From contig CAZDIP010000001.1 in NCBI GenBank assembly GCA_964505635.1, forward strand, positions 222,412 through 286,411: 64,000 nt of DNA, given 5' to 3'. This DNA is from an uncultured Candidatus Saccharibacteria bacterium (GTDB lineage: Bacteria > Patescibacteriota > Doudnabacteria > UBA920). Below the pieces are notes generated by a model. It saw only the letters and a program-made list of their open reading frames with translations. It had not been told where the DNA came from and ran no database searches. Of the stretch, positions 1 to 64,000 are shown piece after piece (positions within the stretch are counted from its first letter, which is position 1; the number at the start of each line of letters is the position of its first letter). The translations under genes and the position numbers were made by a program.

Positions 1-1182
1 ATTTTAGTGCTGGCTAGTGAAGAAAGAGCAGGGGAGAAAGCACAACAAGTTGCCAATAAAATTAAACATAAGTACCAAACCGAATTTTTTAAACTTTTCA
101 TTACCGCGCACCCTGACGGATTAGAAGGTGAAATAAAAGGCAAAAGCGCTAATGCCAGCTATGCTGTAAAATCCATGCTGCCAATTTTAGATAATTTAGG
201 CATTAACCATGAGCATGTTTTGGTTTCCAATTTTGACTCCGACACAATTATTCACCCTCAATATTTTGCCAGAGTCATGTACGAATTTATATTTTCTGAC
301 AAGCCTTACCAAAAAAGCTATCAACCGATAGCAATATACAACAACAATATCTGGGACAGTCCGGCTATTGTCCGAGTCGTAAGCGTTTCTAACTCTTTTT
401 GGCAATTTACCGAAAGTTCCAGACCGGATCGGTTAAGAACTTTTTCTTCCCATACAATGACTTTAAAGGCGTTAAAAGAGGTGGGTTTTTGGAAAAAAGA
501 CATTGTTAATGAAGATGGTTATATTTATTGGCAGTGTTATTTGCATTATGAAGGCGACTACGGGGTGGTGCCGTTATTTATCCCCATAAGCCTAGATACC
601 TGTTTGGCTCAAACAACCTGGGAAACCTTAAAAAATCAATATAAACAAAAAAGACGCTGGGCTTATAATGTCGAATACTATCCCCATTTAATTATGCCTT
701 TGCTCAAAAGTAAGGCTCCTTTACACGACAGGCTCTATAAACTGTTTCAATACATGGAAGGTAATTTTAACTGGGCCACTGCCAGCTTGATGATTTCAAC
801 TTTAGGGTGGATGCCCTTGCTTATTGGTGGAAGTGATTTTAGAAACAGCGTAGTAGGTTTTAATCTGCCGCTTATGACAAAAACCCTTATGAATACTGCG
901 CTGGTTTTTTTAATCTTTAGTGTTTATATTAATATGATTCTATTGCCCCCCAGGCCAAAAAAATACGGCAAAAGCAAAACCATTGCCATGTATTTACAAT
1001 GGTTTTTGGTGCCTTTAACTTCGGTGGTTTTTGGGAGCTTACCGGCTATTGAAGCCCAAACCCGACTTATGCTAGGAAAATATTTAGAATTTTGGGTCAC
1101 TCCCAAAGCCCGCAAAGGGGAAAATACAGCGTTGTCTATGAAAGAAATGCAGTCAGCTTCAGACTTAAAAATTAGTCAATGA
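1..1182 (+). CDS. Membrane glycosyltransferase family 2 (processive, cellulose/chitin-synthase-like), 5' end cut by window edge
   Basis: Frame is open from nt 1 (track Met at 7). Has DSD (DxD) and QKRRW (QxxRW) motifs and C-terminal TM helices. TGA stop overlaps the next ATG (ATGA). Confidence 0.7.
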   Translation: MLVLASEERAGEKAQQVANKIKHKYQTEFFKLFITAHPDGLEGEIKGKSANASYAVKSMLPILDNLGINHEHVLVSNFDSDTIIHPQYFARVMYEFIFSDKPYQKSYQPIAIYNNNIWDSPAIVRVVSVSNSFWQFTESSRPDRLRTFSSHTMTLKALKEVGFWKKDIVNEDGYIYWQCYLHYEGDYGVVPLFIPISLDTCLAQTTWETLKNQYKQKRRWAYNVEYYPHLIMPLLKSKAPLHDRLYKLFQYMEGNFNWATASLMISTLGWMPLLIGGSDFRNSVVGFNLPLMTKTLMNTALVFLIFSVYINMILLPPRPKKYGKSKTIAMYLQWFLVPLTSVVFGSLPAIEAQTRLMLGKYLEFWVTPKARKGENTALSMKEMQSASDLKISQ

Positions 1183-2255
1183 GGTATCTTATTTTTTTCA
1201 CGTTAAGTTTTATTTCTTCAGCCTTACTAACCCACTGGGTCAGAAAACTGGCTTACAAATTTAATATTCTTGATCTTCCGAATGCAAACAGAAAAATCCA
1301 CAAAAAACCCATACCTTTGTTAGGAGGGTTGGGTATATTTGGATCCTTCTTTTTTATTGTATTTCTATATTTAATTTACAGTAAAGTGGATTTTTCAATT
1401 ATCCCCTTAAAATATTTTTACGGGATTTTGCTGGGGGGTGCTGTTTTAATAACCGGGGGAGCAATGGACGATAAATTTAACCTTCCCGCAAAAATCACCT
1501 GGATATTTCCAGCTCTGGCAAGCCTGATTGCCATTTATTTTGGCATAGGCGGCAATCTTACACAAATTTCTAATCCATTTGGGGGCGTGATTGATTTTAA
1601 TTTAACCCTGAACCTATTTAACTTTATAAATTTCAGTCTTGGATGGTTGGTGGTTTTTTTATGGTTAATGGGTATGATTTACACAACCAAATTCCTTGAT
1701 GGTTTAGACGGCTTAAGCAGCGGAATAAGTTTGATTGGCGGACTTACCTTGTTTGCGCTTTCATTGCTGCCGCATATCAATCAAAATATTACGGCAAGTT
1801 TAGCCATAATTTTTTGTGGAACCTTGGCAGGTTTTTTAATTTTTAACTTTCATCCAGCCTCAATTTTCTTAGGCGAAGGGGGAAGCACTTTACTGGGCTT
1901 TATTCTTGGTATACTTTCAATTATTCTAGGCGGAAAAATAGCTACCGCCCTTTTAGTAATGGGTATTCCCATACTTGATGTGGCCTGGGTTATTACAAGA
2001 CGGATTTGGTATAAAGGCAGTCCCTTTAAGGCCGACCGCAAACATTTACATTTTAGGTTACTGGATTTGGGATTTTCCCAACCTCAAGCCGTTGGAATAC
2101 TATGGTCAATATCCGGAATTTTTGGCTTTATGGCCATATTTTTACAATCTAAGGGTAAACTGATAGCTTTGGGCGGGGTTTTTGTAGTCATGCTGATTTT
2201 AGCTATTTCAGTCGTCTTGCTGTACAAACATAAGCATCCGTACATTGAAAAATAA
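1179..2255 (+). CDS. Polyprenyl-phosphate N-acetylhexosamine-1-phosphate transferase (GT4, WecA/MraY family)
   Basis: Polytopic membrane protein. MDDKFN and FLDGLDGL motifs are typical of the MraY/WecA family. Confidence 0.8.
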   Translation: MRYLIFFTLSFISSALLTHWVRKLAYKFNILDLPNANRKIHKKPIPLLGGLGIFGSFFFIVFLYLIYSKVDFSIIPLKYFYGILLGGAVLITGGAMDDKFNLPAKITWIFPALASLIAIYFGIGGNLTQISNPFGGVIDFNLTLNLFNFINFSLGWLVVFLWLMGMIYTTKFLDGLDGLSSGISLIGGLTLFALSLLPHINQNITASLAIIFCGTLAGFLIFNFHPASIFLGEGGSTLLGFILGILSIILGGKIATALLVMGIPILDVAWVITRRIWYKGSPFKADRKHLHFRLLDLGFSQPQAVGILWSISGIFGFMAIFLQSKGKLIALGGVFVVMLILAISVVLLYKHKHPYIEK

Positions 2256-2269
2256 CAATATTTATACGG

Positions 2270-2298
2270 TTGACTTAAACCTTTAAAACTGCTAAAAT
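2270..2298 (+). promoter_or_regulatory. Sigma70-type promoter upstream of rplU
   Basis: TTGACT (2270-2275), 17-nt spacer, TAAAAT (2293-2298). Confidence 0.5.
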
Positions 2299-2357
2299 AT
2301 TAAAGTTAATTATTGACTTAGGCTGTCTACAGGTTGGGCGGCATTAATTACAAAAAG

Positions 2358-2666
2358 ATGAATTTCGCTATAATTCAAACCGGCGGAAAACAATATATTG
2401 TTAAAGCTGGTGACAAAATTCAAATAGAAAAGCTTAAATTAGGCACAGGAGACAGTGTTAAATTTGACAAGGTCTTGTTTACCTTTAACGGAAAGGATGT
2501 AGAAATCGGCAAACCTTATGTTGCCGGGTCTAAAGTTGAAGGTAAAGTAATTAAGCAAGCCAGGGCAAAAAAGATCCATGTCTTAAAATACAGGGCTAAA
2601 AGCAAATATAGGCGCAAAATCGGCCAAAGACAGTATTATACAGAAGTAGAAATTACAAAAATTTAA
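2358..2666 (+). CDS. rplU: 50S ribosomal protein L21
   Basis: MNFAIIQTGGKQYIVKAGDKI is a typical L21 N-terminus. ATG at 2358 is preferred over the track TTG at 2334. Confidence 0.9.
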   Translation: MNFAIIQTGGKQYIVKAGDKIQIEKLKLGTGDSVKFDKVLFTFNGKDVEIGKPYVAGSKVEGKVIKQARAKKIHVLKYRAKSKYRRKIGQRQYYTEVEITKI

Positions 2667-2670
2667 AGTT

Positions 2671-2710
2671 TATAAACCGCCCATTACCAGGGCGGTTTAT
2701 TTTATTATTT
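2671..2710. terminator. Rho-independent terminator (bidirectional) between rplU and the convergent methyltransferase gene
   Basis: TATAAACCGCC / GGCGGTTTAT stem with a 9-nt loop, followed by a T-rich tract. Confidence 0.7.
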
Positions 2711-3354
2711 CAGAGCTTTGTAACTTCCCAAACTTCGCATCTTGGTAAAACATCAGCGACAAAATCCCATTCAGCATCTTTATAATTTAATTTTTTCGCA
2801 TTCAGCAAATCAACTCTTTTCATTTCACGTCTTAACAGCCTGACTTTATAACTTTTAGAACTTTTTAAATCATTGAGTAATTTTTTATAAGATTCCAGAC
2901 CATAAACAATTAAGTCGGTATAAATTAACATTCTGCCTCCACTTTTTAAAACCCTTAAAGCTTCTTGCAAATATTTTTTTCGCTCTGTATAAAAAACCAA
3001 TTTCGGATTTCCGCTCAGCAGTTTACGCTTTATAAAACCAGATAAATTCTTGACCAAAAGTTTTTTGCTTTCTCGATCCCATAACCAGTGCAAAGGGGCG
3101 GAAAAAAAATTTCCTACAATTATTTTATCAAATTCTCCTTGACCAAAAGGTAATTTTTTTGCATCGCAAATCTTGAAAGTACAAGAAAAAGTTTTTTTTG
3201 TATTCTTAAAATATTCCGCGATTTTTAGTTTAGCTCTAATAAGTCGCTGGTCGTTAACTTCTGCCAAAAAATATTCGTCCTCAGGTCTGAATTTAATATC
3301 ATATCTTAAAAAATACGGGTTTTCTCCGGCACCTAAGTCTAATATTTTTTCCAT
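2710..3354 (-). CDS. Class I SAM-dependent methyltransferase (substrate unknown)
   Basis: ILDLGAGEN motif I close to the N-terminus. Size fits a Rossmann-type methyltransferase. Confidence 0.5.
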   Translation of the reverse strand: MEKILDLGAGENPYFLRYDIKFRPEDEYFLAEVNDQRLIRAKLKIAEYFKNTKKTFSCTFKICDAKKLPFGQGEFDKIIVGNFFSAPLHWLWDRESKKLLVKNLSGFIKRKLLSGNPKLVFYTERKKYLQEALRVLKSGGRMLIYTDLIVYGLESYKKLLNDLKSSKSYKVRLLRREMKRVDLLNAKKLNYKDAEWDFVADVLPRCEVWEVTKL

Positions 3355-3966
3355 TTAAAATTCCCTTCGGCCTTCCATGGCTCTAGTTAGTGTTATTTCG
3401 TCCGCATATTCCAAATCACCACCCATAGGCAAACCACGGGCAATGCGCGTAATTGTAATGTTAGGGAGGTCGGATTTAATTCTTTTAGCCAAATGCATGG
3501 CCGTAGTTTCTCCTTCTAAAGAAGGGTTAGTAGCTAAAATGATTTCTTTAATTTGACTATTTTTTTCCTTCAATCTTACAATTAAGGACTCTATATTTAA
3601 TTTTTCAGGTCCGATCCCTTCAAGTGGATTTAAAACGCCTCCAAGCACATGGAATAATCCCCTAAAAGTACCCGCTTTGTCTATAGCTAACGCGTCCAAG
3701 GGCTCTTCCACCACGCATAAAATACTCTGTTCCCTGGTTTTATCTGAGCAAATCTCGCACGGGTCAGTTTCCACCATATTGTGGCAAATACCGCAAAACA
3801 CCACTCCGTTTTTTAAATTGCTTACTGCCGACGAAAGTTCTGCTAAATCTATATTGTCCCTTTTCAACAAAAAAAAGCCAAGTCTTTGAGCGGTTTTAGG
3901 GCCTATTCCAGGTAACTTGGAAAGCTCATTTATTAATTTTTGAAGAGAGCTTGGTAGTTTGGTCAT
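3355..3966 (-). CDS. recR: Recombination protein RecR
   Basis: N-terminal HhH (LPGIGPKTAQRL), C4 zinc finger (CGICHN..CEIC), Toprim-like C-terminus. Confidence 0.9.
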   Translation of the reverse strand: MTKLPSSLQKLINELSKLPGIGPKTAQRLGFFLLKRDNIDLAELSSAVSNLKNGVVFCGICHNMVETDPCEICSDKTREQSILCVVEEPLDALAIDKAGTFRGLFHVLGGVLNPLEGIGPEKLNIESLIVRLKEKNSQIKEIILATNPSLEGETTAMHLAKRIKSDLPNITITRIARGLPMGGDLEYADEITLTRAMEGRREF

Positions 3967-4001
3967 TTAAATATTTATAAATAAACCTTAATACTAATCA
4001 A

Positions 4002-5381
4002 TTATTCTGCCTGGCTCGCTGCCTGCATGACTGCTTGCGGGGAAACATCAAAAGTTTTATCCAAATTTTTAAAGGAAGTTTTATCCTGTTCAAAATATAA
4101 ATCCACCTGACCCGTAGGTCCATTTCTGTGTTTTTTTACGTGAATTTCCGCAATATTAGGACGGCGGCTGTCTTTGCCTTTATACATGTCCTCGCGGTAA
4201 ATAAACATAACAACATCTGCGTCCTGTTCAATAGAGCCAGACTCACGAAGGTCGGAAAGTTGAGGTACTTTATCGGGACGGTTTTCCACCCCGCGCGACA
4301 GCTGGGAAAGCGCCAAAACAGGAACATTTAATTCACGGGCCAAAATTTTCAAACTTCGAGAAATTTCAGAGACTTCCTGGACGCGGTTGTCAGTATTATG
4401 GCCTTCCATAAGCTGCAAATAATCAACTACAATTAGCCCCACATTATGCTCCGACTGCAGACGTCTGGCTTTGGTTCTTACTTCCATTATATTACTGCCG
4501 GCTGAGTCATCTATAAAAATTGGCGCTTCTGACAATTGCCCCATGGCTTCGCCGATTTTTTCAAAATCCTCATCGTTTAAATGGCCGGTACGTATTTTCC
4601 ACAAATTAACGTCGCTCTGTGAGGATAAAAGACGATCAACCAACTGGTCTTTGCTCATTTCCAAAGAAAAAATGCCAACCGGAATTTTTAAATTTACCCC
4701 AATATGGCGCATTATATCCAAAGCCAGGCTGGTTTTGCCCATGGAAGGACGCGCAGCCAAAACTATTAAATCGGATTTTTGCATGCCGCCAAGCAAGTTG
4801 TCCATATCAATATAGCCGGTTGACACGCCCCTCAAACTGCCCTTGTCTCTATGTAGTTCGTCTATCCTTTCAAAAGTGGAATGGAGGATTGTAGAAATTG
4901 AAATGAAATTCTGTTTTAAATGCTTTTGCGAAACACCAAATAATTTTTGTTCCGCTGCATCCAAAATATTTTCCACTTCACCCTCTTCCTTATAAGCCAG
5001 GCTGCTGATTTCCCCGGCGGTTTGTATAAGCCTTCTTAAACTGCCTTTCTTTCTTACAATAAAAGCGTAATGGACGACATTATTAGCCGAGGGCACCATA
5101 TTTACCAACTGGGTCAAATAGCTGCTGCCGCCAATAGTTTCCAAAAGTTTCTTTTCTTCAAGCAGGTTCGTAACGGTTAAAATGTCTATGGGGGTATTTT
5201 TTGAAAAAAGTTCAACTGCCGTTTCGTAAATCAGCTTATGCCTATGGTCATAAAAGTCATCTGCTGAGATTACGTCGGCAATTTTTATAATTGCGTCCCT
5301 ATCTAGCATAACGCAGCCCAAAACCGACATTTCTGCTTCGTTGTTTTGAGGAGGAACTCTCTGAACTGTAGAATTATCCAT
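4002..5381 (-). CDS. dnaB: Replicative DNA helicase DnaB
   Basis: PPQNNEAEMSVLGCVMLD N-terminal signature, Walker A ARPSMGKT, RecA-like C-terminal domain. Confidence 0.95.
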   Translation of the reverse strand: MDNSTVQRVPPQNNEAEMSVLGCVMLDRDAIIKIADVISADDFYDHRHKLIYETAVELFSKNTPIDILTVTNLLEEKKLLETIGGSSYLTQLVNMVPSANNVVHYAFIVRKKGSLRRLIQTAGEISSLAYKEEGEVENILDAAEQKLFGVSQKHLKQNFISISTILHSTFERIDELHRDKGSLRGVSTGYIDMDNLLGGMQKSDLIVLAARPSMGKTSLALDIMRHIGVNLKIPVGIFSLEMSKDQLVDRLLSSQSDVNLWKIRTGHLNDEDFEKIGEAMGQLSEAPIFIDDSAGSNIMEVRTKARRLQSEHNVGLIVVDYLQLMEGHNTDNRVQEVSEISRSLKILARELNVPVLALSQLSRGVENRPDKVPQLSDLRESGSIEQDADVVMFIYREDMYKGKDSRRPNIAEIHVKKHRNGPTGQVDLYFEQDKTSFKNLDKTFDVSPQAVMQAASQAE

Positions 5382-5548
5382 AAAAAATAACTAGAATATT
5401 TATAGTTAATTATAACTAAAGTTAAACATTTTTAAAACAGTAAAAAAGCCCTTGTTTAAGGGCTAAACTGCATAAGTTGTGCAGAAATAGGGGACAAATA
5501 AACTCATAAAATGCTAAAATAAGAAAAATTAACACTTTATTTAATTTA

Positions 5549-5863
5549 ATGTCCTCCGAAATAAAAAACGGCGAACCAGCCGAAAAACCAGAAGCCCCGT
5601 CAATTACTTGGACAAAAACCGTTTTGGATAGGTGTGAAAGGCTAATTAATGACCCGACTGAATATAAACCAAAAACATTTTATGACCCAGTTATGCAGAC
5701 TATTGAAAATGAGTTAATACCGAGGCTAAAAATTGCGCCTTACCAAAATAAAGTTATTGTAAGAAATTTGCTTTTGGAATTTCTAAGTAAATACGAAGCA
5801 AGTTTGCCGGCAAGTGTTATTGACAAATTATCTCAGCTATCTACTGAGACAATAGAAAAGTAA
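5549..5863 (+). CDS. Hypothetical protein
   Basis: 104-aa ORF with no recognisable motif. Confidence 0.35.
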   Translation: MSSEIKNGEPAEKPEAPSITWTKTVLDRCERLINDPTEYKPKTFYDPVMQTIENELIPRLKIAPYQNKVIVRNLLLEFLSKYEASLPASVIDKLSQLSTETIEK

Positions 5864-5873
5864 CAAGTAAATC

Positions 5874-7214
5874 TTACTTTTTACTTGCCTTCTGTCCTTG
5901 CGGGGTATCTTTGACTTCGTACCCCAAAGACTCGATCTTTAACCTTAATTCATCTGATTTTTGGAAGTCTTTAGCATCCCTGGCCGCCTGGCGCTCAGCT
6001 AAAAGTTTTTCAACTTTTTCTGGTAAGGGTTCTTGGACTTTTTCGTTAAAAAAATTGAGGCCAAAAACTTGATCAGGGCTAACGTTTCCATCATGCAGTT
6101 TAAAACTTAATCCAAGAGCCTTAGGTATGTTCAAATTATCATTTAACGCATCAGTAACCTCAGCGTAAACTTTATCTTCCTCATAATTATCTGTCCGTTG
6201 GGTAATCAGACGATCGGTTTTTTTAAAAGTATCTATGAGGAAGTTCATCTGCGTTTGATAGTGTGCGCCACAGAGTGTGGATCTTAATACATTTCCAGCA
6301 ATTGGATTAAATGCTTCCAGATCTTTTAAAGTATAAAAATTTCCCGCACTCTTTGCCATTTTTCTGCCATCTACCAACAAATGTTCGGAATGAAACCAAT
6401 GATGCACAAAATTACCTTTACCTAGCAAGGCTTGGCTTTGTGCTATTTCATTGGTGTGGTGGGGGAATATTAAATCTACGCCGCCTGTGTGAATGTCTGT
6501 CGGTTCGCCATTAAATGCGACTTTGTTTATAACCGAGCATTCAATATGCCAGCCCGGACGGCCTTTGCCCAAAGTTTCGTGATCCCAATATATATTTCCA
6601 TCAGTCTCTGGGTTATATGCTTTCCATAAAGCAAAATCTGACAAATTGTCTTTTTCATACTCGTCTACTGCCACACGAGCGCCAACTTTTTTGCCTTCTA
6701 TAAATTTCTCTCCAACCAGTTGGCCGTAGTCGCCAAAATCTTTTTGGTATTTTTCAATACTAAAATAAGTACTGCCGTCTTCGGCTTTATATGCATAACC
6801 CTTGTTAATTAGCTCAACAATAAACTCCTGGATTTCCGGCATCTTTTCCGTCACGCGAACAAACTCTATTTCATCTACTAACACGTTAACTTCGCGCAGG
6901 TCGCTAATAAAAGCCAAACGGTATTCTTCTGTAAAATCAAACAATTCTTTTACCCCGGCGTTTTCCCCATATTTCTCAATAGTCCCTTTTATAGTTTTGT
7001 CGTCAATATCCGTTAAATTCATAACCCAGCGTGGCTGATAGCTGTCATATTTAAGCGTACGGTAGAGCAAATCTGCCAAAATAAAACTGCGCAAATTACC
7101 AATATGGGCATAATTATATATAGTTGGACCGCAAGTATACATATTAAAATTGCGGTTTTGGGGCTTTTGAATTTCTTCGATTTCCTTTGTTAAAGTGTTG
7201 TAGAGTTTTAGCAT
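5874..7214 (-). CDS. cysS: Cysteine--tRNA ligase
   Basis: CGPTIYNYAHIGN (HIGH region) and KMAKSAGN (KMSKS). Confidence 0.95.
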   Translation of the reverse strand: MLKLYNTLTKEIEEIQKPQNRNFNMYTCGPTIYNYAHIGNLRSFILADLLYRTLKYDSYQPRWVMNLTDIDDKTIKGTIEKYGENAGVKELFDFTEEYRLAFISDLREVNVLVDEIEFVRVTEKMPEIQEFIVELINKGYAYKAEDGSTYFSIEKYQKDFGDYGQLVGEKFIEGKKVGARVAVDEYEKDNLSDFALWKAYNPETDGNIYWDHETLGKGRPGWHIECSVINKVAFNGEPTDIHTGGVDLIFPHHTNEIAQSQALLGKGNFVHHWFHSEHLLVDGRKMAKSAGNFYTLKDLEAFNPIAGNVLRSTLCGAHYQTQMNFLIDTFKKTDRLITQRTDNYEEDKVYAEVTDALNDNLNIPKALGLSFKLHDGNVSPDQVFGLNFFNEKVQEPLPEKVEKLLAERQAARDAKDFQKSDELRLKIESLGYEVKDTPQGQKASKK

Positions 7215-7304
7215 AAAAGCATTATATCAAATATCAATAAAAACAACGATGGGCATTTTCTGTTTAAGCAGAAAATGCCCATCTGATATAAAGCTAAAAA
7301 TAGG

Positions 7305-9008
7305 TTAGACGATTGCCTCTAAATGACCTTTGCGTAATTTTTTTAATGCGCTTAAGGTATTTGCTTCCTCTAAAATCTTTGCCAAATGCAGGCCGCCAAT
7401 AAAGTGAGGGGAAAGTACATAGTCAACACCGTTTTCGTACAGGTACTTGCTTTCAAAATCGTTTTGCGCTGTAAAAATTGTCTTAGGCTTTCTTGGATAT
7501 TGCTTCAAAGCTGCCAAAAGACTCAGGTTATCGTCTAAGTCAGGTACGGTAGATATAATTAATTTTGCCTTATTTAAATTGATCTGTTCTTGAATATATG
7601 GATCGGCAATATCTCCGCAAATAGTAGTTATGCCCGCAAGCTCGTGTTTTAGAGCAATGTGAGGATCAAAATCTACCACAACGAGCTTATGGCTTTTGCT
7701 GCTTAACTCGTGCAAAAATCTGCTGCCTAGACGATTAGCACCCACTAAAATAACATGGCTTTTGAATCCGTCCTCATTAAAAAATTTTTCGGCATTACCA
7801 TTCCCAAAATTAAACCATCTCAAATACGGATGTAAAAAATTATATAAAGGCTTAGTGTACAAAATCATATAGGAAGAAACAGCCATTGTAATTAGACCTA
7901 TAATGGTTATCAGCCCCAAAATATCCCCGGAAACATGGCCGAGACGGTTGGCCAAAGCAATAACCACAAAGCTAAATTCACTAATTTGAGCTGTTGTAAC
8001 AGCAGCAAAAAAAGATGTTCTGGGTGTATAGCCTAAATAACCCATAATCAACATCATTAAAAAGGGCTGAACGAGTATTACAAACAAACTGAAAATCACG
8101 GCCGGCAAAAGCATAGACAACACTCCGGCAAAAGCCAGCTTAGTACCGAATACAATAAAAAATAAGATTAAGAAAAAATCCCGCAAATACTTTATGCGAG
8201 CAGAAATCTCATAATGAACCTGTGTGCTAGCCAAGCTTAAGCCAGCAACAAAGCCCCCAACTTCCAACGAAAACCCAACGGCTGGAAAAGACATAAAAGA
8301 GGCAAGGCCCAAAGCCCAGGCCAAAGCAAAAATCATAAGTAGTTCATCTGACTGGCCGAACCTGTTTAAAAATTTAGGCATTACTTTTTTACTTATCCAT
8401 GACAAAAGTAAGACTAAAATCAAAACCTTAACGCTCATAGCGAGTAAATACTGCCATGTGGGAAGACTTCTAAAAATATCAACCCCCATTTCATGCCCAC
8501 CGGCCCCGCCCAAAAACAAAAGGATAGCCAAAGCTGCAAAATCCTGAATGATTAAAAATCCTACTGTAATTCTGGCATATAAACTTTGTAAATCCTTTTT
8601 ATCCGAAAGTAATTTAACAACAATAATTGTTGAGGAAAAAGTGAGTGCGATGGCTATGTACCAAGCCGTAACATTTGAAAAACCAAAGGCAAGGCTTATT
8701 AAATAACCCAAAGCCGCAGTTAAAACCATGTGCCCTATGCCTGTATAAATCGCCACCTTACCCAATTGGCGAATTCGTTTTATATCCAATTCCAAGCCGA
8801 CCATAAACAGCAGCAAAGTTATGCCGATTTGCCCCAGTGAATCCAATACTTCCTTATGTTCAAGCTGAATATACCCCAAAGGCCCGACTATAAGCCCGGT
8901 TAAAATAAAGGCTATAACACTGGGTTGCTTAAGCCAGCTTACCAGCACGGCAATTAAGCCGGCCAAAACTAAAACCCCGGTAATTTGATAAAAAATAGTT
9001 TGATCCAA
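7305..9008 (-). CDS. Cation:proton antiporter (CPA2/Kef-type) with C-terminal RCK/TrkA-N domain
   Basis: About 12 TM helices, then a Rossmann-like HVILVGANRLG segment. Confidence 0.8.
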   Translation of the reverse strand: MDQTIFYQITGVLVLAGLIAVLVSWLKQPSVIAFILTGLIVGPLGYIQLEHKEVLDSLGQIGITLLLFMVGLELDIKRIRQLGKVAIYTGIGHMVLTAALGYLISLAFGFSNVTAWYIAIALTFSSTIIVVKLLSDKKDLQSLYARITVGFLIIQDFAALAILLFLGGAGGHEMGVDIFRSLPTWQYLLAMSVKVLILVLLLSWISKKVMPKFLNRFGQSDELLMIFALAWALGLASFMSFPAVGFSLEVGGFVAGLSLASTQVHYEISARIKYLRDFFLILFFIVFGTKLAFAGVLSMLLPAVIFSLFVILVQPFLMMLIMGYLGYTPRTSFFAAVTTAQISEFSFVVIALANRLGHVSGDILGLITIIGLITMAVSSYMILYTKPLYNFLHPYLRWFNFGNGNAEKFFNEDGFKSHVILVGANRLGSRFLHELSSKSHKLVVVDFDPHIALKHELAGITTICGDIADPYIQEQINLNKAKLIISTVPDLDDNLSLLAALKQYPRKPKTIFTAQNDFESKYLYENGVDYVLSPHFIGGLHLAKILEEANTLSALKKLRKGHLEAIV

Positions 9009-9050
9009 TTTTGTTTCAATATGAAATATTTTTATTATTTTATCACAATC

Positions 9051-9079
9051 TTGTCAAAATCCCCAAATTATTGTAAAAT
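9051..9079 (+). promoter_or_regulatory. Sigma70-type promoter upstream of adk
   Basis: TTGTCA (9051-9056), 17-nt spacer, TAAAAT (9074-9079). The ATG lies only 9 nt downstream. Confidence 0.5.
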
Positions 9080-9088
9080 AAGACATCT

Positions 9089-9661
9089 ATGGAATTAAGT
9101 ACCATTTTTTTTATTGGTCCCCAAGGATCAGGCAAAGGCACGCAAGCGCGGGCCTTGGCAGAGCGCCTTGGGTTTTTTTATTGGGAGATGGGGGCTATTT
9201 TAAGAGCCATGCGAAACGAAAAGGGTGATTTGGCTAAGCAAGTTACAGAACTTATTGACCAAGGATTCCTACTGACCGATGACATGCTTTTGCAGGTAGT
9301 AAAACAAAAATTATCCATGATTCCAACACAAAAAGGCGTGATTTTTGACGGTATTCCAAGGCGCTTGGGCCAAGCCCAATTTTTGCTCAACGAATTAAAA
9401 AAACAGGGGAGGAAAAATTTTGTAAGTCTGTTTGTCAACTTACCAAAAAGTGAAAGTTTGAGCAGGTTGCTGCTTCGGGCTCAAAAAGAACACAGAGCGG
9501 ACGATACTAAAGAAAAAATAGAATTCCGCTTAAAGCAATACGAGAAAGACACCCTTCCAGTCTTAGATTTTTTAAAGGAAAATACTGCTTTTTTTGAAAT
9601 TGATGGCACGCCCGGTATTGAGACGGTTAAGGAAAATATTAACAAAATTTTACAATTATAA
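9089..9661 (+). CDS. adk: Adenylate kinase (short type, no zinc lid)
   Basis: P-loop GPQGSGKGTQ. adk-map order matches the end of the spc operon. Confidence 0.85.
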   Translation: MELSTIFFIGPQGSGKGTQARALAERLGFFYWEMGAILRAMRNEKGDLAKQVTELIDQGFLLTDDMLLQVVKQKLSMIPTQKGVIFDGIPRRLGQAQFLLNELKKQGRKNFVSLFVNLPKSESLSRLLLRAQKEHRADDTKEKIEFRLKQYEKDTLPVLDFLKENTAFFEIDGTPGIETVKENINKILQL

Positions 9662-9672
9662 TTTTATACCGC

Positions 9673-10287
9673 ATGCCTAAAAGCAAAACTTTAAATTTAA
9701 TTTTGTTGGGTGATCCGGCTGCGGGCAAAGCTACCCATGCCAAATATTTATGCCAGGCATTTAATATGTACGACTTGGATATGGGCAAGGAATTAAGAAA
9801 TATTAAAGACGCTAATAAAAAAAAGAGTTTGGGTTTAGACAAAACTCTAGACAAAGGAAAATTAACGCCTACGCAAGTTGTAAGAAAAATTCTGCATGAC
9901 AAAATCCATGGTACGCCAAAAACCAAAGGCATTCTTTTTGACGGGACGCCGAAAATGATAGGCGAGGCCAAGCTGGTAGTTAAGTGGCTTAAAGCAGAAC
10001 AACGGACAAAACCTCTGGTTATTTATATGTCCATTCCCATGAAAGAAACAGTCAAAAGAATGACGGAGCGCAAAGAAGACTTTAAAGGCAAATTTTCCCG
10101 CCGCGCTGACGACGATATAAAGGCTTTGCAAAATCGGGTAAAATATTACCGCGAAAATATTTCTGAAGTTGTAAAATATTTCAAAACAATATATGAATTT
10201 AAAAAAATATCTTCCAACGCCCCGGTACCAAAAGTAAGAAAAATTTTAGTGAAATTAATATCAGATCATGCCAAAAGGATTAATTAA
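9673..10287 (+). CDS. Second adenylate kinase-like NMP kinase (paralog)
   Basis: P-loop GDPAAGKAT; FDGTPK (compare FDGIPR in the first copy); RRADD LID remnant. Confidence 0.7.
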   Translation: MPKSKTLNLILLGDPAAGKATHAKYLCQAFNMYDLDMGKELRNIKDANKKKSLGLDKTLDKGKLTPTQVVRKILHDKIHGTPKTKGILFDGTPKMIGEAKLVVKWLKAEQRTKPLVIYMSIPMKETVKRMTERKEDFKGKFSRRADDDIKALQNRVKYYRENISEVVKYFKTIYEFKKISSNAPVPKVRKILVKLISDHAKRIN

Positions 10288-11029
10288 AACCCAGGAAGAA
10301 ATAGAAATTATTGCGGAGGGTGGGAAACTCATCCACAATATTTTGCATAAAACCGCCGGGCTTATTAAGCCCGGTATTTCAACCTGGGAATTAAATGAAT
10401 TCGCCGAAAGCGAAATATACAAAATAGGGGGAAGGCCGAGTTTTAAAAATTATGGCCCTAAAAAAAACCCATTTCCGGCCGGCCTTTGCACTTCGGTAAA
10501 CAACCAGGTTGTCCACGGCATTCCCTCGCGTGATGTAATTTTAAAAAACGGAGATATTATTGGCCTGGACATTGGCATGGAATATAAAGGCCTTTATACG
10601 GACACGGCTATAACCGTAGCGGTAGGAACAATTTCCGCCAAAGCGCAAAAGCTTATAGATACCACAAAAAAATGCCTTTCAGAAGCAATAAAAGCGGCCC
10701 AAAACGGCAACAAAATAGGCGATATAGCTTTTGCCACCCAAAGCACAGGGGAAAAAGCCGGCTTTAACGTAGTTAGAGATTTAGTTGGTCACGGCGTTGG
10801 CTACGACGTACACGAAGACCCGGCTGTGCCGTGTTATGGAAAAAAAGGGCAGGGAATTGAACTTAAGGAGGGCATGGTTTTAGCTATTGAACCAATGCTC
10901 ACTGAAAATGAATATTTTGTGGTCTTTGAACCCGACGGCTGGACCATTTCTACTCGCGATGGCGGCCTTTCCGCGCACTTTGAACACACCGTAGCCATAA
11001 CCAAACACGGGGCGAGGGTATTAACTTAA
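10268..11029 (+). CDS. map: Methionine aminopeptidase type I
   Basis: Pita-bread fold metal ligands in conserved context (DIGMEY.., GHGVG, LAIEPM, EHT). Confidence 0.95.
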   Translation: MPKGLIKTQEEIEIIAEGGKLIHNILHKTAGLIKPGISTWELNEFAESEIYKIGGRPSFKNYGPKKNPFPAGLCTSVNNQVVHGIPSRDVILKNGDIIGLDIGMEYKGLYTDTAITVAVGTISAKAQKLIDTTKKCLSEAIKAAQNGNKIGDIAFATQSTGEKAGFNVVRDLVGHGVGYDVHEDPAVPCYGKKGQGIELKEGMVLAIEPMLTENEYFVVFEPDGWTISTRDGGLSAHFEHTVAITKHGARVLT

Positions 11030-11065
11030 ACTCATGAGAGTGCCCTCTAACCGTCTCTAATTGAT

Positions 11066-12844
11066 TTATTTTTTACTTTTTATTTCTTGTAAAACTAAAC
11101 TAGAAAACTCCTCCGACCCCATCTGCCCCAAATCTTTTCCATCCTGAGTTCTAACAGAAATTAAATTCGAAGACACTTCTTTTTCCCCCACAATTATTTG
11201 GTAGGGGATTTTTTGCATTGTGGCTTCGCGGATTTTTTTGCCTATGCTTTCGTTTCTTTCGTCTATTTCTATTCTTAAATTTTCATCTACTGATAGCAAT
11301 TGCTCCCTCACTTTTTTGGCGTATTGTATTTGATTTTCAGAAATTGGCAAAATTACTAACTGAACAGGGGAGAGCCATAACGGAAAACTCCCGGAATAAT
11401 GTTCAATTAACAGACCTATAAACCTCTCCATAGAGCCATAGATTACTCTGTGGATAGCGACAGGTGTTTTTCTACTGCCGTCTTCTGATACGTACTCCAA
11501 ATTAAATCTTCTAGGCTGCTGAAAATCCAGCTGAATAGTACCCATTTGCCACTCCCGTCCAAGCGCGTCTTTCATTAAAATATCCACTTTAGGCCCGTAA
11601 AAAGCACCGTCACCTTCGGCCACAACGTATTCGCGGCCAGATTTTTCTAAAATTCCCCTTAAAGATTTTTCGGCTTTATTCCAAGTTTCAACATCGCCCA
11701 TAAAACTTTCCGGCCTGGTGCCAAGACGATAACGATACTCCATGCCAAAAATCCCATAAAATAATTTTGTAATTTCAAAAACTCTCTCATACTCTTCGGC
11801 TATCATTTCCTCAGTTATAAAAATATGAGCATCGTCCTGCCGAAATTCTCTCACTCGCAATAAACCGTTTAAGGTACCGGCACGCTCGTAACGGTGAAGC
11901 ATATCTGTATCCGATAATCGCAAAGGCAAATCTTTATAGCTTCTTAGCTTGCTGCCAAAAACTACCATGGCGTTCGGGCAGTTCATTGCCTTAACTCCGT
12001 ATTCTTCATGTTCTCCCATGTTGGCCACAAACATATCGCCCCAGTAGTGCTCAAAGTGACCCGAAGTAATGTATAAATCTTTTTTATTTAAAAGCGGGGA
12101 AACAATTTCATGATACTGCCTTTTTTTATGCTCTTTTCGCCAAAAATCAATTAACTCGTTATACAAAACCACGCCCTTTGGCAGCCAGTAAGGCATTCCG
12201 GGCGAAGTCGTATGGAACATAAATAATTCTAGCTGAGGTCCCAATTTTTTGTGATCCCTTTTTTCCGCTTCTTCAAGCATTTTTAAATAGCCTTCCAATT
12301 CCTCTTTAGTTTCAAAAGCATAGCCGTAAACGCGGGTTAGCATTTTATTTTTTTCATCGCCCCGCCAGTAAGCGCCGGCCACCTTAGCTAATTTAAAAGC
12401 ATCCGGATTTATTTCCTTACTGGGATTTTCCACGTGCCCGCCTTTGCATAAGTCTATAAAGTCAGGGGAGTTATGAAAGGTAATTTTTTTACCGCCTTGC
12501 GCAAATTCATTTATAAGTTCGGTTTTATATTCATTCCACTCAAATTCTTTTAAGGCCTCTTCTTTGGAAACTTCTTTTTTTTCAAAATGAGTCCATTTCG
12601 GAATTAATTTTTTTATTTGTTTTTCAATTTTGGGCAAATCTTTTTCGGTCAGAGTATGCCCGACTATTTCAAAATCCTGATAAAAACCATCTTGTATGGC
12701 CGGGCCAATAGCGTTTTTACTGCCAGGCCAAAGCTCCCGCACAGCCGCGGCGGTTAAATGAGCCAGGGTATGGCGAATATTATGAAGTTTTTGTTCTTTA
12801 TCCATATTCTTTACAATTAATTTTTTATGTGCTAACATTTTCAA
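11066..12844 (-). CDS. thrS: Threonine--tRNA ligase, lacking the N-terminal TGS domain
   Basis: Editing-domain HTLAHL motif is already at about residue 24. Class II catalytic core and anticodon-binding domain present. Track start is TTG at 12844; the first ATG is at 12838. Confidence 0.95.
   Translation of the reverse strand: MKMLAHKKLIVKNMDKEQKLHNIRHTLAHLTAAAVRELWPGSKNAIGPAIQDGFYQDFEIVGHTLTEKDLPKIEKQIKKLIPKWTHFEKKEVSKEEALKEFEWNEYKTELINEFAQGGKKITFHNSPDFIDLCKGGHVENPSKEINPDAFKLAKVAGAYWRGDEKNKMLTRVYGYAFETKEELEGYLKMLEEAEKRDHKKLGPQLELFMFHTTSPGMPYWLPKGVVLYNELIDFWRKEHKKRQYHEIVSPLLNKKDLYITSGHFEHYWGDMFVANMGEHEEYGVKAMNCPNAMVVFGSKLRSYKDLPLRLSDTDMLHRYERAGTLNGLLRVREFRQDDAHIFITEEMIAEEYERVFEITKLFYGIFGMEYRYRLGTRPESFMGDVETWNKAEKSLRGILEKSGREYVVAEGDGAFYGPKVDILMKDALGREWQMGTIQLDFQQPRRFNLEYVSEDGSRKTPVAIHRVIYGSMERFIGLLIEHYSGSFPLWLSPVQLVILPISENQIQYAKKVREQLLSVDENLRIEIDERNESIGKKIREATMQKIPYQIIVGEKEVSSNLISVRTQDGKDLGQMGSEEFSSLVLQEIKSKK
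12810..12838 (+). promoter_or_regulatory. Candidate plus-strand promoter firing into the structured element (antisense to the thrS start)
   Basis: TTTACA (12810-12815), 17-nt spacer, extended -10 TGcTAACAT (12830-12838). Confidence 0.35.
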
Positions 12845-13053
12845 ACAACCTACCGGAGGTCAAGCTGATTTTGCGATCATTTCTTTTATCATCCGCTGCC
12901 GAGAAACCGAACTTCAGGCAGCAAACGAAGCAAATTTCGCAAAATCGCGCAAACGCGGGCGAGCATTCTTCCTCGGAGTTCCGGGGGGTTATAAGACTCT
13001 TAAAGGTACCGCTACCTCCGGTAGGAATCTCAAAAATTCCTACTTTTTATTTT
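12845..13053 (+). ncRNA. Candidate structured RNA (unassigned family): plus-strand sRNA or, on the other strand, the thrS 5' leader
   Basis: Perfect 12-bp long-range helix 12849-12860/13014-13025. Internal 9-bp helix 12867-12875/12938-12946 and 6-bp helix 12895-12900/12917-12922. Terminator-like hairpin 13021-13043 plus T-run on the plus strand. GC-rich island. Confidence 0.4.
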
Positions 13054-13738
13054 CTAAATCTATTAACTGCTCTTGCCTGTCTTTCATATTATACTTATTT
13101 AAAAGTTCCAAAGCCTTAGGCTTTGCCTCCTGTATTGCCGCGAAAACTTCTGTTTGCGGCTTTTTTAAAATTTTCAGGCATTCTGCTTTTTTTAACAATA
13201 TGCCGGTTTCTAATATTAACCTATGCCATGGCCTTAGGCTAGGCGAATTACTTTGCCTCACTAGGCTTAAAGCGGAATTAAAATCTATCAATGAATCTTC
13301 AAATCCATTTGCCGCCTTGCTAAGGGCCAAATGACCTAAAAATTCAGCTTTGGTAAAATCTTCAACCCCTTTGTCAGCTAAAACTTGTGCATAGGCTTTT
13401 TTATGTTCTTCTAAGGCCTCTAAAAGCCGGCTTAACGAATAAAAAGCATCTCCTTTGCGCAAATGCATAACTGCCAACGCATGTCCGGTTATGTGTTGCT
13501 GCTTGCAAATTTGCAAAGCCTTGTCTATTTGTTCCAGGATTTGATGCAAATATGCAGGATTATTGGTGGCTTTAAAAAATTTTTTAAAAATGTGGACTTT
13601 ATGTCCTATTCCTTCTAAATAATTTTTGAAGTCGCGGCTTTTTAAAAATTCCTTAAGCTGTTGATTAATCAAACTTTCTGCGTCAGTAATTTTTCCAGTT
13701 TCGGAAAGTATTTCAAATTGCTCAAAAATAGAACTCAT
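13040..13738 (-). CDS. Hypothetical protein (helical)
   Basis: ORF extends to 13831, but the Met at 13738 (MSSIFEQFE) avoids the structured upstream segment. No recognisable motif. Confidence 0.4.
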   Translation of the reverse strand: MSSIFEQFEILSETGKITDAESLINQQLKEFLKSRDFKNYLEGIGHKVHIFKKFFKATNNPAYLHQILEQIDKALQICKQQHITGHALAVMHLRKGDAFYSLSRLLEALEEHKKAYAQVLADKGVEDFTKAEFLGHLALSKAANGFEDSLIDFNSALSLVRQSNSPSLRPWHRLILETGILLKKAECLKILKKPQTEVFAAIQEAKPKALELLNKYNMKDRQEQLIDLENKK

Positions 13739-14000
13739 AAAACCAAAAGACCCCGGGATTTTAACTGTAAGTCTACAGTAAAAACCCTGGGGTCTTGGAT
13801 ATAAGACCAAGACGTTTCCGTCCCAGTTCACTTAAGTGGCTCTAGAACACTTAAGTCTTTTTATGCTTTTGTCTCAAACTCCTTAGATTGGTTGTCTAAG
13901 TAGTAACGTTTGAAGAACTGAAAAAATTATAACATAAGCCAAAATAGCTGACAAGCTAAGATTTCCACAACTGGTAAAAAATATTGATTTATAAAAACTA

Positions 14001-14029
14001 TTGACATTTTATATATTATATGATATAAT
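14001..14029 (+). promoter_or_regulatory. Consensus sigma70 promoter with extended -10
   Basis: TTGACA (14001-14006), 17-nt spacer, TGaTATAAT (14021-14029). Confidence 0.7.
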
Positions 14030-14077
14030 ATGTAAATAGGCTGCTCCAAGGGCGGCCTAAAGAAAGGGGGGCTATTC

Positions 14078-14329
14078 ATGGCACATGGCCATGAAAACAA
14101 CCATGGCAACGGCCATGGGAATTCGCACGATGCCCACAAAGATGGGCACGGGCATAAAGAAGAATCAACAGCTTTTTTGGCAGTAAGCGCGTTTGTGCTT
14201 CTGCTGATTTGGCTGGTTGGCCGTTTGCCGGGCGACTGGCCAACCGTACTAAGATTATTTCTCGGCATAGGTTTGGCCGGCTTCTTTGCCACTCTATGGA
14301 AGGGAGGCGACGACCACGGCCACCACTAG
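14078..14329 (+). CDS. Small histidine-rich membrane protein (putative metal-binding)
   Basis: 13 His in the first 26 residues (MAHGHENNHGNGHGNSHDAHKDGHGH), two predicted TM helices, C-terminal DDHGHH. RBS GAAAGGGGGG lies upstream of the ATG. Confidence 0.6.
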   Translation: MAHGHENNHGNGHGNSHDAHKDGHGHKEESTAFLAVSAFVLLLIWLVGRLPGDWPTVLRLFLGIGLAGFFATLWKGGDDHGHH

Positions 14330-14362
14330 ACTCGCAATGCTGTACTCGCGAGTCTTTTTTTT
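14329..14362 (+). terminator. Rho-independent terminator
   Basis: GACTCGC / GCGAGTC stem followed by T8. Confidence 0.7.
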
Positions 14363-17300
14363 ATTCCACGTCAACTTTTAAAACTCCGGAAACTTCTTTA
14401 AGCTTGCTGATAAGCTCGGATGCGACATTTACCCGGCTTTGGGCTTTAATTTTTTTAGCATTAGGCCCGCTACCCAAAAGCAGATACACCTGAGCCTGGC
14501 CCGGAAAAGCCGTTAAAATTTGTTTTATTTCATTAAGCGCCGAGGAGTTGCTTAAATTCTGCATATGCAAAACCAAGTGCTTATTTTTTTCAACCTCTTT
14601 TAAAGCTACACTGTAAAGCTCGTCTGAGGGCAGGACCTTAATTTCTTCCGCAATTAACTTAAATTCTTCGTCTTTGTCGGAAAGCCGGCCTCTGACCTGC
14701 ACAATTTGGTCATTTGCCAAAAACGGCAAGGCCGCTTCCATCACTTTAGGAAAAACTAAAACTTCCACGCTGCCGGTGCCGTCTTCCAAGGTAAAAAAAG
14801 CCATGGGGTCATTTTTTTTAGTCAAAGTTTTTTTAAGACGGGAAATTATTCCGCCCATTACCACATTCTGGCCCAGCATATCCAAATGTAAATTTTTAAC
14901 TAAAATTAGGCCGTTCAGCACTTTACGATAATTGTCCAAAGGGTGGGCGGAAACATACATGCCTAAATGCTCTTTCTCCCAAACTAATTTTTCTTCTTTA
15001 CCTGCAGGGGGGAATGATTTTAAGGTTAATTTGCCGAAATGCATGTTTTTTCCAAACAAAGAATTTTGACCCGAATTTTCCGCTTTAAAATGTTCGCGTA
15101 CGAATTCCAAAACCTCATCGGTATTGTTTAGCAAGCTGCCGCGTTCGCCGAAGGCGTCCAAAGCTCCGGCTTTTACAAGCGCCTCCCAGGATTTTTTGTT
15201 AAAGTTTTTAACATGGCATTTTAAAAGAAAATCCTGAAGGGAAAGGAAAACGGGTGAACCATAGGCATTACTATGACGATAACTAAAATCCGCATCTGCA
15301 GATTTATTATTGTTATTGTCATTACTAACCTTGCCCTGCCTGGCCTCCATAATTCTTTGTATCACGTCGCTGCCTAAATTCTTTATGGCATTAAGTCCAA
15401 AACGAATGGTTTTTTCATCCACTACCGTAAAATCTCCCATAGATTCCCGAACATCCGGCGGTAAAACCGAAATACCCAATGCCTTACATTCTTCCACAGC
15501 TTCGTAAATTTTATCTTCATCGCCGCTTTCGGCGGTCATTAACGCCGCCATAAATTCTACCGGGTAATTTGCTTTCATGTAAGCCGTCTGGTAGGATACG
15601 ACCGAATAAGAAGCCGAGTGGGCTTTATTAAAACCATAGGCCGCGAAAGGTTCAATCCAGGTCCAAATCTGCTCGGCCTTTTGGTGGCTCCAGTTGCTGG
15701 TTTTCTGACAACCTTGAATAAATTTAATTTTTTGCTTAGCCATTTCTTCAGGAATTTTTTTACCCACCGCTTTGCGGAATTTATCCACCTCTTCCCAGGA
15801 ATACCCGGCCAAATCATGGGCAATGGTTAGCAAATCGTCCTGGTAAACCAAAATTCCATATGTCCTATGCAGTATCTTTTCAAATGCCGGATCCAGATAG
15901 TTAATCAACTTTGAATTATGCTTGCGTTTAATATAATCTTCTATAAACTGCATGGGCCCGGGACGGTACAAAGCTATCATGGCCATAATGTCAAAAACTG
16001 AGCTGGGTTTTAGTTCTTTTAAATACCTGGTCATTCCCGAAGATCCCATTTGAAACACCCCAAAAGTAAGTCCGTCGGACAAAAGTTTAAAGGTTTTTTG
16101 GTCAGGGTGGGGGAGATTATAAATATCAATTTTAATACCGTGTCTTTTTTCAACCAGATTAACTGCCGCTTCCAGAATAGAAAGATTGCGAATCCCTAGC
16201 AAATCCAGCTTTACAACTCCAATGGCTTTGGAGCTGGCATTAACATCCAAAGCATACATATCATACTGGGTAATAACCCTCTCGCCATCGGGTTCTTTTT
16301 GCAATGGCATGTAGTCGGTTAGTTGGGTAGGGGTAATAACAATGCCGGCCGCGTGAACGGAAGCATGGCGCGCGCAGCCCTCCAATTTTTTTGCAATCGT
16401 CAAAATCCGCCTGGTTTCCGGATCCTGATCGTAAATGGCTTTTAACTCGGGGGTTTTTTCAAGCGCAATGTCTAGCGTCATATGAAAGCCCTGTTTGCCG
16501 ATGGGAATCATTTTGGCAATCTGGTCACACTTGGAATAAGGCACGCCGAGGGCCCGGCCAACGTCCCTAACGGCAGCGCGAGCCATCATGGTTCCAAAGG
16601 TAATAATTTGCGCGACTTTGTCCGAGCCGTACTTTTGGGTAATATAAGCAATGGCTTCGTCGCGGCGGTTATCGGCAATATCAAGGTCAATATCGGGCGG
16701 AGTCGGCCGATGCATGGTTAAAAATCTTTCAAATGGCAGCTCGTAGTAAAGAGGGTCCACATTAGTAATACCTAAAATCCTGCCGACAATGCTGCCGGCA
16801 GCGCTGCCCCTGGTATTGGTAATGGCGCCGATATTGTGGGCGCCTTTCACCGCATCGGCCACCATTAAAAAATAAGTGTCGAATCCCTTTTTACAGATAA
16901 TATTTAACTCATAATTTATGCGCTCAATAATTTCTTCGGGCACCTGTCCGTTTTGTCCATAAATCTCTTTTGCACTTTCATGCACAATTTGATTCAAATA
17001 GGTTTGTGAATCTAGGCCGGAAGGAATTTCCACTTTTGGGAAGTAACGCTGGTCAATCTGGATTTCCAGGTCGCACATATCGGCTATTTTTTGCGTATTA
17101 TGCAAAGCTTCCGGGACGTCGTAAAATAGTTCGTGCATTTTTTCAGGCGACTTTAAAGACAGATCATAACCCCGCATATCCAAACGGTCTTGCTCTTCCA
17201 CAGTGCGTCCCGTGCCAATACATACCATCACATCCTGAGCTTCACTGTCTTCCGGGTATATGTAGTGGCAATCGGCGGTGGCGACCAAGTTTAAACTTCT

Positions 17301-17891
17301 GGATTTGGCCAACGAAATAAGGCGGTTGTTTAAAAGAGTTTCATTTGGATCTTCATGCCTGCTGTTGCGTTGAATTTCAATAAAAAATCTTCCCGGCCCG
17401 AATATACTTAAATACTTTTCCAGCGCCTGGTTCGCTTCATGGTCGGATTTCATGATAGCTTTTGCAATTTCACCCCGCTGGCAACCTGAAAGGCAGATTA
17501 AACCTTCGGAGTGGCTGGCTAGAAGATTTAAATCTATTCTTGGCTTATAGTAAAACCCTTCTAAATGAGCAGTTGTCGTAAGGTTTATTAAATTCCGGTA
17601 ACCTACTTGATTCTGAGCCAACAATGTTAAATGATAGTAAGCCGAATCAATTTTTGCCTCTTTTTCCAAAAGAGAGCGAGGAGCAACGTATGCCTCAAGG
17701 CCAATAATCGGCTTAATGCCGGCTTCTTTGCATTTATTAAAAAATTCAATGGTGCCGTACATAACACCGTGATCAGTAATAGCCAAAGCTTCCATATTAA
17801 GCTCTTTGACACGTTCAACCAAAGGGTCAATTTTAGAAAGACCATCTAATAAAGAATAGTGTGAATGGCAATGTAAGTGAGTAAACTTCAT
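14361..17891 (-). CDS. dnaE: DNA polymerase III alpha subunit
   Basis: PHP domain start MKFTHLHCHSHYSLLDG, polymerase core, OB fold. ATG at 17891 is preferred over the track TTG at 17912. Confidence 0.95.
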   Translation of the reverse strand: MKFTHLHCHSHYSLLDGLSKIDPLVERVKELNMEALAITDHGVMYGTIEFFNKCKEAGIKPIIGLEAYVAPRSLLEKEAKIDSAYYHLTLLAQNQVGYRNLINLTTTAHLEGFYYKPRIDLNLLASHSEGLICLSGCQRGEIAKAIMKSDHEANQALEKYLSIFGPGRFFIEIQRNSRHEDPNETLLNNRLISLAKSRSLNLVATADCHYIYPEDSEAQDVMVCIGTGRTVEEQDRLDMRGYDLSLKSPEKMHELFYDVPEALHNTQKIADMCDLEIQIDQRYFPKVEIPSGLDSQTYLNQIVHESAKEIYGQNGQVPEEIIERINYELNIICKKGFDTYFLMVADAVKGAHNIGAITNTRGSAAGSIVGRILGITNVDPLYYELPFERFLTMHRPTPPDIDLDIADNRRDEAIAYITQKYGSDKVAQIITFGTMMARAAVRDVGRALGVPYSKCDQIAKMIPIGKQGFHMTLDIALEKTPELKAIYDQDPETRRILTIAKKLEGCARHASVHAAGIVITPTQLTDYMPLQKEPDGERVITQYDMYALDVNASSKAIGVVKLDLLGIRNLSILEAAVNLVEKRHGIKIDIYNLPHPDQKTFKLLSDGLTFGVFQMGSSGMTRYLKELKPSSVFDIMAMIALYRPGPMQFIEDYIKRKHNSKLINYLDPAFEKILHRTYGILVYQDDLLTIAHDLAGYSWEEVDKFRKAVGKKIPEEMAKQKIKFIQGCQKTSNWSHQKAEQIWTWIEPFAAYGFNKAHSASYSVVSYQTAYMKANYPVEFMAALMTAESGDEDKIYEAVEECKALGISVLPPDVRESMGDFTVVDEKTIRFGLNAIKNLGSDVIQRIMEARQGKVSNDNNNNKSADADFSYRHSNAYGSPVFLSLQDFLLKCHVKNFNKKSWEALVKAGALDAFGERGSLLNNTDEVLEFVREHFKAENSGQNSLFGKNMHFGKLTLKSFPPAGKEEKLVWEKEHLGMYVSAHPLDNYRKVLNGLILVKNLHLDMLGQNVVMGGIISRLKKTLTKKNDPMAFFTLEDGTGSVEVLVFPKVMEAALPFLANDQIVQVRGRLSDKDEEFKLIAEEIKVLPSDELYSVALKEVEKNKHLVLHMQNLSNSSALNEIKQILTAFPGQAQVYLLLGSGPNAKKIKAQSRVNVASELISKLKEVSGVLKVDVE

Positions 17892-17969
17892 AGGCAAGCT
17901 TAATATTACCAAAGTGGCCGTGGTTTTGCTATACTAAAAACATACTAAACAAAAATTAGCCTTTATTGT

Positions 17970-18830
17970 ATGTCCCTTTTAAAGGAAAAAGCTTTACTGG
18001 AATTGGAAGAAGCCGAATTTTATGCCGGCCAAACATTAAACCGGTTCCCTCCTTTAATGAAATATGCGTTATACATTATTCTGCTGGGCACTATACCCGC
18101 ATATTTAATAACAAAACAGGTTTCCCGGGCCTACTGGGATAAACACTACAAGAATGCCATGGTTTCCGCTGTGCCTAGTTTTTTGGAAGCTCAGTCGCCC
18201 AAACTTTCCCCCACGACCCTAATTTCACACCAAGGCAGCTATACCGCAGTTTTGGAAATTTCAAATGAAAATATTGACCTAAGTTTGCCTGAAACTTCTT
18301 TCAAAATAGACTTTACAAATAACCTAGAACAAACTGTTTATACCTATGAGGGTAAATTATTTTTACTGCCCAATCAAAAAAAATATATAGTAGTCCCGCG
18401 CTTTCAAACCAATGAAGCTATAAAATCCGCTGATTTTAGTTTTTTACAGCAGCTTAAGTGGCAAAAGCGCCTCAGCATACCCAAAGTTAACCTGGCTGTG
18501 ATCCCGGCTACTTTTGAAAACCAAACTGAACCGGCAGCCTTTGTGATTGAAAGCGGCCTGTCTAATCAAAGTCCCTATAACATTAAACAGGCCAGATTAA
18601 CTTTTGTCGTTAAAGACGTAGATGGAAAAATTATCACAGCCAGCCAAAGGGATGAGTTTACTCTCAAGCCAAAAGAACTTAGAAGCTTCAAACAAAGCTG
18701 GCCCAACCTCTTTATACCTAACGCCTCTAAAATAGAAGTTTATGCGGAAACAAATCCGCTTGACAGAAACAATTTAGGCGTCCAAGCTCAAGATTCAACA
18801 AACGCTTCAGACCTTAGCAGGCCTAATTAA
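17970..18830 (+). CDS. Hypothetical membrane-anchored protein
   Basis: One N-terminal TM helix and a beta-rich remainder. Lies immediately upstream of rodA. Confidence 0.4.
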   Translation: MSLLKEKALLELEEAEFYAGQTLNRFPPLMKYALYIILLGTIPAYLITKQVSRAYWDKHYKNAMVSAVPSFLEAQSPKLSPTTLISHQGSYTAVLEISNENIDLSLPETSFKIDFTNNLEQTVYTYEGKLFLLPNQKKYIVVPRFQTNEAIKSADFSFLQQLKWQKRLSIPKVNLAVIPATFENQTEPAAFVIESGLSNQSPYNIKQARLTFVVKDVDGKIITASQRDEFTLKPKELRSFKQSWPNLFIPNASKIEVYAETNPLDRNNLGVQAQDSTNASDLSRPN

Positions 18831-18834
18831 AATT

Positions 18835-19935
18835 ATGCTTCATTTTTTCAGAAAATTCAGGTACGTTGATATCCCTTTGCAAATTACCACCCTGTTGCTT
18901 ATCGCAACAGGGCTTGCTGTTTTGTATAGCACTTCCCTGGCTTCCCAAAACCTGGCCTTGTTTTACAAACAACTAGTTTATGTAGGGGTTGGTCTTGGAT
19001 CTTTTATTTTTTTTAGTTTTTTTGACTACCATACTTTAGCTAAATTAAATCGCGTTATTTATCCGCTGACGATTTTGGTTTTAGCATATCTGCTGATTTT
19101 TGGAAACGTTATTCGCGGCGGTAGGCGCTGGGTAGAACTGCCGTTCTTCAACTTTCAACCGGCTGAATTTGCAAAAATTGTTGTTATCTTAGGCTTAGCT
19201 AAAATTTTGCATTTAAAACGGGGTCAAATTAATTCCTGGTCTATTTTATTATGGTCCTTGGCTTACTCTTTAATCCCTGCTGGTTTAGTAATTTTAGAAC
19301 CTGACTTAGGCTCTGCGCTGGTAATCTTAGGACTCTGGGCGAGCTTGGTAAGCATTAGCCCTATACGAAAAAAGATTATTCTTATTATTATTGCAAGCTC
19401 TCTGGTAGCCTGCGGTATTACCTGGAAATATGCTTTAAAAGACTTTCAAAAAGACAGAATCAAAGTCTTTATTAACCCCGAACTGGATCCGAGGGGGCGG
19501 GGTTATAACGTAAAACAAGCAACTATCGCGGCAGGCAGCGGTCAAATATGGGGCAGGGGACTGGGCAAGGGCTTACAAAGCCAAAATAAATTTTTGCCCG
19601 AAAGGCAAACGGATTTTATTTTTGCAGCCAGCGGCGAAGAAGTTGGTTTTGTCGGCTCAACAGCCATAGTCGGGCTCTTCGCTTTTTTATGTTTAAGGCT
19701 GCTTAATATTATGAATAAAGCGAAAGACGACCTGGGGATGTATATTGCGGGCGGGGTACTATTTCTAATTTTTATACATGCCGTTGTCAACATCGGTATG
19801 AATTTGGGTCTATTGCCGGTTACCGGCATTCCGCTGCCTTTTTTCAGCGCAGGCGGTAGTAATCTGATTATTGTATTAACTGCTCTCGGCATTGCTCAAA
19901 ATGTCAGTCTGGAATCAAAATTTTTGCGTTTTTAA
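18835..19935 (+). CDS. SEDS-family peptidoglycan glycosyltransferase (RodA/FtsW)
   Basis: 10-TM profile and conserved LPERQTDFIF and PLPFFSAGGS segments. Confidence 0.85.
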   Translation: MLHFFRKFRYVDIPLQITTLLLIATGLAVLYSTSLASQNLALFYKQLVYVGVGLGSFIFFSFFDYHTLAKLNRVIYPLTILVLAYLLIFGNVIRGGRRWVELPFFNFQPAEFAKIVVILGLAKILHLKRGQINSWSILLWSLAYSLIPAGLVILEPDLGSALVILGLWASLVSISPIRKKIILIIIASSLVACGITWKYALKDFQKDRIKVFINPELDPRGRGYNVKQATIAAGSGQIWGRGLGKGLQSQNKFLPERQTDFIFAASGEEVGFVGSTAIVGLFAFLCLRLLNIMNKAKDDLGMYIAGGVLFLIFIHAVVNIGMNLGLLPVTGIPLPFFSAGGSNLIIVLTALGIAQNVSLESKFLRF

Positions 19936-19943
19936 CAACAAGC

Positions 19944-19952
19944 TGTTATAAT
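19944..19952 (+). promoter_or_regulatory. Extended -10 box placed for a leaderless transcript
   Basis: TGtTATAAT ends 6 nt before the ATG at 19959. Confidence 0.5.
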
Positions 19953-19958
19953 TTTTAT

Positions 19959-20351
19959 ATGAACTCCAAAATACCGAATAAGAGCGGAAAAAATTTCGAT
20001 TTTAACAAAGTTATTCAATGGCTGGGCTTTATGCTCAGATGCCCGATTTGCGGATTTAAATATAATTTGGATCAAACCAAAATTATAGAAAGCGAACAAA
20101 ATGAAACCGTTGACGAAGCCAGGGTACTTATTCATTCTGACTGTATAAAATGCAAAAGTTCCGTTATATTTAACGTTGAAATTCATGGGCCGGAAGTTTT
20201 TAGTGTCGGGATGGTAACCGACCTAACCAGGCAAGACAGCCGAAAATTTAAATCCCAACCTTCAATTTCGGCCAATGATGTAATAAATATTCATAAAACG
20301 TTAAAAAAATTTAAGGGAGATTTTGTTTCGGCCTTAAATCCTAAAAAATAA
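19959..20351 (+). CDS. Hypothetical zinc-ribbon protein
   Basis: CPICG..(x39)..CIKCK cysteine pairs. Confidence 0.4.
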   Translation: MNSKIPNKSGKNFDFNKVIQWLGFMLRCPICGFKYNLDQTKIIESEQNETVDEARVLIHSDCIKCKSSVIFNVEIHGPEVFSVGMVTDLTRQDSRKFKSQPSISANDVINIHKTLKKFKGDFVSALNPKK

Positions 20352-20491
20352 ACACGCATTTATAGAACACATAGCCTTGCCAAAACAGGGCTATTTTGTT
20401 ATAATGGTCAAGATTTAAATTTAAGGATTTGTGAGTAAATAATCTTAATAACGATTATTATGGGCGAATCCAAACAAAGGATAAGCAGAAC

Positions 20492-21169
20492 ATGGATAAA
20501 TTAACTTTGTCCGCAAAACCGCGCGACATCAAATCTGTAAAAATAAATAAAGCTAGAAAGGAAGGCTTAATACCCGCAGTCCTATATGGCAATAAGCTGT
20601 CCAACGCAAACCTATTTTTAAATAAAGGCGAATTTGAAAAAATCTTTAAAAAGGCGGGGGAAAGCACCATAATAAATCTGGTAACAGAGGCAGACAAAAA
20701 AACGCACAACGTACTTATTCAAGAAGTCCAGCACAACTACTTAACCCACGATATTCAACATGTTGATTTTTATGAAGTTAGCATGACCGAAAAGCTGAGA
20801 GCCAAAGTGGCTTTAGAATTCGTCGGTGAGTCTACTGCGGTAAAAAATTTGGGAGGGGTTTTAGTAAGAATTTTAAATGAAATAGAAGTGGAATGTTTGC
20901 CGGTAGATTTACCCCACAACATTGAGGTAAATATAAGTGCTTTAGCGACCCTAACAGATTCAATTCATATAAAGGATTTAAAAGTTCCCGAAAAAGTTAA
21001 AATTTTATCCAGCGCTGACGAAATTGTGGTCAAAGTTCAGCCGCCCAGAGACGTGGAAGCTGAACTTTCAGCTCCGGTTGTTGAGGATGTTAGTAAGGTA
21101 GAAGGCGCGGCCGAAGAAAAACCTGCAACGGAAGAAACCAAGCCTGAGACAAAAGACAAAAAAGAATAA
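20492..21169 (+). CDS. rplY: 50S ribosomal protein L25 / general stress protein Ctc form
   Basis: KARKEGLIPAVLYG signature and an acidic C-terminal extension. Confidence 0.9.
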   Translation: MDKLTLSAKPRDIKSVKINKARKEGLIPAVLYGNKLSNANLFLNKGEFEKIFKKAGESTIINLVTEADKKTHNVLIQEVQHNYLTHDIQHVDFYEVSMTEKLRAKVALEFVGESTAVKNLGGVLVRILNEIEVECLPVDLPHNIEVNISALATLTDSIHIKDLKVPEKVKILSSADEIVVKVQPPRDVEAELSAPVVEDVSKVEGAAEEKPATEETKPETKDKKE

Positions 21170-21178
21170 CTATGCTAC

Positions 21179-21210
21179 AAAACCCATCCGCCTAGGCGGG
21201 TGGGTTTTTA
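21179..21210 (+). terminator. Rho-independent terminator after rplY (overlaps the prmC 3' end)
   Basis: AACCCATCCGCC / GGCGGGTGGGTT stem followed by T5. Confidence 0.7.
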
Positions 21211-22028
21211 ATTTCCACAAAGCGCCACAAATTCCCAAAATCTTTATAAAAAATTACTTTCCAACCAGGGAAAAATTTTTTTACAAGCTTGTGTAATTCG
21301 GCTTTTTGCCTCGGATCAAACTCCAGATAAATTTTAGATTCTGGATTTAAGATTTTTGATTGAGAAAGCTGTTTCAAAAATTTTTTTATTATACGCAAAC
21401 CATTTTCTTTTACAAAAATTGCATTTTTTGGCTCGTATTTCAAACCGCTCTTTAACTTTGCGTAGTCGGTAGCAGGCACATATGGTAGATTGGCGATTAA
21501 AATGTCAAATTTTCCTTTAAAATTATTTAATAAGTCCGATAAGACGAATCGGGCCTTGACTTTATGAGCCTTGGCATTTTGTTTTGCCACTTTTAATGCC
21601 GCTTTTGATATATCGCTTGCAATAATTTGAAATTTGATATCTAAAATTTGAAATTGTCTTGCAAGGGAAACTGCTATACACCCGCTGCCAGTACCCACAT
21701 CGAGAATTTTTACTGGCTTTTTACTACTCACTAACCGCTGCTCACTAACCACTTTTTCTACCATCTCTTCTGTCTCGGGCCTGGGGATAAGCACATTCCT
21801 ATTCACTTTAAACCTAAGTCCCATAAAATCTTTATAGCCTAAAATATACGCCACAGGCTCGCCATTAAGCCTTCGCTTAACCATGCTTGATAAACTTTTT
21901 ACTTGATAACTTGATAACTTGCGCTCTGGCGCCAAATACAAAAACTCCTTAGGCTTTTTTAATACATGCGCCAAAAGGAGTTCGATTTCAATATTACTAT
22001 ATTTTTTAAAAATTTTCTTTATCGTCAC
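21192..22028 (-). CDS. prmC: Release factor glutamine N5-methyltransferase
   Basis: DVGTGSGCIAV motif I and NLPYV (NPPY-type) motif. Sits downstream of prfA. Confidence 0.9.
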   Translation of the reverse strand: MTIKKIFKKYSNIEIELLLAHVLKKPKEFLYLAPERKLSSYQVKSLSSMVKRRLNGEPVAYILGYKDFMGLRFKVNRNVLIPRPETEEMVEKVVSEQRLVSSKKPVKILDVGTGSGCIAVSLARQFQILDIKFQIIASDISKAALKVAKQNAKAHKVKARFVLSDLLNNFKGKFDILIANLPYVPATDYAKLKSGLKYEPKNAIFVKENGLRIIKKFLKQLSQSKILNPESKIYLEFDPRQKAELHKLVKKFFPGWKVIFYKDFGNLWRFVEIKNPPA

Positions 22029-22296
22029 CGCGGTTAAATTTGTCTCTTAAAATATCTACGAGCTTACTTTTTTCTCTAGGCAACCCTAAATGCTTAGAAC
22101 TGTTTCCCATATTTTGCCTGAAATCCGATAAATTATACCCAGTCACATGCCTAAACCAGTTGAACGCAGCCTCTTCTCCAGGCTGAGACTTAAACCCGCC
22201 TTTAGAATAATCTTCCAAAGCCTTTCTTACATAAAAACTTAGCAATAACAACTCTTTTGTGCTTAAATCAACAATATCCGCTTTTGTAAGAAGCAT
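22006..22296 (-). CDS. Hypothetical protein
   Basis: 96-aa ORF between prfA and prmC, overlapping the prmC start by 23 nt. Confidence 0.3.
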   Translation of the reverse strand: MLLTKADIVDLSTKELLLLSFYVRKALEDYSKGGFKSQPGEEAAFNWFRHVTGYNLSDFRQNMGNSSKHLGLPREKSKLVDILRDKFNRGDDKENF

Positions 22297-22411
22297 ATTT
22301 CTTGCAAAAGCTAAATTTATTCCCTGCTTATCGCCTTTTTAAAGTTGATCAAGGCTTTTGATAATATTATCCGATAATTTATCGTAAGAATCATGATCAA
22401 ATTTAGACATT

Positions 22412-23470
22412 TTATTTCTTTAACGCTTCTTTTTTTAATTCCAAATCCGCTTTTTGCAAGGCGGTTATAATGGGGGAGAGCTTGCCTTCCATTATTAAAT
22501 TAATCTGGTTAAAATTTTGGTTTATGCGGTGGTCGGTAACGCGGTCTTGGGGGAAATTATAAGTGCGGATTTTTTCACTTCTGTCGCCGGTCCCAATTTG
22601 CGACTTTGTCATATTGCGGATTTTAGCGTTCTCAATTTCCGCGAAATGCGCGGCTACGCGGGAGCGAATAACCGCTAAAGCCTTTTCGCGATTTTGCGCC
22701 TGGCTTCTTTCGTCCTGGCATTGGGCAGTTATGCCGGTTGGAATATGCAAAATGCGGATGGCGGAATAGGTAGTGTTTACGCTTTGCCCGCCGTGGCCCG
22801 AGGAAGTAGTGGCTTCTATTTTTAAGTCTTTTTGGTCAATTTTATAATCATTTTCTTCCAGTTCCGGCAAAACTGCCACGGTAATTGTTGAAGTATGGAC
22901 TCGGCCAGACTTTTCCGTTTCCGGCACCCTCTGAACTCTATGCACGCCAGACTCGTATTTAAATGCTCCATAAGCGCCACTGCCTGAAATTTCGGCAATC
23001 ACTTCTTTAAACCCGCCCGCGTCATTGCGGTTTGAAGACACCGCGTGAAGCTTGAATCCCTGTTCTTCCGCGAATTTCCCCAGCGCCCTAAAGTATTCAG
23101 CGGCAAAAAGCCCTGCTTCGTCCCCGCCAGCACCCGCCCGGATTTCCACAAGAGCGTCTTTTTCATCGTTCGGATCTTTCGGCAATAAAAATTCCTCAAT
23201 TTGTTCTTTTGTCTTAATTATCTCCGCGTTCAGCCTTTTTATTTCTTCCTCAGCCATTTGTCTAATTTCCCCGTTCTGATCCTGCAAAAGCTTTTGGTTA
23301 TCGAGAAGTTCTTTTTCGCTTAATTCATAATTCTTAATACTCGCTACTACGGGCCCTAACGCCGCCTGCCTTTTTCCCAATTTAGCCAAATCTAAACCCG
23401 CCCGGCCGCTGGACATTTCCTCGGTCAGCTGGTTATATTCGTCTAAAATTTTTTGAAAAGCCAATTCCAT
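22412..23470 (-). CDS. prfA: Peptide chain release factor 1
   Basis: GGQ motif (SGHGGQSVNTT) and PxT-type tripeptide (RVQRVPETE). Confidence 0.95.
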   Translation of the reverse strand: MELAFQKILDEYNQLTEEMSSGRAGLDLAKLGKRQAALGPVVASIKNYELSEKELLDNQKLLQDQNGEIRQMAEEEIKRLNAEIIKTKEQIEEFLLPKDPNDEKDALVEIRAGAGGDEAGLFAAEYFRALGKFAEEQGFKLHAVSSNRNDAGGFKEVIAEISGSGAYGAFKYESGVHRVQRVPETEKSGRVHTSTITVAVLPELEENDYKIDQKDLKIEATTSSGHGGQSVNTTYSAIRILHIPTGITAQCQDERSQAQNREKALAVIRSRVAAHFAEIENAKIRNMTKSQIGTGDRSEKIRTYNFPQDRVTDHRINQNFNQINLIMEGKLSPIITALQKADLELKKEALKK

Positions 23471-23569
23471 AAAAAGACTAAAGTATTATGTATTTAGTAT
23501 AAAGTATAAAAGGATAAAACAAAACCATCCAAAAGACTGATTAGGATGGCTTGTTAAACAATACTCTAA

Positions 23570-23836
23570 CTATTTAGTTTTAGAGACCCTGGCTTTACGG
23601 GGCTTTTTTGTTTTTGCGGCTGACTTGATAGAAGCAGCGGTAGCAGCGCGTTTTTTAAATTTGTCTATGCTGCCGGCAGTATCAAGCAATTTTTGCTTGC
23701 CGGTATAAAAAGGGTGGCACTGGCTGCAAACTTCGGTACGCAGCTCTTTTAAAGTAGACCCGGTTTGAAAACTGTTTCCGCAAGCGCAGCTCACCTGGGC
23801 GGACATATTGTATTGTGGATGAATATTTTCCTTCAT
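23570..23836 (-). CDS. rpmE: 50S ribosomal protein L31 (Cys-containing type) with Lys-rich tail
   Basis: MKENIHPQY start and CxC...CxxC pattern. Confidence 0.9.
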
Positions 23837-23936
23837 AAAAACTATTTTTTGCCTGAATTATGCCAAAAATTCACAGGAATAAATTTGGAAATACTGTAAA
23901 CTCAAGGCTTTAATACTTACAGTATTTTAAGGCTTC

Positions 23937-23965
23937 TTGCCTTTTTCGTCAAGAGGTGTTATAAT
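23937..23965 (+). promoter_or_regulatory. Sigma70-type promoter upstream of rpsB
   Basis: TTGCCT (23937-23942), 17-nt spacer, TGtTATAAT (23957-23965). A leader of about 110 nt with SD AAGGAAGGA precedes the ATG. Confidence 0.55.
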
Positions 23966-24082
23966 TTTTGTAATATTAATTAAGCACACCCTAAAATCTT
24001 TCCTGTTTTAAAAGCCTGAGGGCTATTTTAAAATCAAGATGGGGTGGAAGCATCCTAAATTCTAGGATAAGGAAGGAAATTT

Positions 24083-24796
24083 ATGAAAGATATAAGTCTT
24101 TTAGACTTGCTCAAAAGCGGCGCGCATTTCGGCCATACCACTTCCAGATGGAATCCGAAAATGAAACCCTATATTTTTACTACTCGCAACAACATACATA
24201 TTCTGGACTTGGAAAAAACCCGTATCTGCCTTTTAAAAGCCATGGAGTTTGCAAAACAACTTAGCTCCAAAGGCGGCAGCGTTTTGTTTGTAGGCACTAA
24301 AAAACAGACCAAAGAGATAATAAAACAGGCTGCTTTAAACTCAAATAGCCCGTTCGTAAATGTCCGTTGGCTCGGAGGAACTTTTACCAACTTTAGGACC
24401 ATTCAAAAAACCATAAGGAAATTAGAACGTCTGGAAAATTTAAAAGCCTCGGGTGACTTAGAAAGCCGCTACACTAAAAAAGAAGCCTTAATGATAATAA
24501 GAGAGATAGAAAAACTAAAAAAGCTTTTTGAAGGCATACAAAACATGAAAAAATTGCCGGAAGCCATTTTTGTAACCGATGTCAAACATGATTCAATAGC
24601 CGTTAAAGAAGCTAAAAAAAGCGGGGTAAAAATCATAGGCATAGTAGATAGCAATTCCAGCCCCGAATATGTTGATTACCCAATACCCTGCAACGACGAC
24701 GCAACAAAAGCCATTGAACTTTTGAGCAACGCTATGTCAGAAGCCGTTACCGAAGGTAATCAAACCCAAGTGGTCGTAAAAGAAGAAACCAAATAA
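24083..24796 (+). CDS. rpsB: 30S ribosomal protein S2
   Basis: LLKSGAHFGHTTSRWNPKM signature. Confidence 0.95.
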   Translation: MKDISLLDLLKSGAHFGHTTSRWNPKMKPYIFTTRNNIHILDLEKTRICLLKAMEFAKQLSSKGGSVLFVGTKKQTKEIIKQAALNSNSPFVNVRWLGGTFTNFRTIQKTIRKLERLENLKASGDLESRYTKKEALMIIREIEKLKKLFEGIQNMKKLPEAIFVTDVKHDSIAVKEAKKSGVKIIGIVDSNSSPEYVDYPIPCNDDATKAIELLSNAMSEAVTEGNQTQVVVKEETK

Positions 24797-24828
24797 TTAA
24801 GGAGCTTGTATTTTAATTAAATAAACAT

Positions 24829-25422
24829 ATGTCTAACGATATTTTAAAAGAGATTCGGGAACTAACAGGGGCCGGGATTCTGGAAATAAAAAACGCCCTA
24901 AGCGAAAGCGGGCAAAATAAAGAAAAGGCGATTGAGCTTTTAAGAAAAAAAGGCGCGCTAAAAGCCGGAAAAAAAGCCGACAGGGTAGCCAAAGAGGGGA
25001 TTGTGGAAAGTTATATTCACCCCGGCGGAAGAGTTGGCGTGTTGCTGGAATTAAATTGCGAAACTGACTTTGTGGCCAGAACTGACGATTTTAAACAGCT
25101 TGCCAAAGACCTAGTCATTCATATTGCGGCTGCTAACCCGATTTATGTCCAAATTTCTGACGTTCCGGCTGAAGTCATAGAAAAAGAGAAAGAAATTTAT
25201 AAAGAACAAGCCAAGGCTGACGGCAAAGCTAAATCTGATGATATAATAAATAAAATGCTGGAAGGCAAGATTGCCAAATATTACGAAGAAGCCTGTTTAA
25301 TGGAGCAACCTTTCGTAAAAAACCCGGATATAAAAGTTAAAGACCTGCTTGCCCAGGCCATTTCTAAAACCGGAGAAAATTTGGTTGTTAAAAGATTTGC
25401 GAGATTTATCTTGGGTAACTAA
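24829..25422 (+). CDS. tsf: Elongation factor Ts (short form)
   Basis: N-terminal UBA-like IRELTGAGILEIKNAL. rpsB-tsf synteny. Confidence 0.9.
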   Translation: MSNDILKEIRELTGAGILEIKNALSESGQNKEKAIELLRKKGALKAGKKADRVAKEGIVESYIHPGGRVGVLLELNCETDFVARTDDFKQLAKDLVIHIAAANPIYVQISDVPAEVIEKEKEIYKEQAKADGKAKSDDIINKMLEGKIAKYYEEACLMEQPFVKNPDIKVKDLLAQAISKTGENLVVKRFARFILGN

Positions 25423-25484
25423 AAACAATTAACAAATAACTACCGCCCTTTTAGGGCTATAAGTTATTGGCCTTAGGTTGACGC

Positions 25485-26294
25485 TTGAGTTATCAAATGC
25501 TGCCAAATCTTATATTTCTGTTTTCAATTCTGGGAATTATCCTTCTGATTTTAAGGCGCTTGCCTCAAGCCGATAAAATTAACGAGCCAGAAACAGTAAC
25601 GCCCGAAAAACTCCTGTTCGCCAAGGGTTTGCCTGCCGAAGCCATCTCTAAAACCAAGGGTGCCATAAAATTATGGCTGAAAAAAATTTGGAATTTTATT
25701 TTAGAAGCAAAAGACCTAAAGCCTGCTAACCCCGTTGGGTATAGAATCAAGCAAATTTTCCACGCAAGCCGACCGGTCAAGCAACACAAGACAGATATAA
25801 GCCTTACCCAACCACAACAACAGGCACCTAGGCAAGATGAGGCATATTTTTTTGAACTGATAAAAACCCAGCCTAAAAATTTATCCAACTATAACTTGCT
25901 TGGAAAATATTATCTGGAAAATCAAAATTTTGCCGATGGTAAAGACATATACTTATACTTAAGCAACCACGAGCCCACGAATCCTGAATACTTGGGCAGG
26001 TTAGCATACAGCTGTTACAAGCTTGGGCAGTACGAACAAGCAGCGGATTACTATTCTAAATCTTTGGCTCTTGATTCAATCCAGCCAAACCGCTATTATA
26101 ACTTGGGTATTTGCATGCAGCATTTGGACAAAAACCAGGAAGCGATTGAGCCGTTTTATAAAGCCCTAGAACTGGATCCCCAAAACCCAAAATTTATAAA
26201 TACCCTGGCTAAAGCTTATGAAAAAATGAGTGAAAACGACAAAGCAGAAAAACTTTTTTTAAAGCTCAGGCAAATACAAACAAGTGAAGAATAA
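25485..26294 (+). CDS. TPR-repeat protein with N-terminal TM anchor
   Basis: Several 34-residue TPR-like repeats in the C-terminal half (..YYNLGICMQHLDKNQEAIEPFYKALELDP..). Confidence 0.6.
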   Translation: MSYQMLPNLIFLFSILGIILLILRRLPQADKINEPETVTPEKLLFAKGLPAEAISKTKGAIKLWLKKIWNFILEAKDLKPANPVGYRIKQIFHASRPVKQHKTDISLTQPQQQAPRQDEAYFFELIKTQPKNLSNYNLLGKYYLENQNFADGKDIYLYLSNHEPTNPEYLGRLAYSCYKLGQYEQAADYYSKSLALDSIQPNRYYNLGICMQHLDKNQEAIEPFYKALELDPQNPKFINTLAKAYEKMSENDKAEKLFLKLRQIQTSEE

Positions 26295-26296
26295 AT

Positions 26297-26412
26297 AAAC
26301 CCGCCAACTTTTGGTGCCGATGTAGCTCAGCTGGTAGAGCATCTCCATGGTAAGGAGAAGGTCTCCGGTTCAATCCCGGACATCGGCTCCAGAAAATTGG
26401 CGGGTTTTTGTT
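26297..26412 (+). terminator. Terminator-like helix whose loop is a whole tRNA gene
   Basis: AAACCCGCCAA (26297-26307) pairs with TTGGCGGGTTT (26397-26407), followed by a T-run. tRNA-Thr(GGT) lies between the two arms. Confidence 0.5.
26316..26391 (+). tRNA. tRNA-Thr (anticodon GGT), CCA encoded
   Basis: Manual cloverleaf: GCCGATG/CATCGGC acceptor, GCTC/GAGC D stem, TCTCC-ATGGTAA-GGAGA anticodon arm, TCCGG-TTCAATC-CCGGA T arm. Confidence 0.9.
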
Positions 26413-26471
26413 TTTGTTGTATAATTCATTCATACGGCTCGCATGCCAAATAAACTTTAATTTTATAAAAT

Positions 26472-26990
26472 ATGGAGAATAATGATTTATTTCATAAAAA
26501 ATATTTGGGTGAATTCGTATACGGCGCAATGGACGGCACAGTTACGACTTTTGCCGTTGTGGCTGGCTCCATAGGCGCTTCTTTAAGCCCGACTATTGTT
26601 TTAATTTTAGGTTTTGCGAACCTTTTCGCGGACGGCTTTTCCATGGCCGCTTCCAACTACCTTTCTACTCAATCAAAAAACGATCTGCAAAACATTCAGG
26701 AAGAAAGTCCAATAAAAACCGCTCTGGCAACTTTTGTTTCTTTTATAACAGTAGGTTTTATACCTTTGTTTTCATTTGTAGTGTCGGCTACTAACTCAAA
26801 TACTGACAAGTGGACATTTAAACTTTCCATAATTTTAACCGGTGTTGCTTTTTTGCTAATAGGATTTGTGAAAGGTAAAGTCTCCGGCCGAGGGCCGGTT
26901 CGTTCCGCTTTGGAAACGCTTTTAATTGGCATGCTCGCGGCAAGCATAGCCTATGGCGTTGGAGTTTACCTTAGAATGCTTGTTGGGTAG
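26472..26990 (+). CDS. VIT1/CCC1-family (DUF125) iron/manganese transporter-like membrane protein
   Basis: [20 protein letters not shown] signature and C-terminal TM helices. Confidence 0.65.
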
Positions 26991-27006
26991 TCATATTACC
27001 AAAATT

Positions 27007-27039
27007 AAAATACCGCAATGCTTGCGGTATTTTAATTTT
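27007..27039. terminator. Rho-independent terminator (bidirectional)
   Basis: AAAATACCGCAA / TTGCGGTATTTT stem with a 3-nt loop and flanking A/T runs. Confidence 0.7.
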
Positions 27040-27123
27040 GGTGGGCGGTGCAGGACTCGAACCTGCGAAGCCGTAAGGCACCTGATTTACAGTCAGGTGT
27101 AATTGCCGCTATACGAACCGCCC
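27039..27123 (-). tRNA. tRNA-Tyr (anticodon GTA), class II long variable arm, CCA encoded
   Basis: Reverse complement folds as GGGCGGT/ACCGCCC acceptor, CCTGA-CTGTAAA-TCAGG anticodon arm, GCC-TTAC-GGC variable arm, GCAGG-TTCGAGT-CCTGC T arm. Confidence 0.9.
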
Positions 27124-27926
27124 ATACTTGTAAATTTTTTAAGTCTCTCTTCGTGTTTTTTGTTCTTAAAACCTATCTCGGTGATATATTTATTTATGTC
27201 CGATTTTCTGGTTAAGTATACACTATGTACACTAATTTTGGAAGGGCTGAAGTTTAGGTTTAAAAATGCCTGTCTAACATCCGCGAGCAGAAGTTTTGAA
27301 AGGTTGGAAAAAGAAATTTGTACCCCTTTATGCATTTTATAGACCGATCCGTCCGTATCGATTAAACCCCTTAAAACAGATTTTAAATATACTTTCCTCT
27401 TAAAAATCCAGGCAGGTATTTTAACCTGTGATTTGGTTTTATTATGAGCCATCCCTTGCCCTAAAAGCCATTTAACCGCTACTGAAGAGCCAAAATACAC
27501 AACTTGGTCGCCCCTTTTAGTGATAATTGTTTTTGGCTTTGAATTAAATACCTTTTTCATTAATTCTGAAACATGCGGGGCATACTTATCTTTTGTGCCT
27601 AACGTAACCGTGACTTGGGTTTTAGTAATATGACCGTCTCCTAAAATTATGCCTATTAATTCAGCTAAATCGCCGGAATATTTTTTTGGCAAAATAATAT
27701 TTTTATTTATATTATTATATCCGGCTTTTTTATCACGTAAAGTTTTTATATTTAGCCTAACTAATCTGTCATAAACGCTATTCTCTGCTAAGTCTAATAT
27801 TTTTGCAATCTCGTTTATGGCTTTATTTTGTTTGACATATAGAAATACAAGCTGTTGCTTGTTTTTTAAACATTCTTGTCTTGTCCATTTTCTGGCCATA
27901 TTTAGATAATATGTAAAAATTGACAT
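27093..27926 (-). CDS. Free-standing double-motif LAGLIDADG homing endonuclease with N-terminal HTH
   Basis: Two LAGLIDADG motifs (LIGIILGDGH and LRGLIDTDGS). N-terminal HTH-like INEIAKILDLAENSVYDRL. The last 31 nt overlap the 5' part of tRNA-Tyr. Confidence 0.85.
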   Translation of the reverse strand: MSIFTYYLNMARKWTRQECLKNKQQLVFLYVKQNKAINEIAKILDLAENSVYDRLVRLNIKTLRDKKAGYNNINKNIILPKKYSGDLAELIGIILGDGHITKTQVTVTLGTKDKYAPHVSELMKKVFNSKPKTIITKRGDQVVYFGSSVAVKWLLGQGMAHNKTKSQVKIPAWIFKRKVYLKSVLRGLIDTDGSVYKMHKGVQISFSNLSKLLLADVRQAFLNLNFSPSKISVHSVYLTRKSDINKYITEIGFKNKKHEERLKKFTSMGGSYSGNYT

Positions 27927-28077
27927 TTCGTCAAATTTTTAATTAACCACTTCGGTATATTAATATCTTTCCTCTACTGACTCGTTTTGCATACAAAGAA
28001 AGCCATCCTGCCTAAAGTCCAGAGTGTGTTAAATTTTCTACAAAATATTATCTCTTACATTCTAAATCCTAAATTTT

Positions 28078-29334
28078 TTACGTTCCTTCCTGCCATGAGG
28101 CCAAATACTTTTTTTGCGCCGGGGTGAGTTCGTCTATTTTTATGTTCATAGCCACAAGCTTTAACCTTGAAACTTTCTCGTCAATTTCTTTGGGCACATC
28201 GTGCACTTTACCTTTTTCAAGTTCTTGATGATGCTTAGCCAGCCATTCGCACATTAAGGCCTGGTCGGCAAAACTTAAATCCATAACAGCGCTTGGGTGG
28301 CCTTCGGCTGCGGCCAAGTTCATTAAACGGCCTTCGCCAATAAGATAGATCTTTCGTCCATCTTTCACGGAGTATTCATGAAGATTAGGCCTTACTTCCT
28401 TATCGCTTGTCGCTAATCGCTCTAAATCTTTCTGATTTATTTCCACATTAAAATGCCCGCTATTGCCTAAAATAGCCCCGTCTTTCATAACAGCCATATG
28501 CTCTTTTACAATTACGTCCTTATTGCCCGTGACTGTAATAAAGACATCGCCCAAGCGCGCGGCTTTAAGCATTGGCATAACTTCAAAACCATCCATGGCA
28601 GCCTGGAGAGCGGGGAGAGGGTCAATTTCTGTTACTATAACTTTTGCGCCCATACCTTTAGCCCTTAAAGCAATGCCTTTTCCGCAATAACCATAACCAG
28701 CCACAACCACAGTCTTGCCGGCAAGTAAAATATTGGTTGCCCTAAATAAGCTGTCTAAGGTAGACTGGCCGGTACCGTAATAGTTGTCGAACATGTGCTT
28801 AGTCGGCGTGTCGTTTATTGCTACTACCGGAAATTTTAATTTACCGTCTTTAGCCATAGCTTTAAGGCGTATAACTCCGGTGGTAGTCTCTTCCTGGCCG
28901 GAAAAAATTTCTTTAAGCTGGCTTTTGCGTTCTTTATGAAGGACAGAAATTAAGTCCGCGCCGTCGTCTACTATAATTTGCGGGTGGAAGTTTAAAACCT
29001 TGTTCACGCACCAATAGTATTTTTCATCGCTAATGCCGCGCCAGGCAAAAACGTTTATGCCTTCTTCAGCCAAAGCCGCGGCTACATCGTCCTGGGTGGA
29101 AAGGGGATTAGAACCGCATAGCGCGACTATAGCGCCGCCTGCTTTTAGAGCTTTCATTAACACCGCGGTTTCTTTGGTTACATGCAAACAACAGGCAATT
29201 GTCAGGCCTTTGAAAGGCTGCTCTTTAGCAAATTCTTTTTTTACAATTTCTAAAACCGGCATTTCTTTTTCTGCAAGCGCGATTTTCATTTTACCCTGCT
29301 TGGCAAGAGAAGGATCTTTTACTTTAGATGACAT
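28078..29334 (-). CDS. ahcY: Adenosylhomocysteinase
   Basis: Full-length match in motif order, including NAD-binding GYGYCGKG. Confidence 0.95.
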   Translation of the reverse strand: MSSKVKDPSLAKQGKMKIALAEKEMPVLEIVKKEFAKEQPFKGLTIACCLHVTKETAVLMKALKAGGAIVALCGSNPLSTQDDVAAALAEEGINVFAWRGISDEKYYWCVNKVLNFHPQIIVDDGADLISVLHKERKSQLKEIFSGQEETTTGVIRLKAMAKDGKLKFPVVAINDTPTKHMFDNYYGTGQSTLDSLFRATNILLAGKTVVVAGYGYCGKGIALRAKGMGAKVIVTEIDPLPALQAAMDGFEVMPMLKAARLGDVFITVTGNKDVIVKEHMAVMKDGAILGNSGHFNVEINQKDLERLATSDKEVRPNLHEYSVKDGRKIYLIGEGRLMNLAAAEGHPSAVMDLSFADQALMCEWLAKHHQELEKGKVHDVPKEIDEKVSRLKLVAMNIKIDELTPAQKKYLASWQEGT

Positions 29335-29337
29335 AAA

Positions 29338-30378
29338 TTATATTTTACTATTTTTTAATGCTTGTAAATATTCTTGGGTTATACCTGGGCACAACATTCT
29401 AATTAGTGAAAAAGTTTTTTCTTCATACTCCGCCCAATCAGCCTGTTTAACTGCCGTCTGAGGCGCAGATAAAAATTCAGAAGCTTTTTTTAGCCAGACG
29501 TCATAGGGCCTCATGTAGGCCTCTTTGTCATACCACCCAAAAATACCTTCTTTACGCAAGGCTGACAGACTTAGCAAAGCAACATCCACGTTTTTTAATT
29601 CCAGCCCTTCCGCCCCCTGGCTATTGTTTGCCAAGTATACCAGACCCTTTGTTTTTTTAACATCTAGCCGGTCGGTAGGCGGCTGCCAAACTAAATAGGA
29701 AACAGACTCGCTTTTTACCGCCCCGGGATTTGTGGCAGTATTTTCGTACAGAGAATCTACAAGAATCAATTCGACGTCTTTTAAAAGATGACGGCTAACA
29801 GCTTCGGGGTACTTAAAAAGGCTATCCTTTATATCCCGCGCCCCGTCACGCAAAGCTTTAATTCCGCTAATAGGTTTAACAACGAAACTTCGACCGCTCT
29901 TTTCTTCCTTATAGGAATTCCCGGGTCTGGGAATAAGCATATCCACGCCAAACTGATTGACCAAGACCTCTGTCTCCCTTCTGACGGTTTCGTTCCACTT
30001 TTGAGAGGCTTCCATGTCTCTGCCGTAATCTAAAGCAAATTTCAAACCAGAACCGGCCGCCAAAGAAGCTGCGCCGGCAGCCAAACCTGACGCAAATCTC
30101 CTACGGTTTACCGGATTGCGTGAATGTTCTTCCGATTTTACTTCGGCAATTTGATTAGATCTTAAAAGCAAGCGCTCGGACTGCTCTGGGGTAAGACTGC
30201 CGCGGTTAGATTCAACAAATTTTTTAAAACGCCCTCTAACCTTTGACTCTATAAGCTTTCCGGATGTTGCTTTTAATATGTTGCCCAAATAATCAGACTG
30301 CGGCTTAGTGCTTGGATTTGCTTTTTTTGGCAAGTCTTCATCTGGCTCTTCATCAAGTTGATATATTTTTTCAGACAT
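29338..30378 (-). CDS. Hypothetical protein with internal RRRF + Ala/Gly-rich hydrophobic segment
   Basis: 346-aa ORF. A Tat-signal-like NRRRFASGLAAGAASLAAG sits near residue 92. No catalytic motif recognised. Confidence 0.4.
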   Translation of the reverse strand: MSEKIYQLDEEPDEDLPKKANPSTKPQSDYLGNILKATSGKLIESKVRGRFKKFVESNRGSLTPEQSERLLLRSNQIAEVKSEEHSRNPVNRRRFASGLAAGAASLAAGSGLKFALDYGRDMEASQKWNETVRRETEVLVNQFGVDMLIPRPGNSYKEEKSGRSFVVKPISGIKALRDGARDIKDSLFKYPEAVSRHLLKDVELILVDSLYENTATNPGAVKSESVSYLVWQPPTDRLDVKKTKGLVYLANNSQGAEGLELKNVDVALLSLSALRKEGIFGWYDKEAYMRPYDVWLKKASEFLSAPQTAVKQADWAEYEEKTFSLIRMLCPGITQEYLQALKNSKI

Positions 30379-30440
30379 AAATACTTAATAAATATAGCAT
30401 TTTTCATGCGAAAAACCAATTTTACACATAAATAGATATA

Positions 30441-30469
30441 TTGATTTATATTATACTTTATGTTAAAAT
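30441..30469 (+). promoter_or_regulatory. Sigma70-type promoter of the tRNA/rpmG unit
   Basis: TTGATT (30441-30446), 17-nt spacer, TGtTAAAAT (30461-30469). Confidence 0.55.
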
Positions 30470-30566
30470 ATTCAAAGTAAGCTTTCATATTTGCCTGCAT
30501 TAGCTTCCGCCAAAGCGGACAGGCATCCGGTAGGAAAAAGGTTTTGTTCGCCCCGTCACTTTTCTG

Positions 30567-30756
30567 GCCAGCTTAGCTCATCTGGTAGAGCAACGGTTTT
30601 ACCTGCCCGCCAGTCGCCGAGTGCCGATGTAGCTCAGTTGGTAGAGCAACGGTTTTGTAAACCGTAGGTCGTCGGTTCAAACCCGACCATCGGCTCCAGG
30701 CGATCGGCAGGCGGGTAAACCGTAGGTGGCCGGTTCGAGTCCGGCAGCTGGCTCCA
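30567..30756 (+). tRNA. Interrupted Thr-type tRNA (outer gene): halves 30567-30600 and about 30715-30756, separated by an insert of about 114 nt
   Basis: GCCAGCT/AGCTGGC acceptor, GCTC/GAGC D stem, ACGGT/ACCGT anticodon stem, GCCGG-TTCGAGT-CCGGC T arm, discriminator T, CCA. All stems are perfect. The anticodon loop is split after TTT. Confidence 0.6.
30623..30698 (+). tRNA. tRNA-Thr (anticodon TGT), CCA encoded, nested inside the outer Thr-type tRNA
   Basis: GCCGATG/CATCGGC acceptor, ACGGT-TTTGTAA-ACCGT anticodon arm, GTCGG-TTCAAAC-CCGAC T arm. Confidence 0.9.
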
Positions 30757-30889
30757 CTGCTTCGTCCGCCTAAGGCGGACTACGCAGTGCAAGCACATCG
30801 TTTTAAAGGATCAAGCGATGTAAATAAGACTGCCTGACGCCCAGGCAATCTGTACTAATCACTATTCACTAACAACTAATCGCTAGAAT

Positions 30890-31057
30890 ATGTCTCAAGA
30901 TCATTTACTTAACATGGAGTGCTCGGTTTGCCACAATATTAATTACCAAACCAAGCGCAACAAAAAAAGTTTGGGCGCGCAAAACAAAAAGCGCCTTGAA
31001 TTGCAAAAATATTGTAAGCACTGCAAAAAAAAGACTTTACACAAGGAAACGAAATAG
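30890..31057 (+). CDS. rpmG: 50S ribosomal protein L33 (55 aa; below the ORF-track size cutoff)
   Basis: Manual translation gives MSQDHLLNMECSVCHNINYQTKRNKKSLGAQNKKRLELQKYCKHCKKKTLHKETK. CxxC...CxxC and the LHKETK end are typical of L33. Confidence 0.85.
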   Translation: MSQDHLLNMECSVCHNINYQTKRNKKSLGAQNKKRLELQKYCKHCKKKTLHKETK

Positions 31058-31133
31058 TTTAACTAATGACCGATAATTAATAACTTATAACTGGTTGCTT
31101 GTTATAAATTATAAGTTATCGGTTTATTACTTG

Positions 31134-31418
31134 GGGGGCGTCGTATAATGGTAGTATCCGCCGACGCTAAAGCTGTAGCGGACAAGCAGCGGTCTCCGCC
31201 CCGCCTTTACAAACTTAAATATTATCTCCACGGCATCTGGTGGGGGGTTCGTATAACGGTAGTACAATGGTCTCCAAAACCATTTGCGAGGGTTCGACTC
31301 CTTCACCCCCTGCCAAACGCCGCGGAGCTATATTTCGGCCAATAAACCAAAACCGATTGCGTGCTTGCCCGACGAAGTCTTAACGAAGTCGGGGGTTCAA
31401 TTCCTACCGCCCCTGCCA
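31134..31418 (+). other. Split Trp-like tRNA halves (acceptor + D arm 31134-31157; T arm + acceptor + CCA 31391-31418) bracketing tRNA-Trp; possible pseudogene or intron-containing tRNA
   Basis: GGGGGCG pairs with CGCCCCT (G1.U72, discriminator G, as in the inner Trp). D arm is GTAT-AATGGTA-GTAT. T arm GGGGG-TTCAATT-CCTAC has one G/A mismatch. I could not reconstruct an anticodon arm. Confidence 0.45.
31242..31315 (+). tRNA. tRNA-Trp (anticodon CCA), CCA end encoded
   Basis: GGGGGGT/ACCCCCT acceptor (G1.U72), ATGGT-CTCCAAA-ACCAT anticodon arm, GAGGG-TTCGACT-CCTTC T arm, discriminator G. Confidence 0.9.
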
Positions 31419-31421
31419 AAA

Positions 31422-31449
31422 AAGTCCCGCTTAGCTGCGGGTCTTTTTT
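31422..31449 (+). terminator. Rho-independent terminator closing the tRNA/rpmG unit
   Basis: GTCCCGC / GCGGGTC stem (one T/T mismatch) followed by T6. Confidence 0.65.
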
Positions 31450-31512
31450 GTATACCCTTGTGGGTGTTCAAAACTTTTAATGTTATAATTTAATAAAGCA
31501 AATTTAACAAAA

Positions 31513-31995
31513 ATGATTAAAGCAATTTTGTCTGATTTCTCAGAGACAATTCTATTCCCAAAAAATATAAAAAATCATCATAATCTCAACGGCTTACACC
31601 ATGAACTAATGAGAGAGTATGGCGAATACAATGCTTGGGATTATTTTGTAATTAACGAGGAGTTGCTTAATTTTTACCAATCTCTTAAACCACAGTTGCC
31701 GTTATATGTTTTTACAACAGATACTGTCCAAGACCAACCACAAATAAAAGAACGGTTACTGGAAATTTTTGATGATGTTATTTCAGCTAAAGTCTATAAG
31801 ATTGACAAAAAAACACCTGAGGCTTATCAATTCATAGCACAAAAAATAAATCAAAACTCAGAGGAAATTTTATTTATTGATGATAGAGAAATTAATTTAG
31901 AACCTGCTACAAAGGCAGGGTTTCAAACACTACAATACATAGATAACGAGCAGTTGGTTAAAGATATTAAAAAACTAATTAACAGCCAAACTTAA
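31513..31995 (+). CDS. HAD-superfamily hydrolase-like protein
   Basis: 160 aa. C-terminal FIDDREINLEPATKAGF resembles HAD motif IV. The N-terminal motif I is degenerate (LSDFSET). Confidence 0.5.
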   Translation: MIKAILSDFSETILFPKNIKNHHNLNGLHHELMREYGEYNAWDYFVINEELLNFYQSLKPQLPLYVFTTDTVQDQPQIKERLLEIFDDVISAKVYKIDKKTPEAYQFIAQKINQNSEEILFIDDREINLEPATKAGFQTLQYIDNEQLVKDIKKLINSQT

Positions 31996-32146
31996 CGCTG
32001 CTAACTCGATTTCTAACTCTTCAAGGCTCACAGTTCTAACCACATCCCACAGCCCTGCCATAAAAAACCTATCGGTTACCCGCATAGGTTTTTTATGATG
32101 GAATCTTTAACAAATGCTATAATATATAAAATAATTAATAATAATT

Positions 32147-32557
32147 ATGCAAATAAATTATTGGGCAGTAATTGTTTCGGCCATTGCTTCCATGGTCATA
32201 GGCAGCATTTGGTACGGGCCTTTGTTCGGCAAAATCTTTATGCGCGCCATTGGCATGGACCAGTGGAGCAAAGAGCGGCAGGAAGCGCAAAAAAAGAAAA
32301 TGGGCGTAACCTACTTTGTGCAGTTTGTCGCCAGCATGGTTATGTTTTACGCGCTCGCGCGGTTTATGCATGCTTCCGACGGTTTGGATATTAATGGGGG
32401 GATAAACGTGGCGCTGTGGACATGGGTTGGATTTGTAGCCCCGGTTAAACTCGGGGATGCTATTTGGGGCGGTAAAATGGTCATGTTTTGGCTCGGAGCC
32501 GGCAATATGCTTTTAACCCTTTTGGCCGCTGGCGTTATTTTAGGCGCCTGGCAATAA
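32147..32557 (+). CDS. DUF1761-family membrane protein
   Basis: INYWAVIVSAIASMVIGSIWYGPLFGK is a typical DUF1761 N-terminus. Four TM helices. Confidence 0.6.
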   Translation: MQINYWAVIVSAIASMVIGSIWYGPLFGKIFMRAIGMDQWSKERQEAQKKKMGVTYFVQFVASMVMFYALARFMHASDGLDINGGINVALWTWVGFVAPVKLGDAIWGGKMVMFWLGAGNMLLTLLAAGVILGAWQ

Positions 32558-32569
32558 AAAGAGGCGTTA

Positions 32570-32603
32570 TTTTAAAGGCTCACACGGAGTGAGCCTTTAA
32601 AAA
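32570..32603. terminator. Bidirectional terminator hairpin, copy 1 of a 33-nt repeat
   Basis: TTTTAAAGGCTCAC-ACGGA-GTGAGCCTTTAAAA. Near-identical to 61328-61360. Confidence 0.7.
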
Positions 32604-32613
32604 TGCCTTAAAT

Positions 32614-32642
32614 TTGGCTGTTTTTTAAGCAAGGGTTATAAT
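32614..32642 (+). promoter_or_regulatory. Promoter placed for a leaderless transcript
   Basis: TTGGCT (32614-32619), 17-nt spacer, TATAAT (32637-32642). ATG at 32649 lies 6 nt downstream. Confidence 0.5.
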
Positions 32643-32648
32643 GCCGAT

Positions 32649-32897
32649 ATGGGAAAAATGAAAAAAAGCAAAGGTTTTATCCTTTTGGCTCTTTTACTTG
32701 CAGTCTTAATTTTAGCCGTGTTTTTTAGTTTGTATTTTAGGCCTAAAGATAAAATAAAAAATCAGGGGTCGGCGGCAAAAAAAGCGCAAGAAAATCTCCA
32801 GGAAAGCAAAAAAGACCTTGACCAATATCAAACTAAAATTAACGAGGAATTAAAAACTCAGGATTCAGAAAGCAAATTTAATTCAGCTCAATATTAA
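32649..32897 (+). CDS. Small membrane-anchored protein (Lys/Gln-rich)
   Basis: N-terminal KKSKGFILLALLLAVLILAV anchor. It is pilin-like but lacks Glu5. Confidence 0.35.
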   Translation: MGKMKKSKGFILLALLLAVLILAVFFSLYFRPKDKIKNQGSAAKKAQENLQESKKDLDQYQTKINEELKTQDSESKFNSAQY

Positions 32898-32900
32898 ATT

Positions 32901-33542
32901 ATGAAAGAAACAGGGTTATACCAAACAATTGGCAGAGAAAGTTTGGCGGAAAAAGTTCGTGATATGAACTTAGAAGACTATTACGCCTGCCAATATTTTG
33001 GCCGTCATTTGCCGGAATGGGAAAAATTAAAGCCAGAGGCCATAATTATAGCTCCGCAAGCAGCAACTGTTTACCAACCGCTAATAAAAAAAATGTGGCA
33101 AGGTCTTTATAATTTTAAAACTGTTCCTAAATTTTTTAATATTGACCCAAATGCGCTGGTAAAAAATTTACAACTGCCGAAACATCCCGGATTAAAAAAT
33201 ATTTACAGGGCTTTAATATTTGATGACAGCAGTAAATTAAAGAAACAAAATGAACTGCCAACACAATTCCAACCTAATGATAATTTAAGAATATCGTTAG
33301 ACAACCCTTCACTGATTAATATTGCTTTATTTTTACATCAAAACGGGGTAAAAGAAATATGGATGGACTGGGGAAAAAATTTATGGCACCCTGGTTCCCA
33401 AGCAATTTTACAAAGAAAAGTAAACAAAGATCAACTTGAGTTAGTACCTAACAGTAATAGACCTGAAGCTTTAAGGACATCAAAAAAAATGAGAGAACTG
33501 GCGGATCTTACAATAAAAATGCTTAATAACAAAATAATTTAA
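32901..33542 (+). CDS. Hypothetical protein
   Basis: 213-aa ORF with no motif recognised. Confidence 0.35.
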   Translation: MKETGLYQTIGRESLAEKVRDMNLEDYYACQYFGRHLPEWEKLKPEAIIIAPQAATVYQPLIKKMWQGLYNFKTVPKFFNIDPNALVKNLQLPKHPGLKNIYRALIFDDSSKLKKQNELPTQFQPNDNLRISLDNPSLINIALFLHQNGVKEIWMDWGKNLWHPGSQAILQRKVNKDQLELVPNSNRPEALRTSKKMRELADLTIKMLNNKII

Positions 33543-33579
33543 TAATAATGCTTCTGTATTTTTATACTATCAATATTTT

Positions 33580-35325
33580 ATGCAGCCCTTGACTAAAGAA
33601 ACATTTAAAATATTTACAAAGCACGCGGATAAATACCGGCGGTTTTTTGTGTTAACCGCGTTGGGAATAATGCTGGCCAGTTTGGCGGCTTTGGCACAGC
33701 CAATAATATATAAAGAATTTTTTGACCAGTTAAACGCGGGAGCGGAAAAAACAATTCTAATTAAGCTGCTTATTTACATTTTTTTGGCCGCTTGGGTGGA
33801 ATGGTCTTTTTGGCGCGTGGGAACCTTTATTTTTGCCAAAAGCCAGTCAAAAGTAAAGGCGGATTTAGCGGTTACGTGTTTTAACTATTTACAAAACCAT
33901 TCTTTGAGTTTTTTTAGCAGTAAATTTGTGGGCAGTTTGGTCAGGAAGGTAAATAAATACGACCGGGCTTTTGAGGACATTACCGACAACTTTTTTTGGA
34001 ATATCGGCAATACGGCCTTTAATATTTTGGCCCTTACGGCAATTACCGCTTACTATTATCCGAGCATTGGTTTAATGATATTTATTTGGAGCGTAATTTA
34101 CGTTTATGCGATACAGAAGTTAAATAAAAAAATCCTGCCCATGCGGATAGAACGGTCGGAAGCCGACACTAAACAAACCGGATTTTTAGCCGATGTAACC
34201 ACGAATAATATTAATTTAAAATTATTTAACTCCCAAAAAACCGAGGGCGTGGCTTTTTCAAAATTGCAAAACGTGCTTCATGAATTGCGCTGGAGAGTAT
34301 GGCGGTTTGCTCTTTCTATTGAGGCTTTGCAGGGAGCCCTAATGATTATTTTAGAATTTGTGGTTATGTATTACGCTATTTCTTTATGGTCAAAAGGCGG
34401 GATGTCAGTCGGCGGATTTGTGCTAATTAATTCCTACCTGTTTGTTATTTACAGAAGGCTTTGGGAATTAGGCAGGCAAAGCATGAGAGTCTACGAGCAT
34501 ATTGCCGATGCCAACGAAATGACGGAAATTTTGCTGACCCCGCACGAGACTACAGACATAACCGGCGCGGCAGAACTTAAAACCAAAACAGGGGAGATTG
34601 AATTCAAAAAGGTGGGTTTTACCTACCACAAGGGCCTTTCAGTTTTGGAAAATTTTAATCTTAAAATAGCGGGCAGGGAAAGAGTTGCTTTGGTGGGCCC
34701 TTCAGGCGGGGGAAAATCCACCATTACCAAACTGCTTTTTAGATTTTACGACATAAACCGGGGCGAAATCAACATTGACCGACAAAATATTTCCACAGTA
34801 ACCCAAAATTCTTTAAGGCAAGCTATTGCTTTGGTCCCCCAAGAACCGATTTTATTTCACAGAAGCCTTATGGAAAATATTCGCTATGGCAACCCCGGTG
34901 CTTCTGATAACGAAGTTTTAGAAGCCGCCAAAATGGCTCATGCCCACGAATTTATTTCCCAATTCCCCGAAGGCTACCACACCCTAGTTGGAGAAAGAGG
35001 AGTAAAACTTTCAGGTGGCGAACGCCAACGGGTTGCCATAGCCCGGGCAATTTTAAAAAATTCCCCGATTTTAGTGTTGGACGAAGCGACTTCGTCTTTA
35101 GACAGCGAAAGCGAACAACTAATACAAGAAGCCTTAAAAACCTTAATGCAGAAAAAAACCGTGGTAGTTATCGCGCATAGACTTTCCACTATCATGCAAA
35201 TGGATAGGATTGTGGTTATAGAAAACGGAAGAATTTTGGAACAGGGCAAGCACGAAGAACTTTTAAAAATTAAGCAAGGCTTATACCAAAAACTTTGGGA
35301 AATCCAGGCAGGCAGTTTCAACTAA
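33580..35325 (+). CDS. ABC exporter, fused permease/ATPase (MsbA-like)
   Basis: Six N-terminal TM helices, Walker A GPSGGGKST, signature LSGGERQR, Walker B ILVLDEATS. Confidence 0.9.
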   Translation: MQPLTKETFKIFTKHADKYRRFFVLTALGIMLASLAALAQPIIYKEFFDQLNAGAEKTILIKLLIYIFLAAWVEWSFWRVGTFIFAKSQSKVKADLAVTCFNYLQNHSLSFFSSKFVGSLVRKVNKYDRAFEDITDNFFWNIGNTAFNILALTAITAYYYPSIGLMIFIWSVIYVYAIQKLNKKILPMRIERSEADTKQTGFLADVTTNNINLKLFNSQKTEGVAFSKLQNVLHELRWRVWRFALSIEALQGALMIILEFVVMYYAISLWSKGGMSVGGFVLINSYLFVIYRRLWELGRQSMRVYEHIADANEMTEILLTPHETTDITGAAELKTKTGEIEFKKVGFTYHKGLSVLENFNLKIAGRERVALVGPSGGGKSTITKLLFRFYDINRGEINIDRQNISTVTQNSLRQAIALVPQEPILFHRSLMENIRYGNPGASDNEVLEAAKMAHAHEFISQFPEGYHTLVGERGVKLSGGERQRVAIARAILKNSPILVLDEATSSLDSESEQLIQEALKTLMQKKTVVVIAHRLSTIMQMDRIVVIENGRILEQGKHEELLKIKQGLYQKLWEIQAGSFN

Positions 35326-35376
35326 TATTTCAAGTTGTAAAAATTTATGTTATAATAAATTAATAATAAGATCCCA

Positions 35377-35865
35377 TTGAAAAAAAATTTCATCAAAAAT
35401 CAATCAGGCTTTACTTTAATTGAATTGCTTATTGTCATAGCCATTATTGGTGTACTAATCGGCATTATTGCGGTAGCCTTAAACAACGCGCGTATTCGTT
35501 CCCGTGACGCGAAAAGAGCAGGGGACATGAGGCAAATGATTACGGCGCTGGAACAATACTATATTCAAAACGGTACGTATCCAACGGGTACAGGCTCAGT
35601 GTCTGTGGATGGGGTCATGTTAAGCGACCCTTTAGCCATGGATTCGGCGCTTGAACCATTTATACCGAACTACACCCCGATTATGCCCATAGCCCCTTCC
35701 CCGGCTGACGAAAATTGCTCGGCAGATCAAATTAGGGGTGGCAATAGCTACTGGTACGATGCGGCAATAGACGGCTTAACTTATACCTTAACTTTTTGCT
35801 TGGGCAAAGAAAGCGGAAGCTGGCAGGCAGGCATTAGAGTAGCCACACCAAGCGGAGTTCAATAA
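35377..35865 (+). CDS. Type IV pilin-like protein (prepilin N-terminal cleavage/methylation domain)
   Basis: QSGFTLIELLIVIAIIGVL class III signal. TTG start per the track. Confidence 0.75.
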   Translation: MKKNFIKNQSGFTLIELLIVIAIIGVLIGIIAVALNNARIRSRDAKRAGDMRQMITALEQYYIQNGTYPTGTGSVSVDGVMLSDPLAMDSALEPFIPNYTPIMPIAPSPADENCSADQIRGGNSYWYDAAIDGLTYTLTFCLGKESGSWQAGIRVATPSGVQ

Positions 35866-36008
35866 CGTTCAAATTTATTAAATCCGGTAAATAATGTCTT
35901 ACCGACAGTTTTTGTAATGCTATTGATTTATTGGCAATAATTTAATAAAATAATACCTGGTTAACAAAAAAAATTTTAGTCTAGTAATGTATTCCTTCAT
36001 GTTCTTTT

Positions 36009-37475
36009 ATGTCTAATGACTCCGTGATTTTACGTTTTTCAAATGTTAGCTTTGAATACGACATCCACAAGCAAACTTTGGACGCCGTAAGTTTTTCTGT
36101 GCGCTCAGGTAGCAAATTCGCGCTTATGGGGCAGAATGGGGCGGGAAAGTCTACGCTCTTTAGCTTAATTACCAAAGAAAAAGCTCCCACCGAAGGGGAA
36201 ATCCACATAACCCCGCGCGACGTAAGCATAGCCATAGCCAGGCAGGTTATGCCGGAAGAAATGAAGGAATTAACAGTCCGCGACTATTTTGCTACTGCTT
36301 TTTCCGAAAAAAGATACAATTTAGACAAGCTAATTGCCGAAATTTTGGAGGTAGTTAACTTAAAAGCTCCTTTGGACAAAATAGTAAAAGCCTTTTCCGG
36401 CGGTCAGCAAGCCAGGCTTTTACTTGCCCACGCGCTCATTCAAAACCCGGACATTTTACTGCTTGACGAACCGACAAACAATTTAGACCAAGCGGGAATA
36501 GAGCATTTAACCGCGTTTTTAATAATGTATGAAAAAACGGTTTTAGTAATTTCCCACGACGCGGACTTTTTAAACGCGTTTACCGACGGGGTTTTGTATT
36601 TAGACGTACATACCCACAAAGTAGAACAATACGCCGGCAATTACTTTGACGTGGTTGAAGAAATAAAAGCCAGGGTAGAACGCGAAAATTTGCAAAACGC
36701 CCGTATGCAGGCGCAAATAAAAGAAAAGCGCGAGCAGGCCGAAGTTTTTGCCCACAAGGGCGGAAAACTTAGAGCGGTTGCAAAAAGAATGCGCGAGTCA
36801 GCCGAAGAAGCGGAAGAAAATATTATTGAGGTCAGACGCGAAGACAAAACCATCCGCGAATTTGAAATCCCAGTTCAGGAATATGACCCGTTCTTTGACG
36901 GAAAAATTCTTACCCTAACTTCGGTAACCGCGTTTGTAGACCACGAACCGGCGGAAAAAGAAATAGAAATGGTTATTAGAAAAAACCAGCATTTGTTAAT
37001 TGAAGGACCAAACGGGATAGGAAAAAGTACTTTTATAAATAACTTAGCAACAGGGCAAGCAAAAGGCGCCACTATCGCCAAAGACATTGTGGTAGGTTAC
37101 TACAGACAGGACTTTTCCGGATTAAACTACGAGCAAACCGCTTTTGACGCACTTTTGGAAGTGATGCAAAAAAAAGACGAGCATTTATTGCGCTCAACCG
37201 CGGCCGGGTTTTTGCTGGACGGCAAACTGTTAGGCCAGCAAATTAAATTTTTGTCTGAAGGACAAAAAGGACTTTTAGCCTTTTGTCAGTTAGTGCTCAT
37301 GAAACCAGGTCTGCTAATTTTAGACGAGCCAACTAACCACATAAATTTCCGCCACTTGCCAATAATTGCCAAAGCGCTTAACAATTACCAAGGCGCTATG
37401 GTAATGGTCAGCCACATCCCTGACTTTGTCAACCAAATACGCATAGACACCAACCTAGACCTAAGCTCGCTGTAA
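36009..37475 (+). CDS. ABC-F family ATPase (two ABC domains, no TM)
   Basis: Two Walker A sites (GQNGAGKST, GPNGIGKST), two signature/Walker B sets, and a charged linker between them. Confidence 0.9.
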   Translation: MSNDSVILRFSNVSFEYDIHKQTLDAVSFSVRSGSKFALMGQNGAGKSTLFSLITKEKAPTEGEIHITPRDVSIAIARQVMPEEMKELTVRDYFATAFSEKRYNLDKLIAEILEVVNLKAPLDKIVKAFSGGQQARLLLAHALIQNPDILLLDEPTNNLDQAGIEHLTAFLIMYEKTVLVISHDADFLNAFTDGVLYLDVHTHKVEQYAGNYFDVVEEIKARVERENLQNARMQAQIKEKREQAEVFAHKGGKLRAVAKRMRESAEEAEENIIEVRREDKTIREFEIPVQEYDPFFDGKILTLTSVTAFVDHEPAEKEIEMVIRKNQHLLIEGPNGIGKSTFINNLATGQAKGATIAKDIVVGYYRQDFSGLNYEQTAFDALLEVMQKKDEHLLRSTAAGFLLDGKLLGQQIKFLSEGQKGLLAFCQLVLMKPGLLILDEPTNHINFRHLPIIAKALNNYQGAMVMVSHIPDFVNQIRIDTNLDLSSL

Positions 37476-37618
37476 ACCCCGCACCACTTTTATCAAATTT
37501 CAGCTACCGTCAAATTTAACATTTGATAAATTTTTGATAGTAAACAGCTCTGTTTAAAAGTGCGAGGGGTAAAGCGGGCTTTTTCGTAGATCCTCCGTAG
37601 CTTTAGCAAAGGAGGATT

Positions 37619-37627
37619 TGTTATACT
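37619..37627 (+). promoter_or_regulatory. Extended -10 box placed for a leaderless transcript
   Basis: TGtTATACT ends 7 nt before the ATG at 37635. Confidence 0.45.
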
Positions 37628-37634
37628 AAATAAT

Positions 37635-38327
37635 ATGAAATACAAAAATGTCTTAGCGGCTCTTGCTATACCTATCGGGCTACTTAGCATGACTTTGCTT
37701 TACTCTTTAATTTGGCGCTTATTTAATTTACCCAAAGAACAGGAGCTGATTCAAATAATCACCGAATTTTTTAACCGCTACGGTCTGTGGGTGGTTTTAA
37801 TATCTAGTATTATTGAAGGCGCGTTAATTGTTGGTAACTATTTCCCCGGAGGGGTTGTTGTATTTTTAGGTGTAATTGCAGCAGGGCATAATATATCAAA
37901 AATAGTTCTAACAGTTGCCGTTGTTGTTATAGGGTTTTTTATTGGCTACCTGCTTGATTATTTTATGGGAAAATACGGATGGTACAAAATGCTGATTAAG
38001 TTTGGTTTGAAAGAGCAACTGGAAAAAGCAAAATTAAAACTTTCCAAACAAAGCTTTAGCGCAATTTTTTTAAGTTATTGGGAACCAAATTTAGGCTCTG
38101 TTACTGCCACTGCCGCGGGTATTTTAAATATTCCTTTGCCAAAATTTCTTTTTCAATCTCTAATTGGTCTGGTTGTGTGGGATGCTTTTTGGGGAACCTT
38201 AGTCGCGTCTTTAGGAAAGCAAGCACTAAATTTAGTTACCAATTTATCCTATATTATCCCAATCGTGGCAATTTGGATACTTTTAATTTTAGTAAAGCAG
38301 CGTTTTTTTAAAAAAGTTGACACTTAG
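37635..38327 (+). CDS. DedA/SNARE-associated family membrane protein
   Basis: Multi-TM with an IIEGALIVGNYFPGG segment typical of DedA. Confidence 0.6.
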   Translation: MKYKNVLAALAIPIGLLSMTLLYSLIWRLFNLPKEQELIQIITEFFNRYGLWVVLISSIIEGALIVGNYFPGGVVVFLGVIAAGHNISKIVLTVAVVVIGFFIGYLLDYFMGKYGWYKMLIKFGLKEQLEKAKLKLSKQSFSAIFLSYWEPNLGSVTATAAGILNIPLPKFLFQSLIGLVVWDAFWGTLVASLGKQALNLVTNLSYIIPIVAIWILLILVKQRFFKKVDT

Positions 38328-38384
38328 TGTACATTCGTTTACTCTAATATTAAGAATGTATTTTTAATTCTTTTCATTATTACT

Positions 38385-39521
38385 ATGCAGCCGCTTGCCA
38401 ATAAAATCCGTCCCACATCACTGGATACTTACATTGGCCAGGAACATTTAGTGGGGGGAGGGAAACCTTTAAAGCTTGCTATAGAAAACAAGCATCTTTT
38501 TTCATTTATTTTGTGGGGACCTCCGGGGGTAGGTAAGACCACTTTGGCTAGAATATATGCTAAGGCGGTTAATGCGGAGTATCACGAACTTTCTGCGGTT
38601 TCAGCGGGCAAAGATGATATTAGAAAAATTGTGGAAAAACCGCCTATGCTGAGTCAGCCAAAGATTTTGTTTTTAGACGAAATCCACCGCTTCAACAAAG
38701 CCCAGCAGGATTTTTTACTACCCTTTGTGGAAAAAGGGGACTTGTATTTAATTGGCGCGACCACTGAAAACCCAAGCTTCGAAGTTATTCCGGCTCTGCT
38801 TTCCCGTTGCCGTGTGTTTGTGTTAAATGAGCTAAATGATGAAGAAATAAAAAAAGTCATAGAGTCCGCAAATCTAAAGATTAATAAACAATCAAAGGAA
38901 TGGCTTATTGCCATGGCAAATGGCGACGCCCGTCAGGCGCTGACAGTTATTGATAATTGCCAAGAGCTGTACGGCGAAATAAATTTAGACAATTTAAAAA
39001 ATACCCTTCAGTCTAAATTTCTGCGCTACGACAAGGCCGGGGAAGAACACCATAATACCATTAGCGCGTTTATAAAATCTATGCGCGCCAGCCAACCCGA
39101 CGCGGCGCTTTACTATTTGGCTCGTATGGTAGAGGCGGGGGAAGACCCTTTGTTTATAGCCAGGCGTATGGTGGTGTTTGCCTCAGAAGATATAGGCCTT
39201 ATTCAGCCAACGGCTTTGGTAGTGGCTAATGCGGTATTTGAAGCGTGTCAAAAAATTGGCTATCCCGAGTGCGCCATAAATTTAGCTCACGGCGCAGCCT
39301 ACCTGGCAAGCTGTAAAAAAGACCGCTCCAGTTACGAGGCTTATTTAAAAGCCTTAGATGATGTTAAACAATACGGCAACTTACCGGTACCTCTAAACAT
39401 AAGAAACGCGCCCACCAAGCTTATGAAGGAATTAGGTTATGGCAAGGGCTATGAAAAATACCCCGAAAACAATAATTATCTCCCCGAAAAACTTAAAGGG
39501 GAAAAATATTTAAAACCTTAA
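38385..39521 (+). CDS. rarA: Replication-associated recombination protein A (AAA+, MgsA/RarA), short form
   Basis: [19 protein letters not shown] start, Walker [21 protein letters not shown]-terminal MgsA domain ([13 protein letters not shown]). Confidence 0.9.
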
Positions 39522-39527
39522 GCTTAA

Positions 39528-39563
39528 TTCGACTGGACAATTCGCGCGAATTGTCCAGTCGAA
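39528..39563. repeat. Perfect 36-bp palindrome
   Basis: TTCGACTGGACAATTCGC|GCGAATTGTCCAGTCGAA, starting 7 nt after the rarA stop. Confidence 0.9.
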
Positions 39564-39576
39564 AATCCATAAAATT

Positions 39577-39616
39577 AAAACGCCCGATTTATACTCTAGA
39601 CATAACGGGCGTTTTA
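39577..39616. terminator. Terminator-like hairpin (large loop)
   Basis: AAAACGCCCG / CGGGCGTTTT 10-bp stem with a 19-nt loop and A/T runs on both sides. Confidence 0.5.
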
Positions 39617-39636
39617 ATCAGGTTTACTCTGGATTC

Positions 39637-39664
39637 CGGCCTTCCGCCGGTTGGCGGAAGGCCG
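39637..39664. repeat. GC-rich 12-bp hairpin
   Basis: CGGCCTTCCGCC-GGTT-GGCGGAAGGCCG. Confidence 0.8.
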
Positions 39665-39815
39665 CGGGATGACATGTTGGCCTTGAATTACGAAACTCAA
39701 TATTGTTCGACTTTCCGCCAAAGGCGGACAGGTAAGGAGAATGATATCGAGTAATTAAGCCAAAATTTTAGATTCTCCACAAGTTCGAAAACTAAAATTT
39801 TTCTGTTTCGTGTAT

Positions 39816-41306
39816 TTAACCCCTAGGCTGACTTAAAGGCATTGGCTGGCCCGGGTCTATAACAGAGGGTTCTTTAATTAATTCTTTAATTAAAGGTACA
39901 ACAACCGAGGAGCGGTAAGAAGGAAAGTCAGTAGGTGCATCTAAAATAGGGAAGACTAAAGCCGGCACTAAAATTTCATAGCCCTCTTTACCCGGTTCAT
40001 TTTTCCACATTTTCATTAACTCTCTTTTGGGCGTGCCTAGTTTTAGTGTCGTCCCAGGCGCGGAATTTTCGTAATACGGGTAATAAATATTATTGCCGCC
40101 GGCTTCCGCGATTTTTAGAATTCTTTCCCAGTTAGTTTCAGCCGGATATTCGGAAGATTCGTAAACCTGGTTATAAAGTTCGTAAACCCCGGAAACTTTT
40201 TTTACTCTGGCATTTACGCTCACCATAAGCCCGCTTATGTTGCCTGACTGGTCGTAAGCGGTTTGGCCGTTTATAACAACCGGGTAAATAACCGTTAAGA
40301 CATCGGGTATCCAGGCTACAGATTTGTCCGGCGCAATTTGGTAATCCCTAAACCACTGTTTTTGCACCACAGATTTGCCGTAACCGCTTTTGTTAATGCC
40401 GTATTGGCTTAAGAAGCCATCGGCAATCGCAATTGTTTCTTCGTCGGAAGGTAGCTCGGAAATATTCAGTCGGTAGCGGTTATAGCAAGCTTCGTCCTGG
40501 CACATTCTGTCCGGTGTCTGCCATCTAAACCAATTTTCGTTTATATTAACACTACCTTCCTTAAAATTGAGGTTAACCATATACCCGAAATCCCTGTCCT
40601 CGGTTAAAGTCAGCATTTCTATATAAGGATTTTGCAAATTTTTAAGGTTAAATGCCGGTACAGAAAAATTCTTTACTATAGAAGCTAAATTTGGGTTTGA
40701 ACCAAAACCTTTTACGCGGCGCATAACTGCCAAATTCTCGTCCTCAAGTTCAACTTTTTCGCCCGCGTACGCAAATTTAAAATTATCGTACACCGGCAAA
40801 ATAGACATATCACCCCCGCCGCCGCTTTGCGGTCTGGCCTTTAAAGCTCCGTCAGATACGGCCGCTGTATTTTGCGCAAAACCGCCTCCGCCTCCTACGC
40901 CCCCTCCGCCCAGACCTTCACGCCCTCCGCCCGGGACTAATTCAGCCAATGAACCAAAAGCTAAAGGTTGTAATTTTGCACCTTTCTCTGCCGCGTACTC
41001 ATAACCGATATTTTTATTTTGTAAGTAGTTTACCCCGGCAATAACCGCTATAGCCAGTACGGCAAAAGCCGGTACTAAAAATTTAAAGCTAAAACGGCTG
41101 GTATTTGCCGCCCTTTCGCCAGAAAGCTGTTCGGCTTTAAGTAAAATTTTCCTGCGCAGAATTTCCGCGAAAATTGGGTCAAACTTTGTATCAGGTGCGC
41201 TTTTAAGCATTTGGCTTAACAGATCTTTTAATTCATTTTCATGTTTCATAAATTCAGAATCGTAATTATACAATTCCTGTAAGATTTGATTAACTTTCTC
41301 GTTCAT
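39816..41306 (-). CDS. Putative anti-sigma factor-like membrane protein with Gly-rich linker and large extracytoplasmic domain
   Basis: Lies downstream of the ECF sigma gene. One TM helix near residue 75 and a GGGREGLGGGGVGGGGG tract. No catalytic motif. Confidence 0.4.
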   Translation of the reverse strand: MNEKVNQILQELYNYDSEFMKHENELKDLLSQMLKSAPDTKFDPIFAEILRRKILLKAEQLSGERAANTSRFSFKFLVPAFAVLAIAVIAGVNYLQNKNIGYEYAAEKGAKLQPLAFGSLAELVPGGGREGLGGGGVGGGGGFAQNTAAVSDGALKARPQSGGGGDMSILPVYDNFKFAYAGEKVELEDENLAVMRRVKGFGSNPNLASIVKNFSVPAFNLKNLQNPYIEMLTLTEDRDFGYMVNLNFKEGSVNINENWFRWQTPDRMCQDEACYNRYRLNISELPSDEETIAIADGFLSQYGINKSGYGKSVVQKQWFRDYQIAPDKSVAWIPDVLTVIYPVVINGQTAYDQSGNISGLMVSVNARVKKVSGVYELYNQVYESSEYPAETNWERILKIAEAGGNNIYYPYYENSAPGTTLKLGTPKRELMKMWKNEPGKEGYEILVPALVFPILDAPTDFPSYRSSVVVPLIKELIKEPSVIDPGQPMPLSQPRG

Positions 41307-41443
41307 AAAATTATTTAGTTATTTTGAATTATAAAACCTATGACTTCTTGATTTTAACCACTCCGAACGGAGTGAGGAGTCTCTTGCAAAAGCAATTCTT
41401 CGCTTCGCTCTGAATGGTTTTATGATTCAATTTAAATTAATAT

Positions 41444-42010
41444 TTAGGTTATCGGTTTTACTAGCAACAAATAAAGTAAAGCCATGGGCACTTTAGACTG
41501 TAAAAATTTTAAACTTCGACCAAACTGCATTTTACTCGCCGCTTCGCTCTTGCCCAAAATTTCGGCAATTTCCTTAAAGCTTAAGCCGTCCCACACACGC
41601 ATTATAATTAAATCCCTTTGTTCGCTGTCTAACGTGTCGAGCAATTTTTGCACCTTTTCCATTTCCATTTTAATACCAACCTCTTTGGAAATATTTTGGG
41701 AAGACGGATGACCTAACGCATCATCAATAGGGGATTGGTCCTTATTGGAGCGAAAATGATCAAATAGGGTGTTTCTGGCAATGGTGTAAAGCCAGGTGTT
41801 AAAAGCGCTTTTTTTTGGATTATAGCTTTGAATTCTTTCCAAAGCCTTCATAAACACCACGCTTGTTAAGTCTTCGACGGTTTGCTTATGCTGGGTGCGA
41901 TAATAAAGAAAGTCATAAATTTTCTTTACATAAGCGTCATAAATAACCTCAAATTGCCCTAACTGCCCCTTTTGGCAGCTAATAATTGCCTCATTTATAC
42001 TGGAATTCAT
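41444..42010 (-). CDS. ECF-type RNA polymerase sigma-70 family factor
   Basis: Region 2 (FNTWLYTIARNTLFDHFR) and region 4 HTH (LSFKEIAEILGKSEAASKMQ). Confidence 0.85.
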   Translation of the reverse strand: MNSSINEAIISCQKGQLGQFEVIYDAYVKKIYDFLYYRTQHKQTVEDLTSVVFMKALERIQSYNPKKSAFNTWLYTIARNTLFDHFRSNKDQSPIDDALGHPSSQNISKEVGIKMEMEKVQKLLDTLDSEQRDLIIMRVWDGLSFKEIAEILGKSEAASKMQFGRSLKFLQSKVPMALLYLLLVKPIT

Positions 42011-42126
42011 ATTTTTTTAGACTTATAATCTTGCAAGTATTATAGCTCATTTTCTTGTGTTAACAGTAATTTATACGCTAAAATTAGTAAAAAGTAACAT
42101 TTTTATTAGCATCCGTTTAGAGCCAT

Positions 42127-42600
42127 ATGAATGAGGTTTTAAAATTTCTTGCCATAAATAAAATTAGCTACAAGCTTTTTGAACACCAAGCGGTATTCAC
42201 CAATGAAGAATCGGGTAAAATAAATATTCCAGAAGTTAAAGACAATGCCAAAAACTTATTTTTACGCAACAACAATAAAACCCAATATTATCTGGTAACC
42301 TTAAGGCACAATAAGCGCGCGGACTTAAAAAATTTTGCCTTAAAATTGGGCGAGAAAAAATTAAGTTTTGGCTCGCCCGAGGACTTAAGAAACATTTTAG
42401 GCCTTACTCCCGGCTCGGTTTCCCCTTTTGGGCTTTTAAATGATCGGAAAAAGCGCGTTAAATTTTATTTTGATAAAGACTTTTTTGAAAAAGAAAAAAT
42501 TTGCGTACATCCTAACATAAACACCGGGACTATTATACTTAATATAGCTGATTTTAATAAAATAATTGAGATTTTGGGATATGAGATTTATGAATTTTAA
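42127..42600 (+). CDS. YbaK/ProX-family aminoacyl-tRNA deacylase domain protein
   Basis: 157 aa. NLFLRNNN..YYLVTL and GSVSPFGL segments are typical of YbaK/EbsC. Confidence 0.65.
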   Translation: MNEVLKFLAINKISYKLFEHQAVFTNEESGKINIPEVKDNAKNLFLRNNNKTQYYLVTLRHNKRADLKNFALKLGEKKLSFGSPEDLRNILGLTPGSVSPFGLLNDRKKRVKFYFDKDFFEKEKICVHPNINTGTIILNIADFNKIIEILGYEIYEF

Positions 42601-43618
42601 AAATAAAAAAATTTTGTTTAGTCTGCTTGCGAGCTTACTTTTAGCCGCTTCCTGCGCAAATGATAGTGAACCGGTTAATAAGGAAAACCTGGAAATAAAA
42701 TCGGATATTTTAGAGACCAAACAGGAACAGTTAAAAACTGTTAATATGGTTTCTCTGGAATTTTTAATGTCAAAAACCTTTGACGGCAGGGATTTAACTT
42801 TGGGCGAAGTTTTAAGCGACAATCAATATTACACCCGCTATTATATAACTTACAAAAGCGGGGAGCTGACCATTTCCGGCATAATGAATGTGCCAAAAGG
42901 CACGCCTCCAAAAGGAGGCTGGCCAATTTTGTTTTTAAACCACGGGCATATAGATACAAAAATCTACACAAACGGTCGCGGCCTTAAGCGCGAGCAGGAC
43001 TATTTGGCAAAACAAGGGTTTGCGGTACTTCACAGCGACTACAGAAACCACGCCCAAAGCGACAAAGACCCTAACGAAGAATACAACTTTAGGCTTGGCT
43101 ATACCGAAGACGTAATTAACGCGGTTTTGGCGGTTAAAAACAGCACCCTAGAAAACATCAACAAAGAAAAAATCGGGATGCTCGGCCATAGCATGGGTGG
43201 AGGGATAACTCAAAATATTTTAGTAACAAAACCCGGCTTAATAAAAGCCGCCGTACTTTACGCGCCGGTTAGCGGCAAAGCGGCCGACAGTTTCGAGCGC
43301 TGGACAGTAAAAAGGCCGGAAATTGCCCAAACCATAAAAGAAAAATATGAGGCACCGGAGGAAAACCCCGAATTTTGGGAAAAAATTTCCGCCGAAACTT
43401 ATTTTAAAAATATAACCGAACCTATGTTATATTTTCACGGAACTTCCGACAAAGACGTACCCATTGAATGGAGCCAAAAAACGGTTAGTTTGCTGGAGTC
43501 TTTGAAAAAAAATGTTAAGCTGGTAAAATATCAAAATCAGCCCCACGAATTTACCCCGCCAACTTGGAATGATTTTATGGAAAAAACTGCTAATTTTTTT
43601 AAAAATAATTTAAACTAA
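42590..43618 (+). CDS. Lipoprotein alpha/beta hydrolase (S9/dienelactone-hydrolase-like)
   Basis: Lipobox LLAASC, nucleophile elbow GHSMGG, late D and H residues. ATG at 42590 is preferred over the track TTG at 42566. Confidence 0.7.
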   Translation: MNFKNKKILFSLLASLLLAASCANDSEPVNKENLEIKSDILETKQEQLKTVNMVSLEFLMSKTFDGRDLTLGEVLSDNQYYTRYYITYKSGELTISGIMNVPKGTPPKGGWPILFLNHGHIDTKIYTNGRGLKREQDYLAKQGFAVLHSDYRNHAQSDKDPNEEYNFRLGYTEDVINAVLAVKNSTLENINKEKIGMLGHSMGGGITQNILVTKPGLIKAAVLYAPVSGKAADSFERWTVKRPEIAQTIKEKYEAPEENPEFWEKISAETYFKNITEPMLYFHGTSDKDVPIEWSQKTVSLLESLKKNVKLVKYQNQPHEFTPPTWNDFMEKTANFFKNNLN

Positions 43619-43634
43619 TTCTTAAACCAATATT

Positions 43635-45050
43635 ATGGAAATGGAAAACCAAGTATTAATTAATAAACCATCTAAGTTATGGCTGCTAGCGTTATTACTG
43701 CCCGCTCTGGCTATATATTTTATTTTTTACTCAAACTCAAACAAACCTTTGGGATATTTAAGCAGCGACATAAAGCTTAATGCCTACATTAAGTCAGGAA
43801 AATTAGCCGGCGTAGCGGCAACTATACCTTTCATAAAATCGGCCAGCGAAAATTACTACTTAAGCTTGGCAGTAGACTTAAGCCGAAACGACAAATTTTC
43901 GCCTGAAGAATGGGTGATAAAAAATATCCCCGTAAAACCTCAGAAAGATTGGTTTTCCAACCTGGCTTTTAAAACCAACGCTGAGCTAAAAAGCCCTCAA
44001 AAAGTCAGGGTGGTTTTAAGTAAAAAGCTAATTTCCGACAATTCCTATAACGAATTTATAAAGGGAGATGACGCGGTGGAAACAAATGTCTCGATGACTG
44101 AGCAACCACTTGATGAAATTTTTGGCAGTGAAAATACAAACTTGCCGGAAGAGTCAATGAAACAGGGGACAGGGGATTTAAGCCCCCAAAATGCCCAGTC
44201 GGCATTAAGTTCGGTGCCGGATTTTAGGCAAAGACCGGCTGAATGCGCGCCAACTGTGGCGGCAAACGGCCTTTACAGCCTGGCTTTTAAGAACGGCGCG
44301 GCAGACAAGCTACCCCAAAACCCCCAGGACATGATAGACGGGCTGAAAGAGGACTTAAAGTGGACTTTTAAAAACGGGGTTTTGCCGGACGATTTTGTAG
44401 CCGGCAAAAACAAATACGCTGTAACCCACGGCCTGCCCATTAAGACTGAAAAAATTGGCGACAAAGATGGCCGGGGGACTTTGGAGGACATAAAAAAGGC
44501 TTTACAAAACCAGGCGGCCGTGGAAATGCGCATAAGATTCGCGGACGAAAATTTAAAAGCTGTCGGCGGCCATATAGTTTCCATAGTCTCAGTCAGGGAA
44601 GTAAACAGGAACACTTTTATTGACATCCACGACCCGGCCAGTCCCACAGGCACGGATACTTACGAAGTTTCGGCCAATGAAATTTTAAATTACCCATACC
44701 ACGACGGAAGTACGGTTATAGGCTGGGGCTTTTCCCAAGTATGGGAAGGCGCGCCTATGGGCGGGCAGTTAGAGCCAATGACAGAAGCAGAATTGCGCGC
44801 GATACGCGAATTTGCCGGAGAGAAAAAAACCATTAAGGCGCTTAACGTAAACGGCAAATATATCCCTTTAACCGAGGTAAGGATAGGCAAGGGCGAACAC
44901 TGCGACGGGCCAAAAGAGCAGTATCCTCACTGGCACTCTACAAACGGGATCGGCGTGACTGCCACTGACGGTACCAAACTGCCTGACAACGACGGCTGCG
45001 GCTATGGTAAAGAAAAGGACGTGCCGGTGGTAGACGTACAAGTCCCTTAA
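43635..45050 (+). CDS. Hypothetical membrane-anchored/secreted protein, possible papain-like cysteine peptidase
   Basis: N-terminal TM helix. QRPAECAPT (Gln then Cys) followed later by GGHIVSI and IHDPA. Weak, motif-level evidence only. Confidence 0.3.
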   Translation: MEMENQVLINKPSKLWLLALLLPALAIYFIFYSNSNKPLGYLSSDIKLNAYIKSGKLAGVAATIPFIKSASENYYLSLAVDLSRNDKFSPEEWVIKNIPVKPQKDWFSNLAFKTNAELKSPQKVRVVLSKKLISDNSYNEFIKGDDAVETNVSMTEQPLDEIFGSENTNLPEESMKQGTGDLSPQNAQSALSSVPDFRQRPAECAPTVAANGLYSLAFKNGAADKLPQNPQDMIDGLKEDLKWTFKNGVLPDDFVAGKNKYAVTHGLPIKTEKIGDKDGRGTLEDIKKALQNQAAVEMRIRFADENLKAVGGHIVSIVSVREVNRNTFIDIHDPASPTGTDTYEVSANEILNYPYHDGSTVIGWGFSQVWEGAPMGGQLEPMTEAELRAIREFAGEKKTIKALNVNGKYIPLTEVRIGKGEHCDGPKEQYPHWHSTNGIGVTATDGTKLPDNDGCGYGKEKDVPVVDVQVP

Positions 45051-45059
45051 AGTCCAGTT

Positions 45060-46088
45060 ATGAAAAAATTAAAAAAGCTATTGGAAACCTTTAACTATCA
45101 ATTACCAAAACAGTTAATTGCCCAAAAACCGACTGACCCACGCGACAGCGCAAGGCTTTTGGTATATAACAGATCGCTAAATACAATACAGTTCGATACT
45201 TTTTTTAACCTGCATAAATATTTACCAAAGGGTGCGGTTTTGGTATTTAACCAAACCAGAGTAATACCGGCCCGCTTGCCTTTATACAAACAAACCGGGG
45301 GCAGGGTAGACACTCTATATATAGGTCATGATAAAAAATACCTAAAAGTTTTAGCCAACAAAAATTTACCCATTAAAACAAAACTTCACATAGCTCGCGG
45401 CCGCGAGCTATGTGAAGTGGTAAAAAAACATAAAGGCACTTATTTCCTAAAGCCGAGTTTAAAAATTTCTGATTTTAAGATTATAATTTCTAAATATGGG
45501 CTTACCCCGCTGCCGCCGTATATAAAAAACTCACCCTTAACGGAAAAACAAAGGCGTAGCGCTTACCAAACAATGTTTGCTAAATCAGGGGCGTCTGTAG
45601 CAGCCCCGACTGCCAGCCTGCACTTCACTCCCAGAGTAGTTAAAAAACTTAAACAAGCAAAAATTGACCTTAAATTCGTAAGGCTGGACGTTAATTTAGG
45701 AACTTTCGCGCCGCTTAAAGAAAGCCAAATAAAAAACAAAAAACTTCATTCAGAAAACTATTTTATAGACTTAAAAACCGCAAAATTTATTACAAAGGCA
45801 AAAAAGCAGGGACGGCCTATAATTGCGGCAGGTACGACTGTAGCCAGAACTTTGGAAACCTACACTTTAAACAAACAACTTTCCGGCTCAACAGAACTTT
45901 TCATTCGTCCTCCTTACCAATTTAAAATAGTTGACGGGCTTATAACCAATTTTCATGTACCCCAAAGCAGCTTACTAATGTTAGTCGGAGCATTAATAGG
46001 AAAAGATAAACTACTGGAAATTTATGGGTTGGCAATAAAAAATAGATTTAGATTTTTTTCTTTTGGTGATGGTATGTTAATAATTTAA
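45060..46088 (+). CDS. queA: S-adenosylmethionine:tRNA ribosyltransferase-isomerase
   Basis: YQLPKQLIAQKPTDPRDSARLLVY start and C-terminal FFSFGDGML. Confidence 0.9.
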   Translation: MKKLKKLLETFNYQLPKQLIAQKPTDPRDSARLLVYNRSLNTIQFDTFFNLHKYLPKGAVLVFNQTRVIPARLPLYKQTGGRVDTLYIGHDKKYLKVLANKNLPIKTKLHIARGRELCEVVKKHKGTYFLKPSLKISDFKIIISKYGLTPLPPYIKNSPLTEKQRRSAYQTMFAKSGASVAAPTASLHFTPRVVKKLKQAKIDLKFVRLDVNLGTFAPLKESQIKNKKLHSENYFIDLKTAKFITKAKKQGRPIIAAGTTVARTLETYTLNKQLSGSTELFIRPPYQFKIVDGLITNFHVPQSSLLMLVGALIGKDKLLEIYGLAIKNRFRFFSFGDGMLII

Positions 46089-46169
46089 GCTTAAATAAGC
46101 CAAAAAGTACGCTGTTTTACACAATTTAAACTAAATTATTAAAAACCCTTGACACTTTATAAAAAAAGC

Positions 46170-46197
46170 CTTGATTTTATTGGGTTTTTTGTTAAAA
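46170..46197 (+). promoter_or_regulatory. Sigma70-type promoter upstream of hup
   Basis: TTGATT (46170-46175), 16-nt spacer, TGtTAAAAT (46189-46197). Confidence 0.5.
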
Positions 46198-46276
46198 TAA
46201 AACTAGATTTAAATAAAACAACTAATTTATCCCATTTGACCAAGTCGTTAAATTGGGGGAAAAAGGAAACCAAACA

Positions 46277-46549
46277 ATGACCAAGTCAGAAATTTTGCAA
46301 GGTTTAGCCGACAAATTAGGCAAAACCCGCAAAGAAGTCAGTGAATTTATGGACGCCATGGTAGATATGGCTTATACAGTAACCAAGAAAGAAGGCGAAT
46401 TTACCATCCCCGGCTTAGGCAAACTCTTAAAAAAACACCGCCTGGCTAGAATGGGTCGCAATCCTGCAACAGGCCAGCAAATCCAAATTCCCGCTAAGAC
46501 TGTCATTAAATTTAGAGTACTTAAGGCTGCCAAAGACGCCATATTATAA
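46277..46549 (+). CDS. hup: DNA-binding protein HU
   Basis: MTKSEILQGLADKLG start and RMGRNPATGQQIQIPAKTVIKFR arm. ATG at 46277 is preferred over the TTG at 46253. Confidence 0.9.
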   Translation: MTKSEILQGLADKLGKTRKEVSEFMDAMVDMAYTVTKKEGEFTIPGLGKLLKKHRLARMGRNPATGQQIQIPAKTVIKFRVLKAAKDAIL

Positions 46550-46564
46550 TATATAGCTTTTTGC

Positions 46565-46600
46565 AAAACCCTGTCCCAATTTATCGGGACAGGGTTTTTT
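46565..46600 (+). terminator. Rho-independent terminator
   Basis: AAAACCCTGTCCC / GGGACAGGGTTTT 13-bp stem plus a T-run. Confidence 0.8.
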
Positions 46601-46644
46601 GTGGTATAATGAATTACGACAGAAAACAAAAATGAAAAAATATC

Positions 46645-47085
46645 ATGAAAACAACTTTAAAAAAACTGCAATTGGAAACTAAAAAGCAGTTTGAGTTGGT
46701 TGATTTAACTTCCCACATTCAAATTGAGGTGGTTGAATCTGGTATTAACAACGGTATAGTGACCGTTTTTTCACCGCATACCACCGCTGGTATTAGGCTT
46801 AACCATAACGAACCGCTTTTAATTCAAGATTTCATGAAAACCCTTTACAGACTGGTGCCGGTTGACGTCAGCTATAGCCATGACTTGTTTGAGGTTAGAC
46901 AAAACGTCGCAGCCAACGAAAGAAGCAACGGACACGCTCATGTAAAAACTTTTTTAATAGGCAGCTCAGAAAGCTTGATCATTGACAAGGGCCATATTCT
47001 TCTCGGACAAAAACAAAGTATATTTTTTGTAGAAATGGACGGGGGCAGGGACAGGGAAGTATATATACGGCTTTTAGGAATATAA
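46645..47085 (+). CDS. YjbQ/UPF0047 family protein (secondary thiamine-phosphate synthase-like)
   Basis: SPHTTAGIRLNHNE and GHAHVKTFLIGSSE segments. Confidence 0.8.
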   Translation: MKTTLKKLQLETKKQFELVDLTSHIQIEVVESGINNGIVTVFSPHTTAGIRLNHNEPLLIQDFMKTLYRLVPVDVSYSHDLFEVRQNVAANERSNGHAHVKTFLIGSSESLIIDKGHILLGQKQSIFFVEMDGGRDREVYIRLLGI

Positions 47086-47091
47086 ATTTTT

Positions 47092-47119
47092 TAAACAGAG
47101 CGCTAAGGCTCTGTTTTTT
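47092..47119 (+). terminator. Rho-independent terminator
   Basis: AAACAGAGC / GCTCTGTTT stem followed by T7. Confidence 0.75.
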
Positions 47120-47133
47120 TGTGTCATTTTTTC

Positions 47134-47142
47134 TGCTATTAT
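47134..47142 (+). promoter_or_regulatory. Extended -10 box placed for a leaderless transcript
   Basis: TGcTATTAT ends 7 nt before the ATG at 47150. Confidence 0.45.
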
Positions 47143-47149
47143 ATATACT

Positions 47150-48001
47150 ATGCGAAAAAAGATTATAATTTTACTTTTTATAATCCTGGCAATTTTTTTA
47201 ACTGCTAGGCTAAATAAATATTTAATCCAAAAGCGGGCTAGACAAGAGGCTTATAATGCGGCTTTAAATAAAAAAGCTGAGGAAATTTCGCTAAAATTTC
47301 TGGAAGGGTGGAATAATACAGATATGGCTGAATATTTGGAACAGCAGGGTGTTTTAAAAAAAGACGAATTTTTAAAAAGCATCAGAGATTTTAACAACCT
47401 CAGCGATTGGGCTTTTTTACCAAAACAGGCGCAAGGCAATTTACAAGGTTTCCTATACCCCGATACCTACCGTTTTTTTAAAAATATTACCGACCGCTCG
47501 CAAACAACCGCCCAGGAAGCAGGAGAGGACGTAATAAAAAAACTTTTAAATAATTTTAAGGCAAAACTTCCGTCTAATGCCGAAATTAAAGCCAAAGAAC
47601 AGGGTTTAAGCCTTTACCAAGCCGTTATTTTGGCCTCCATTGTGGAAAAAGAAGCGAATAATTTCCCTAACGAAAAAGCCACCATTGCCGGAATATTTTA
47701 TAACAGGCTTAATATTGGCATGCCGCTGCAAAGCGACGCGACCGTAAATTATGCGACAGGCAAAAGCGAAGCCAGTCCCAGTTTGGTTGATTTAGAAATA
47801 AATTCGCCGTATAATACTTATAAGCACAAGGGTCTGCCGCCAACACCCATTTGCAACCCTTCCACAGCCTCTATAAACGCGGTTCTAAATCCTATTGATT
47901 CAGAATTTTTATATTATCTCCACGACCAAAAAACCGGCGAGCCGTATTACGCCCAAACCCACGAAGAGCATATACAAAATAAGTTTAAATATTTAAAATA
48001 A
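47150..48001 (+). CDS. mltG: Endolytic murein transglycosylase MltG (YceG family)
   Basis: N-terminal TM helix. ASIVEKEA and GIFYNRLNIGMPLQSDATVNY signatures. Confidence 0.9.
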   Translation: MRKKIIILLFIILAIFLTARLNKYLIQKRARQEAYNAALNKKAEEISLKFLEGWNNTDMAEYLEQQGVLKKDEFLKSIRDFNNLSDWAFLPKQAQGNLQGFLYPDTYRFFKNITDRSQTTAQEAGEDVIKKLLNNFKAKLPSNAEIKAKEQGLSLYQAVILASIVEKEANNFPNEKATIAGIFYNRLNIGMPLQSDATVNYATGKSEASPSLVDLEINSPYNTYKHKGLPPTPICNPSTASINAVLNPIDSEFLYYLHDQKTGEPYYAQTHEEHIQNKFKYLK

Positions 48002-48006
48002 ATTAT

Positions 48007-48381
48007 ATGAACAGGGAAAAAGAAACAGGCTTTGTTAACGATTGTGAATTTTTTTTTGAATTTCCTAACGCGCAAATTAAAGCAAGCGCGGAAGACTTCC
48101 TTAAAAATCAGCTTAAACAAAGTATAGAAACTTTAGCTCATGGGGTAGATAATCACCAAGATATAATATTACATGCTTCAAACGTGGTCATACAACAAGA
48201 CCCAAAAAGGCCTGAGGGTTTAAAAATTGCTTTTAGAGTTAAACCAAACCACCTTAATCCTAAACAGCTCGAAAGCACATTGCTTGATATGCTTCATTCC
48301 CAAGGCTTTGAACTAAACAAGCTTAGCGGAACGGAAGAAACCTACGAAGTTGTTAACGGTGAAATCACAAACCTAAATTAG
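48007..48381 (+). CDS. Hypothetical protein
   Basis: 124-aa ORF. Its 3' end overlaps convergent fmt by 9 nt. Confidence 0.35.
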   Translation: MNREKETGFVNDCEFFFEFPNAQIKASAEDFLKNQLKQSIETLAHGVDNHQDIILHASNVVIQQDPKRPEGLKIAFRVKPNHLNPKQLESTLLDMLHSQGFELNKLSGTEETYEVVNGEITNLN

Positions 48382-49305
48382 TAAAGAACTGATAAAATTT
48401 CTGTTTCCATTCAAAAAATCTAAAATAGGCATTTCTTTTTTACCCTCCAAGTGGAGGGTTTTTATTTTTAGTGCCGTGTTTTTTCCGCACACCACAAAAC
48501 CGTCTTCCATAACACCGCCGCTTGTTTGTATAAGCGAGGACTGGTGGGGATTGTACTGAATGGACATATCGGTAATTTTTAAAGTTTTACCCTGCCAGGT
48601 AGTCCAAACTCCGGGCCAGGGGTAAAAAGCGCGAAACTGATTATAAATTTCCTGGGCGGTTTTTTGCCAGTTTATTCTGCCGTCAGCCTTGGCAATAATT
48701 TTTGTGTAAGTCGCGGCTCCTTCGTCCTGGGGCAGGGGAGTAATTTTACCTGAAGTGTAATCTTCAATAACTTTGTTAATAACGTTTGCGGATTTGTAGG
48801 CAAGTTTTTCAGAAAGCGTTATAAAATTATCATCAGCTTCTATAGGCAGGGTTTCCGAAAAAAGCCAGGGTCCGTGGTCAACTTTTTCGTCCAAAATAAA
48901 TATGGAGGTGCCGGTTTCCATATCTCCATTTAATAAAGCGTACTGAATAGGGGAGGGACCGCGATACTTTGGCAAAACCGAAAAATGTACATTAATGGTT
49001 TTATATTTTGGCAAGTTAATTATTTCGAGAGGCAAAATTTGGCCGTAAGAAACCACCACAAAAATATCCGCCCCAAAATTTAGCAATTCATTGTAAAACT
49101 GCTTATTACCCTTAACCTTCTCCGGTTTTAATATTTTTAACTTTATTTCATTGGCTAAAACGCTGACAGGGGACTCCTGAATTTCCTGCTTCCTGCCAAC
49201 TTTTCCATCCGGCTGCGTAACCACTGCCAAAATTTCGTGCTGTTTTGCAAGCGCTTCTAGTATAGGCAACGCTACATTAGACGTACCAAAAAATACTATT
49301 TTCAT
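48373..49305 (-). CDS. fmt: Methionyl-tRNA formyltransferase
   Basis: MKIVFFGTS start, NVHFSVLPKYRG (HxSLLPxxRG), C-terminal OB-like domain. Confidence 0.95.
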   Translation of the reverse strand: MKIVFFGTSNVALPILEALAKQHEILAVVTQPDGKVGRKQEIQESPVSVLANEIKLKILKPEKVKGNKQFYNELLNFGADIFVVVSYGQILPLEIINLPKYKTINVHFSVLPKYRGPSPIQYALLNGDMETGTSIFILDEKVDHGPWLFSETLPIEADDNFITLSEKLAYKSANVINKVIEDYTSGKITPLPQDEGAATYTKIIAKADGRINWQKTAQEIYNQFRAFYPWPGVWTTWQGKTLKITDMSIQYNPHQSSLIQTSGGVMEDGFVVCGKNTALKIKTLHLEGKKEMPILDFLNGNRNFISSLLI

Positions 49306-49528
49306 ATGAATCGCTGATTACTCACTGATAGCAAAGCGGATGTTACGATAACTTAACACAACCCTGTCATTCCGGAATTTTTATATTGTTATTAAAAATG
49401 TCCGAAATCTATTTAATACTCGGTGCTGGATCCCGGACATTTTTTGCTACGATAAATCTCAATTCAAAAAATTCCGATATACCAGAGTGTTTATTCATTA
49501 CTCTCTAACTATAACAAAAATCCTGATA

Positions 49529-49557
49529 TTGACAAAACCGCTTATTTATAATAAAAT
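49529..49557 (+). promoter_or_regulatory. Sigma70-type promoter for the small plus-strand ORF
   Basis: TTGACA (49529-49534), 17-nt spacer, TAAAAT (49552-49557). Confidence 0.5.
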
Positions 49558-49647
49558 ATTGCGACCTATAGAAAAAAATTGGTGTATGATTGGGGTTTGC
49601 TGGTGGTGATTCCTAGAGGACCTTGAACAAAAAAACAAGGAGATTTT

Positions 49648-49809
49648 ATGTTTAACTTCACTAGGACCGGTTGGTACCGACGGGAGGCTTGGCTGATAAA
49701 GAAAATGGATCGACTGTCATTAGAAGGATGGGTATTTATATCTTTCCTGTGGACTGACGGTCAAATCGAGGCCTACTTCCGGCGCAAAGCAACCAAAAAA
49801 CCCAAGTAA
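49648..49809 (+). CDS. Small protein (53 aa), possibly DUF4177-like
   Basis: Manual translation gives MFNFTRTGWYRREAWLIKKMDRLSLEGWVFISFLWTDGQIEAYFRRKATKKPK. Strong SD AAGGAG 6 nt upstream, with its own promoter and terminator. The EGW..(x12)..FRRK pattern is reminiscent of DUF4177. Confidence 0.45.
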   Translation: MFNFTRTGWYRREAWLIKKMDRLSLEGWVFISFLWTDGQIEAYFRRKATKKPK

Positions 49810-49816
49810 CCCCATC

Positions 49817-49847
49817 GCGGGAGCATATGCTCCCGCTTCTTTTTTTA
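49817..49847. terminator. Terminator shared by the small ORF and the convergent exonuclease gene
   Basis: GCGGGAGC-ATAT-GCTCCCGC stem followed by TTCTTTTTTT. Confidence 0.75.
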
Positions 49848-50399
49848 TTTCACAATCTTTCTTAAAATTTCCGCCTCAATCCTGCAGTCGGTAAGACCGT
49901 CGTGGCGGCTTTGGGACTTAATTTTAAACTTCCGCATTAAATCTTCCAAACTAAATCCGGTAAATTTTTTATTATTTTTAAGCTGGTTTTTTAAAGCCAA
50001 ATGCGCATAAAAAAACGCCCAAAGGTTAAAGTAGTGGTAATCAAACTGCCATTTTAAATTATGTTTATAGTAGGCGGCCCGTAAAAAATCCATATCCACG
50101 GGCCCGCCGTAATAGCTTAAAATTACCCGCTGGGGATTAAACTGTTTGTTAAATTCTTTTAGTACATCTTTAAGCGGGGGAGCGGCATTTAGCCATTCTT
50201 TTTTTACGCCATTTATCCGCATAGACTCCCTGTCTCTTAACTGCCATTTAAGAGGTTTTATGTAAGCATTAAAAACCGCTTTTTCGTTTAAAGTCTTTTT
50301 GTCTAAAAGCACGGCCGAAAGCTGAATTATTTCCTGCCGAAAAGAGTCCAGGCCTGTGGTTTCCAGATCTACCAGTAATAAATCTTTATAAAAATTCAT
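49845..50399 (-). CDS. DEDDh 3'-5' exonuclease (DnaQ/epsilon-like)
   Basis: ExoI VDLETTG and ExoIII HDGLTD (Hx4D). Confidence 0.8.
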   Translation of the reverse strand: MNFYKDLLLVDLETTGLDSFRQEIIQLSAVLLDKKTLNEKAVFNAYIKPLKWQLRDRESMRINGVKKEWLNAAPPLKDVLKEFNKQFNPQRVILSYYGGPVDMDFLRAAYYKHNLKWQFDYHYFNLWAFFYAHLALKNQLKNNKKFTGFSLEDLMRKFKIKSQSRHDGLTDCRIEAEILRKIVK

Positions 50400-50400
50400 A

Positions 50401-50937
50401 TCAAGCTTCTTTAATTATTTTTCTAAATATTTCGGCCTCAAGGCGCACTTTTTCCATTGCATCGTTTGGATGTTTTTGCTTTAAATTAAAATGGTCTAAA
50501 AATGTATTAAAGGTAGGCATTTTTTTTAAACCGTAATTTAATGTGTAAATATACCCCAAGGTCCATAGCTCTATAACATGGGAACCATAGTCAAACGGCA
50601 CCAAGGCTTTTTTAAATGCGGCCTTTAAAAACAAGATATTGGCCACATTATGGGTTGCCAATAAAAAATTACTGCCCAATTTATTGTGAAATTGTTTTAC
50701 TACATCGTAGACTTTTGCGCTTTTTTTTAAAACATTATATTCAATTCCAAGCAATTTGGAATGCTGATTTATAACGGCATCCAAATAACTTACTCGCACA
50801 AACGAATTGAAGTTGGCCTTTTCCAAAAGATTGTCTTTATCAAGCAGAACTGCTGAAAGCTGGATAACCGAATCCTTATCGGTGTCCTGTCCGGTTGTGG
50901 TAACTTCAAAAAATAATAGATCTTTAATAAATTTCAT
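50401..50937 (-). CDS. DnaQ-like exonuclease paralog with degenerate catalytic motifs
   Basis: Same length and N-terminus (MKFIKDLLFF vs MNFYKDLLLV). ExoI is FFEVTTTG (first Asp lost) and ExoIII is HPNDAM (no Hx4D). ATG at 50937 preferred. Confidence 0.6.
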   Translation of the reverse strand: MKFIKDLLFFEVTTTGQDTDKDSVIQLSAVLLDKDNLLEKANFNSFVRVSYLDAVINQHSKLLGIEYNVLKKSAKVYDVVKQFHNKLGSNFLLATHNVANILFLKAAFKKALVPFDYGSHVIELWTLGYIYTLNYGLKKMPTFNTFLDHFNLKQKHPNDAMEKVRLEAEIFRKIIKEA

Positions 50938-51015
50938 AAGCAGTAATCTCAAATATACAAATCTTTCCAAATATACAAATTTAAATGCATTGCCTGATTT
51001 GTATATTTGCGAACA

Positions 51016-51495
51016 CTACTTTATCAACTCTTCACCCTGAGTATATTTTTTTATCAAATCAATAATTAAAATTCCGTTAATATGGTCAATTTCATGCTGC
51101 GCCACTCTGGAAACCCAGCCGTCGTCGGTTATGGTTATTTTTTCCCCTAAGTTGTTCTGCCCTTCAATAGTTACTTTTTTTGGCCTTTTAACCATGCCGT
51201 ATACTCCGGGAATAGAAAGGCAGCCTTCTTCGATTTCTACCCTTTTGAAACTTTTGGATTTAATTTTAGGGTTGTAAAGCGCAAAAGTAGGGATTCCCGA
51301 TTTTTCCAGGTTAATAATTACCAGTTTGACTGGTTTTCCAACCTGTGGCGCTGCCAAGCCAATACCATCTGAGTTACGCACCGTGTCTATCATGTCTTTG
51401 GTTAATTTCTTGATTTCCGAAGACAAAGGAAAAACCACAGGCTCTGTTTTAGCCCGTAGCACCGGATCCGGGTATTTTTTAATTGGTAAAGTCAT
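51016..51495 (-). CDS. def: Peptide deformylase
   Basis: GIGLAAPQVG, EGCLSIPG and QHEIDH motifs. Confidence 0.95.
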   Translation of the reverse strand: MTLPIKKYPDPVLRAKTEPVVFPLSSEIKKLTKDMIDTVRNSDGIGLAAPQVGKPVKLVIINLEKSGIPTFALYNPKIKSKSFKRVEIEEGCLSIPGVYGMVKRPKKVTIEGQNNLGEKITITDDGWVSRVAQHEIDHINGILIIDLIKKYTQGEELIK

Positions 51496-51509
51496 AACAC
51501 AAAAGATTA

Positions 51510-51932
51510 TTATACTATTTGCGGATCAGACGGTTCATCCTCAACTTCAACACCGCCTAAAAAAGTAATATCTCCTTCTTGTATTTGATCTGCCGCCCCT
51601 GAATTCCAACCAGGCGGATTTTCAAAATTCGATTCTTTTTTTTCTTTCTCATTAATTTTTTTTTCCATATTATTTTTCTTAATTAAATAAGCAAAAAGTT
51701 TACCTGGGGTTTGGGCATTTTTATTTTCCAAAATTTCTCCCATCAATTTTCTTAAAAAATTATGATCGTAAGTTACTGCCATTTTTAAATAAAAACCAAA
51801 ATGTTTTTTGTCATTCAACTTAACGCTAAGCTCTTCGGCCAGTAAATGAGCAGGGGAGTGGAGATATTTATTTGCCTTAGATTTTTTTTGTACTCTTTCC
51901 GAGGCTTTGGCAATTTTACCTAGAGATTCCAT
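51510..51932 (-). CDS. Hypothetical protein
   Basis: 140-aa ORF upstream of def with a Lys/Glu-rich middle. Confidence 0.35.
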   Translation of the reverse strand: MESLGKIAKASERVQKKSKANKYLHSPAHLLAEELSVKLNDKKHFGFYLKMAVTYDHNFLRKLMGEILENKNAQTPGKLFAYLIKKNNMEKKINEKEKKESNFENPPGWNSGAADQIQEGDITFLGGVEVEDEPSDPQIV

Positions 51933-51988
51933 AATCGGATTATATACGATTTAATTAAAAAAAGCTATTAAAACCCGCGGTTTTAAGC

Positions 51989-51994
51989 TATAAT
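51989..51994 (+). promoter_or_regulatory. -10 box placed for a leaderless transcript
   Basis: TATAAT ends 6 nt before the ATG at 52001. Confidence 0.4.
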
Positions 51995-52000
51995 TGCTTT

Positions 52001-53311
52001 ATGACCACATTTGAAGTTGCCGAACTTAAAATTACCGCGATAACAAAAGCAGAATTTCTTACAACAGTTTTGCGGCGAATTAAAAATAACCAAAAAACCT
52101 GGGTTACCACTTTATACTCTGAATTTTTATATGCATCTATAAAAGACAAAAAAAATCTTGAGATGCTAAATAAAGCAGATATAGCCCTGCCTGACGGCAT
52201 TGGTATTTTTTGGGCACATAAATTTTTAAGCTTGTCCTTAAGTGCAAAGTCACGTTACGGCAAAATTTTACAAGGCCTGTGGCAGGTATTGGTTACTCTA
52301 TATAAATTTTCGCTTCCCGAAGCTTTTGGAGGAACCAAGGGAGAAATTAGCGGATCAAGAGAACGGATCCCCGGCTCAGAACTTATTTGGGATTTGGCAA
52401 GACTTGCGCAAGAAAATAACCTTTCAATTTATCTATTAGGGGGATTTGGCAATACGCCGAAGCTTGCGGCAAATACTCTAATATCTAAATATCCCGATAT
52501 TCAAATTGCCGGATATTCTACTAAAAACCCTGATGATAAAGATATTATTGCAGATCTAAAATCGGCAAATCCCGACATTCTCCTTGTTGCCTACGGCCCT
52601 ATAAGGCAAGAGGCCTGGATATATGCAAATCTAAACAATTTGCCCGCTAAACTGGTTATTGGCCTTGGAGGCACTTTTGATTATTTGGCCAAAAAACGCC
52701 TAAAAGCGGCCAAATTTATAAGCCATGCGGGCTTTGAATGGCTATTTAGATTAATTACCCAGCCTTACAGGCTGAAACGGATTTTCCAGGCCACCTTAGG
52801 TTTAATAGCACTCTTAGCGGAATACAAACTTTTTAACAGCTTGCCCTACAGGCAAAACGCGGTAGCTGTAATTATTAACAAGCAACGTAAAATTTTCGTC
52901 GGACTAAGGAATGAAAAAAATAAACAAGACGACAAACAACCTCACTGGCAATTGCCGCAGGGAGGAATTGAGGAAGGCGAGGATTTCATGCAGGCGGCAA
53001 AAAGAGAAGCTTTGGAGGAAACCGGCATAACTTCTTTAAAATTTATTTTTAAATCAGCCAGTCAAAATTCTTACCTCTGGCCTTTAGGCCATAGCAAAAA
53101 ATATAAAGGCCAGAATCAGCATATTTTTTACTTTTTGTTTACCGGACAGGAAACGGAAGTTAATTTGCATTACCACGACTCGCATGAATTTATGAGTTAT
53201 AAGTGGATCGGACCGGATAAACTATACGAGACTATCCATGACTACAGAAAAAACTTGATAAAAATAGTATTAAACGATTTGAAGGAAATGTCACAAAAAG
53301 CTATAATATAA
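52001..53311 (+). CDS. Fusion protein: WecG/TagA/CpsF (GT26) glycosyltransferase + C-terminal Nudix hydrolase
   Basis: N-terminal ~270 aa has GT26 landmarks (ALPDGIGIFW, YLLGG, VGLGGTFDY, GFEWLFRL). The C-terminus has the Nudix box GGIEEGEDFMQAAKREALEETGI. Confidence 0.75.
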   Translation: MTTFEVAELKITAITKAEFLTTVLRRIKNNQKTWVTTLYSEFLYASIKDKKNLEMLNKADIALPDGIGIFWAHKFLSLSLSAKSRYGKILQGLWQVLVTLYKFSLPEAFGGTKGEISGSRERIPGSELIWDLARLAQENNLSIYLLGGFGNTPKLAANTLISKYPDIQIAGYSTKNPDDKDIIADLKSANPDILLVAYGPIRQEAWIYANLNNLPAKLVIGLGGTFDYLAKKRLKAAKFISHAGFEWLFRLITQPYRLKRIFQATLGLIALLAEYKLFNSLPYRQNAVAVIINKQRKIFVGLRNEKNKQDDKQPHWQLPQGGIEEGEDFMQAAKREALEETGITSLKFIFKSASQNSYLWPLGHSKKYKGQNQHIFYFLFTGQETEVNLHYHDSHEFMSYKWIGPDKLYETIHDYRKNLIKIVLNDLKEMSQKAII

Positions 53312-53357
53312 AGGAAATCATCTGCAAAACTTTTTTTAACTATTCTTGTCAATTTTT

Positions 53358-54875
53358 ATGGTTCGTACCCGCTTCGCTCCCTCACCAACCGGTTTCGTAC
53401 ACATTGGCAGCTTAAGAACTGCCTTATTTTCCTATTTATTTGCTAGGCATAACCATGGCAAACACCTGTTGCGGATTGAGGACACTGACCAAAATCGCTA
53501 CGTTAAGGGTGCGGTGGAAAATTTACTCAAGGTAATGAGCCGGGTGGGTATTGAATTTGATGAGGGTTATTATTTAAACTCAAAAGGAGAACTGGAAGAA
53601 AAAGGGGGATATGCCCCTTATTTGCAATCCAAACGTCTAAGCATTTACCAAACAGCCGCCCAAAAATTAATTGCTGAAAAGAAGGCTTATTATTGCTTTT
53701 GCAGCCAAGAACGCCTAGATGAATTGCGCAAAGAACAGATGGCTTTAAAAAAACCAGCCATGTATGACCGCCTTTGCCGTAATTTAACCCCTGCTCAGAT
53801 AGAATCCAAGCTTAAAGAAATGCGAGATCAAAAAAAATCTCCGGTAATCCGTTTTGCCATTCCTTTGGAGGGCGAAACTACAGTAAATGATCTGATTTAT
53901 GGAAAAATTACCTATGATCACAAAGTTTTGGATGACCAAGTAATTATAAAATCAGACGGCTTTCCAACCTATCACTTAGCAGTAGTAGTAGACGACCACG
54001 AAATGCAAATTTCCCATGTTATCCGCGGCGAAGAATGGTTGCCCTCTACCCCCAAACACATTTTAATTTACAAGGCTTTTGGCTGGCAGCCCACAGCCTT
54101 TGCCCACTTGCCTTTAATTTTAAACTCTGACAAGTCCAAACTTTCCAAAAGACAGGGTGATGTAGCGGTTGAAGATTTTTTAGCCGACGGTTATTTAAAA
54201 GAAGCCTTAATAAACTTTGTCGCTTTTTTGGGTTGGAACCCAAAAACTTCGCAGGAAATTTTTAGCATTGAGCAGCTGGTTGAAGAATTTGACTTAAGCA
54301 AGGTTAACAAATCTGGGGCAGTATTTGATACAAACAAACTGGACTGGCTAAACAGCCAATACATTAGACAAATGGGTATTGCCGAGCTCACGAATTTGCT
54401 TCTGCCTTTTTGGCAAAAATATTGGACTGAAAAAAATATTATTTTTGATAAAACAGCCTTAACGCACAAATATTTTGAAAAGATTGCGGAATTAGAAAAA
54501 GACAGATTAAAAAAACTTTCTGAAATAGGGGAGAGTACCGAGTATTTTTTTGTTTTGCCTGATTATTTAAACGAGCTTCTGGTTTGGAAAAAATCAAACC
54601 GTGAAAAAACAAAAGAAATTTTAGATCAACTAATTAAAATGTTTAGCGGTTTTGAATTAAAAAATTTTAATAAGAAAGTTTTGGAGCCAAAATTAAAAGA
54701 ATTTATTGTTGAAAAAAATTTAGATAACGGTTCGGTTTTGTGGCCTCTCAGAGTCGCCCTTACGGGCCTAGAAAAAAGTCCGGGTCCTTTTGAAGTGGCG
54801 GAGGTTTTAGCCTTTGGTTTGGGAAAAGAAGAAATACTTTCCCGCTTAAATATGGCCATAAAAAAATTACAATAA
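53358..54875 (+). CDS. gltX: Glutamate--tRNA ligase
   Basis: RTRFAPSPTGFVHIGSLRTALF (HIGH) and KLSKR (KMSKS). ATG at 53358 is preferred over the TTG at 53346. Confidence 0.95.
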   Translation: MVRTRFAPSPTGFVHIGSLRTALFSYLFARHNHGKHLLRIEDTDQNRYVKGAVENLLKVMSRVGIEFDEGYYLNSKGELEEKGGYAPYLQSKRLSIYQTAAQKLIAEKKAYYCFCSQERLDELRKEQMALKKPAMYDRLCRNLTPAQIESKLKEMRDQKKSPVIRFAIPLEGETTVNDLIYGKITYDHKVLDDQVIIKSDGFPTYHLAVVVDDHEMQISHVIRGEEWLPSTPKHILIYKAFGWQPTAFAHLPLILNSDKSKLSKRQGDVAVEDFLADGYLKEALINFVAFLGWNPKTSQEIFSIEQLVEEFDLSKVNKSGAVFDTNKLDWLNSQYIRQMGIAELTNLLLPFWQKYWTEKNIIFDKTALTHKYFEKIAELEKDRLKKLSEIGESTEYFFVLPDYLNELLVWKKSNREKTKEILDQLIKMFSGFELKNFNKKVLEPKLKEFIVEKNLDNGSVLWPLRVALTGLEKSPGPFEVAEVLAFGLGKEEILSRLNMAIKKLQ

Positions 54876-54935
54876 CTTGCGAAGTTGCTGAGTTAAATAA
54901 TCGCGTAGAAATTTTTGCATAAAAACCCCGAATTA

Positions 54936-54944
54936 TGGTATAAT
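54936..54944 (+). promoter_or_regulatory. Extended -10 box placed for a leaderless transcript
   Basis: TGgTATAAT ends 7 nt before the ATG at 54952. Confidence 0.5.
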
Positions 54945-54951
54945 TTTTGTA

Positions 54952-56322
54952 ATGTTTTCTTTTTCTGAAACAAAAATTTTAAGACAAAAGCCCGAGTCCG
55001 ACAAAAAAAAACTTTTGGGCGTGCTTTTGTTTTTTATAATGATATTCTTTGGCTCCAACCTGCTGGTTTTAGCTCAACAAGAATCGCCGACAGCGGAAAA
55101 AAATACGCCTGATCCCAATGTAGAAAAGCTTAACAGCCAAAGGGATCAAAACCAAAAAAAGTTGGAAGAGCTGAACAAACAAATTAAAAATTTTACCCAG
55201 CAAATTCAGGAAACTCAAAAAAAATCCAGCTCCCTGCAAAATGAATTGTTTATTTATGAAAGACAGATAGCCACCACACAATTGCAAATTGAAGCTAAAC
55301 AAACCCAAATAGAAGACACCGGATTGCAAATTACTGAGCTACAAAAACTTATAGAACAACGCTCCAGCGACATAGCGGAAAACAAAAAAATTCTGGCTCA
55401 ACTAATAATCCAATTAAACGAGTTTGATGCGGCTTATGGACTTAAAGCCACGATCGGTTCAGATAATTTGTCAGATTTCCTGGATCAAATACAATATACA
55501 CAAAACTTTCAGGAAAAAATTTACCAGCTTGTCCAGCGAATCAAAGAAATAAAAGCGCGCCTGGAAAAACAACAAGCTGAACTTAAAATTCATTTAGAAA
55601 ATTTAAAGGAGCTGCAAAATCAGCTGGAGATCGCCAAGGAATCTTTAAACGTTCAAAGAAGTCAAAAGCAACAGCTTTTAAACCAAACACGCGGGGTGGA
55701 ACGTAACTTTCAAAAACTTTTGGCTGCAAGCAAAAAAGAACAGGACGACCTGCAGAAAGAAATTGCGGATTTGGACGCCCAAATCAGAGAAAAGCTGGGT
55801 AAAAAAACTATTGCTGCTCAAAAAGGAGTCTTAGCCTGGCCAATGGATGGTATTCTTACTCAAAAATACGGAAATACCGGATTTACTGCTTTAGGCTATA
55901 ACTTTCATAATGGAATTGACGTAGCGGCCCCGGCGGCTCAGCCTATATACGCCGCTGCGGATGGTGAAATTATTAACACAGACTCCAGTAACCAATCATT
56001 CGGCAATTGGGTAGCTATTATACACTATATTTCCACAAAAAAAGGCTCAAGTCAAATTATAACTATGTATGCTCAAATGCGAAGCTTTAGAGTCATGGTT
56101 GGACAAGAGGTATCCCAGGGTGACTTAATTGGCTACGAAGGCAATACCGGAAATACCACGCGTAAATTATACGGCCCAGAAAGAGGGTATCATATTCATT
56201 TCGGCGTGTACGATGCGGAGGGTTTCGGCGTAAATCCCGGTAAATATTCAAACATTTACGGGGCCTATAAAGTGCCTTATGGCTATACTTATAACCCCAT
56301 GGACTTTCTGGGCAGCGAATAA
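54952..56322 (+). CDS. M23 (LytM) peptidase with long N-terminal coiled coil (EnvC-like)
   Basis: TM anchor, about 250 aa of Gln/Glu/Lys heptad-rich sequence, then HNGIDVAAP..D and HIHFGVY metal ligands. Confidence 0.85.
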   Translation: MFSFSETKILRQKPESDKKKLLGVLLFFIMIFFGSNLLVLAQQESPTAEKNTPDPNVEKLNSQRDQNQKKLEELNKQIKNFTQQIQETQKKSSSLQNELFIYERQIATTQLQIEAKQTQIEDTGLQITELQKLIEQRSSDIAENKKILAQLIIQLNEFDAAYGLKATIGSDNLSDFLDQIQYTQNFQEKIYQLVQRIKEIKARLEKQQAELKIHLENLKELQNQLEIAKESLNVQRSQKQQLLNQTRGVERNFQKLLAASKKEQDDLQKEIADLDAQIREKLGKKTIAAQKGVLAWPMDGILTQKYGNTGFTALGYNFHNGIDVAAPAAQPIYAAADGEIINTDSSNQSFGNWVAIIHYISTKKGSSQIITMYAQMRSFRVMVGQEVSQGDLIGYEGNTGNTTRKLYGPERGYHIHFGVYDAEGFGVNPGKYSNIYGAYKVPYGYTYNPMDFLGSE

Positions 56323-56327
56323 AAAAC

Positions 56328-57386
56328 ATGAAAACTAAAATAAAAAAATATTTTCTTATTATCAGTCTTTTGCAACTTTGTTTGGTTTGGGCTAATTTTG
56401 CCTTCGCTCAAACAGGCGCCACGGACGATGCCGACTCACCCGACTACCGTCAATTTAAAGTGGAAGAGAGCATAAAAAAATATTTATGCACCCCTTCGGA
56501 AGCCAACGTAACACAACCCGGTTATAACGATTTATACCCCGATAACGCCCAAAACCAAGCCAGCGGAGATTTATACAACTGTATTAATCGTCTATATAAA
56601 TTTGCCATTGCCATTGGCACGAGCATTGGGGTATTTTTTATAGTTTTAGCAGGCTATGTTTATATTGATGCGGGCGGAAACGAAGAATCAATAACAAAAG
56701 CTAAAAGTATCTTAACCAGTACTATTGCGGCCATGGTTATTTTATTTTCAGGTTATATTTTACTTAAAGCTATTAACCCTGAGTTAGTACAATTTAAACC
56801 TATCCAACCTAAAAGCATTCTAAACCTTACCGTGCCGACGGAAAGCCAAAATACAAACAACCAATACTCCACGCCGCTTAGCAATAACTTAAAAGAAGCG
56901 GCTCAAAAAATTTTAAACTTAGATGGCAAAGGCATAAATATAAATAAAACATCATGCGATTGTACAAACAACTGCCCAATTAACACCCTTCAAAGCATAG
57001 CAGCCGGCAATCTACCGCAAAAAGACGGCAGTGGCAGCAGTTGCAATACAGGAAAAGTTTCTGACGTAAGCCTAAGCATGCTAAATGCTATTTTATACGC
57101 CCAAAGCCTGGGTTCTAATTTTAATTTAGGTTCCATAACCGGTGGGCACCACAGTCAAGACAGTCTTCATTACCAGGGCAAAGCTTTGGACGTTACCCCA
57201 ATACCGCAAGTTAGTAATGAGCAATCAAAATTAGTTGCAGCCCTCAGATCCAGCGGAGCAAAAATAATAGCTTTGGAATGCTTGTTAAATGGTTCTAACC
57301 AATATTTAATTTTTGGTAAAGACGTAAATGATTCAGACCCAAGATGCATGGGCAAACCAAATTACCATATACACGCCTCTTGGTAA
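56328..57386 (+). CDS. Secreted/membrane protein: VirB2/TrbC-pilin-like two-TM hairpin + C-terminal M15 (VanY-like, LAS) zinc peptidase motifs
   Basis: Signal peptide ending AFAQ. TM hairpin (FAIAIGTSIGVFFIVLAGYVYI / TIAAMVILFSGYILLKAI). SLHYQGKALD matches SxHxxGxAxD, and HIH matches HxH. Confidence 0.5.
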   Translation: MKTKIKKYFLIISLLQLCLVWANFAFAQTGATDDADSPDYRQFKVEESIKKYLCTPSEANVTQPGYNDLYPDNAQNQASGDLYNCINRLYKFAIAIGTSIGVFFIVLAGYVYIDAGGNEESITKAKSILTSTIAAMVILFSGYILLKAINPELVQFKPIQPKSILNLTVPTESQNTNNQYSTPLSNNLKEAAQKILNLDGKGININKTSCDCTNNCPINTLQSIAAGNLPQKDGSGSSCNTGKVSDVSLSMLNAILYAQSLGSNFNLGSITGGHHSQDSLHYQGKALDVTPIPQVSNEQSKLVAALRSSGAKIIALECLLNGSNQYLIFGKDVNDSDPRCMGKPNYHIHASW

Positions 57387-57430
57387 CAAGCTAATCTCAT
57401 TTACCCATATAGCTTTAATGTTAAATATAT

Positions 57431-57454
57431 ACCGACCCTTTTAGGGTCGGTTTT
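57431..57454 (+). terminator. Rho-independent terminator
   Basis: ACCGACCC-TTTTA-GGGTCGGT stem followed by TTTT. Confidence 0.7.
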
Positions 57455-57838
57455 AATTTAAAAGAAAACTCCCCTGTTTAATCTACCAAAAAGGGGAGAG
57501 CAATACACATATGCGATTATTTATTTAATTTGTACTTTTAAATTTGCACGATAAAGAATTTTAAAAAGTAAATACTTATTATTTACTTTAATAACTAAAA
57601 CTAAAATAGGTGGTATTCATAAAACTGATAAATAATAATATCAATTAAAAAAGTTTAAGTTGCTTAATAGGCGAATGCTTATCTTAATTATAAGCACATT
57701 GATACCAGTTAATATGACAAGAGTAAAATCTTTATATTATATTCTATGTCGCACAAGGTACATTGTGCGACATAATAGATATTTCAAAATTTGCTTTTCC
57801 CCACCCAGCTTTGTTTAGCTGGACTTTACTTCACCTTA

Positions 57839-59038
57839 TTAAATACTTCTAAAATTTCTGAGTTTTATAACCAACTCCCTTAAAACTAAAAGCACATAAT
57901 CCAGTTCAGCTTTTTTTGTAAATCTACCTAAAGTAATCCTGATTGAAGAATTAGCTTGCTGCGTAGTTTTTCCAATTGCTGTTAAAACGTGAGATGGATC
58001 CTTAGATTCAGAATCGCAAGCGCTTTTAGTACCAATGCTTATTCCGCTTGCATCAAAATATATCTGCAAGGCCTCCCCTTCAACACCTACTATGCTAAAA
58101 TTTATATTATTTGGAAGCCTTAAAACTCCAGGCCCATTTAAACTCACTCCGTTAATGCCTGAAATTTGTTTTATAAAATAATCCCGCAACTTGTACAAAC
58201 GGTAATTTTCTTTATCGCGGTTTATTTGAGCCAATCTAAGGGCTTCAACAAGTCCCACAATACCCGCCACGTTTTCAGTACCGCTGCGAAAACCTCTTTC
58301 CTGTCCCCCTCCAAAAATTATAGGATTTAAATTTAATCCGTTCCTTACAAATAAAAAGCCAGATTGTTTTGGACCATAAATTTTGCTCCCATTGACTGAC
58401 ATTAAATCAACATTGAGCTTTTGGGCATTTAAATCCAAATACCCTGCCGCCTGACATGCATCGGTATGAAAAGCCACAGGAATCATTTTATTTTTATTAC
58501 GACGGCTGTTCTCTATATTAATTATTTTTCCTATTTCAAGAATCGGTAAAATAGTTCCGATCTCATTATTTGCATACATGACTGACACCAAAAAGGTGTC
58601 TTTTCGCAAAGCGTTTTTTACCTGTAAGGCGCTGACAAAACCAAATTTATCAGGTTGCAAATAAGTAACCTTTAAACCCTGTCTCTCCAACTCTTCGCAA
58701 GGCTCTAAAACCGAGCTATGTTCAGTTTTAGTAGTTACAATGTGTCCCCCTTTCCCGCCAAGGAAATTTTTAGCCAGTCCAAATATTGCCAAGTTATTAC
58801 TCTCTGTTCCGCCCGCGGTAAAAATTATTTCTTCCGACCTGCAGTTTAAAATTTTTGAGGTTTTTTCACGCGCTAAATTTATCGCGTCCCTGGCCTCTCT
58901 CCCCTGCGCATATAAAGCGGAAGGGTTCCCATACTGCTTTTTTAAGAATGGAAGCATGGTTTTAAAAACATTTTCATCCAGTGGCGTCGCAGCAGCGTTG
59001 TCTAAATAAATCTCTCTTTTTATATTACTTAGTTTCAT
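57839..59038 (-). CDS. Cysteine desulfurase (class V aminotransferase, NifS/IscS-like)
   Basis: YLDNAATTPLD start, PLP-Lys context SVNGSKIYGP, active-site loop GTKSACDS. Confidence 0.9.
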   Translation of the reverse strand: MKLSNIKREIYLDNAAATPLDENVFKTMLPFLKKQYGNPSALYAQGREARDAINLAREKTSKILNCRSEEIIFTAGGTESNNLAIFGLAKNFLGGKGGHIVTTKTEHSSVLEPCEELERQGLKVTYLQPDKFGFVSALQVKNALRKDTFLVSVMYANNEIGTILPILEIGKIINIENSRRNKNKMIPVAFHTDACQAAGYLDLNAQKLNVDLMSVNGSKIYGPKQSGFLFVRNGLNLNPIIFGGGQERGFRSGTENVAGIVGLVEALRLAQINRDKENYRLYKLRDYFIKQISGINGVSLNGPGVLRLPNNINFSIVGVEGEALQIYFDASGISIGTKSACDSESKDPSHVLTAIGKTTQQANSSIRITLGRFTKKAELDYVLLVLRELVIKLRNFRSI

Positions 59039-59128
59039 GTTATTTAAAATGCGCCGAATAAATAAGGCGCGAAGGTAAGTTTTTAATACTAACTTATATA
59101 ACCGATCCAGTCAACCTCATTTGACCAG

Positions 59129-59542
59129 TTAGCGGCCGGATTTACGGAATCCGGCAGCCACAGCCTCTGTCTCAGTTTTAAAACACTGTTCCGGCTTAAC
59201 TGTTTTATAAAATGCCCCTCCCTGCACATGATATATTTTTCCCCCGGAAGATGAAATATTGCCCTTAACAACACATTCGGTTCCCGAAGTTATTAAAGAT
59301 TCCATGCTGCTGGAAGCTGTACCTAAAACCTTATTATCTACTGTTGTTTCTTGCTGTTCTGAAGTTTTTGCCTTTAAGCTTTGATTTGTGTTATAATTAT
59401 TAAGTAAAGAAGGTTTGTTCCGTCTTGTTTTTTCATAGCTGCCGACCCCGTAACCGACTAAAAAAACTACTACAAAACCGGCAATTATCGCCGCTTTGTT
59501 TTTATTTTCAATTATCCACTCTCTACATTCCAAATAAGTCAT
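59129..59542 (-). CDS. Hypothetical membrane-anchored protein
   Basis: One TM helix. C-terminal GKIYHVQGGAFY...CFKTETEAVAAGFRKS motif recurs in secreted bacterial proteins; I could not name the family. Confidence 0.35.
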   Translation of the reverse strand: MTYLECREWIIENKNKAAIIAGFVVVFLVGYGVGSYEKTRRNKPSLLNNYNTNQSLKAKTSEQQETTVDNKVLGTASSSMESLITSGTECVVKGNISSSGGKIYHVQGGAFYKTVKPEQCFKTETEAVAAGFRKSGR

Positions 59543-59590
59543 CGCTGATATTATATCACTTATTTATATCAAAAAGCTAAAACATAAATA

Positions 59591-60931
59591 ATGCAATACG
59601 CTTTTATTTTAGGGAGGGTTTACACATTATCCGTTGCCGAAATTATTGCGGTAATGGAAAAAACAGATCCGACTTTAGGTTTGGATGGTTCGCCTATTCA
59701 AATAATTGAGGCTTCAGAAGAAGTGCTAATTATAGAAACACAGAAGCCTCTACAAGCAGAGAAAATACAAAAAAGGCTTGGAGGCGTTATTAAAATTCTA
59801 GAAGTTGTTGATGTTTTAAAAAAACGCGACGGCGACTCAATTAATTTTACCCTTAAACACTATTTCAAACCCAGTGTTTTAAAAAAAAGTTTTCTTAAAG
59901 AATATAAAGGAAAAATTCAAATCGGGCTAAGCGTTTACCTGCTGGACATGGATTTGGCCAAACGCTCCCCTATCCTAAAATTTGAACAAAATAAAAAAGA
60001 AGTTACTGCTTTTGGCGAACCAAAACGCATTGGCATGATGATAAAAAAAACCTTAACCGAAGGGGGTTTTAGCGTAAGACTGGTTTTGCCAGAATTTAAT
60101 TCCCTGTCCTTAGCCTCCGTATCTGTAACAAAAAATTTACTTTTACAAAAGGGGGCGGAAATTTGTATTTTAGCCGGAAAAGATAAAGTCTACACGGCCA
60201 AGACATTAATAGTTCAAGATTTTGAAGACTATGGCCGCAGAGATTACCAGAGGCCAGCCAGGGACGAAAAACAAGGCATGATTCCACCAAAAGTCGCTCA
60301 AATTATGATTAATCTTTCCGGTTGCAAAAATTCAGATACCATCTTAGATCCTTTCTGCGGTATTGGCACAATTATTCAGGAAGGTTTGCTGTTGGGTTTT
60401 CGCATGATTGGTTCGGACATTAACAAAAAGGCAATTAAAGGAAGCGAACAAAATCTGGAATGGTTCCGTAATCGCTATAAGATTGCCCCAGGAAAATACG
60501 GAGTGGAAACTTGCGATGCCACTGAGGTAGCGGCACTTATTGAAAAATCCGGGACCTTTGTAAACGCAATAGTTACCGAATGCACTTTAGGTCCGCTATA
60601 TAGCGAGTACCCATCAAAAACCGAAGTTGAACATAATTTTGTTAGCTTAACAGAACTTTACAAAAAAAGCTTTGTGGAATTTTCAAAGTTCCTTCCCCAA
60701 AAAGCCAGGATAGTCATGTGCATACCGGCTTACAAAAAAACCCGCACAGATTACGAGATGATAAATAATCTTGACTTTTTCGAAGAATTAGGTTATACTT
60801 TTATAGATTTAATTCCTCAAAAATTCTCCAAGCAATTTAAATTTTTGCGTTTAACGGAAAGGCAAACCGCCGTTTATGACCGCAAAGACCAGATTGTTGC
60901 CAGGGAAATAGTAATTTTAGAAAAGAATTAA
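59591..60931 (+). CDS. Putative RNA (guanine-N2)-methyltransferase-like SAM enzyme (UPF0020/Trm11/RlmL-type)
   Basis: ILDPFCGIGTIIQEG motif I preceded by IPPKVAQIMINLSG. The N-terminal domain is unassigned. Confidence 0.55.
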   Translation: MQYAFILGRVYTLSVAEIIAVMEKTDPTLGLDGSPIQIIEASEEVLIIETQKPLQAEKIQKRLGGVIKILEVVDVLKKRDGDSINFTLKHYFKPSVLKKSFLKEYKGKIQIGLSVYLLDMDLAKRSPILKFEQNKKEVTAFGEPKRIGMMIKKTLTEGGFSVRLVLPEFNSLSLASVSVTKNLLLQKGAEICILAGKDKVYTAKTLIVQDFEDYGRRDYQRPARDEKQGMIPPKVAQIMINLSGCKNSDTILDPFCGIGTIIQEGLLLGFRMIGSDINKKAIKGSEQNLEWFRNRYKIAPGKYGVETCDATEVAALIEKSGTFVNAIVTECTLGPLYSEYPSKTEVEHNFVSLTELYKKSFVEFSKFLPQKARIVMCIPAYKKTRTDYEMINNLDFFEELGYTFIDLIPQKFSKQFKFLRLTERQTAVYDRKDQIVAREIVILEKN

Positions 60932-61026
60932 ATCTGTTTAAAAGATATACAAATAACAAGTAATGTATAACTAATAACGGTTATAAATTATCACTTATAG
61001 GTTATTAGTTTTTAACGGAGTAAACA

Positions 61027-61308
61027 ATGGCTCATAAAAAAGCAGGCGGTAGTACTAGTTTAGGCCGCGACTCAGTTTCCAAACGCCTGGGTGTAAAAAT
61101 TTTCGGCAACCAGGTTATAAAAAAAGGCCAAATTATCGTTCGTCAACACGGTAGCAAATTCCATGCCGGTAAGAACGTAAAAATGGGCGGCGATTCAACG
61201 CTTTATGCGTTAACCGATGGCAAAGTCAGTTTTCAAAAAAAACAAGTCAAAAAATTCCATGGCAACCTCAGAACAACTCGCATAGTCAATATTGTTCCTC
61301 AGAAGTAA
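61027..61308 (+). CDS. rpmA: 50S ribosomal protein L27
   Basis: [16 protein letters not shown] start. SD GGAG upstream. Confidence 0.95.
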
Positions 61309-61327
61309 AGATTGCCTATATCAACAA

Positions 61328-61360
61328 TTTTAAAGGCTCACATGGAGTGAGCCTTTAAAA
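61328..61360. terminator. Bidirectional terminator hairpin, copy 2 of the 33-nt repeat
   Basis: TTTTAAAGGCTCAC-ATGGA-GTGAGCCTTTAAAA between convergent rpmA and pyrG. Confidence 0.75.
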
Positions 61361-63043
61361 TTACTTTGATTTTTGCAATTTTGATATTGCCTTTATGAAT
61401 CCGTTAAAAAGCGGATGCGGATTCAGAGGCCGGGACTGAAATTCTGGATGAAACTGGCTCCCAACAAAAAATGGATGATTTTGAATTTCAATTATTTCCA
61501 CCAACTTACCGTCCGGCGTAGTACCGGCGATTATTAACCCGGCTTTTACCATACGCTCCCGGTAAGCATTATTAAATTCATAACGATGGCGATGCCGTTC
61601 AGAAATTTTGGCTTTGCCGGTTTTTTGTATTAAGCCGGAATGCAGATAAAGTTTTTCTGTCAAAGTCCCCCTGCCAATCACACAGTCCCAGGCTCCAAGG
61701 CGCATGGTTGCCCCATATTCCCTGTTTAAAAGCTTTTTTTCCTGATCAGGCATAATGTGGATTACCGGATGCGGATTATCGTCGTCCACTTCCGTGGTAT
61801 TCGCGCCTTTAAGGCCCGCCACATTTCTGGCAAATTCTATAGTCGCCATCTGCATCCCATAACATAAACCTAAATATGGGACTTTATTCTCCCTAGCATA
61901 TTTTATGGTTTCCACCATCCCTTCCGTTCCCCTTTTGCCAAAGCCTCCTGGTACTACAATGCCGTCATAACCTTTTAAAATGGCTTTAGCGCCCTGTTTT
62001 TCCACCTTTACCGAGTCTATCCAGGTTAAAACCGGCTTCACCTTATTGGCCCAAGCCGCGTGCTTTATGGATTCTATAACCGAAACATAGGAATCAGACA
62101 ATTGAAATTTTCCTACACCAAAATATTTCCCAACCACCGCTATTTTTACTTCCTTCTTTACTGTTTTTATTGTCCTGACCAATTTTTTCCAATCTTTTAA
62201 ATCTTTTTTCCTGGGCTTAAACCCAAATTTTTCCAAAATCAACTCCCCTGCCCTTTGATTTTCCAAAATAACCGGTACTTCGTATATGCTAAAGACGTCG
62301 GGATTAGAAAGGACGTATTTTTTATCCACGTTGCAAAACAAAGCCACGCGCTCTTTACGCCTGTCGTCAATTGGAACGCTGCTGCGGCCGACAATTATGT
62401 CCGGCTCAATTCCCATACTGTTTAAAACTCTCACTGACTGCTGCACGGGCTTGGACTTCATTTCACCCAAATAAGAAGGAATTGGCAAATAAGCCACATG
62501 AATGTGCACAACCGCGTTTGGATCTCTTAGCTTCATAATTCTAGTCGCTTCAAAAAATATTCCGTTCTGGTACTCCCCTACCGTACCGCCCAGTTCCACT
62601 AAGCAAAAATCATACCCCTTGCCCGCGGCCTGCCAACGTCGGATAATCTCATCTGTAACATGAGGGATGGCTTCCACATCTTCCCCGCCGTATTCAAAAG
62701 CCCTCTCTTTACGCAAGACTTCAGCATAAATCTGCCCTGTGGTCACATAATTAGCACGTTTTATGGGTTCGCCAATAAAACGCTCATAATGCCCTAAGTC
62801 CTGGTCGGTTTCAATCCCGTCGGTGGTTACAAACACCTCCCCGTGTTCCTGAGGCCGTATAGTGCCGGCATCCTGATTTAAATACATATCTACCTTTACC
62901 GCGCTAACCCTGTAGCCCTTAGCTTTTAAAATCGCGCCCATAGAGGCTGAGGTAATGCCTTTGCCAATGCCGGAAATAACCCCGCCGGAGATAAAAATAA
63001 ATTTGGTGTTTTGATTTTTTTTTGATTGTACTTGGTGAGGCAT
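61361..63043 (-). CDS. pyrG: CTP synthase
   Basis: KFIFISGGVISGIGKGITSASMG start and C-terminal glutaminase (GLCYGMQ, HRHRYE). Confidence 0.95.
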   Translation of the reverse strand: MPHQVQSKKNQNTKFIFISGGVISGIGKGITSASMGAILKAKGYRVSAVKVDMYLNQDAGTIRPQEHGEVFVTTDGIETDQDLGHYERFIGEPIKRANYVTTGQIYAEVLRKERAFEYGGEDVEAIPHVTDEIIRRWQAAGKGYDFCLVELGGTVGEYQNGIFFEATRIMKLRDPNAVVHIHVAYLPIPSYLGEMKSKPVQQSVRVLNSMGIEPDIIVGRSSVPIDDRRKERVALFCNVDKKYVLSNPDVFSIYEVPVILENQRAGELILEKFGFKPRKKDLKDWKKLVRTIKTVKKEVKIAVVGKYFGVGKFQLSDSYVSVIESIKHAAWANKVKPVLTWIDSVKVEKQGAKAILKGYDGIVVPGGFGKRGTEGMVETIKYARENKVPYLGLCYGMQMATIEFARNVAGLKGANTTEVDDDNPHPVIHIMPDQEKKLLNREYGATMRLGAWDCVIGRGTLTEKLYLHSGLIQKTGKAKISERHRHRYEFNNAYRERMVKAGLIIAGTTPDGKLVEIIEIQNHPFFVGSQFHPEFQSRPLNPHPLFNGFIKAISKLQKSK

Positions 63044-63132
63044 AAAACTCTTTAATATTCGAGCTTGTCGAGAATCTAAAAATTTTAAACTTCCCGACTC
63101 TCCGCTCAGGCGGATCGCTTGAAAAATAATAA

Positions 63133-63987
63133 TTATTTTGTAAATTTAAAAGTTGAAAGTATTTTTTTCCATTCCAAATGAGGTGGAAAAATTTCACCGT
63201 TAAAATCAGGATTAGTCCAGTCAACACCGTTAGATCTAAAATAAAACCAAAATAAGTCCTGCTTATTGATTAAAAAATACTCATATGAAAGAATTCCTTC
63301 AAATAATCCTGATTGGATAAAATAAAATTTATTTTCACCCAAAGAAATAATCTTAAACATATCTAATGACTTAGGATGAAGTCCGCTCCCATCAAAAATA
63401 ACACTGTCCAAAATTATTTCTTTAAATGATTGATCTGTGGGAATAACCTTATGCCTTACAGTCAAAAACAAGTCGTTATTTGGCTCCAAGCTTAACAAGG
63501 TAATAATTGGCACAGAAGGTTGATTGGAATTTTCCAAATCAATAAATTCTTGATATTTACTTGGGTATTTAAACTCAAACCCCAGTTCCTCATTTCTATA
63601 AGTTTTCCAGTCTTTTACGTCTTTTTCATCCGTCAGATTGGCCATATCTGTCCTATTAATTTCCCAATTTTGCTGAGTTTTACTTTCAAAATCCATTACT
63701 TCAAAACCATAAGTGTCAGTGCCTTCAAGATTGCTTGTTTTAAGCAAAACAAATTGGTTGTTATTAAGCCAAAAGCCGTTGTCAAAGCCGCAAGCCGTGC
63801 CGCAAAACCTAAGCCTGCCTTGTTCCGCTTTTATATTGGAAAACAAAATCACGTAAGAATCCGGCTCCCCAAAACTGCTTAAACATACGCCGCGCTCCCC
63901 ATTCGGGCTATTAGCCAGCACGCCCGGGTAGCCATTAAAAGCTTTTTTACAACTATTTGAGTCTGTAAAAATGGTTTTCCCGGCCAA
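63133..63987 (-). CDS. Hypothetical protein (N-terminus close to the window edge)
   Basis: 284-aa ORF with no motif recognised. Confidence 0.35.
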   Translation of the reverse strand: MAGKTIFTDSNSCKKAFNGYPGVLANSPNGERGVCLSSFGEPDSYVILFSNIKAEQGRLRFCGTACGFDNGFWLNNNQFVLLKTSNLEGTDTYGFEVMDFESKTQQNWEINRTDMANLTDEKDVKDWKTYRNEELGFEFKYPSKYQEFIDLENSNQPSVPIITLLSLEPNNDLFLTVRHKVIPTDQSFKEIILDSVIFDGSGLHPKSLDMFKIISLGENKFYFIQSGLFEGILSYEYFLINKQDLFWFYFRSNGVDWTNPDFNGEIFPPHLEWKKILSTFKFTK

Positions 63988-64000
63988 ATCATATTTTAAA

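Follow-up and report, generated by a model that had tools for sequence, protein, structure and literature searches.

A tRNA gene nested within a tRNA gene

How does a complete tRNA gene come to lie inside the anticodon loop of another tRNA gene, and what becomes of the gene that it splits? The question is raised by a nested locus in the 64,000-nt stretch of DNA analysed here (the window), in which an intact tRNA-Thr(UGU) gene (30623-30698) sits on a 17-18-bp GC-rich rod that splits a second tRNA-Thr gene (30567-30756; all features lie on the forward strand). From its 5′ end, the locus comprises positions 1-35 of the outer gene, here called A (30567-30601; acceptor 5′ strand, D-arm, anticodon-stem 5′ strand and the loop nucleotides TTT plus A), the 5′ rod strand r2, CCTGCCCGCCAGTCGCC (30602-30618), a 4-nt spacer, GAGT, which leads from the rod to the 5′ end of the inner tRNA and stands opposite the discriminator plus CCA (30619-30622), the inner gene B with its encoded CCA, the 3′ rod strand r2′, GGCGATCGGCAGGCGGG (30699-30715), which begins right after the CCA and pairs with r2, and positions 36-76 of A (30716-30756; TAA, anticodon-stem 3′ strand, variable loop, T-arm, acceptor 3′ strand, U73 and CCA). 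The 114-nt insert thus consists of 76 nt of tRNA and 38 nt of rod and spacer and holds no ORF. B, which matches Rfam RF00005 at 76.7 bits and is presumed to be the functional gene, is the only tRNA called by ARAGORN and Rfam in the native sequence.

RNAfold returned exactly an outer cloverleaf, a rod and an inner cloverleaf (−98.4 kcal/mol, z = −7.3; equal stability in 0 of 200 shuffles), and in both the minimum free energy (MFE) and centroid structures the anticodon stem continues into the rod as one helix with one bulged U and isolated mismatches. A pair of D-arms spaced only 38 nt apart was found in 0 of 100 shuffles of the window. The initial annotation had divided the locus into a 5′ part (30567-30600), two rod strands (30601-30618 and 30699-30716), GAGT (30619-30622), the inner gene (30623-30698) and a 3′ part (30717-30756), all of which lie at the coordinates given; its count of 14 Watson-Crick pairs, two G·U pairs and two A/C mismatches in the rod was reproduced from the two strands, and all 21 stem pairs of the outer cloverleaf are indeed Watson-Crick after in silico removal of 30601-30714.

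The exact junction bears on the outer anticodon. In other anticodon-loop cassettes with the r2 rod the boundaries read ...TTTG/CCTGCCC...GGCGGG/TAA... (slashes mark the junctions), whereas the window reads ...TTTA/CCTGCCC. By these family boundaries the insert is 30602-30715, the outer loop becomes TTTATAA with anticodon TAT, and ARAGORN calls the rejoined gene Ile(tat). The loop TTTGTAA proposed in the initial annotation does yield a 76-nt tRNA-Thr(tgt) in ARAGORN once 30601-30714 is removed, but its G belongs to the rod end. Outer position 35 is A in the window and G in intact orthologues; given the family boundaries, the outer anticodon would be mutated (G35 to A) and read UAU instead of UGU.

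A cassette family in Patescibacteria

Searches with a structural DNA signature and with a rod-specific pattern revealed about 58 distinct nests, nearly all in Patescibacteria; the architecture occurs in about 21 genomes of CPR bacteria and at 36 distinct loci in metagenomes. The r2 17-mer is invariant in Kerfeldbacteria (L038), Doudnabacteria (L034) and 45 metagenome loci, and a tRNA-Thr always comes next. Cassette ends are conserved (5′-CCTGCCCGCC…GGCAGGCGGG-3′), with a 3′ rod consensus of GGCG-N3-4-GGCAGGCGGG in 24 parsed cassettes, and the spacers in all r2 cassettes are 2-4 nt long and variable in sequence; the termini and an internal-loop ‘AGU’ are better conserved than the cargo. The window matches the r2 cassette in every part: rod strand, a 2-4-nt spacer, a tRNA-Thr with CCA, the 3′ consensus and a tRNA-Thr host of the same anticodon. 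Rods of different nests are unrelated (31% identity), but cognate strands still pair best (−22.5 versus −14.9 kcal/mol). Only the nest tRNAs (Thr, Val and Ala) have strong rods, and a lineage-wide pre-tRNA processing stem was rejected on this ground.

Two insertion sites are preferred, anticodon loop 35/36 and D-stem 23/24, and excision of r2 cassettes leaves exactly ...TTTG/TAA... or ...GGTAGA/GC..., with no target-site duplication. Double and triple nests combine both sites (L034, L045, L185 and L157), and the target genes are mostly tRNA-Thr, with Val or Ala rare. In one rod family (L035, L045 and L085) both junctions carry a direct repeat, GTAA(ACC), that is absent in the r2 family, so that more than one mechanism may be involved. 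Hairpin-only copies occur (L160 and L070), hairpin-only inserts pile up in outer genes that are already disrupted (L152, L154, L179, L093 and L140), and the palindrome is found in either orientation with respect to what flanks it (CCTGCCCGCC… and CCCGCCTGCC…). Some cargos are without an encoded CCA (L085, L103, L135 and L145), which led us to reject a retro-copy of a mature tRNA. In viral contigs the r2 17-mer gave six chance matches in GC-rich coding sequence, without a tRNA, and the 64-kb window contains a single copy of the rod (≤3 mismatches) and of CCYGCCYGCC. A literature search returned no description of such cassettes; rod-flanked tRNA cassettes are apparently a widespread, undescribed family in Patescibacteria (CPR bacteria).

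Outer genes decay and inner genes persist

For the interrupted gene the initial annotation had offered three explanations, namely a spliced intervening sequence, a split tRNA with its halves kept annealed by the helix, or a recent inactivating insertion of a hairpin-flanked tRNA cassette, and had added that an uninterrupted outer gene in relatives would point to the last. This is what was found: A is uninterrupted and without the insert in all five relatives with a syntenic locus (L202, L204, L206, L140 and L093; AhcY identities of 91, 83, 83, 80 and 70%). At most one position separates the window’s outer gene from its intact orthologues, positions 1-34 being identical and positions 36-76 100% identical to the uninterrupted A of L140 and L093. 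We agree with the earlier point that so flawless a cloverleaf opposes an old pseudogenization; the insertion is recent.

Elsewhere, most outer genes have decayed, which together with the intact orthologues marks the outer copy as a disrupted gene. ARAGORN restored the outer tRNA in 15 of 39 distinct r2 loci, the other 24 being beyond reconstruction, and called the inner tRNA in all 35 r2 loci with uninterrupted cargo. Across nine locus pairs with near-identical cassettes, inner genes differ at 41 of 680 positions (6%) and outer halves at 275 of 684 (40%); through evolution or exchange, the outer halves thus change much more quickly than the cargo. At one locus (L153) inner sequence has overwritten the outer T-stem 5′ strand by gene conversion and broken its pairing. 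Inner and outer anticodons are the same in every nest that is readable for both, as would be predicted if insertion kills the target gene; this holds for 10 nests at the D-stem, for more than 25 in the anticodon loop, and for Val(CAC), Val(TAC) and Ala(GGC). Inner and outer genes frequently differ by compensatory pairs (L155, L163 and L173) and were therefore distinct functional genes; local duplication of the target was rejected for this reason.

Comparison with known introns and mobile elements

Group I introns have a conserved catalytic core (P3-P9) and a G-binding site. The group I model RF00028 had no match at the gathering threshold; relaxing the filters and allowing E ≤ 5 across 30450-30880 yielded none either, and the inner tRNA was the sole Rfam match at relaxed thresholds; these searches and the fold uphold the exclusion of group I, group II and bulge-helix-bulge (BHB) introns in the initial annotation. 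Group I introns of 184-894 nt are present in bacterial tRNA anticodon loops (33/34 to 36/37), including those of Patescibacteria and with tRNA-Thr among the hosts, and escape standard tRNA finders (PMC13011429). The cassettes resemble these introns in phylum, tRNA region, tRNA-Thr host and invisibility to standard finders, but at 114 nt, 76 of which are tRNA, the cassette is below a core-sufficient length and the core is absent. ARAGORN in intron mode left the outer genes uncalled. It detected just two introns of group I size (about 200 nt), in tRNA-Ser(UGA) of the relatives L093 and L203, and hairpin-only ‘introns’ were absent from intact tRNAs.

The BHB motif is a 4-bp helix between two 3-nt bulges at the exon-intron junctions, and archaeal non-canonical tRNA introns occupy multiple insertion positions. 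A BHB intron was rejected here, as the helix is continuous in the MFE and centroid structures and the D-stem junctions, by inspection, are without BHB-type exon-intron pairing. With archaeal BHB introns and split or permuted tRNAs (Nanoarchaeum, Caldivirga, Thermoproteales and Cyanidioschyzon) the cassettes share insertion in the anticodon loop or D-arm, GC-rich complements beside the break, several insertion positions and signs of intron or fragment mobility. Unlike them, they reside in a bacterial host, have no BHB motif, hold a complete tRNA and leave outer genes that mostly decay, and an endonuclease/ligase system was not found (no Pfam match to the EndA, RtcB or RNase III families among 48 ORFs scanned in the 64-kb window). 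Nor is the locus a split or permuted tRNA gene, in which the halves are separately transcribed or stand in permuted order and are joined in trans or by way of a circle, since here the halves lie in normal order, 114 nt apart, behind one promoter-like site.

Likeness to mobile DNA is equally partial. As with tRNA-targeting islands and prophages, the target is a tRNA gene (often its anticodon or T-loop), tRNA sequence is supplied, function survives and orphan fragments remain, and as with an archaeal mobile element integrated at tRNA-Thr(GGU) in Caldiarchaeum (PMC3293823), tRNA-Thr loci are heterogeneous at the population level. The cassettes differ from integrase islands in their size (about 114 bp), the absence of an integrase, a whole tRNA in place of a 3′ segment and the lack of att-type direct repeats in r2; the old gene is replaced rather than restored, and events stack as nests. 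No recombinase was found consistently near nests. Short, non-coding, with 17-18-bp imperfect terminal inverted repeats that form a long hairpin, and present as hairpin-only copies and in both orientations, the cassettes recall MITE, REP, REPIN and Correia elements, but r2 makes no target-site duplication, a single copy was found in the 64-kb window, only tRNA genes are hit, the cargo is a functional tRNA and a partner transposase was not found. Bacterial rRNA intervening sequences are removed by RNase III without religation, and the fragmented rRNA is functional. The cassettes are likewise helix-forming inserts in a stable RNA gene, probably cut out as RNA with the flanks left unjoined; however, a tRNA cut in its anticodon loop cannot work, and here the cargo supplies the function.

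Origin of the nested locus

We consider the locus to be the product of a recent DNA-level insertion of a tRNA-carrying cassette, with the outer gene a relic replaced by the inner one (probability roughly 0.7), in line with the third explanation of the initial annotation. A non-coding cassette (CCTGCCCGCCAGTCGCC, a 4-nt spacer, gene B with CCA, and GGCG-N3-GGCAGGCGGG) would have entered the anticodon loop of a resident tRNA-Thr(UGU) gene, A. Transcription of the entire unit probably starts at the old promoter; the rod strands may then pair into a leader-trailer stem that displays the inner tRNA for RNase P at its 5′ end and for 3′ trimming up to the CCA, making B the working tRNA. The two halves of A would stay unjoined, a relic bound to decay, and the outer gene is probably not spliced. 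Insertion would be tolerated only because the cargo has the anticodon of the gene that it destroys, a requirement under which inner and outer anticodons would always match. The family would repeatedly enter tRNA-Thr genes (rarely Val or Ala) at its two sites and build nested stacks in which the innermost gene alone is intact. Candidate routes of movement are homologous recombination or gene conversion, including with DNA from relatives, in which the conserved tRNA halves would be the homology arms, and a trans-acting structure-specific recombinase or nuclease. Clustering of 548 ORFs from nest loci yielded only housekeeping neighbours and no nest-associated enzyme or autonomous partner element; a GIY-YIG-like ORF in four nest loci and a LAGLIDADG ORF in the window showed no consistent linkage to nests. 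A mariner/Stowaway-like TA target-site duplication in the window was rejected because a 5-nt loop would remain, and an IS608-like TTAC target because flanks are unconserved across D-stem, Thr-loop and Val-loop sites.

We caution that some observations tell against a replacing cassette. Spliced outer genes that the inner gene made redundant would also be likely to decay; the 15 of 39 reconstructible outer genes and the near-perfect outer gene of the window fit recency but also continued selection; the single-copy rod in the 64-kb window is unlike a typical high-copy MITE; and there is one rod type, yet the cargo fits Thr, Val or Ala targets.

An alternative that we regard as unlikely dispenses with a discrete mobile element and has nests form and turn over solely through homologous recombination, gene conversion and deletion, acting between paralogous tRNA-Thr units with leader-trailer stems. 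It would accommodate the conversion between inner and outer genes in L153, the near-identical inner and outer genes of L038, L155 and L194, the nest L045 (by deletion between homologous rods), the match of the window’s A allele and older rod remnant (r1) to L140 and L093 and not to L202, the similar rod of the stand-alone tRNA-Thr(GGU) at 26316, and nests without an associated enzyme gene. Recombination between direct or inverted repeats alone, however, could not create the first nest, cassettes with identical ends are found in different outer genes and at two sites, and the 17-nt rod strand stays invariant under a changing cargo across Kerfeld-, Doudna- and further CPR lineages, so that it looks constrained or spreading. 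Improbable, too, is a third kind of bacterial intervening sequence, neither group I/II nor BHB, in which RNase P and 3′ processing would release the inner tRNA, the rod would be cut away at its base, and a ligase such as RtcB or one of Rnl type would join the outer exons; one gene would give two tRNAs, and the cassettes would be mobile ‘introner-like’ introns, harmless because spliced. Such splicing would suit the exact boundaries (removal of CCTGCCC...GGCGGG gives a perfect D-stem or 7-nt loop, with the target undamaged in the intact members L163, L169, L173 and L181), termini and ‘AGU’ conserved beyond the cargo as in a recognition element, the several insertion positions, which recall archaeal non-canonical introns, and the flawless outer cloverleaf of the window. 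It is opposed by the absence of BHB geometry and a group I core, by the decay of most outer genes and the destruction of one by gene conversion (L153), by the absence of mismatched nests, which would be viable under splicing, by family boundaries that leave a UAU anticodon on a Thr body in the window and C33 in L038, by the absence of the insert from all five relatives and, weakly because only 64 kb were examined, by the absence of RtcB, RNase III and EndA genes among window ORFs. No bacterial enzyme is known to us that both cleaves a helix of this kind at its base and rejoins the ends. Outer decay, fast outer divergence, L153 and the anticodon match thus disfavour this option of the initial annotation.

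The remaining option of the initial annotation, a two-piece outer tRNA whose unligated halves remain paired via the rod and serve as a tRNA or a tRNA-like RNA, is highly improbable and unsupported for a break in the anticodon loop. Rod and acceptor stem would keep the halves together, and a break in the D-stem leaves the anticodon arm, T-arm and CCA end on a single piece; but the break in the window makes the anticodon discontinuous, decay is equally frequent in D-stem nests, and to our knowledge an outer tRNA acting in this way has no precedent. An assembly chimera, from the collapse of two similar tRNA-Thr genes, might be suspected from the stretches of 18 nt and 11 nt that are identical between inner and outer genes and from a Logan contig of the same organism that breaks at about 30501, just upstream of the nest; the organism is present in the read set SRR16481187. 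The rod, however, is single-copy in the window, leaving no second source for a chimera, and misassembly is very unlikely, indeed close to negligible, because the architecture, with covarying rods, recurs in about 58 independent assemblies from varied projects and assemblers, including an 857-kb contig.

If the replacing cassette is real, it is an unrecognized genetic element of CPR bacteria, a hairpin-ended cassette of about 115 bp whose sole cargo is a tRNA gene and which enters and substitutes a gene of the same isoacceptor, giving continual ‘leapfrog’ turnover of tRNA-Thr and Russian-doll loci. It would be a bacterial counterpart to the long-debated origins of disrupted archaeal tRNA genes, and suggests that tRNA sequence conservation can itself serve as portable homology arms for gene exchange; the conserved rod termini hint at a processing or recombination factor. 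If splicing were true instead, Bacteria would have protein-dependent tRNA splicing, a new RNA-processing pathway acting at D-stem and anticodon-loop sites. In practice, standard tRNA finders report the innermost gene only, annotation of the fragments may be wrong, and such loci tend to interrupt assemblies.

Surroundings and an older layer of nesting

A promoter-like site (30441-30469, TTGATT-17-TAAAAT with TG) lies upstream of the entire nest and probably drives a composite transcript; the window shares it with L202, in which the same sequence (…TGTTAAAATATTCAAAGT) stands before the uninterrupted orthologous tRNA. Between this site and A lie remnants of an older nest. The decayed 5′ half of an outermost tRNA-Thr, CCGGTAGGAAAAAGGTTTTG (30527-30546; D-arm with anticodon stem and loop), can be aligned to …TGGTAGAGCAACGGTTTTG, the intact 5′ halves upstream of A in L140 and L093, and a remnant of the older cassette’s 5′ rod strand (r1, TTCGCCCCGTCAC; 30547-30559) is homologous to C[TC]CGCCCCGTCACCCATA in L093 and L140, which pairs there with TGGGTGACGGGG downstream of the tRNA. 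In these two relatives A is the cargo of an older, decayed outer gene. Judged from the alignments, the window’s outer gene is thus a former inner gene, carried by an older cassette of which 30527-30559 is the remnant. Both the A allele and r1 of the window resemble the distant L140 and L093, not the closest relative L202, which suggests recombinational exchange.

A flanking 346-aa protein is an ORFan (self-match only), and its one other contig stops short of the nest; exact-sequence look-ups with the L33 and HAD proteins gave no match. Elsewhere in the window are a LAGLIDADG ORF and, at 26316, a stand-alone tRNA-Thr(GGU) with a similar rod. Immediately downstream of the nest, a GC-rich sequence, CTGCTTCGTCCGCCTAAGGCGGACTACGCAG (30757-30787), folds into a hairpin of the small TCCGCC…GGCGGA family, members of which are scattered in other nests too, one copy (CTTCGTCCGCCTCAGGCGGACTAC) lying inside the T-loop remnant of L034.

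A tRNA gene nested within a tRNA gene

Reading of 30300-31000 and extraction of the segments reproduced every element coordinate of the initial annotation, namely an outer, interrupted tRNA-Thr (A, 30567-30756) that holds an intact tRNA-Thr(UGU) (B, 30623-30698) between the two strands of a rod. The inner gene was the sole tRNA detected in the native sequence (ARAGORN, Rfam). In silico deletion of 30601-30714 gave a 76-nt tRNA-Thr(tgt) with ARAGORN, and the acceptor, D, anticodon and T stems of this outer gene were all Watson-Crick, as had been described; its proposed threonine loop stood less well, because the boundaries of the cassette family defined below give UUUAUAA, with A35 where all orthologues have G35. 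G35 is an identity element for ThrRS. The 190-nt region folds as outer cloverleaf, long rod and inner cloverleaf (-98.4 kcal/mol, z = -7.3), no pair of D-arm motifs 38 nt apart arose when the window was shuffled, and the feature is real. The gene content of the window (rpsB, tsf, rpmG, ThrRS, pilin-like proteins and a LAGLIDADG ORF) indicates a small-genome Patescibacteria/CPR bacterium, and its nearest AhcY homologues are labelled Doudnabacteria or Patescibacteria.

A family of tRNA-carrying hairpin cassettes

Since the D-arms of tandem tRNAs never lie closer than ~55 nt, species-representative genomes were scanned for TAGCTCAnnnGGnAGAGC-N25-50-TAGCTCAnnnGGnAGAGC, and screening of the resulting loci (at least 119) revealed the same nested architecture in at least ~21 MAGs. 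Among the matches listed, these MAGs were nearly all CPR (Kerfeld-, Doudna-, Parcu-, Moranii-, Sacchari- and Dojkabacteria or 'Patescibacteria group'), a few bore the automated labels Pseudomonadales or Gammaproteobacteria, and most nests were Thr-in-Thr; there were also Val(CAC)-in-Val(CAC) (locus L116), Val(UAC)-in-Val(UAC) (L086) and Ala(GGC)-in-Ala(GGC) (L095). The rod strand of the window, CCTGCCCGCCAGTCGCC, has identical copies in a Kerfeldbacteria locus (L038) and a Doudnabacteria locus (L034). When metagenomes were scanned for this 17-mer with a D-arm after it, 45 loci (36 distinct) were recovered, every one a genuine cassette; the six matches to the bare 17-mer in viral contigs were all chance occurrences in coding sequence. 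The complete Roizmanbacteria chromosome CP066689.1 (L126, ~1710-1860) has a complete tRNA(UUU) between two parts of another tRNA-like gene, a 5' part and a 3' part comprising T-arm and complementary acceptor strand, with no obvious rod; it may be a nest of another kind, here in a closed genome.

In 24 parsed members sharing the rod type of the window (r2), the cassette consists of 5'-CCTGCCCGCC-AGT-CGCC, a variable spacer of 2-4 nt, a tRNA-Thr with terminal CCA and, immediately after the CCA, GGCG-N3-4-GGCAGGCGGG-3'; one U.G and one C.A position are invariably present within the outermost 10 bp of the rod. By inspection, a second rod class, CCCGCCTGCC…CGGGCAGG (L103, L104, L135, L145), is the same palindrome reversed relative to the cargo, and further families have CGCCCCGTCAC…GTGACGGGG and ACCCCNACACC…GGTGTNGGGG. 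Rods of different nests are unrelated in sequence (31% identity), yet every leader has its best or near-best partner in its own trailer (-22.5 versus -14.9 kcal/mol); conservation lies in the helix. Strong leader-trailer rods accompany the tRNAs found in nests (Thr, Val, Ala) and not Trp, Tyr or Gly.

The r2 cassette is found at two sites, its boundaries being identical at both and the target neither duplicated nor lost: the anticodon loop between G35 and U36 (…TTTG/…/TAA…) and the D-stem between A23 and G24 (…GGTAGA/…/GC…). Nests of nests combine both sites (L034, L045, L185, L157), one cassette lies inside a T-loop remnant (L093, a relative of the window), and hairpin-only copies of the r2 palindrome also occur (L160, L070). 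Within the window, the stand-alone tRNA-Thr(GGU) at 26316-26391 is enclosed by a perfect 11-bp leader-trailer helix, AAACCCGCCAA / TTGGCGGGTTT, at 26297-26307 / 26397-26407, in the same C-rich/G-rich style; its AT-rich flanks contain no outer tRNA remnant, and it could be a cassette that has lost its outer gene, or else a donor form.

History of the locus

Two loci (L140 and L093) share synteny with the window (AhcY, rpmG, tRNA-Trp, ABC transporter) at ~70-75% nucleotide identity, and searches with AhcY recovered closer relatives (AhcY identity 91% for L202, 83% for L204 and L206). The A-type tRNA-Thr(UGU) is uninterrupted at the orthologous position in all five, so the insert is specific to the lineage of the window; the upstream promoter sequence is common to the window and L202. 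The A gene of L140 and L093 in turn forms the cargo of an older cassette, with a different rod (r1), within a decayed B-like outer gene. A decayed form of the older 5' half and r1 strand persists at 30527-30559 of the window, which implies that B was replaced by A, and A then by a new B; a comparable reciprocal swap is seen in the Doudnabacteria pair L035/L045. The A allele and r1 remnant of the window match the distant L140/L093 and not the closest relative, L202, whose A allele differs by two compensatory pairs; this suggests that a small region was exchanged by recombination. L204 also encodes a 570-aa large serine recombinase (1351-3063; Resolvase and Zn_ribbon_recom) abutting tRNA-Trp near rpmG, which probably belongs to a separate element integrated at tRNA-Trp.

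Fate of the outer gene

Several patterns point to outer genes that are generally no longer in use. Of 39 distinct r2 loci, only 15 yielded an outer tRNA that ARAGORN could rebuild, several of the 15 with mismatches; it called the inner tRNA in all 35 r2 loci with uninterrupted cargo. Where two loci carry nearly the same cassette (nine pairs), their inner tRNAs differed by 6% and their outer halves by 40%. In L153, inner sequence has overwritten the 5' strand of the outer T-stem and destroyed its pairing, and hairpin-only insertions accumulate in outer genes that were previously interrupted (L152, L154, L179, L191). Inner and outer anticodons agree in every readable nest, the expected outcome of purifying selection if insertion kills the target; for ten D-stem nests and three Thr isoacceptors, agreement in all ten by chance has a probability of ~(1/3)^10 if the events are independent. 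Compensatory-pair differences between inner and outer genes are frequent (L155, L163, L173), indicating formerly distinct working genes and ruling out local duplication as the origin of the pair.

Proposed mechanism and alternatives

The best explanation is one that the initial annotation had offered, a recent DNA-level insertion of a hairpin-flanked tRNA cassette that inactivated the outer gene, to which we add that the insert is one member of a large family of such cassettes. We assign insertion with gene replacement a probability of roughly two in three. The cassette is discrete with fixed ends, is present or absent among relatives and nests repeatedly, and constraint on outer copies is relaxed. 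An origin by recombination alone, with no discrete element, is unlikely, even though an allele exchange is suggested at this very locus. A new splicing pathway is more doubtful still: decay by itself is no proof against it, since an outer gene is redundant once the inner one is present, but splicing would permit anticodon-mismatched nests, and none was seen among readable nests. An outer tRNA functioning in two pieces, held together by the rod, is very improbable, and an assembly artefact, with the same architecture recurring across MAGs, can practically be dismissed.

Under insertion with replacement, the old promoter would transcribe the whole composite, and the rod would form a leader-trailer stem and, adjoining the acceptor stem, a 4x4 internal loop in which the spacer faces NCCA. 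RNase P would cleave 5' of the inner tRNA, an exonuclease or endonuclease would trim the 3' side to the encoded CCA, and the outer halves would be by-products. For insertion we favour recombination or gene conversion with the conserved tRNA halves as homology arms, the break possibly being made by a trans-acting nuclease; structure-specific transposition is a possible alternative route. No recombinase, nuclease or ligase was found consistently near nests, nor one in the window. The window does contain a pair of neighbouring adenylate kinase paralogues and a pair of neighbouring DEDD (RNase T family) exonuclease genes, the pairs being listed at 9089-9661 / 9673-10287 and 49845-50399 / 50401-50970; the exonucleases are candidate pre-tRNA 3'-trimming enzymes.

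Relation to known systems

Several known categories were rejected: a group I intron (no core, too short), a BHB intron (no bulge-helix-bulge), a split or permuted gene (halves in normal order, one promoter), a MITE (no target duplication; a single copy of the rod in the 64-kb window) and an integrase-type island (neither integrase nor att repeats). Closest in logic are tRNA-targeting integrative elements that supply a replacement tRNA segment, and the nest also resembles an archaeal model of a tRNA-Thr disrupted by a mobile element (PMC3293823). Full-text literature searches found no description of tRNA-in-tRNA nests in bacteria, and the cassette family is apparently undescribed. A 2026 survey of Patescibacteria tRNA introns reports group I introns only and states that bacteria are known to have group I/II introns only (PMC13011429).

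In relatives of the window, tRNA-Ser(UGA) is interrupted at position 34/35 by an intron of 194-200 nt (L093 7682-7968 (-), L203 2351-2631 (-)), absent from the window, whose size and motifs …GACTAGATACCG…GATATAGTCC… suggest group I. A free-standing LAGLIDADG-type ORF (27093-27926 (-); Pfam LAGLIDADG_3, E = 1.8e-12) lies 3.5 kb from the nest and ends within the 5' part of tRNA-Tyr 27039-27123 (-); it showed no consistent linkage to nests.

Other hairpins and tRNA arrangements

Small GC-rich hairpins TCCGCC-N3-GGCGGA recur in the AT-rich genome of the window (30506-30519, 30764-30780), with ~20 further TCCGCC / GGCGGA sites in the window (for example 39643-39653, 39714-39723 and 40887-40926) and related copies inserted into dead outer tRNAs of other genomes, in the T-loop or the anticodon loop (L034, L191, L093); they are a REP-like family. 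A conserved mini-element of ~24 nt, T-CCGCC-NNN-GGCGG-A-TAAA(C/G)TCCA, takes the place of the anticodon in three different outer tRNA-Thr genes (L152, L154, L179/L184), all previously D-stem-interrupted, and is a second, cargo-less element aimed at the same loop.

In IMG/VR viral contigs (L002-L031), ~20 of 23 distinct phage loci have a tRNA 3' half (anticodon-loop 3' part through 3' acceptor strand) with the matching 5' half 0-12 nt downstream of it (for example L018 ~1040-1170; L009 ~5150-5250; L003, L004, L006, L011, L016, L023). A tRNA was called only after in silico un-permuting (ARAGORN, a tolerant caller; junctions approximate); the two flanks are complementary to one another (TAGTGGC/GCCACTA, for instance), there is a recurrent ACAGCAA-like motif upstream, and Rfam found no group I intron at these loci. 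Circular permutation of tRNA genes within phage tRNA arrays is a possible explanation, and a full-text literature search found no report of such genes. In two Bacteroidota MAGs (L074 842-1730, L124 ~720-1400), a truncated tRNA 5' fragment made up of acceptor strand, D-arm and short hairpin is present in at least seven tandem copies upstream of a complete tRNA (period ~66 nt in L124 and ~134 nt in L074); these arrays are unrelated to the CPR nests.

Follow-up and report, generated by a model that had tools for sequence, protein, structure and literature searches.

A complete tRNA-Trp gene within an interrupted tRNA-Trp gene of a Patescibacteria genome: a probable product of invading tRNA replacement cassettes

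The stretch of DNA that we analysed (64,000 nucleotides, henceforth the window) is AT-rich, with about 35-44% G+C, and encodes bacterial housekeeping genes. Homologues of its ribosomal protein L33, at 95-71% identity, come from metagenome-assembled genomes, among them several with the label Candidatus Doudnabacteria or Patescibacteria. One apparent transcription unit runs from a promoter-like site (30441-30469) through a tRNA-Thr locus, rpmG (30890-31057) and a tRNA-Trp locus to an intrinsic terminator. The latter (31426-31450 on the forward strand, with the T run following 31426-31441) was found in a terminator scan directly 3' of the CCA that ends the tRNA-Trp locus, and terminators stand at the same place after the intact tRNA-Trp genes of relatives. 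The gene order tRNA-Thr, rpmG, tRNA-Trp is common to almost all of the relatives that we fetched. Counts of motifs and of intact copies given below refer to 73 loci from these relatives plus the window (352 kb), and individual relatives are referred to by L numbers. In the closest of them, L001, whose L33 is 95% identical to that of the window, the tRNA-Trp gene belongs to a sequence type that we call type A.

The tRNA-Trp locus of the window (31134-31418) contains two tRNA-Trp genes, one inside the other. Brute-force joining of pieces of the outer gene at a relaxed ARAGORN threshold was uninformative, and we therefore aligned the locus to intact genes of relatives, using the type-A 74-nt tRNA-Trp gene as a BLAST probe against the window. 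All 74 positions of the gene were found in order, on the forward strand, in four pieces with 2 substitutions relative to type A. Piece 1 (31134-31156) carries gene positions 1-23, that is, the 5' acceptor strand and the D arm up to GTA, and matches the probe at 23/23 nucleotides (E 2e-7). Piece 2, CAGCGGTCTC (31187-31196), which was placed by reassembly, supplies positions 24-33 (the 5' strand of the anticodon stem and the start of the loop); the corresponding BLAST match, at 100%, pairs 31187-31197 with positions 24-34. Positions 34-49, comprising the anticodon, the 3' stem strand, the variable loop and the first 3 nt of the T stem, are found in piece 3, CAAAACCGATTGCGTG (31348-31363), for which the BLAST match joins 31347-31363 to positions 33-49 at 94%. 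Piece 4 (31394-31418) completes the gene with positions 50-74, which are the remaining T arm, the 3' acceptor strand, G73 and CCA; here the match extends over 31393-31418 and positions 49-74 (25/26, or 96%, E 9e-7). When joined (31134-31156 + 31187-31196 + 31348-31363 + 31394-31418), the pieces form a 74-mer that is identical to type A at 72/74 positions and that ARAGORN recognises as tRNA-Trp(CCA) with a single mismatch, G27.A43. In the DNA as it stands, the outer gene gave no match with ARAGORN (intron mode included) or Rfam, and becomes a tRNA only after in silico removal of three segments; with introns allowed, ARAGORN reported the inner genes alone.

An initial annotation of this DNA had recognised the 5' and 3' ends of a tRNA-Trp at 31134-31157 and 31391-31418, and the BLAST matches at 31134-31156 and 31393-31418 bear this out. 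It had also taken the outer element for a diverged Trp paralog split by a single insert, with a G/A mismatch in its T stem and an anticodon arm that could not be rebuilt. Comparison with relatives gives a different picture. The locus has three insertions; the anticodon arm can be rebuilt from 31187-31197 and 31347-31363, both of which match the intact gene; and the T-stem mismatch is an artefact of the third insertion (31364-31393), which splits the T-stem strand between GTG and GG. The outer segments are parts of a tRNA-Trp gene that stands intact, as a 100% identical type-A gene, after rpmG in nine relatives (L004, L010, L011, L014, L026, L027, L028, L030 and L038), and the outer gene is thus of the resident, ancestral type rather than a paralog. 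We consider it probable that the locus is the lineage's own tRNA-Trp gene, still at its ancestral site between rpmG and the terminator, which has been inactivated by DNA insertions.

Two of the three insertions belong to one family of small palindromic elements. Insertion 1 (31157-31186, forward strand) is a 30-nt GC-rich palindromic element, TCCGCCGACGCTAAAGCTGTAGCGGACAAG, followed by CA, and aligns with an element found in L047, L021, L012 and L046. Insertion 3 (31364-31393, minus strand) is by alignment a member of the same family in inverted orientation, its reverse complement reading CCCGACTTCGTTAAGACTTCGTCGGGCAAG^CA, where the caret marks the junction. The former aligns with the reverse complement of the latter, as well as with insertions in the tRNA-Thr and tRNA-Trp genes of other genomes. 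The consensus of the family, TCCGCC..CGCTAAAGC..CGGCGGRCAGG^CA, describes a short imperfect palindrome with a conserved asymmetric end, a fixed flanking target and no target duplication, as is typical of REP/RAYT or IS200/IS605-type elements. Within the 64-kb window we did not find many dispersed extragenic copies; only one further copy (39714-39732) lies outside the two tRNA loci. In the 352 kb of sampled sequence the tail motif CGG[CT]GGRCARG occurs 13 times, 11 of them in tRNA relics, and is followed by CA in 10 of the 13 cases. In some copies of the element, the apical loop contains an entire tRNA gene. Two features that had been singled out in the initial annotation are explained by these insertions. 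The pairing of 31179-31188 with 31362-31371, listed there as a third long-range helix, is present but has no separate meaning, since it joins the tail of one element to the head of its inverted copy and such complementarity is automatic between inverted copies of one element. Similarly, the direct repeat CGAAGTC-TTAA-CGAAGTC exists, but lies inside insertion 3.

The orientation of the palindromic element follows the DNA target. In tRNA-Trp the element lies forward, in the arrangement CTC^(element or cassette)^CAAAACCG, and in tRNA-Thr(UGU) it is reverse-complemented, in the arrangement GGTTTTG^CCTGYCCGCC...GGCGGA^TAAACC. The two tRNA genes have a 9-mer, CAAAACCGT, in common on opposite strands, the element abuts this 9-mer in both, and the junction GGCGGGCAGG^CAAAACCGT (GGCGGRCAGG^CAAAACCGT) is the same in both. 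That orientation is fixed to the DNA target and not to transcription points to DNA insertion rather than to an RNA intron, and we regard this rule, read from sequence, as the strongest single argument for DNA events over RNA introns. CAAAACC occurs 48 times in the window, yet the only occupied copies are those inside tRNA genes, indicating that the choice of target is not explained by sequence alone. It is possible that the element recognises a folded single strand, as the anticodon hairpin would present the same stem and a YTN^CAAA loop in both tRNAs.

Insertion 2 is a 151-nt cassette (31197-31347) in the anticodon loop of the outer gene, of which 77 nt are not tRNA. At its core is the complete tRNA-Trp(CCA) that the initial annotation had placed at 31242-31315 (forward strand), which was detected by ARAGORN and by Rfam (RF00005, 59 bits against a gathering score of 29). 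This gene has the properties of a functional tRNA, namely a cloverleaf, a 7-nt anticodon loop with CCA and an encoded CCA end, and is presumed from its sequence to be the working gene. It is of a second type, type B (GGGGGGT.../...ACCCCCT); its sequence is 85% identical to the type-A gene (11/74 positions differ) and 93% identical to the tRNA-Trp of L005, L012, L018 and L047. Because the closest relative, L001, has type A, and type B occurs in genomes further removed (L005, L012, L015, L018 and L047), the inner gene is the foreign newcomer. The 5' flank of the cassette (31197-31241, forward strand) comprises a remnant left arm, CCCCGCC (31199-31205), AT-rich filler and the leader strand of an imperfect rod (31226-31236), and is homologous to the flank of the L047 cassette. 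In the 3' flank (31316-31347, forward strand), the rod is completed by its trailer strand (31317-31327), and the decayed tail of an element, TTCGGCCAATAAAC, abuts CAAAACC; the counterpart of this junction in L047 reads ...GCTTCGGCGGGCAGG^CAAAACC. The L047 locus, on an independent metagenome contig, is a near-twin of that in the window, with homologous insertions at the same two sites in the D arm and the anticodon loop, and the cassette flanks of the two are only 52-62% identical. Cassettes are distributed sporadically, being present in the window, L005, L014, L032 and L047 and absent from the closer relatives L001, L004 and L007. The 151-nt insert contains no plausible ORF and encodes no integrase, and neither an ORF check nor tblastn identified a GIY-YIG nuclease ORF or remnant in or near the Trp locus of the window. 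The tblastn matches to GIY-YIG proteins in the window were weak, and the recurrent ones (39146-39238) are spurious, as they lie inside a long ATPase ORF.

Related loci do encode such a nuclease. In L006, the first outer piece is separated from the inner tRNA by an ORF of 82 aa that specifies a GIY-YIG protein (Pfam PF01541, E 3e-15); no Pfam domain was found in it beyond the catalytic GIY-YIG, which overlaps T5orf172. We examined six further homologues (51-63% identity) from Doudnabacteria, Collierbacteria and other genomes. In all seven cases the coding sequence either stops 3-17 nt short of an intact tRNA-Trp(CCA) or runs 15 nt into it, and does so in several different gene neighbourhoods. 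Upstream of the ORF, a dead 5' piece of tRNA-Trp was present in 6/6 modules whose flanks were read, followed in those six by a hairpin, CCCCGCC-NCTCGCGAGN-GGCGGGG, and then by (T)CCAAAACC. An 11-nt direct repeat, CCAAAACCGCT, stands on either side of the L084 module. Compared by eye, the window cassette retains three features of these modules: the left arm CCCCGCC; TTTACAAAC, which matches TTTAAAAAC of L084, located there just before the start codon; and a shared leader ending in ...CTGGT just 5' of the inner tRNA. Motifs common to the 5' flank and L084, L074, L001 and L006 were likewise compared by eye, and the AT-rich filler of this flank occupies the place of the nuclease ORF in relatives. 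From these resemblances we read the window cassette as a likely derivative from which the nuclease has been lost, as in L001 relative to L006.

The window also contains a second module of the same logic, in which an ORF for a LAGLIDADG protein overlaps the 5' end of tRNA-Tyr. The same overlap is seen in three homologues elsewhere (4/4 with the window), and the family has more than 440 database homologues, several of them from named Patescibacteria groups. A search for relics of a resident tRNA-Tyr around the LAGLIDADG-tRNA-Tyr modules found none. Exact-pattern scans of viral contigs for a phage origin of the cassettes gave no match. A different ORF family lies upstream of tRNA-Trp in L017, L025 and L040, and sequence searches of Pfam, NCBIfam and PDB recognise only a helix-turn-helix in it.

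The initial annotation had described a nested design at two loci of the transcription unit, and this design indeed recurs at the tRNA-Thr locus of the window as well as in many relatives. The tRNA-Thr(UGU) locus (30493-30757) has three levels, all on the forward strand. A 5' relic of the outermost gene (30493-30546), with a palindromic element at 30506-30523, is followed by the 5' flank of a second cassette family (30547-30566) and by a middle tRNA-Thr gene in two pieces (30567-30601 and 30716-30757), which enclose a cassette (30602-30715) with an intact inner gene (30623-30698). Between genomes with only 71-75% identity in their rpmG DNA, the flanks of the Thr cassette agree at 94-100%, and the cassette is absent from the closest relatives, a pattern that fits horizontal spread. 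We saw no nuclease with any of the Thr cassettes.

With regard to the fate of the interrupted genes, no Trp or Thr(UGU) copy that is interrupted stands alone in the 73 loci and the window: an intact copy is always present, either within it or next to it. Two candidates for an interrupted sole copy were discarded: in L022 the tRNA-Trp is simply absent near rpmG, and in the tRNA-Thr(UGU) of L024 the interruption is a run of N. Some outer copies are pristine, with 2/74 changes in the window and 0/76 in L047, whose inner gene and outer pieces are 100% identical. Other outer copies are dead, because the acceptor strands are mismatched and cannot pair (L002), because 3 nt of the anticodon stem are missing (L031) or because the acceptor is decayed and mutated (L006). 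In L003, L005, L015 and L021 the relics are one-sided, consisting of 5' pieces only, which is what recombination between repeated tRNA segments would leave. The near-pristine outer pieces, set against cassette flanks that have diverged to 52-62% identity, are hard to reconcile with a pseudogene if the insertions are not recent, independent and recurrent; near-perfect outer pieces would also be expected under selection on a spliced outer tRNA.

The long-range helices that the initial annotation had drawn around the inner gene are present in the sequence, and the minimum-energy fold is nested in the same manner. The fold of the 285-nt Trp stretch is weakly better than that of shuffled sequences (z = -2.1), and the fold predicted for the Thr locus is a nested cloverleaf that is almost perfect (z = -7.6). 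Stems formed by leader and trailer exceed the 5% control threshold at 23/129 tRNA genes, including the stand-alone tRNA-Thr(GGU) of the window and several other non-nested genes, and rods are thus found without nesting as well. The rods differ in sequence between loci while their pairing is kept, and from this comparison it is the pairing itself that seems to matter. Rods could act in RNA, as a processing stem, or in single-stranded DNA, by joining the halves of the element palindrome. Mismatches of the A.C kind are about as frequent in them as G.U pairs, which is not in favour of selection on the sense RNA alone. The A/C mismatches show no sign of editing and, with G.U and A.C both occurring, look like ordinary inverted-repeat decay; we found no support for the structured precursor that had also been proposed, as a product of selection.

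The reading that we favour, with rather better than even confidence, is that tRNA replacement cassettes of an endonuclease type have invaded the locus repeatedly and left the outer gene as a young pseudogene. Of the two mechanisms raised in the initial annotation, the evidence favours replacement by hairpin-flanked tRNA cassettes over a structured precursor. Insertions 1 and 3 would be copies of the ~30-nt GC-rich palindromic element that landed beside CA in tRNA genes, and the cassette, probably an ORF-less relative of the GIY-YIG and tRNA-Trp modules of other Patescibacteria, would have brought a complete tRNA-Trp of another sequence type together with its own leader/trailer stem into the anticodon loop. 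We infer that the nuclease-bearing form would spread in the manner of a free-standing homing endonuclease, cutting tRNA-Trp genes that do not contain it, whereupon repair of the break would copy nuclease and tRNA into the cut site. The invader's working copy would let the cell survive the loss of a single essential tRNA gene, and the inner tRNA would be transcribed from the promoter and terminator of the old gene and excised by the usual tRNA end-processing enzymes. The terminator at 31426-31450 is positioned to end, as predicted from its sequence, a transcript that now carries the inner tRNA-Trp. The outer pieces would then gain palindromic insertions and later be erased by recombination between repeated tRNA segments, and repetition of the cycle may have given rise to the Russian-doll loci.

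Several other explanations account for parts of these observations. Were the outer gene a working tRNA with three intervening sequences, removed by a bacterial cut-and-join system such that the outer and inner tRNAs derive from one precursor, one would expect the retention of all exon positions with exact boundaries and only 2 substitutions, as well as the 100% identity of the L047 outer pieces to a functional gene. The sites in the D arm, anticodon loop and T arm are also like those of archaeal multi-intron tRNAs, and Patescibacteria tolerate tRNA introns near 35/36 (PMC13011429). However, the locus has neither a group I core nor a bulge-helix-bulge, the junction helix being continuous; the element takes both orientations to transcription and only one to its DNA target; the interrupted copy is always accompanied by an intact one; and outer copies are demonstrably broken in other genomes. 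We therefore view splicing of the outer gene as very unlikely, and that the ~30-nt elements and the tRNA cassette are true intervening sequences removed by protein-based cutting and joining, to yield two tRNA-Trp per precursor, as more doubtful still. As to introns of known classes, there was no Rfam match to a group I intron at the gathering threshold or at E<=10, and the typical size of these introns exceeds 200 nt, as compared with a non-tRNA insert of 77 nt. For a bulge-helix-bulge intron (two 3-nt bulges and a 4-bp helix), the Thr junction is instead a continuous helix with a single bulged U, and none was seen by eye at the Trp junctions.

It is unlikely, though less so than splicing, that the outer halves and rods are kept to help the inner tRNA, either as a structured leader and trailer that guide RNase III or RNase P or as insulation in a long transcript. 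The excess of stems (23/129 tRNA genes, non-nested ones included, against 5% in controls), the continued pairing of rods that vary in sequence between loci and a difference of one compensatory pair between L001 and L006, read by eye, are consistent with such a role. It would explain the rods but not the outer tRNA pieces, which many relatives do not have and which in others are one-sided or decayed, and the A.C mismatches of the rods are as frequent as G.U. A nest that formed on the spot, through a local duplication or a template switch at palindromes and later gene conversion, with no mobile element, would suit L047, L074, L075 and L084, in which the inner gene has the sequence of the outer one. 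In the window, however, the inner gene is 11/74 positions off type A, and the two sequence types have different distributions among relatives. Moreover, the same cassette flanks occur in distant genomes and are absent from the closest, and the nuclease-tRNA module recurs in unrelated genomic contexts, making this origin distinctly unlikely. The least probable of all, to our mind extremely so, is that a classical integrase inserted DNA into the tRNA gene, or that the locus is an artefact of assembly. L013, L029 and L030 have, downstream of tRNA-Trp, short pieces of the tRNA 3' end (positions 55-74) that resemble ordinary attachment-site remnants, but an integrase would leave an intact gene and a displaced 3' fragment, whereas here both halves surround a third, complete gene. 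The locus contains neither a hybrid gene with a displaced 3' fragment nor, in its 151-nt insert, an integrase, and an artefact is at odds with the presence of the same architecture in independent assemblies from different studies.

If replacement by invading cassettes is the correct reading, selfish DNA may occupy a single-copy essential gene without splicing by bringing a working spare, and delivery of a spare copy would be a third route beside self-splicing introns and inteins. Nuclease-tRNA modules were found in every context checked (GIY-YIG with tRNA-Trp, 7/7; LAGLIDADG with tRNA-Tyr, 4/4 including the window), and the tRNA genes of these reduced genomes appear to have been replaced horizontally again and again, which bears on the evolution of tRNA identity and on how far tRNA loci can serve as stable markers. 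The same process may also lie behind tRNA fragments and odd spacers in Patescibacteria genomes and behind tRNA calls that are 'missing' or duplicated, calls that feed estimates of genome completeness. A tRNA-specific palindromic element with a strand-independent target would, in addition, be a tractable candidate for studies of structure-dependent DNA targeting.

Parts of this locus resemble several known systems. REP/RAYT and IS200/IS605-type elements are short GC-rich imperfect palindromes with an asymmetric end that insert in either orientation at a fixed short target without duplication. The palindromes of the window are the same in form, but occur almost only in tRNA genes and their relics rather than dispersed through the 64 kb, and some copies carry a tRNA gene; no Y1/HUH transposase was identified among the ORFs at 24-40 kb of the window, which were screened for protein families. 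The GC clusters of yeast mitochondria and the palindromic elements of Rickettsia are mobile GC-rich hairpins in AT-rich genomes, some within RNA or protein genes; they share with the elements described here their small size, GC-rich hairpin and an AT-rich, reduced host genome, but carry no genes and are not tRNA-specific. In full-text searches of the literature we came across no bacterial example of one tRNA gene nested in another.

Integrative elements prefer tRNA genes as targets, leave partial copies behind and have the invader restore function (PMC9897764), all of which is paralleled here, but an integrase replaces only the 3' segment, whereas the cassette of the window places an entire gene in the anticodon loop. 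In Patescibacteria, tRNA genes with group I introns at position 35/36 have been described (PMC13011429; the words 'nested', 'Trp' and 'pseudogene' are absent from its text). The phylum is the same and our insertion is in the anticodon at or next to 35/36, but there is no detectable ribozyme core and 74 of the 151 nt inserted are tRNA. Archaeal multi-intron and split tRNA genes, whose introns are of the bulge-helix-bulge kind and in whose origin mobile elements are suspected (PMC4090602, PMC3293823), similarly have several interruptions at the D arm, anticodon loop and T arm with intact exons; they differ from the present case in that here the host is bacterial, there is no bulge-helix-bulge, orientation follows the DNA target and an intact copy is always present. 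In phage T4, intronless homing by SegB, a GIY-YIG endonuclease encoded in a tRNA gene cluster, drives inheritance of the tRNA gene region (PMC2330249). As in the modules described above, the GIY-YIG gene lies beside tRNA genes, and SegB-type spread consists of cutting the nuclease-less allele, with repair co-converting the tRNA genes, and is expected to yield ORF-less derivatives (PMC2330249). Here, by contrast, the unit sits inside its target tRNA gene, halves of which are left on both sides, it carries the same tRNA species in full as its cargo, the host genome is cellular and has the gene only once, and the putative nuclease is only 82 aa. We regard the locus as a variation on known selfish-DNA strategies and not as a new RNA processing pathway; in logic, its closest analogue is intronless homing by free-standing endonucleases such as SegB.

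The tRNA-Thr(UGU) locus (30493-30757) comprises three levels. The initial annotation had described two, and has to be extended by a third that lies 5' of the gene it named as the outer one. The outermost 5' relic reads GCCTGCATTAGCT[TCCGCCAAAGCGGACAGG]CATCCGGTAGGAAAAAGGTTTTG, and also 5' of the gene formerly taken as outer is a flank, TTCGCCCCGTCAC, that belongs to a second cassette family and is likewise present in L031, a locus from another genome. At the stand-alone tRNA-Thr(GGU) (26297-26410), a leader/trailer stem, ACCCGCCAACTTTT / AAAATTGGCGGGT, encloses the gene and is followed by a T run, so that the terminator stem spans the entire tRNA. An 11-nt match to the anticodon arm of tRNA-Thr(GGU) occurs in the intergenic region 39522-39815, where it adjoins an extra copy of the small element, TCCGCCAAAGGCGGACAGG (39714-39732). 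This region, which had no match in Rfam, also contains the GC-rich palindrome CGGCCTTCCGCCGGTTGGCGGAAGGCCG (39637-39664), and may represent an additional tRNA relic.

The window's LAGLIDADG ORF (277 aa; 27093-27926, minus strand) ends 31 nt within tRNA-Tyr (27039-27123, minus strand). It has more than 440 homologues, and those with a named source all come from Patescibacteria groups. All three of the homologues that we looked up end 15-39 nt within a tRNA-Tyr gene, and in three comparison loci (L090-92) the LAGLIDADG/tRNA-Tyr pair is inverted relative to the adjacent Thr genes. We found no resident Tyr relics around such pairs. Upstream of tRNA-Trp, an ORF family of 220-240 aa extends into the 5' end of the tRNA gene in three further loci (L017, 2738-3400; L025, 2674-3399; L040, 2747-3421). 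In its members a helix-turn-helix is recognisable at the N terminus, but nothing in the C-terminal part; the protein of L017, from a Patescibacteria-group MAG, and that of L040, from a Berkelbacteria genome, share 34% identity. Together with tRNA-Trp, this family may constitute a third nuclease-tRNA module.

Mobile genes seem to settle quite generally in the spacer between rpmG and tRNA-Trp. In L007 it holds an ORF for a MazE-like antitoxin (Pfam PF04014; 2756-2950). Two neighbouring ORFs of 82 and 135 aa occupy the spacer in L018 (2747-3390) and look like a putative antitoxin/toxin pair. Within the window, a near-perfect, AT-rich palindrome of ~55 nt (31069-31123) lies between the rpmG stop codon and the outer tRNA-Trp, with a near-identical counterpart at the same place in the closest relative, L001, and a similar one in L011. 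The spacer on the other side of rpmG, following tRNA-Thr (30758-30889), carries hairpins that are kept across many relatives, above all CCTGACGCCCAGG; in the window, the hairpin at 30832-30846 reads GCCTGACGCCCAGGC. These hairpins, to which Rfam gave no identity, may form a leader structure of rpmG.

Directly 3' of tRNA-Trp, four relatives (L005, L008, L015 and L016) share a conserved element of ~100 nt (AGACATTTTTTATCGAGTTACC...) without a credible match in Rfam. In three others, the final 20 nt of tRNA-Trp recur as isolated copies 3' of the intact gene (L013, 3048-3067 and 3174-3193; L030, 2894-2913; L029, 2914-2934). These copies have the appearance of common attachment-site remnants left behind by integrative elements, and the process that left them looks to be separate from nesting.

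Follow-up and report, generated by a model that had tools for sequence, protein, structure and literature searches.

We found that the spacer between rarA and the gene that converges on it contains two conserved non-coding elements, a perfect palindrome (P1) and a two-tier hairpin (H2), which together form a module of ~95 nt next to rarA. To the reading that two converging transcription units share this spacer as their 3'-end region, with RNA structures set back-to-back, we give even chances. The window referred to below is the whole stretch of 64,000 nucleotides that was analyzed. The features of the locus, in window coordinates, are as follows.

38385 to 39521, + strand: rarA/mgsA (Pfam MgsA_C, AAA_assoc_2, AAA, and RuvB_N)
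39528 to 39563, no strand assigned: P1, a perfect 36-bp zero-spacer palindrome, TTCGACTGGACAATTCGC followed directly by GCGAATTGTCCAGTCGAA
39564 to 39573, no strand assigned: A-rich linker between P1 and H2, from the alignments
39574 to 39618, no strand assigned: H2, with outer stem ATTAAAACGCCCG/CGGGCGTTTTAAT, bidirectional terminator-like
39637 to 39664, no strand assigned: hairpin 3, a 12-bp stem of 83% GC with loop GGTT and no flanking U tract
39714 to 39728, no strand assigned: hairpin 4, TCCGCC-AAA-GGCGGA, scored as direct repeat D6 and inverted repeat I10
39736 to 39801, no strand assigned: weak AT-rich pairings in the proximal 3' UTR of the 496-aa gene
39816 to 41306, - strand: 496-aa gene, an open reading frame (ORF) with no Pfam or NCBIfam match, downstream of the ECF sigma gene
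41444 to 42010, - strand: ECF-type sigma gene, heading the operon that would end at H2

Gene coordinates and protein-family matches agree with the original prediction that the spacer is flanked by rarA, whose product is replication-associated recombination protein A, and by a convergent gene. An exact look-up returned no identical sequence on record for the window's RarA, and its homologues place the window in the Patescibacteria, where it is Paceibacteria-like. The convergent 496-aa protein has 96 homologues, Patescibacteria-type wherever a source is named, and searches of metagenomes gave it no confirmed match. Its gene always lies directly downstream of an ECF sigma gene and is anti-sigma-like by position only. 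Between the two convergent stop codons there are 294 nt, compared with 10 to 52 nt in most other convergent pairs of the window, which bears out the claim of a long spacer; P1 begins 6 nt past the rarA stop codon. The spacer is also as unusually structured as had been proposed. Four of the 26 perfect stems of at least 10 bp in the whole window (versus 1.35 in shuffles) lie inside these 294 nt, and compared with shuffled sequence the spacer folds with z scores of -10.3 on the - strand and -8.4 on the + strand. Reading of the sequence and a repeat finder recovered all five of the structural elements originally listed, each in its place. The rise in GC content that had been pointed out is real but modest (50 to 53% over 39600 to 39750 versus 39% overall), and the word TTCGACT is indeed repeated, at 39528 and 39706, at a level no different from chance (294 nt should contain ~2.6 pairs of identical 7-mers). 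The observation about the spacer is real and non-random. The sole other long convergent spacer of the window, 452 nt at 57387 to 57838, contains large imperfect palindromes at 57414 to 57468 and 57731 to 57788 and a perfect 12-bp hairpin at 57745 to 57774.

We recovered syntenic relatives via both flanking proteins (loci L001, L081, L082/L083, L205, L206 to L209, and L211); their RarA orthologues are 76 to 90% identical. In all of these relatives, an ECF sigma gene and a gene of ~495 aa converge on rarA across a long spacer, which measures 294 nt in the window, 458 nt in L001, 235 nt in L081 and L206 to L209, 200 nt in L082, and 188 nt in L211. At L212 and L213, where RarA is slightly more distant, queA follows rarA directly and the module is absent. 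That the elements might be unique and not conserved, the outcome named at the outset as a refutation, is not what we observed: P1 is kept at the locus in four lineages and H2 in five. At four-fold degenerate sites of rarA and the 496-aa gene, identity between the window and each relative is no more than 34 to 45%, and because neutral sites are thus saturated, P1 and H2 are under strong constraint. When P1 and H2 were examined together in the five lineages, 91% of cells were paired, versus 29 to 47% when the 3' partners were slid. Four of the 34 pairs are altered on both sides and 20 are invariant; 18 of 500 shuffles reach that count. Since the pairs are mostly invariant, the main signal is sequence conservation and not covariation. 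A covariance model of P1 plus H2 detected orthologous sites only, across ~1 Mb of related loci; neither 79 further rarA loci nor the remainder of the window nor the more distant loci L215 and L216 yielded a match. The term "repeat cluster" does not fit, as we found P1, H2, and hairpin 3 in single copy, both in the window and across the ~1 Mb of related loci.

H2 had been described as a 10-bp stem that is terminator-like on both strands. The element is present, with 19 nt between its arms, but its perfect stem is 13 bp long, not 10 bp. Its terminator-like character in both directions holds, as a U run follows it on each strand (the U-rich tract is CGGGCGUUUU on + and UUUUAAUUUUAU on -). Within the outer arms, an inner 5-bp stem (39589 to 39593 with 39601 to 39605) closes a 7-nt loop (39594 to 39600), which reads CTCTAGA on the + strand and UCUAGAG on the - strand, the sense strand of the 496-aa gene. 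A simple terminator scanner misses H2 only because all 19 nt enclosed by the outer arms are taken as loop. In five of five lineages, H2 nevertheless has the makeup of an intrinsic terminator, with a stable GC-containing stem-loop and a U tract directly 3' of it at the end of a transcription unit. Its order of A run, GC stem, and T run is that of the window's other gene-end palindromes, and all five lineages have both H2 and the A-rich stretch preceding it. Both partners are altered in two of the stem pairs, and hardly any change is seen in the apex TATGCTCTAGA(A)CATAA.

The inner stem of H2 pairs fully only on the - strand (-19.4 versus -17.1 kcal/mol), where it is closed by a G.U pair that becomes an A.C mismatch on the + strand. 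At L215 and L216, homologues of ~494 aa, 35% identical to the 496-aa protein, are again paired with an ECF sigma gene, adjacent to it or overlapping it. At each of these loci, one bidirectional terminator hairpin lies 28 to 43 nt after the homologue in a convergent spacer of 85 or 62 nt, and the terminator loops on the gene's sense strand are GCUAGAG and UCUAGAG, giving the motif nCUAGAG. The tetranucleotide CTAG is ~3.8-fold underrepresented in the window (60 observed versus 226 expected from base composition), with similar values in the relatives, and CTAGAG plus CTCTAG were seen 7 times versus 26 expected. Over both strands of the ~1 Mb of loci (~2 Mb of strand) there are 147 CTAGAG sites, or ~7e-5 per position. 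For any one 7-nt loop, the hexamer would be expected with a probability of the order of 1e-4, and it was seen in three independent lineages; on these sequence counts, it is unlikely that the CUAGAG loop is shared by chance. Because the loop motif follows the gene family and the G.U pairing favors the - strand, we regard H2 as the terminator that the ECF sigma operon had ancestrally, able to work in either direction. We rejected a general family of hairpins with CTAGAG loops, which are only ~3-fold above composition-matched hexamers, most of the other cases being intragenic. One further hairpin in the window, at 13826 to 13852 on the - strand (ACTTAAGTG-TTCTAGAGC-CACTTAAGT), carries a UCUAGAG loop motif like that of H2; it is intergenic, with a functionally uncharacterized gene on each side, and overlaps the predicted GTG start of a 263-aa gene.

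P1 is perfect, as originally claimed, with 18-nt arms that are 100% complementary and no spacer. Its conserved 28-bp core, ACTGGACAATTCGCGCGAATTGTCCAGT (39532 to 39559; half-site, ACTGGACAATTCGC), is identical at 28 of 28 positions in the window, L082, and L205/L211, which represent three lineages. Outside the core, the outer 4 bp are altered symmetrically in L082, where the palindrome grows to 44 to 48 bp, and a 3-nt indel distinguishes the outer arms in L211. In L081 and L206 to L209, both arms match those of the window at 17 of 18 positions and are separated by a 31-nt central insert, which folds as an extension of the stem. P1 has been lost from L001 and is therefore dispensable. L001 is the closest relative by 496-aa identity; at 7275 to 7445, ~270 nt with a 56-aa ORF (MSEKNPHYPEIHNPYPKK...) that has no Pfam match occupy the position of P1, and a possible degraded remnant of the right arm follows the ORF.

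The sequence next to P1 differs among lineages. In the window, no U tract follows P1 on either strand (GUCGAAAAUCCAUAAAA comes next on + and UUAAGCUUAAGG on -), and for this reason the window's P1 does not qualify as a canonical intrinsic terminator. The L082 version has TTTTTT behind it, and the terminator scanner flags it as intrinsic in the sense direction of rarA; in L211 it is followed by TTTTT, which comes close to the U-tract criterion. The linker to H2 varies in length from 10 nt in the window to ~27 nt in L082, and a conserved stretch, ATAAAATTAAAAC, leads from it into H2. Neither the 36-mer nor the 14-mer half-site has another copy in the window with up to 3 mismatches (P1 copies expected in shuffles, 0). 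Metagenomes scanned with the 14-nt half-site, too short a pattern, yielded at least 120 single matches attributable to chance, and only one of these contigs, L168 (Ga0209459_10028620), had both P1 arms. At 2319 to 2484, L168 has three direct and three inverted units of ~16 nt (ACTGGACRAnTCGCG) with a spacer of ~55 nt. The units equal the P1 half-site, and the contig looks non-coding, a repeat array; the match is probably coincidental, with a foldback- or iteron-like array.

The remaining elements lie toward the 496-aa gene. Hairpin 3, with its 12-bp stem and GGTT loop, and hairpin 4 were both present exactly as predicted, and hairpin 4 is a shorter copy of the core of hairpin 3 (TTCCGCC-loop-GGCGGA). 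The fifth element, GGAGAAT (39736 to 39742) with ATTCTCC (39772 to 39778), exists as a weak pairing of 7 bp around a 29-nt loop; the same region, 39736 to 39801, also pairs AAAATTTTAG with CTAAAATTTT over 10 bp with a 20-nt loop (inverted repeat I8). Hairpin 3 is found nowhere else in the window when up to 3 mismatches are allowed (0 expected in shuffles), and L001, L081, L082, and L211 have unrelated hairpins at its position. The hairpins found at the position of hairpins 3 to 5 include two common to L001 and L081 and two different ones common to L082 and L211. The grouping of all five elements as one unit thus does not hold, since conservation of hairpins 3 to 5 does not extend even to the closest relatives. 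Hairpins 3 and 4, which lie in a patch richer in GC, resemble a local duplication.

We compared the spacer with known classes of element. The candidate non-coding RNA does not belong to a known family, as Rfam 15, run on the whole window, gave no match in the spacer at gathering thresholds; under permissive settings, the best scores on the spacer were 11 to 21 bits versus thresholds of 40 to 330 (E of at least 0.1). A tRNA and tmRNA scan found none in the spacer. No sigma-70-like promoter was found in the window spacer or in the spacers of three relatives, in a phylum whose promoter types may differ. The 67-aa ORF annotated across the spacer (39551 to 39754) is spurious, as had been suspected: no protein family matches it, and lineages differ in its frame owing to a 1-nt indel within the conserved apex of H2. 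Its equivalents in the relatives have TTG starts only, are 30 to 67 aa long, and have no Pfam match. Collections of viral contigs, phages, and plasmids gave no real match, and our literature search on P1-type sequences and Patescibacteria palindromes found nothing relevant. A promoter between P1 and H2, picked out by eye as TTGTCC...TAAAAT, was rejected, with a spacing of 13, 21, or 22 nt depending on the lineage. An ECF promoter within P1 was rejected as well, as the operon's own autoregulatory-type motif, TTGTTAC-N16-CGTATAAT, differs and nothing similar occurs in P1 or H2. This conserved ECF-type motif lies upstream of the sigma gene in L001, L081, L082, L206, and L211; the window's version is TGTTAC-N17-CGTATAAA, at about 42060 to 42095 on the - strand. 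A second conserved element, ATGAGYTATAATACTTGCAAG, follows the promoter motif in six of six lineages.

In the reading that we prefer, two transcription units share a 3'-end region. Transcripts of the ECF sigma/496-aa operon, read on the - strand, would end at H2, which could additionally stop rarA transcripts on the + strand by way of CGGGCGUUUU. P1 would be the first structure reached by rarA transcripts. In L082 and L211, the U run behind it would make it a canonical terminator; in the window, it would be a 3'-UTR hairpin ahead of H2 that may serve as a pausing site, as protection against 3' exonucleases, or as a site of double-strand-specific processing. The stretch from 39619 to 39815 would hold lineage-specific 3'-UTR hairpins of the 496-aa gene, expanded here by a duplicated GC-rich hairpin. 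We infer that the elements act as RNA, with termination as their function, and that there is some reader of the conserved P1 stem and CUAGAG loop. Termination alone leaves the constraint unexplained, because ordinary terminators do not keep a 28-nt stem or a 7-nt loop unchanged over such divergence; the frozen P1 stem and conserved CUAGAG loop show an extra, sequence-specific constraint.

Known systems offer partial parallels. Like bidirectional Rho-independent terminators, H2 has a GC-rich stem with an A run and a T run and lies between stop codons; unlike them, it has a two-tier stem and a 7-nt CUAGAG loop conserved at 35% protein identity. The window's P1 differs from these terminators in having no U tract. 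In phage lambda, sib-mediated retroregulation depends on an RNase III hairpin in the 3' UTR, and P1 resembles sib as a long, perfectly paired hairpin just after a coding region, before or overlapping a terminator. Its helix of 16 to 18 bp (up to 22 to 24 bp in L082) approaches the length that RNase III cleaves, and in geometry alone, as a perfect 3'-UTR helix of 16 to 22 bp, it would suit such a role. However, RNase III substrates do not require conservation of the stem sequence, unlike P1.

An alternative that we regard as doubtful is that P1, and maybe the H2 apex (TATG-C-TCTAGA-CATA), is a duplex-DNA site for a dimeric protein, such as a transcription factor, a roadblock, a nucleoid protein, or a site-specific recombinase of the Xer/dif type (11-6-11). 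The dyad of P1 is perfect, and its core is kept in sequence beyond what pairing needs; moreover, at other Patescibacteria loci (L028 and L054), long palindromes without a spacer occupy operator-like positions and form two-copy families. The position of P1 argues against such a site, as it lies downstream of both genes with no promoter-like site nearby in any lineage, and there is no second copy in 64 kb. Among the protein-family matches of the flanking genes, the sigma factor is the sole DNA-binding regulator, and its ECF promoter motif differs from P1. A recombinase site would fit insofar as two 11-bp arms and a 6-bp center can be read in the 28-bp core. However, P1 bears no likeness to the dif consensus (...ATAA-N6-TTAT...), and we rejected dif and the terminus on further grounds: the GC skew is negative on both sides (-0.02 to -0.12) with no change of sign, which speaks against a terminus, and varies near the locus only as a local gene-strand effect at 30 to 40 kb; P1 is lost in L001, and its arms are split in L081 and L206 to L209. 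That 31-bp separation would abolish any fixed-spacing dimer or recombinase site. Because the insert extends the stem while the arms remain 17/18 identical, a hairpin fits better than a dimer-binding duplex. P1 is likewise similar to REP/BIME palindromes and operators in its (near-)perfect dyad and intergenic position in a compact genome, and it differs from them in being single-copy across the sequence searched, downstream of both neighbors, without a promoter, and tolerant of a 31-nt central insertion.

We think it rather unlikely that P1, the linker, and H2 make up a small RNA (sRNA) of ~95 nt, processed from the rarA 3' UTR or transcribed from the + strand on its own, in which the conserved loop or linker would pair with a target. 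Its layout does resemble that of 3'-UTR-derived sRNAs, with a 5' hairpin, a conserved AU-rich linker (ATAAAATTAAAA), and a terminator with a U tail. The non-coding stretch is strongly conserved, its fold is stable (z of about -7.9), and the conserved 7-nt loop could serve as a kissing or seed element. However, no upstream promoter-like element is present in four lineages, the linker ranges from 10 to ~27 nt, P1 is missing from L001, and no Rfam family matches. Conservation is highest in the paired stems and not in single-stranded, seed-like parts, and the motif in the H2 loop goes with the gene of the opposite strand. The architecture allows a 3'-UTR-derived sRNA, for which we found no positive support. 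A slim chance is left for functionless relics, either mobile or repeat remnants (REP/MITE-like or an insertion hot spot) or by-products of template-switch "correction." Long perfect palindromes number 49 per ~1 Mb of Patescibacteria loci, some in small families, and the P1 position took insertions in two lineages (31 nt of the L081 type and ~270 nt with a 56-aa ORF in L001). The apparent local duplication of hairpins 3 and 4 in a GC-richer patch would fit such an origin, as would a palindrome inside queA (see below) that stays perfect through symmetric changes, as arm-to-arm homogenization would give. Against relics, P1 and H2 are positionally orthologous and exceed neutral sites in conservation by far, neither a transposase nor terminal repeats lie nearby, the viral, phage, and plasmid collections held no match, and in the test for REP/MITE-like elements, the 36-mer, the 14-mer half-site, and hairpin 3 were each found once in the 64-kb window. 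The relic explanation is plausible for hairpins 3 to 5 only.

Across 0.99 Mb of Patescibacteria loci, we counted 49 long perfect palindromes (arms of at least 14 nt and a loop of at most 4 nt), or ~1 per 20 kb. Many are terminators with an A run and a T run, and some are zero-spacer palindromes in operator-like positions or in two copies; P1 belongs to this recurrent and probably mixed class. A special tendency of rarA to be followed by palindromes was rejected as unconvincing, with 8 of ~80 lineages having one within 150 nt versus ~5% for an average gene end, about twice as many. Two-copy perfect zero-spacer palindromes of 34 to 60 bp occur in L028 (7238 to 7275 and 10810 to 10843) and L054 (4753 to 4812 and 6690 to 6739). 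They are mostly intergenic, some just upstream of genes, which suggests operator- or REP-like elements; to our knowledge, such elements have not been described for Patescibacteria.

A second perfect 36-bp zero-spacer palindrome, KLHIARGRELCEV, lies in frame within the window's queA (45060 to 46088, + strand) at 45383 to 45418. The L082 version (1588 to 1625) is still perfect; its six substitutions form three symmetric pairs, several of them non-synonymous. The palindrome is a perfect 38 bp with different arms in L001 (11660 to 11697), 20 bp in L213, and imperfect in L081, and all versions center on the Gly-Arg codons ACGG|CCGT. This pattern points to selection on a putative intragenic hairpin or to arm-to-arm homogenization, and it is arguably more surprising than the finding in the spacer. 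Elsewhere in the sigma operon, the ECF sigma gene is separated from the 496-aa gene by a 137-nt spacer (41307 to 41443, - strand) that is nearly identical in L001 (9132 to 9268) and L081 (3864 to 4000) and contains the hairpin CCTCACTCCG-TTCG-GAGTGG.... The two genes are 18 nt apart in L082 and overlap in L215. The 137-nt spacer is possibly a structured leader controlling the anti-sigma-like gene.

Genomes of the Candidate Phyla Radiation are small and have little spare intergenic DNA, and we know of almost no exploration of their cis-regulatory RNA and DNA elements. The locus provides two conserved non-coding elements without an Rfam family, P1, whose 28-bp core is frozen amid saturated neutral sites, and H2, whose loop hexamer holds the genome's most avoided tetranucleotide, kept across homologous operons at 35% protein identity. 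The perfect palindromes of the phylum are probably a mixed class, one that annotation pipelines ignore. Speculatively, and with only a small probability in our estimation, P1, the CUAGAG-loop H2, and the queA palindrome might be parts of one undescribed Patescibacteria mechanism. In such a mechanism, long perfect hairpins, some of them intragenic, would be read in a sequence-specific way by a hairpin-binding protein or a double-strand-specific nuclease, and selection would keep them perfect through symmetric substitutions, even ones that change amino acids. The CUAGAG loop would mark the operon's 3' end for a specific factor, which might, for example, link envelope-stress signaling to regulated termination or to protection of the 3' end. 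If these elements are merely robust terminators, the locus is a clean case of convergent-gene insulation in these genomes. If a factor does read the loop or the stem, it would give a new handle on the control of transcript ends in ECF sigma operons, in organisms not yet grown alone.
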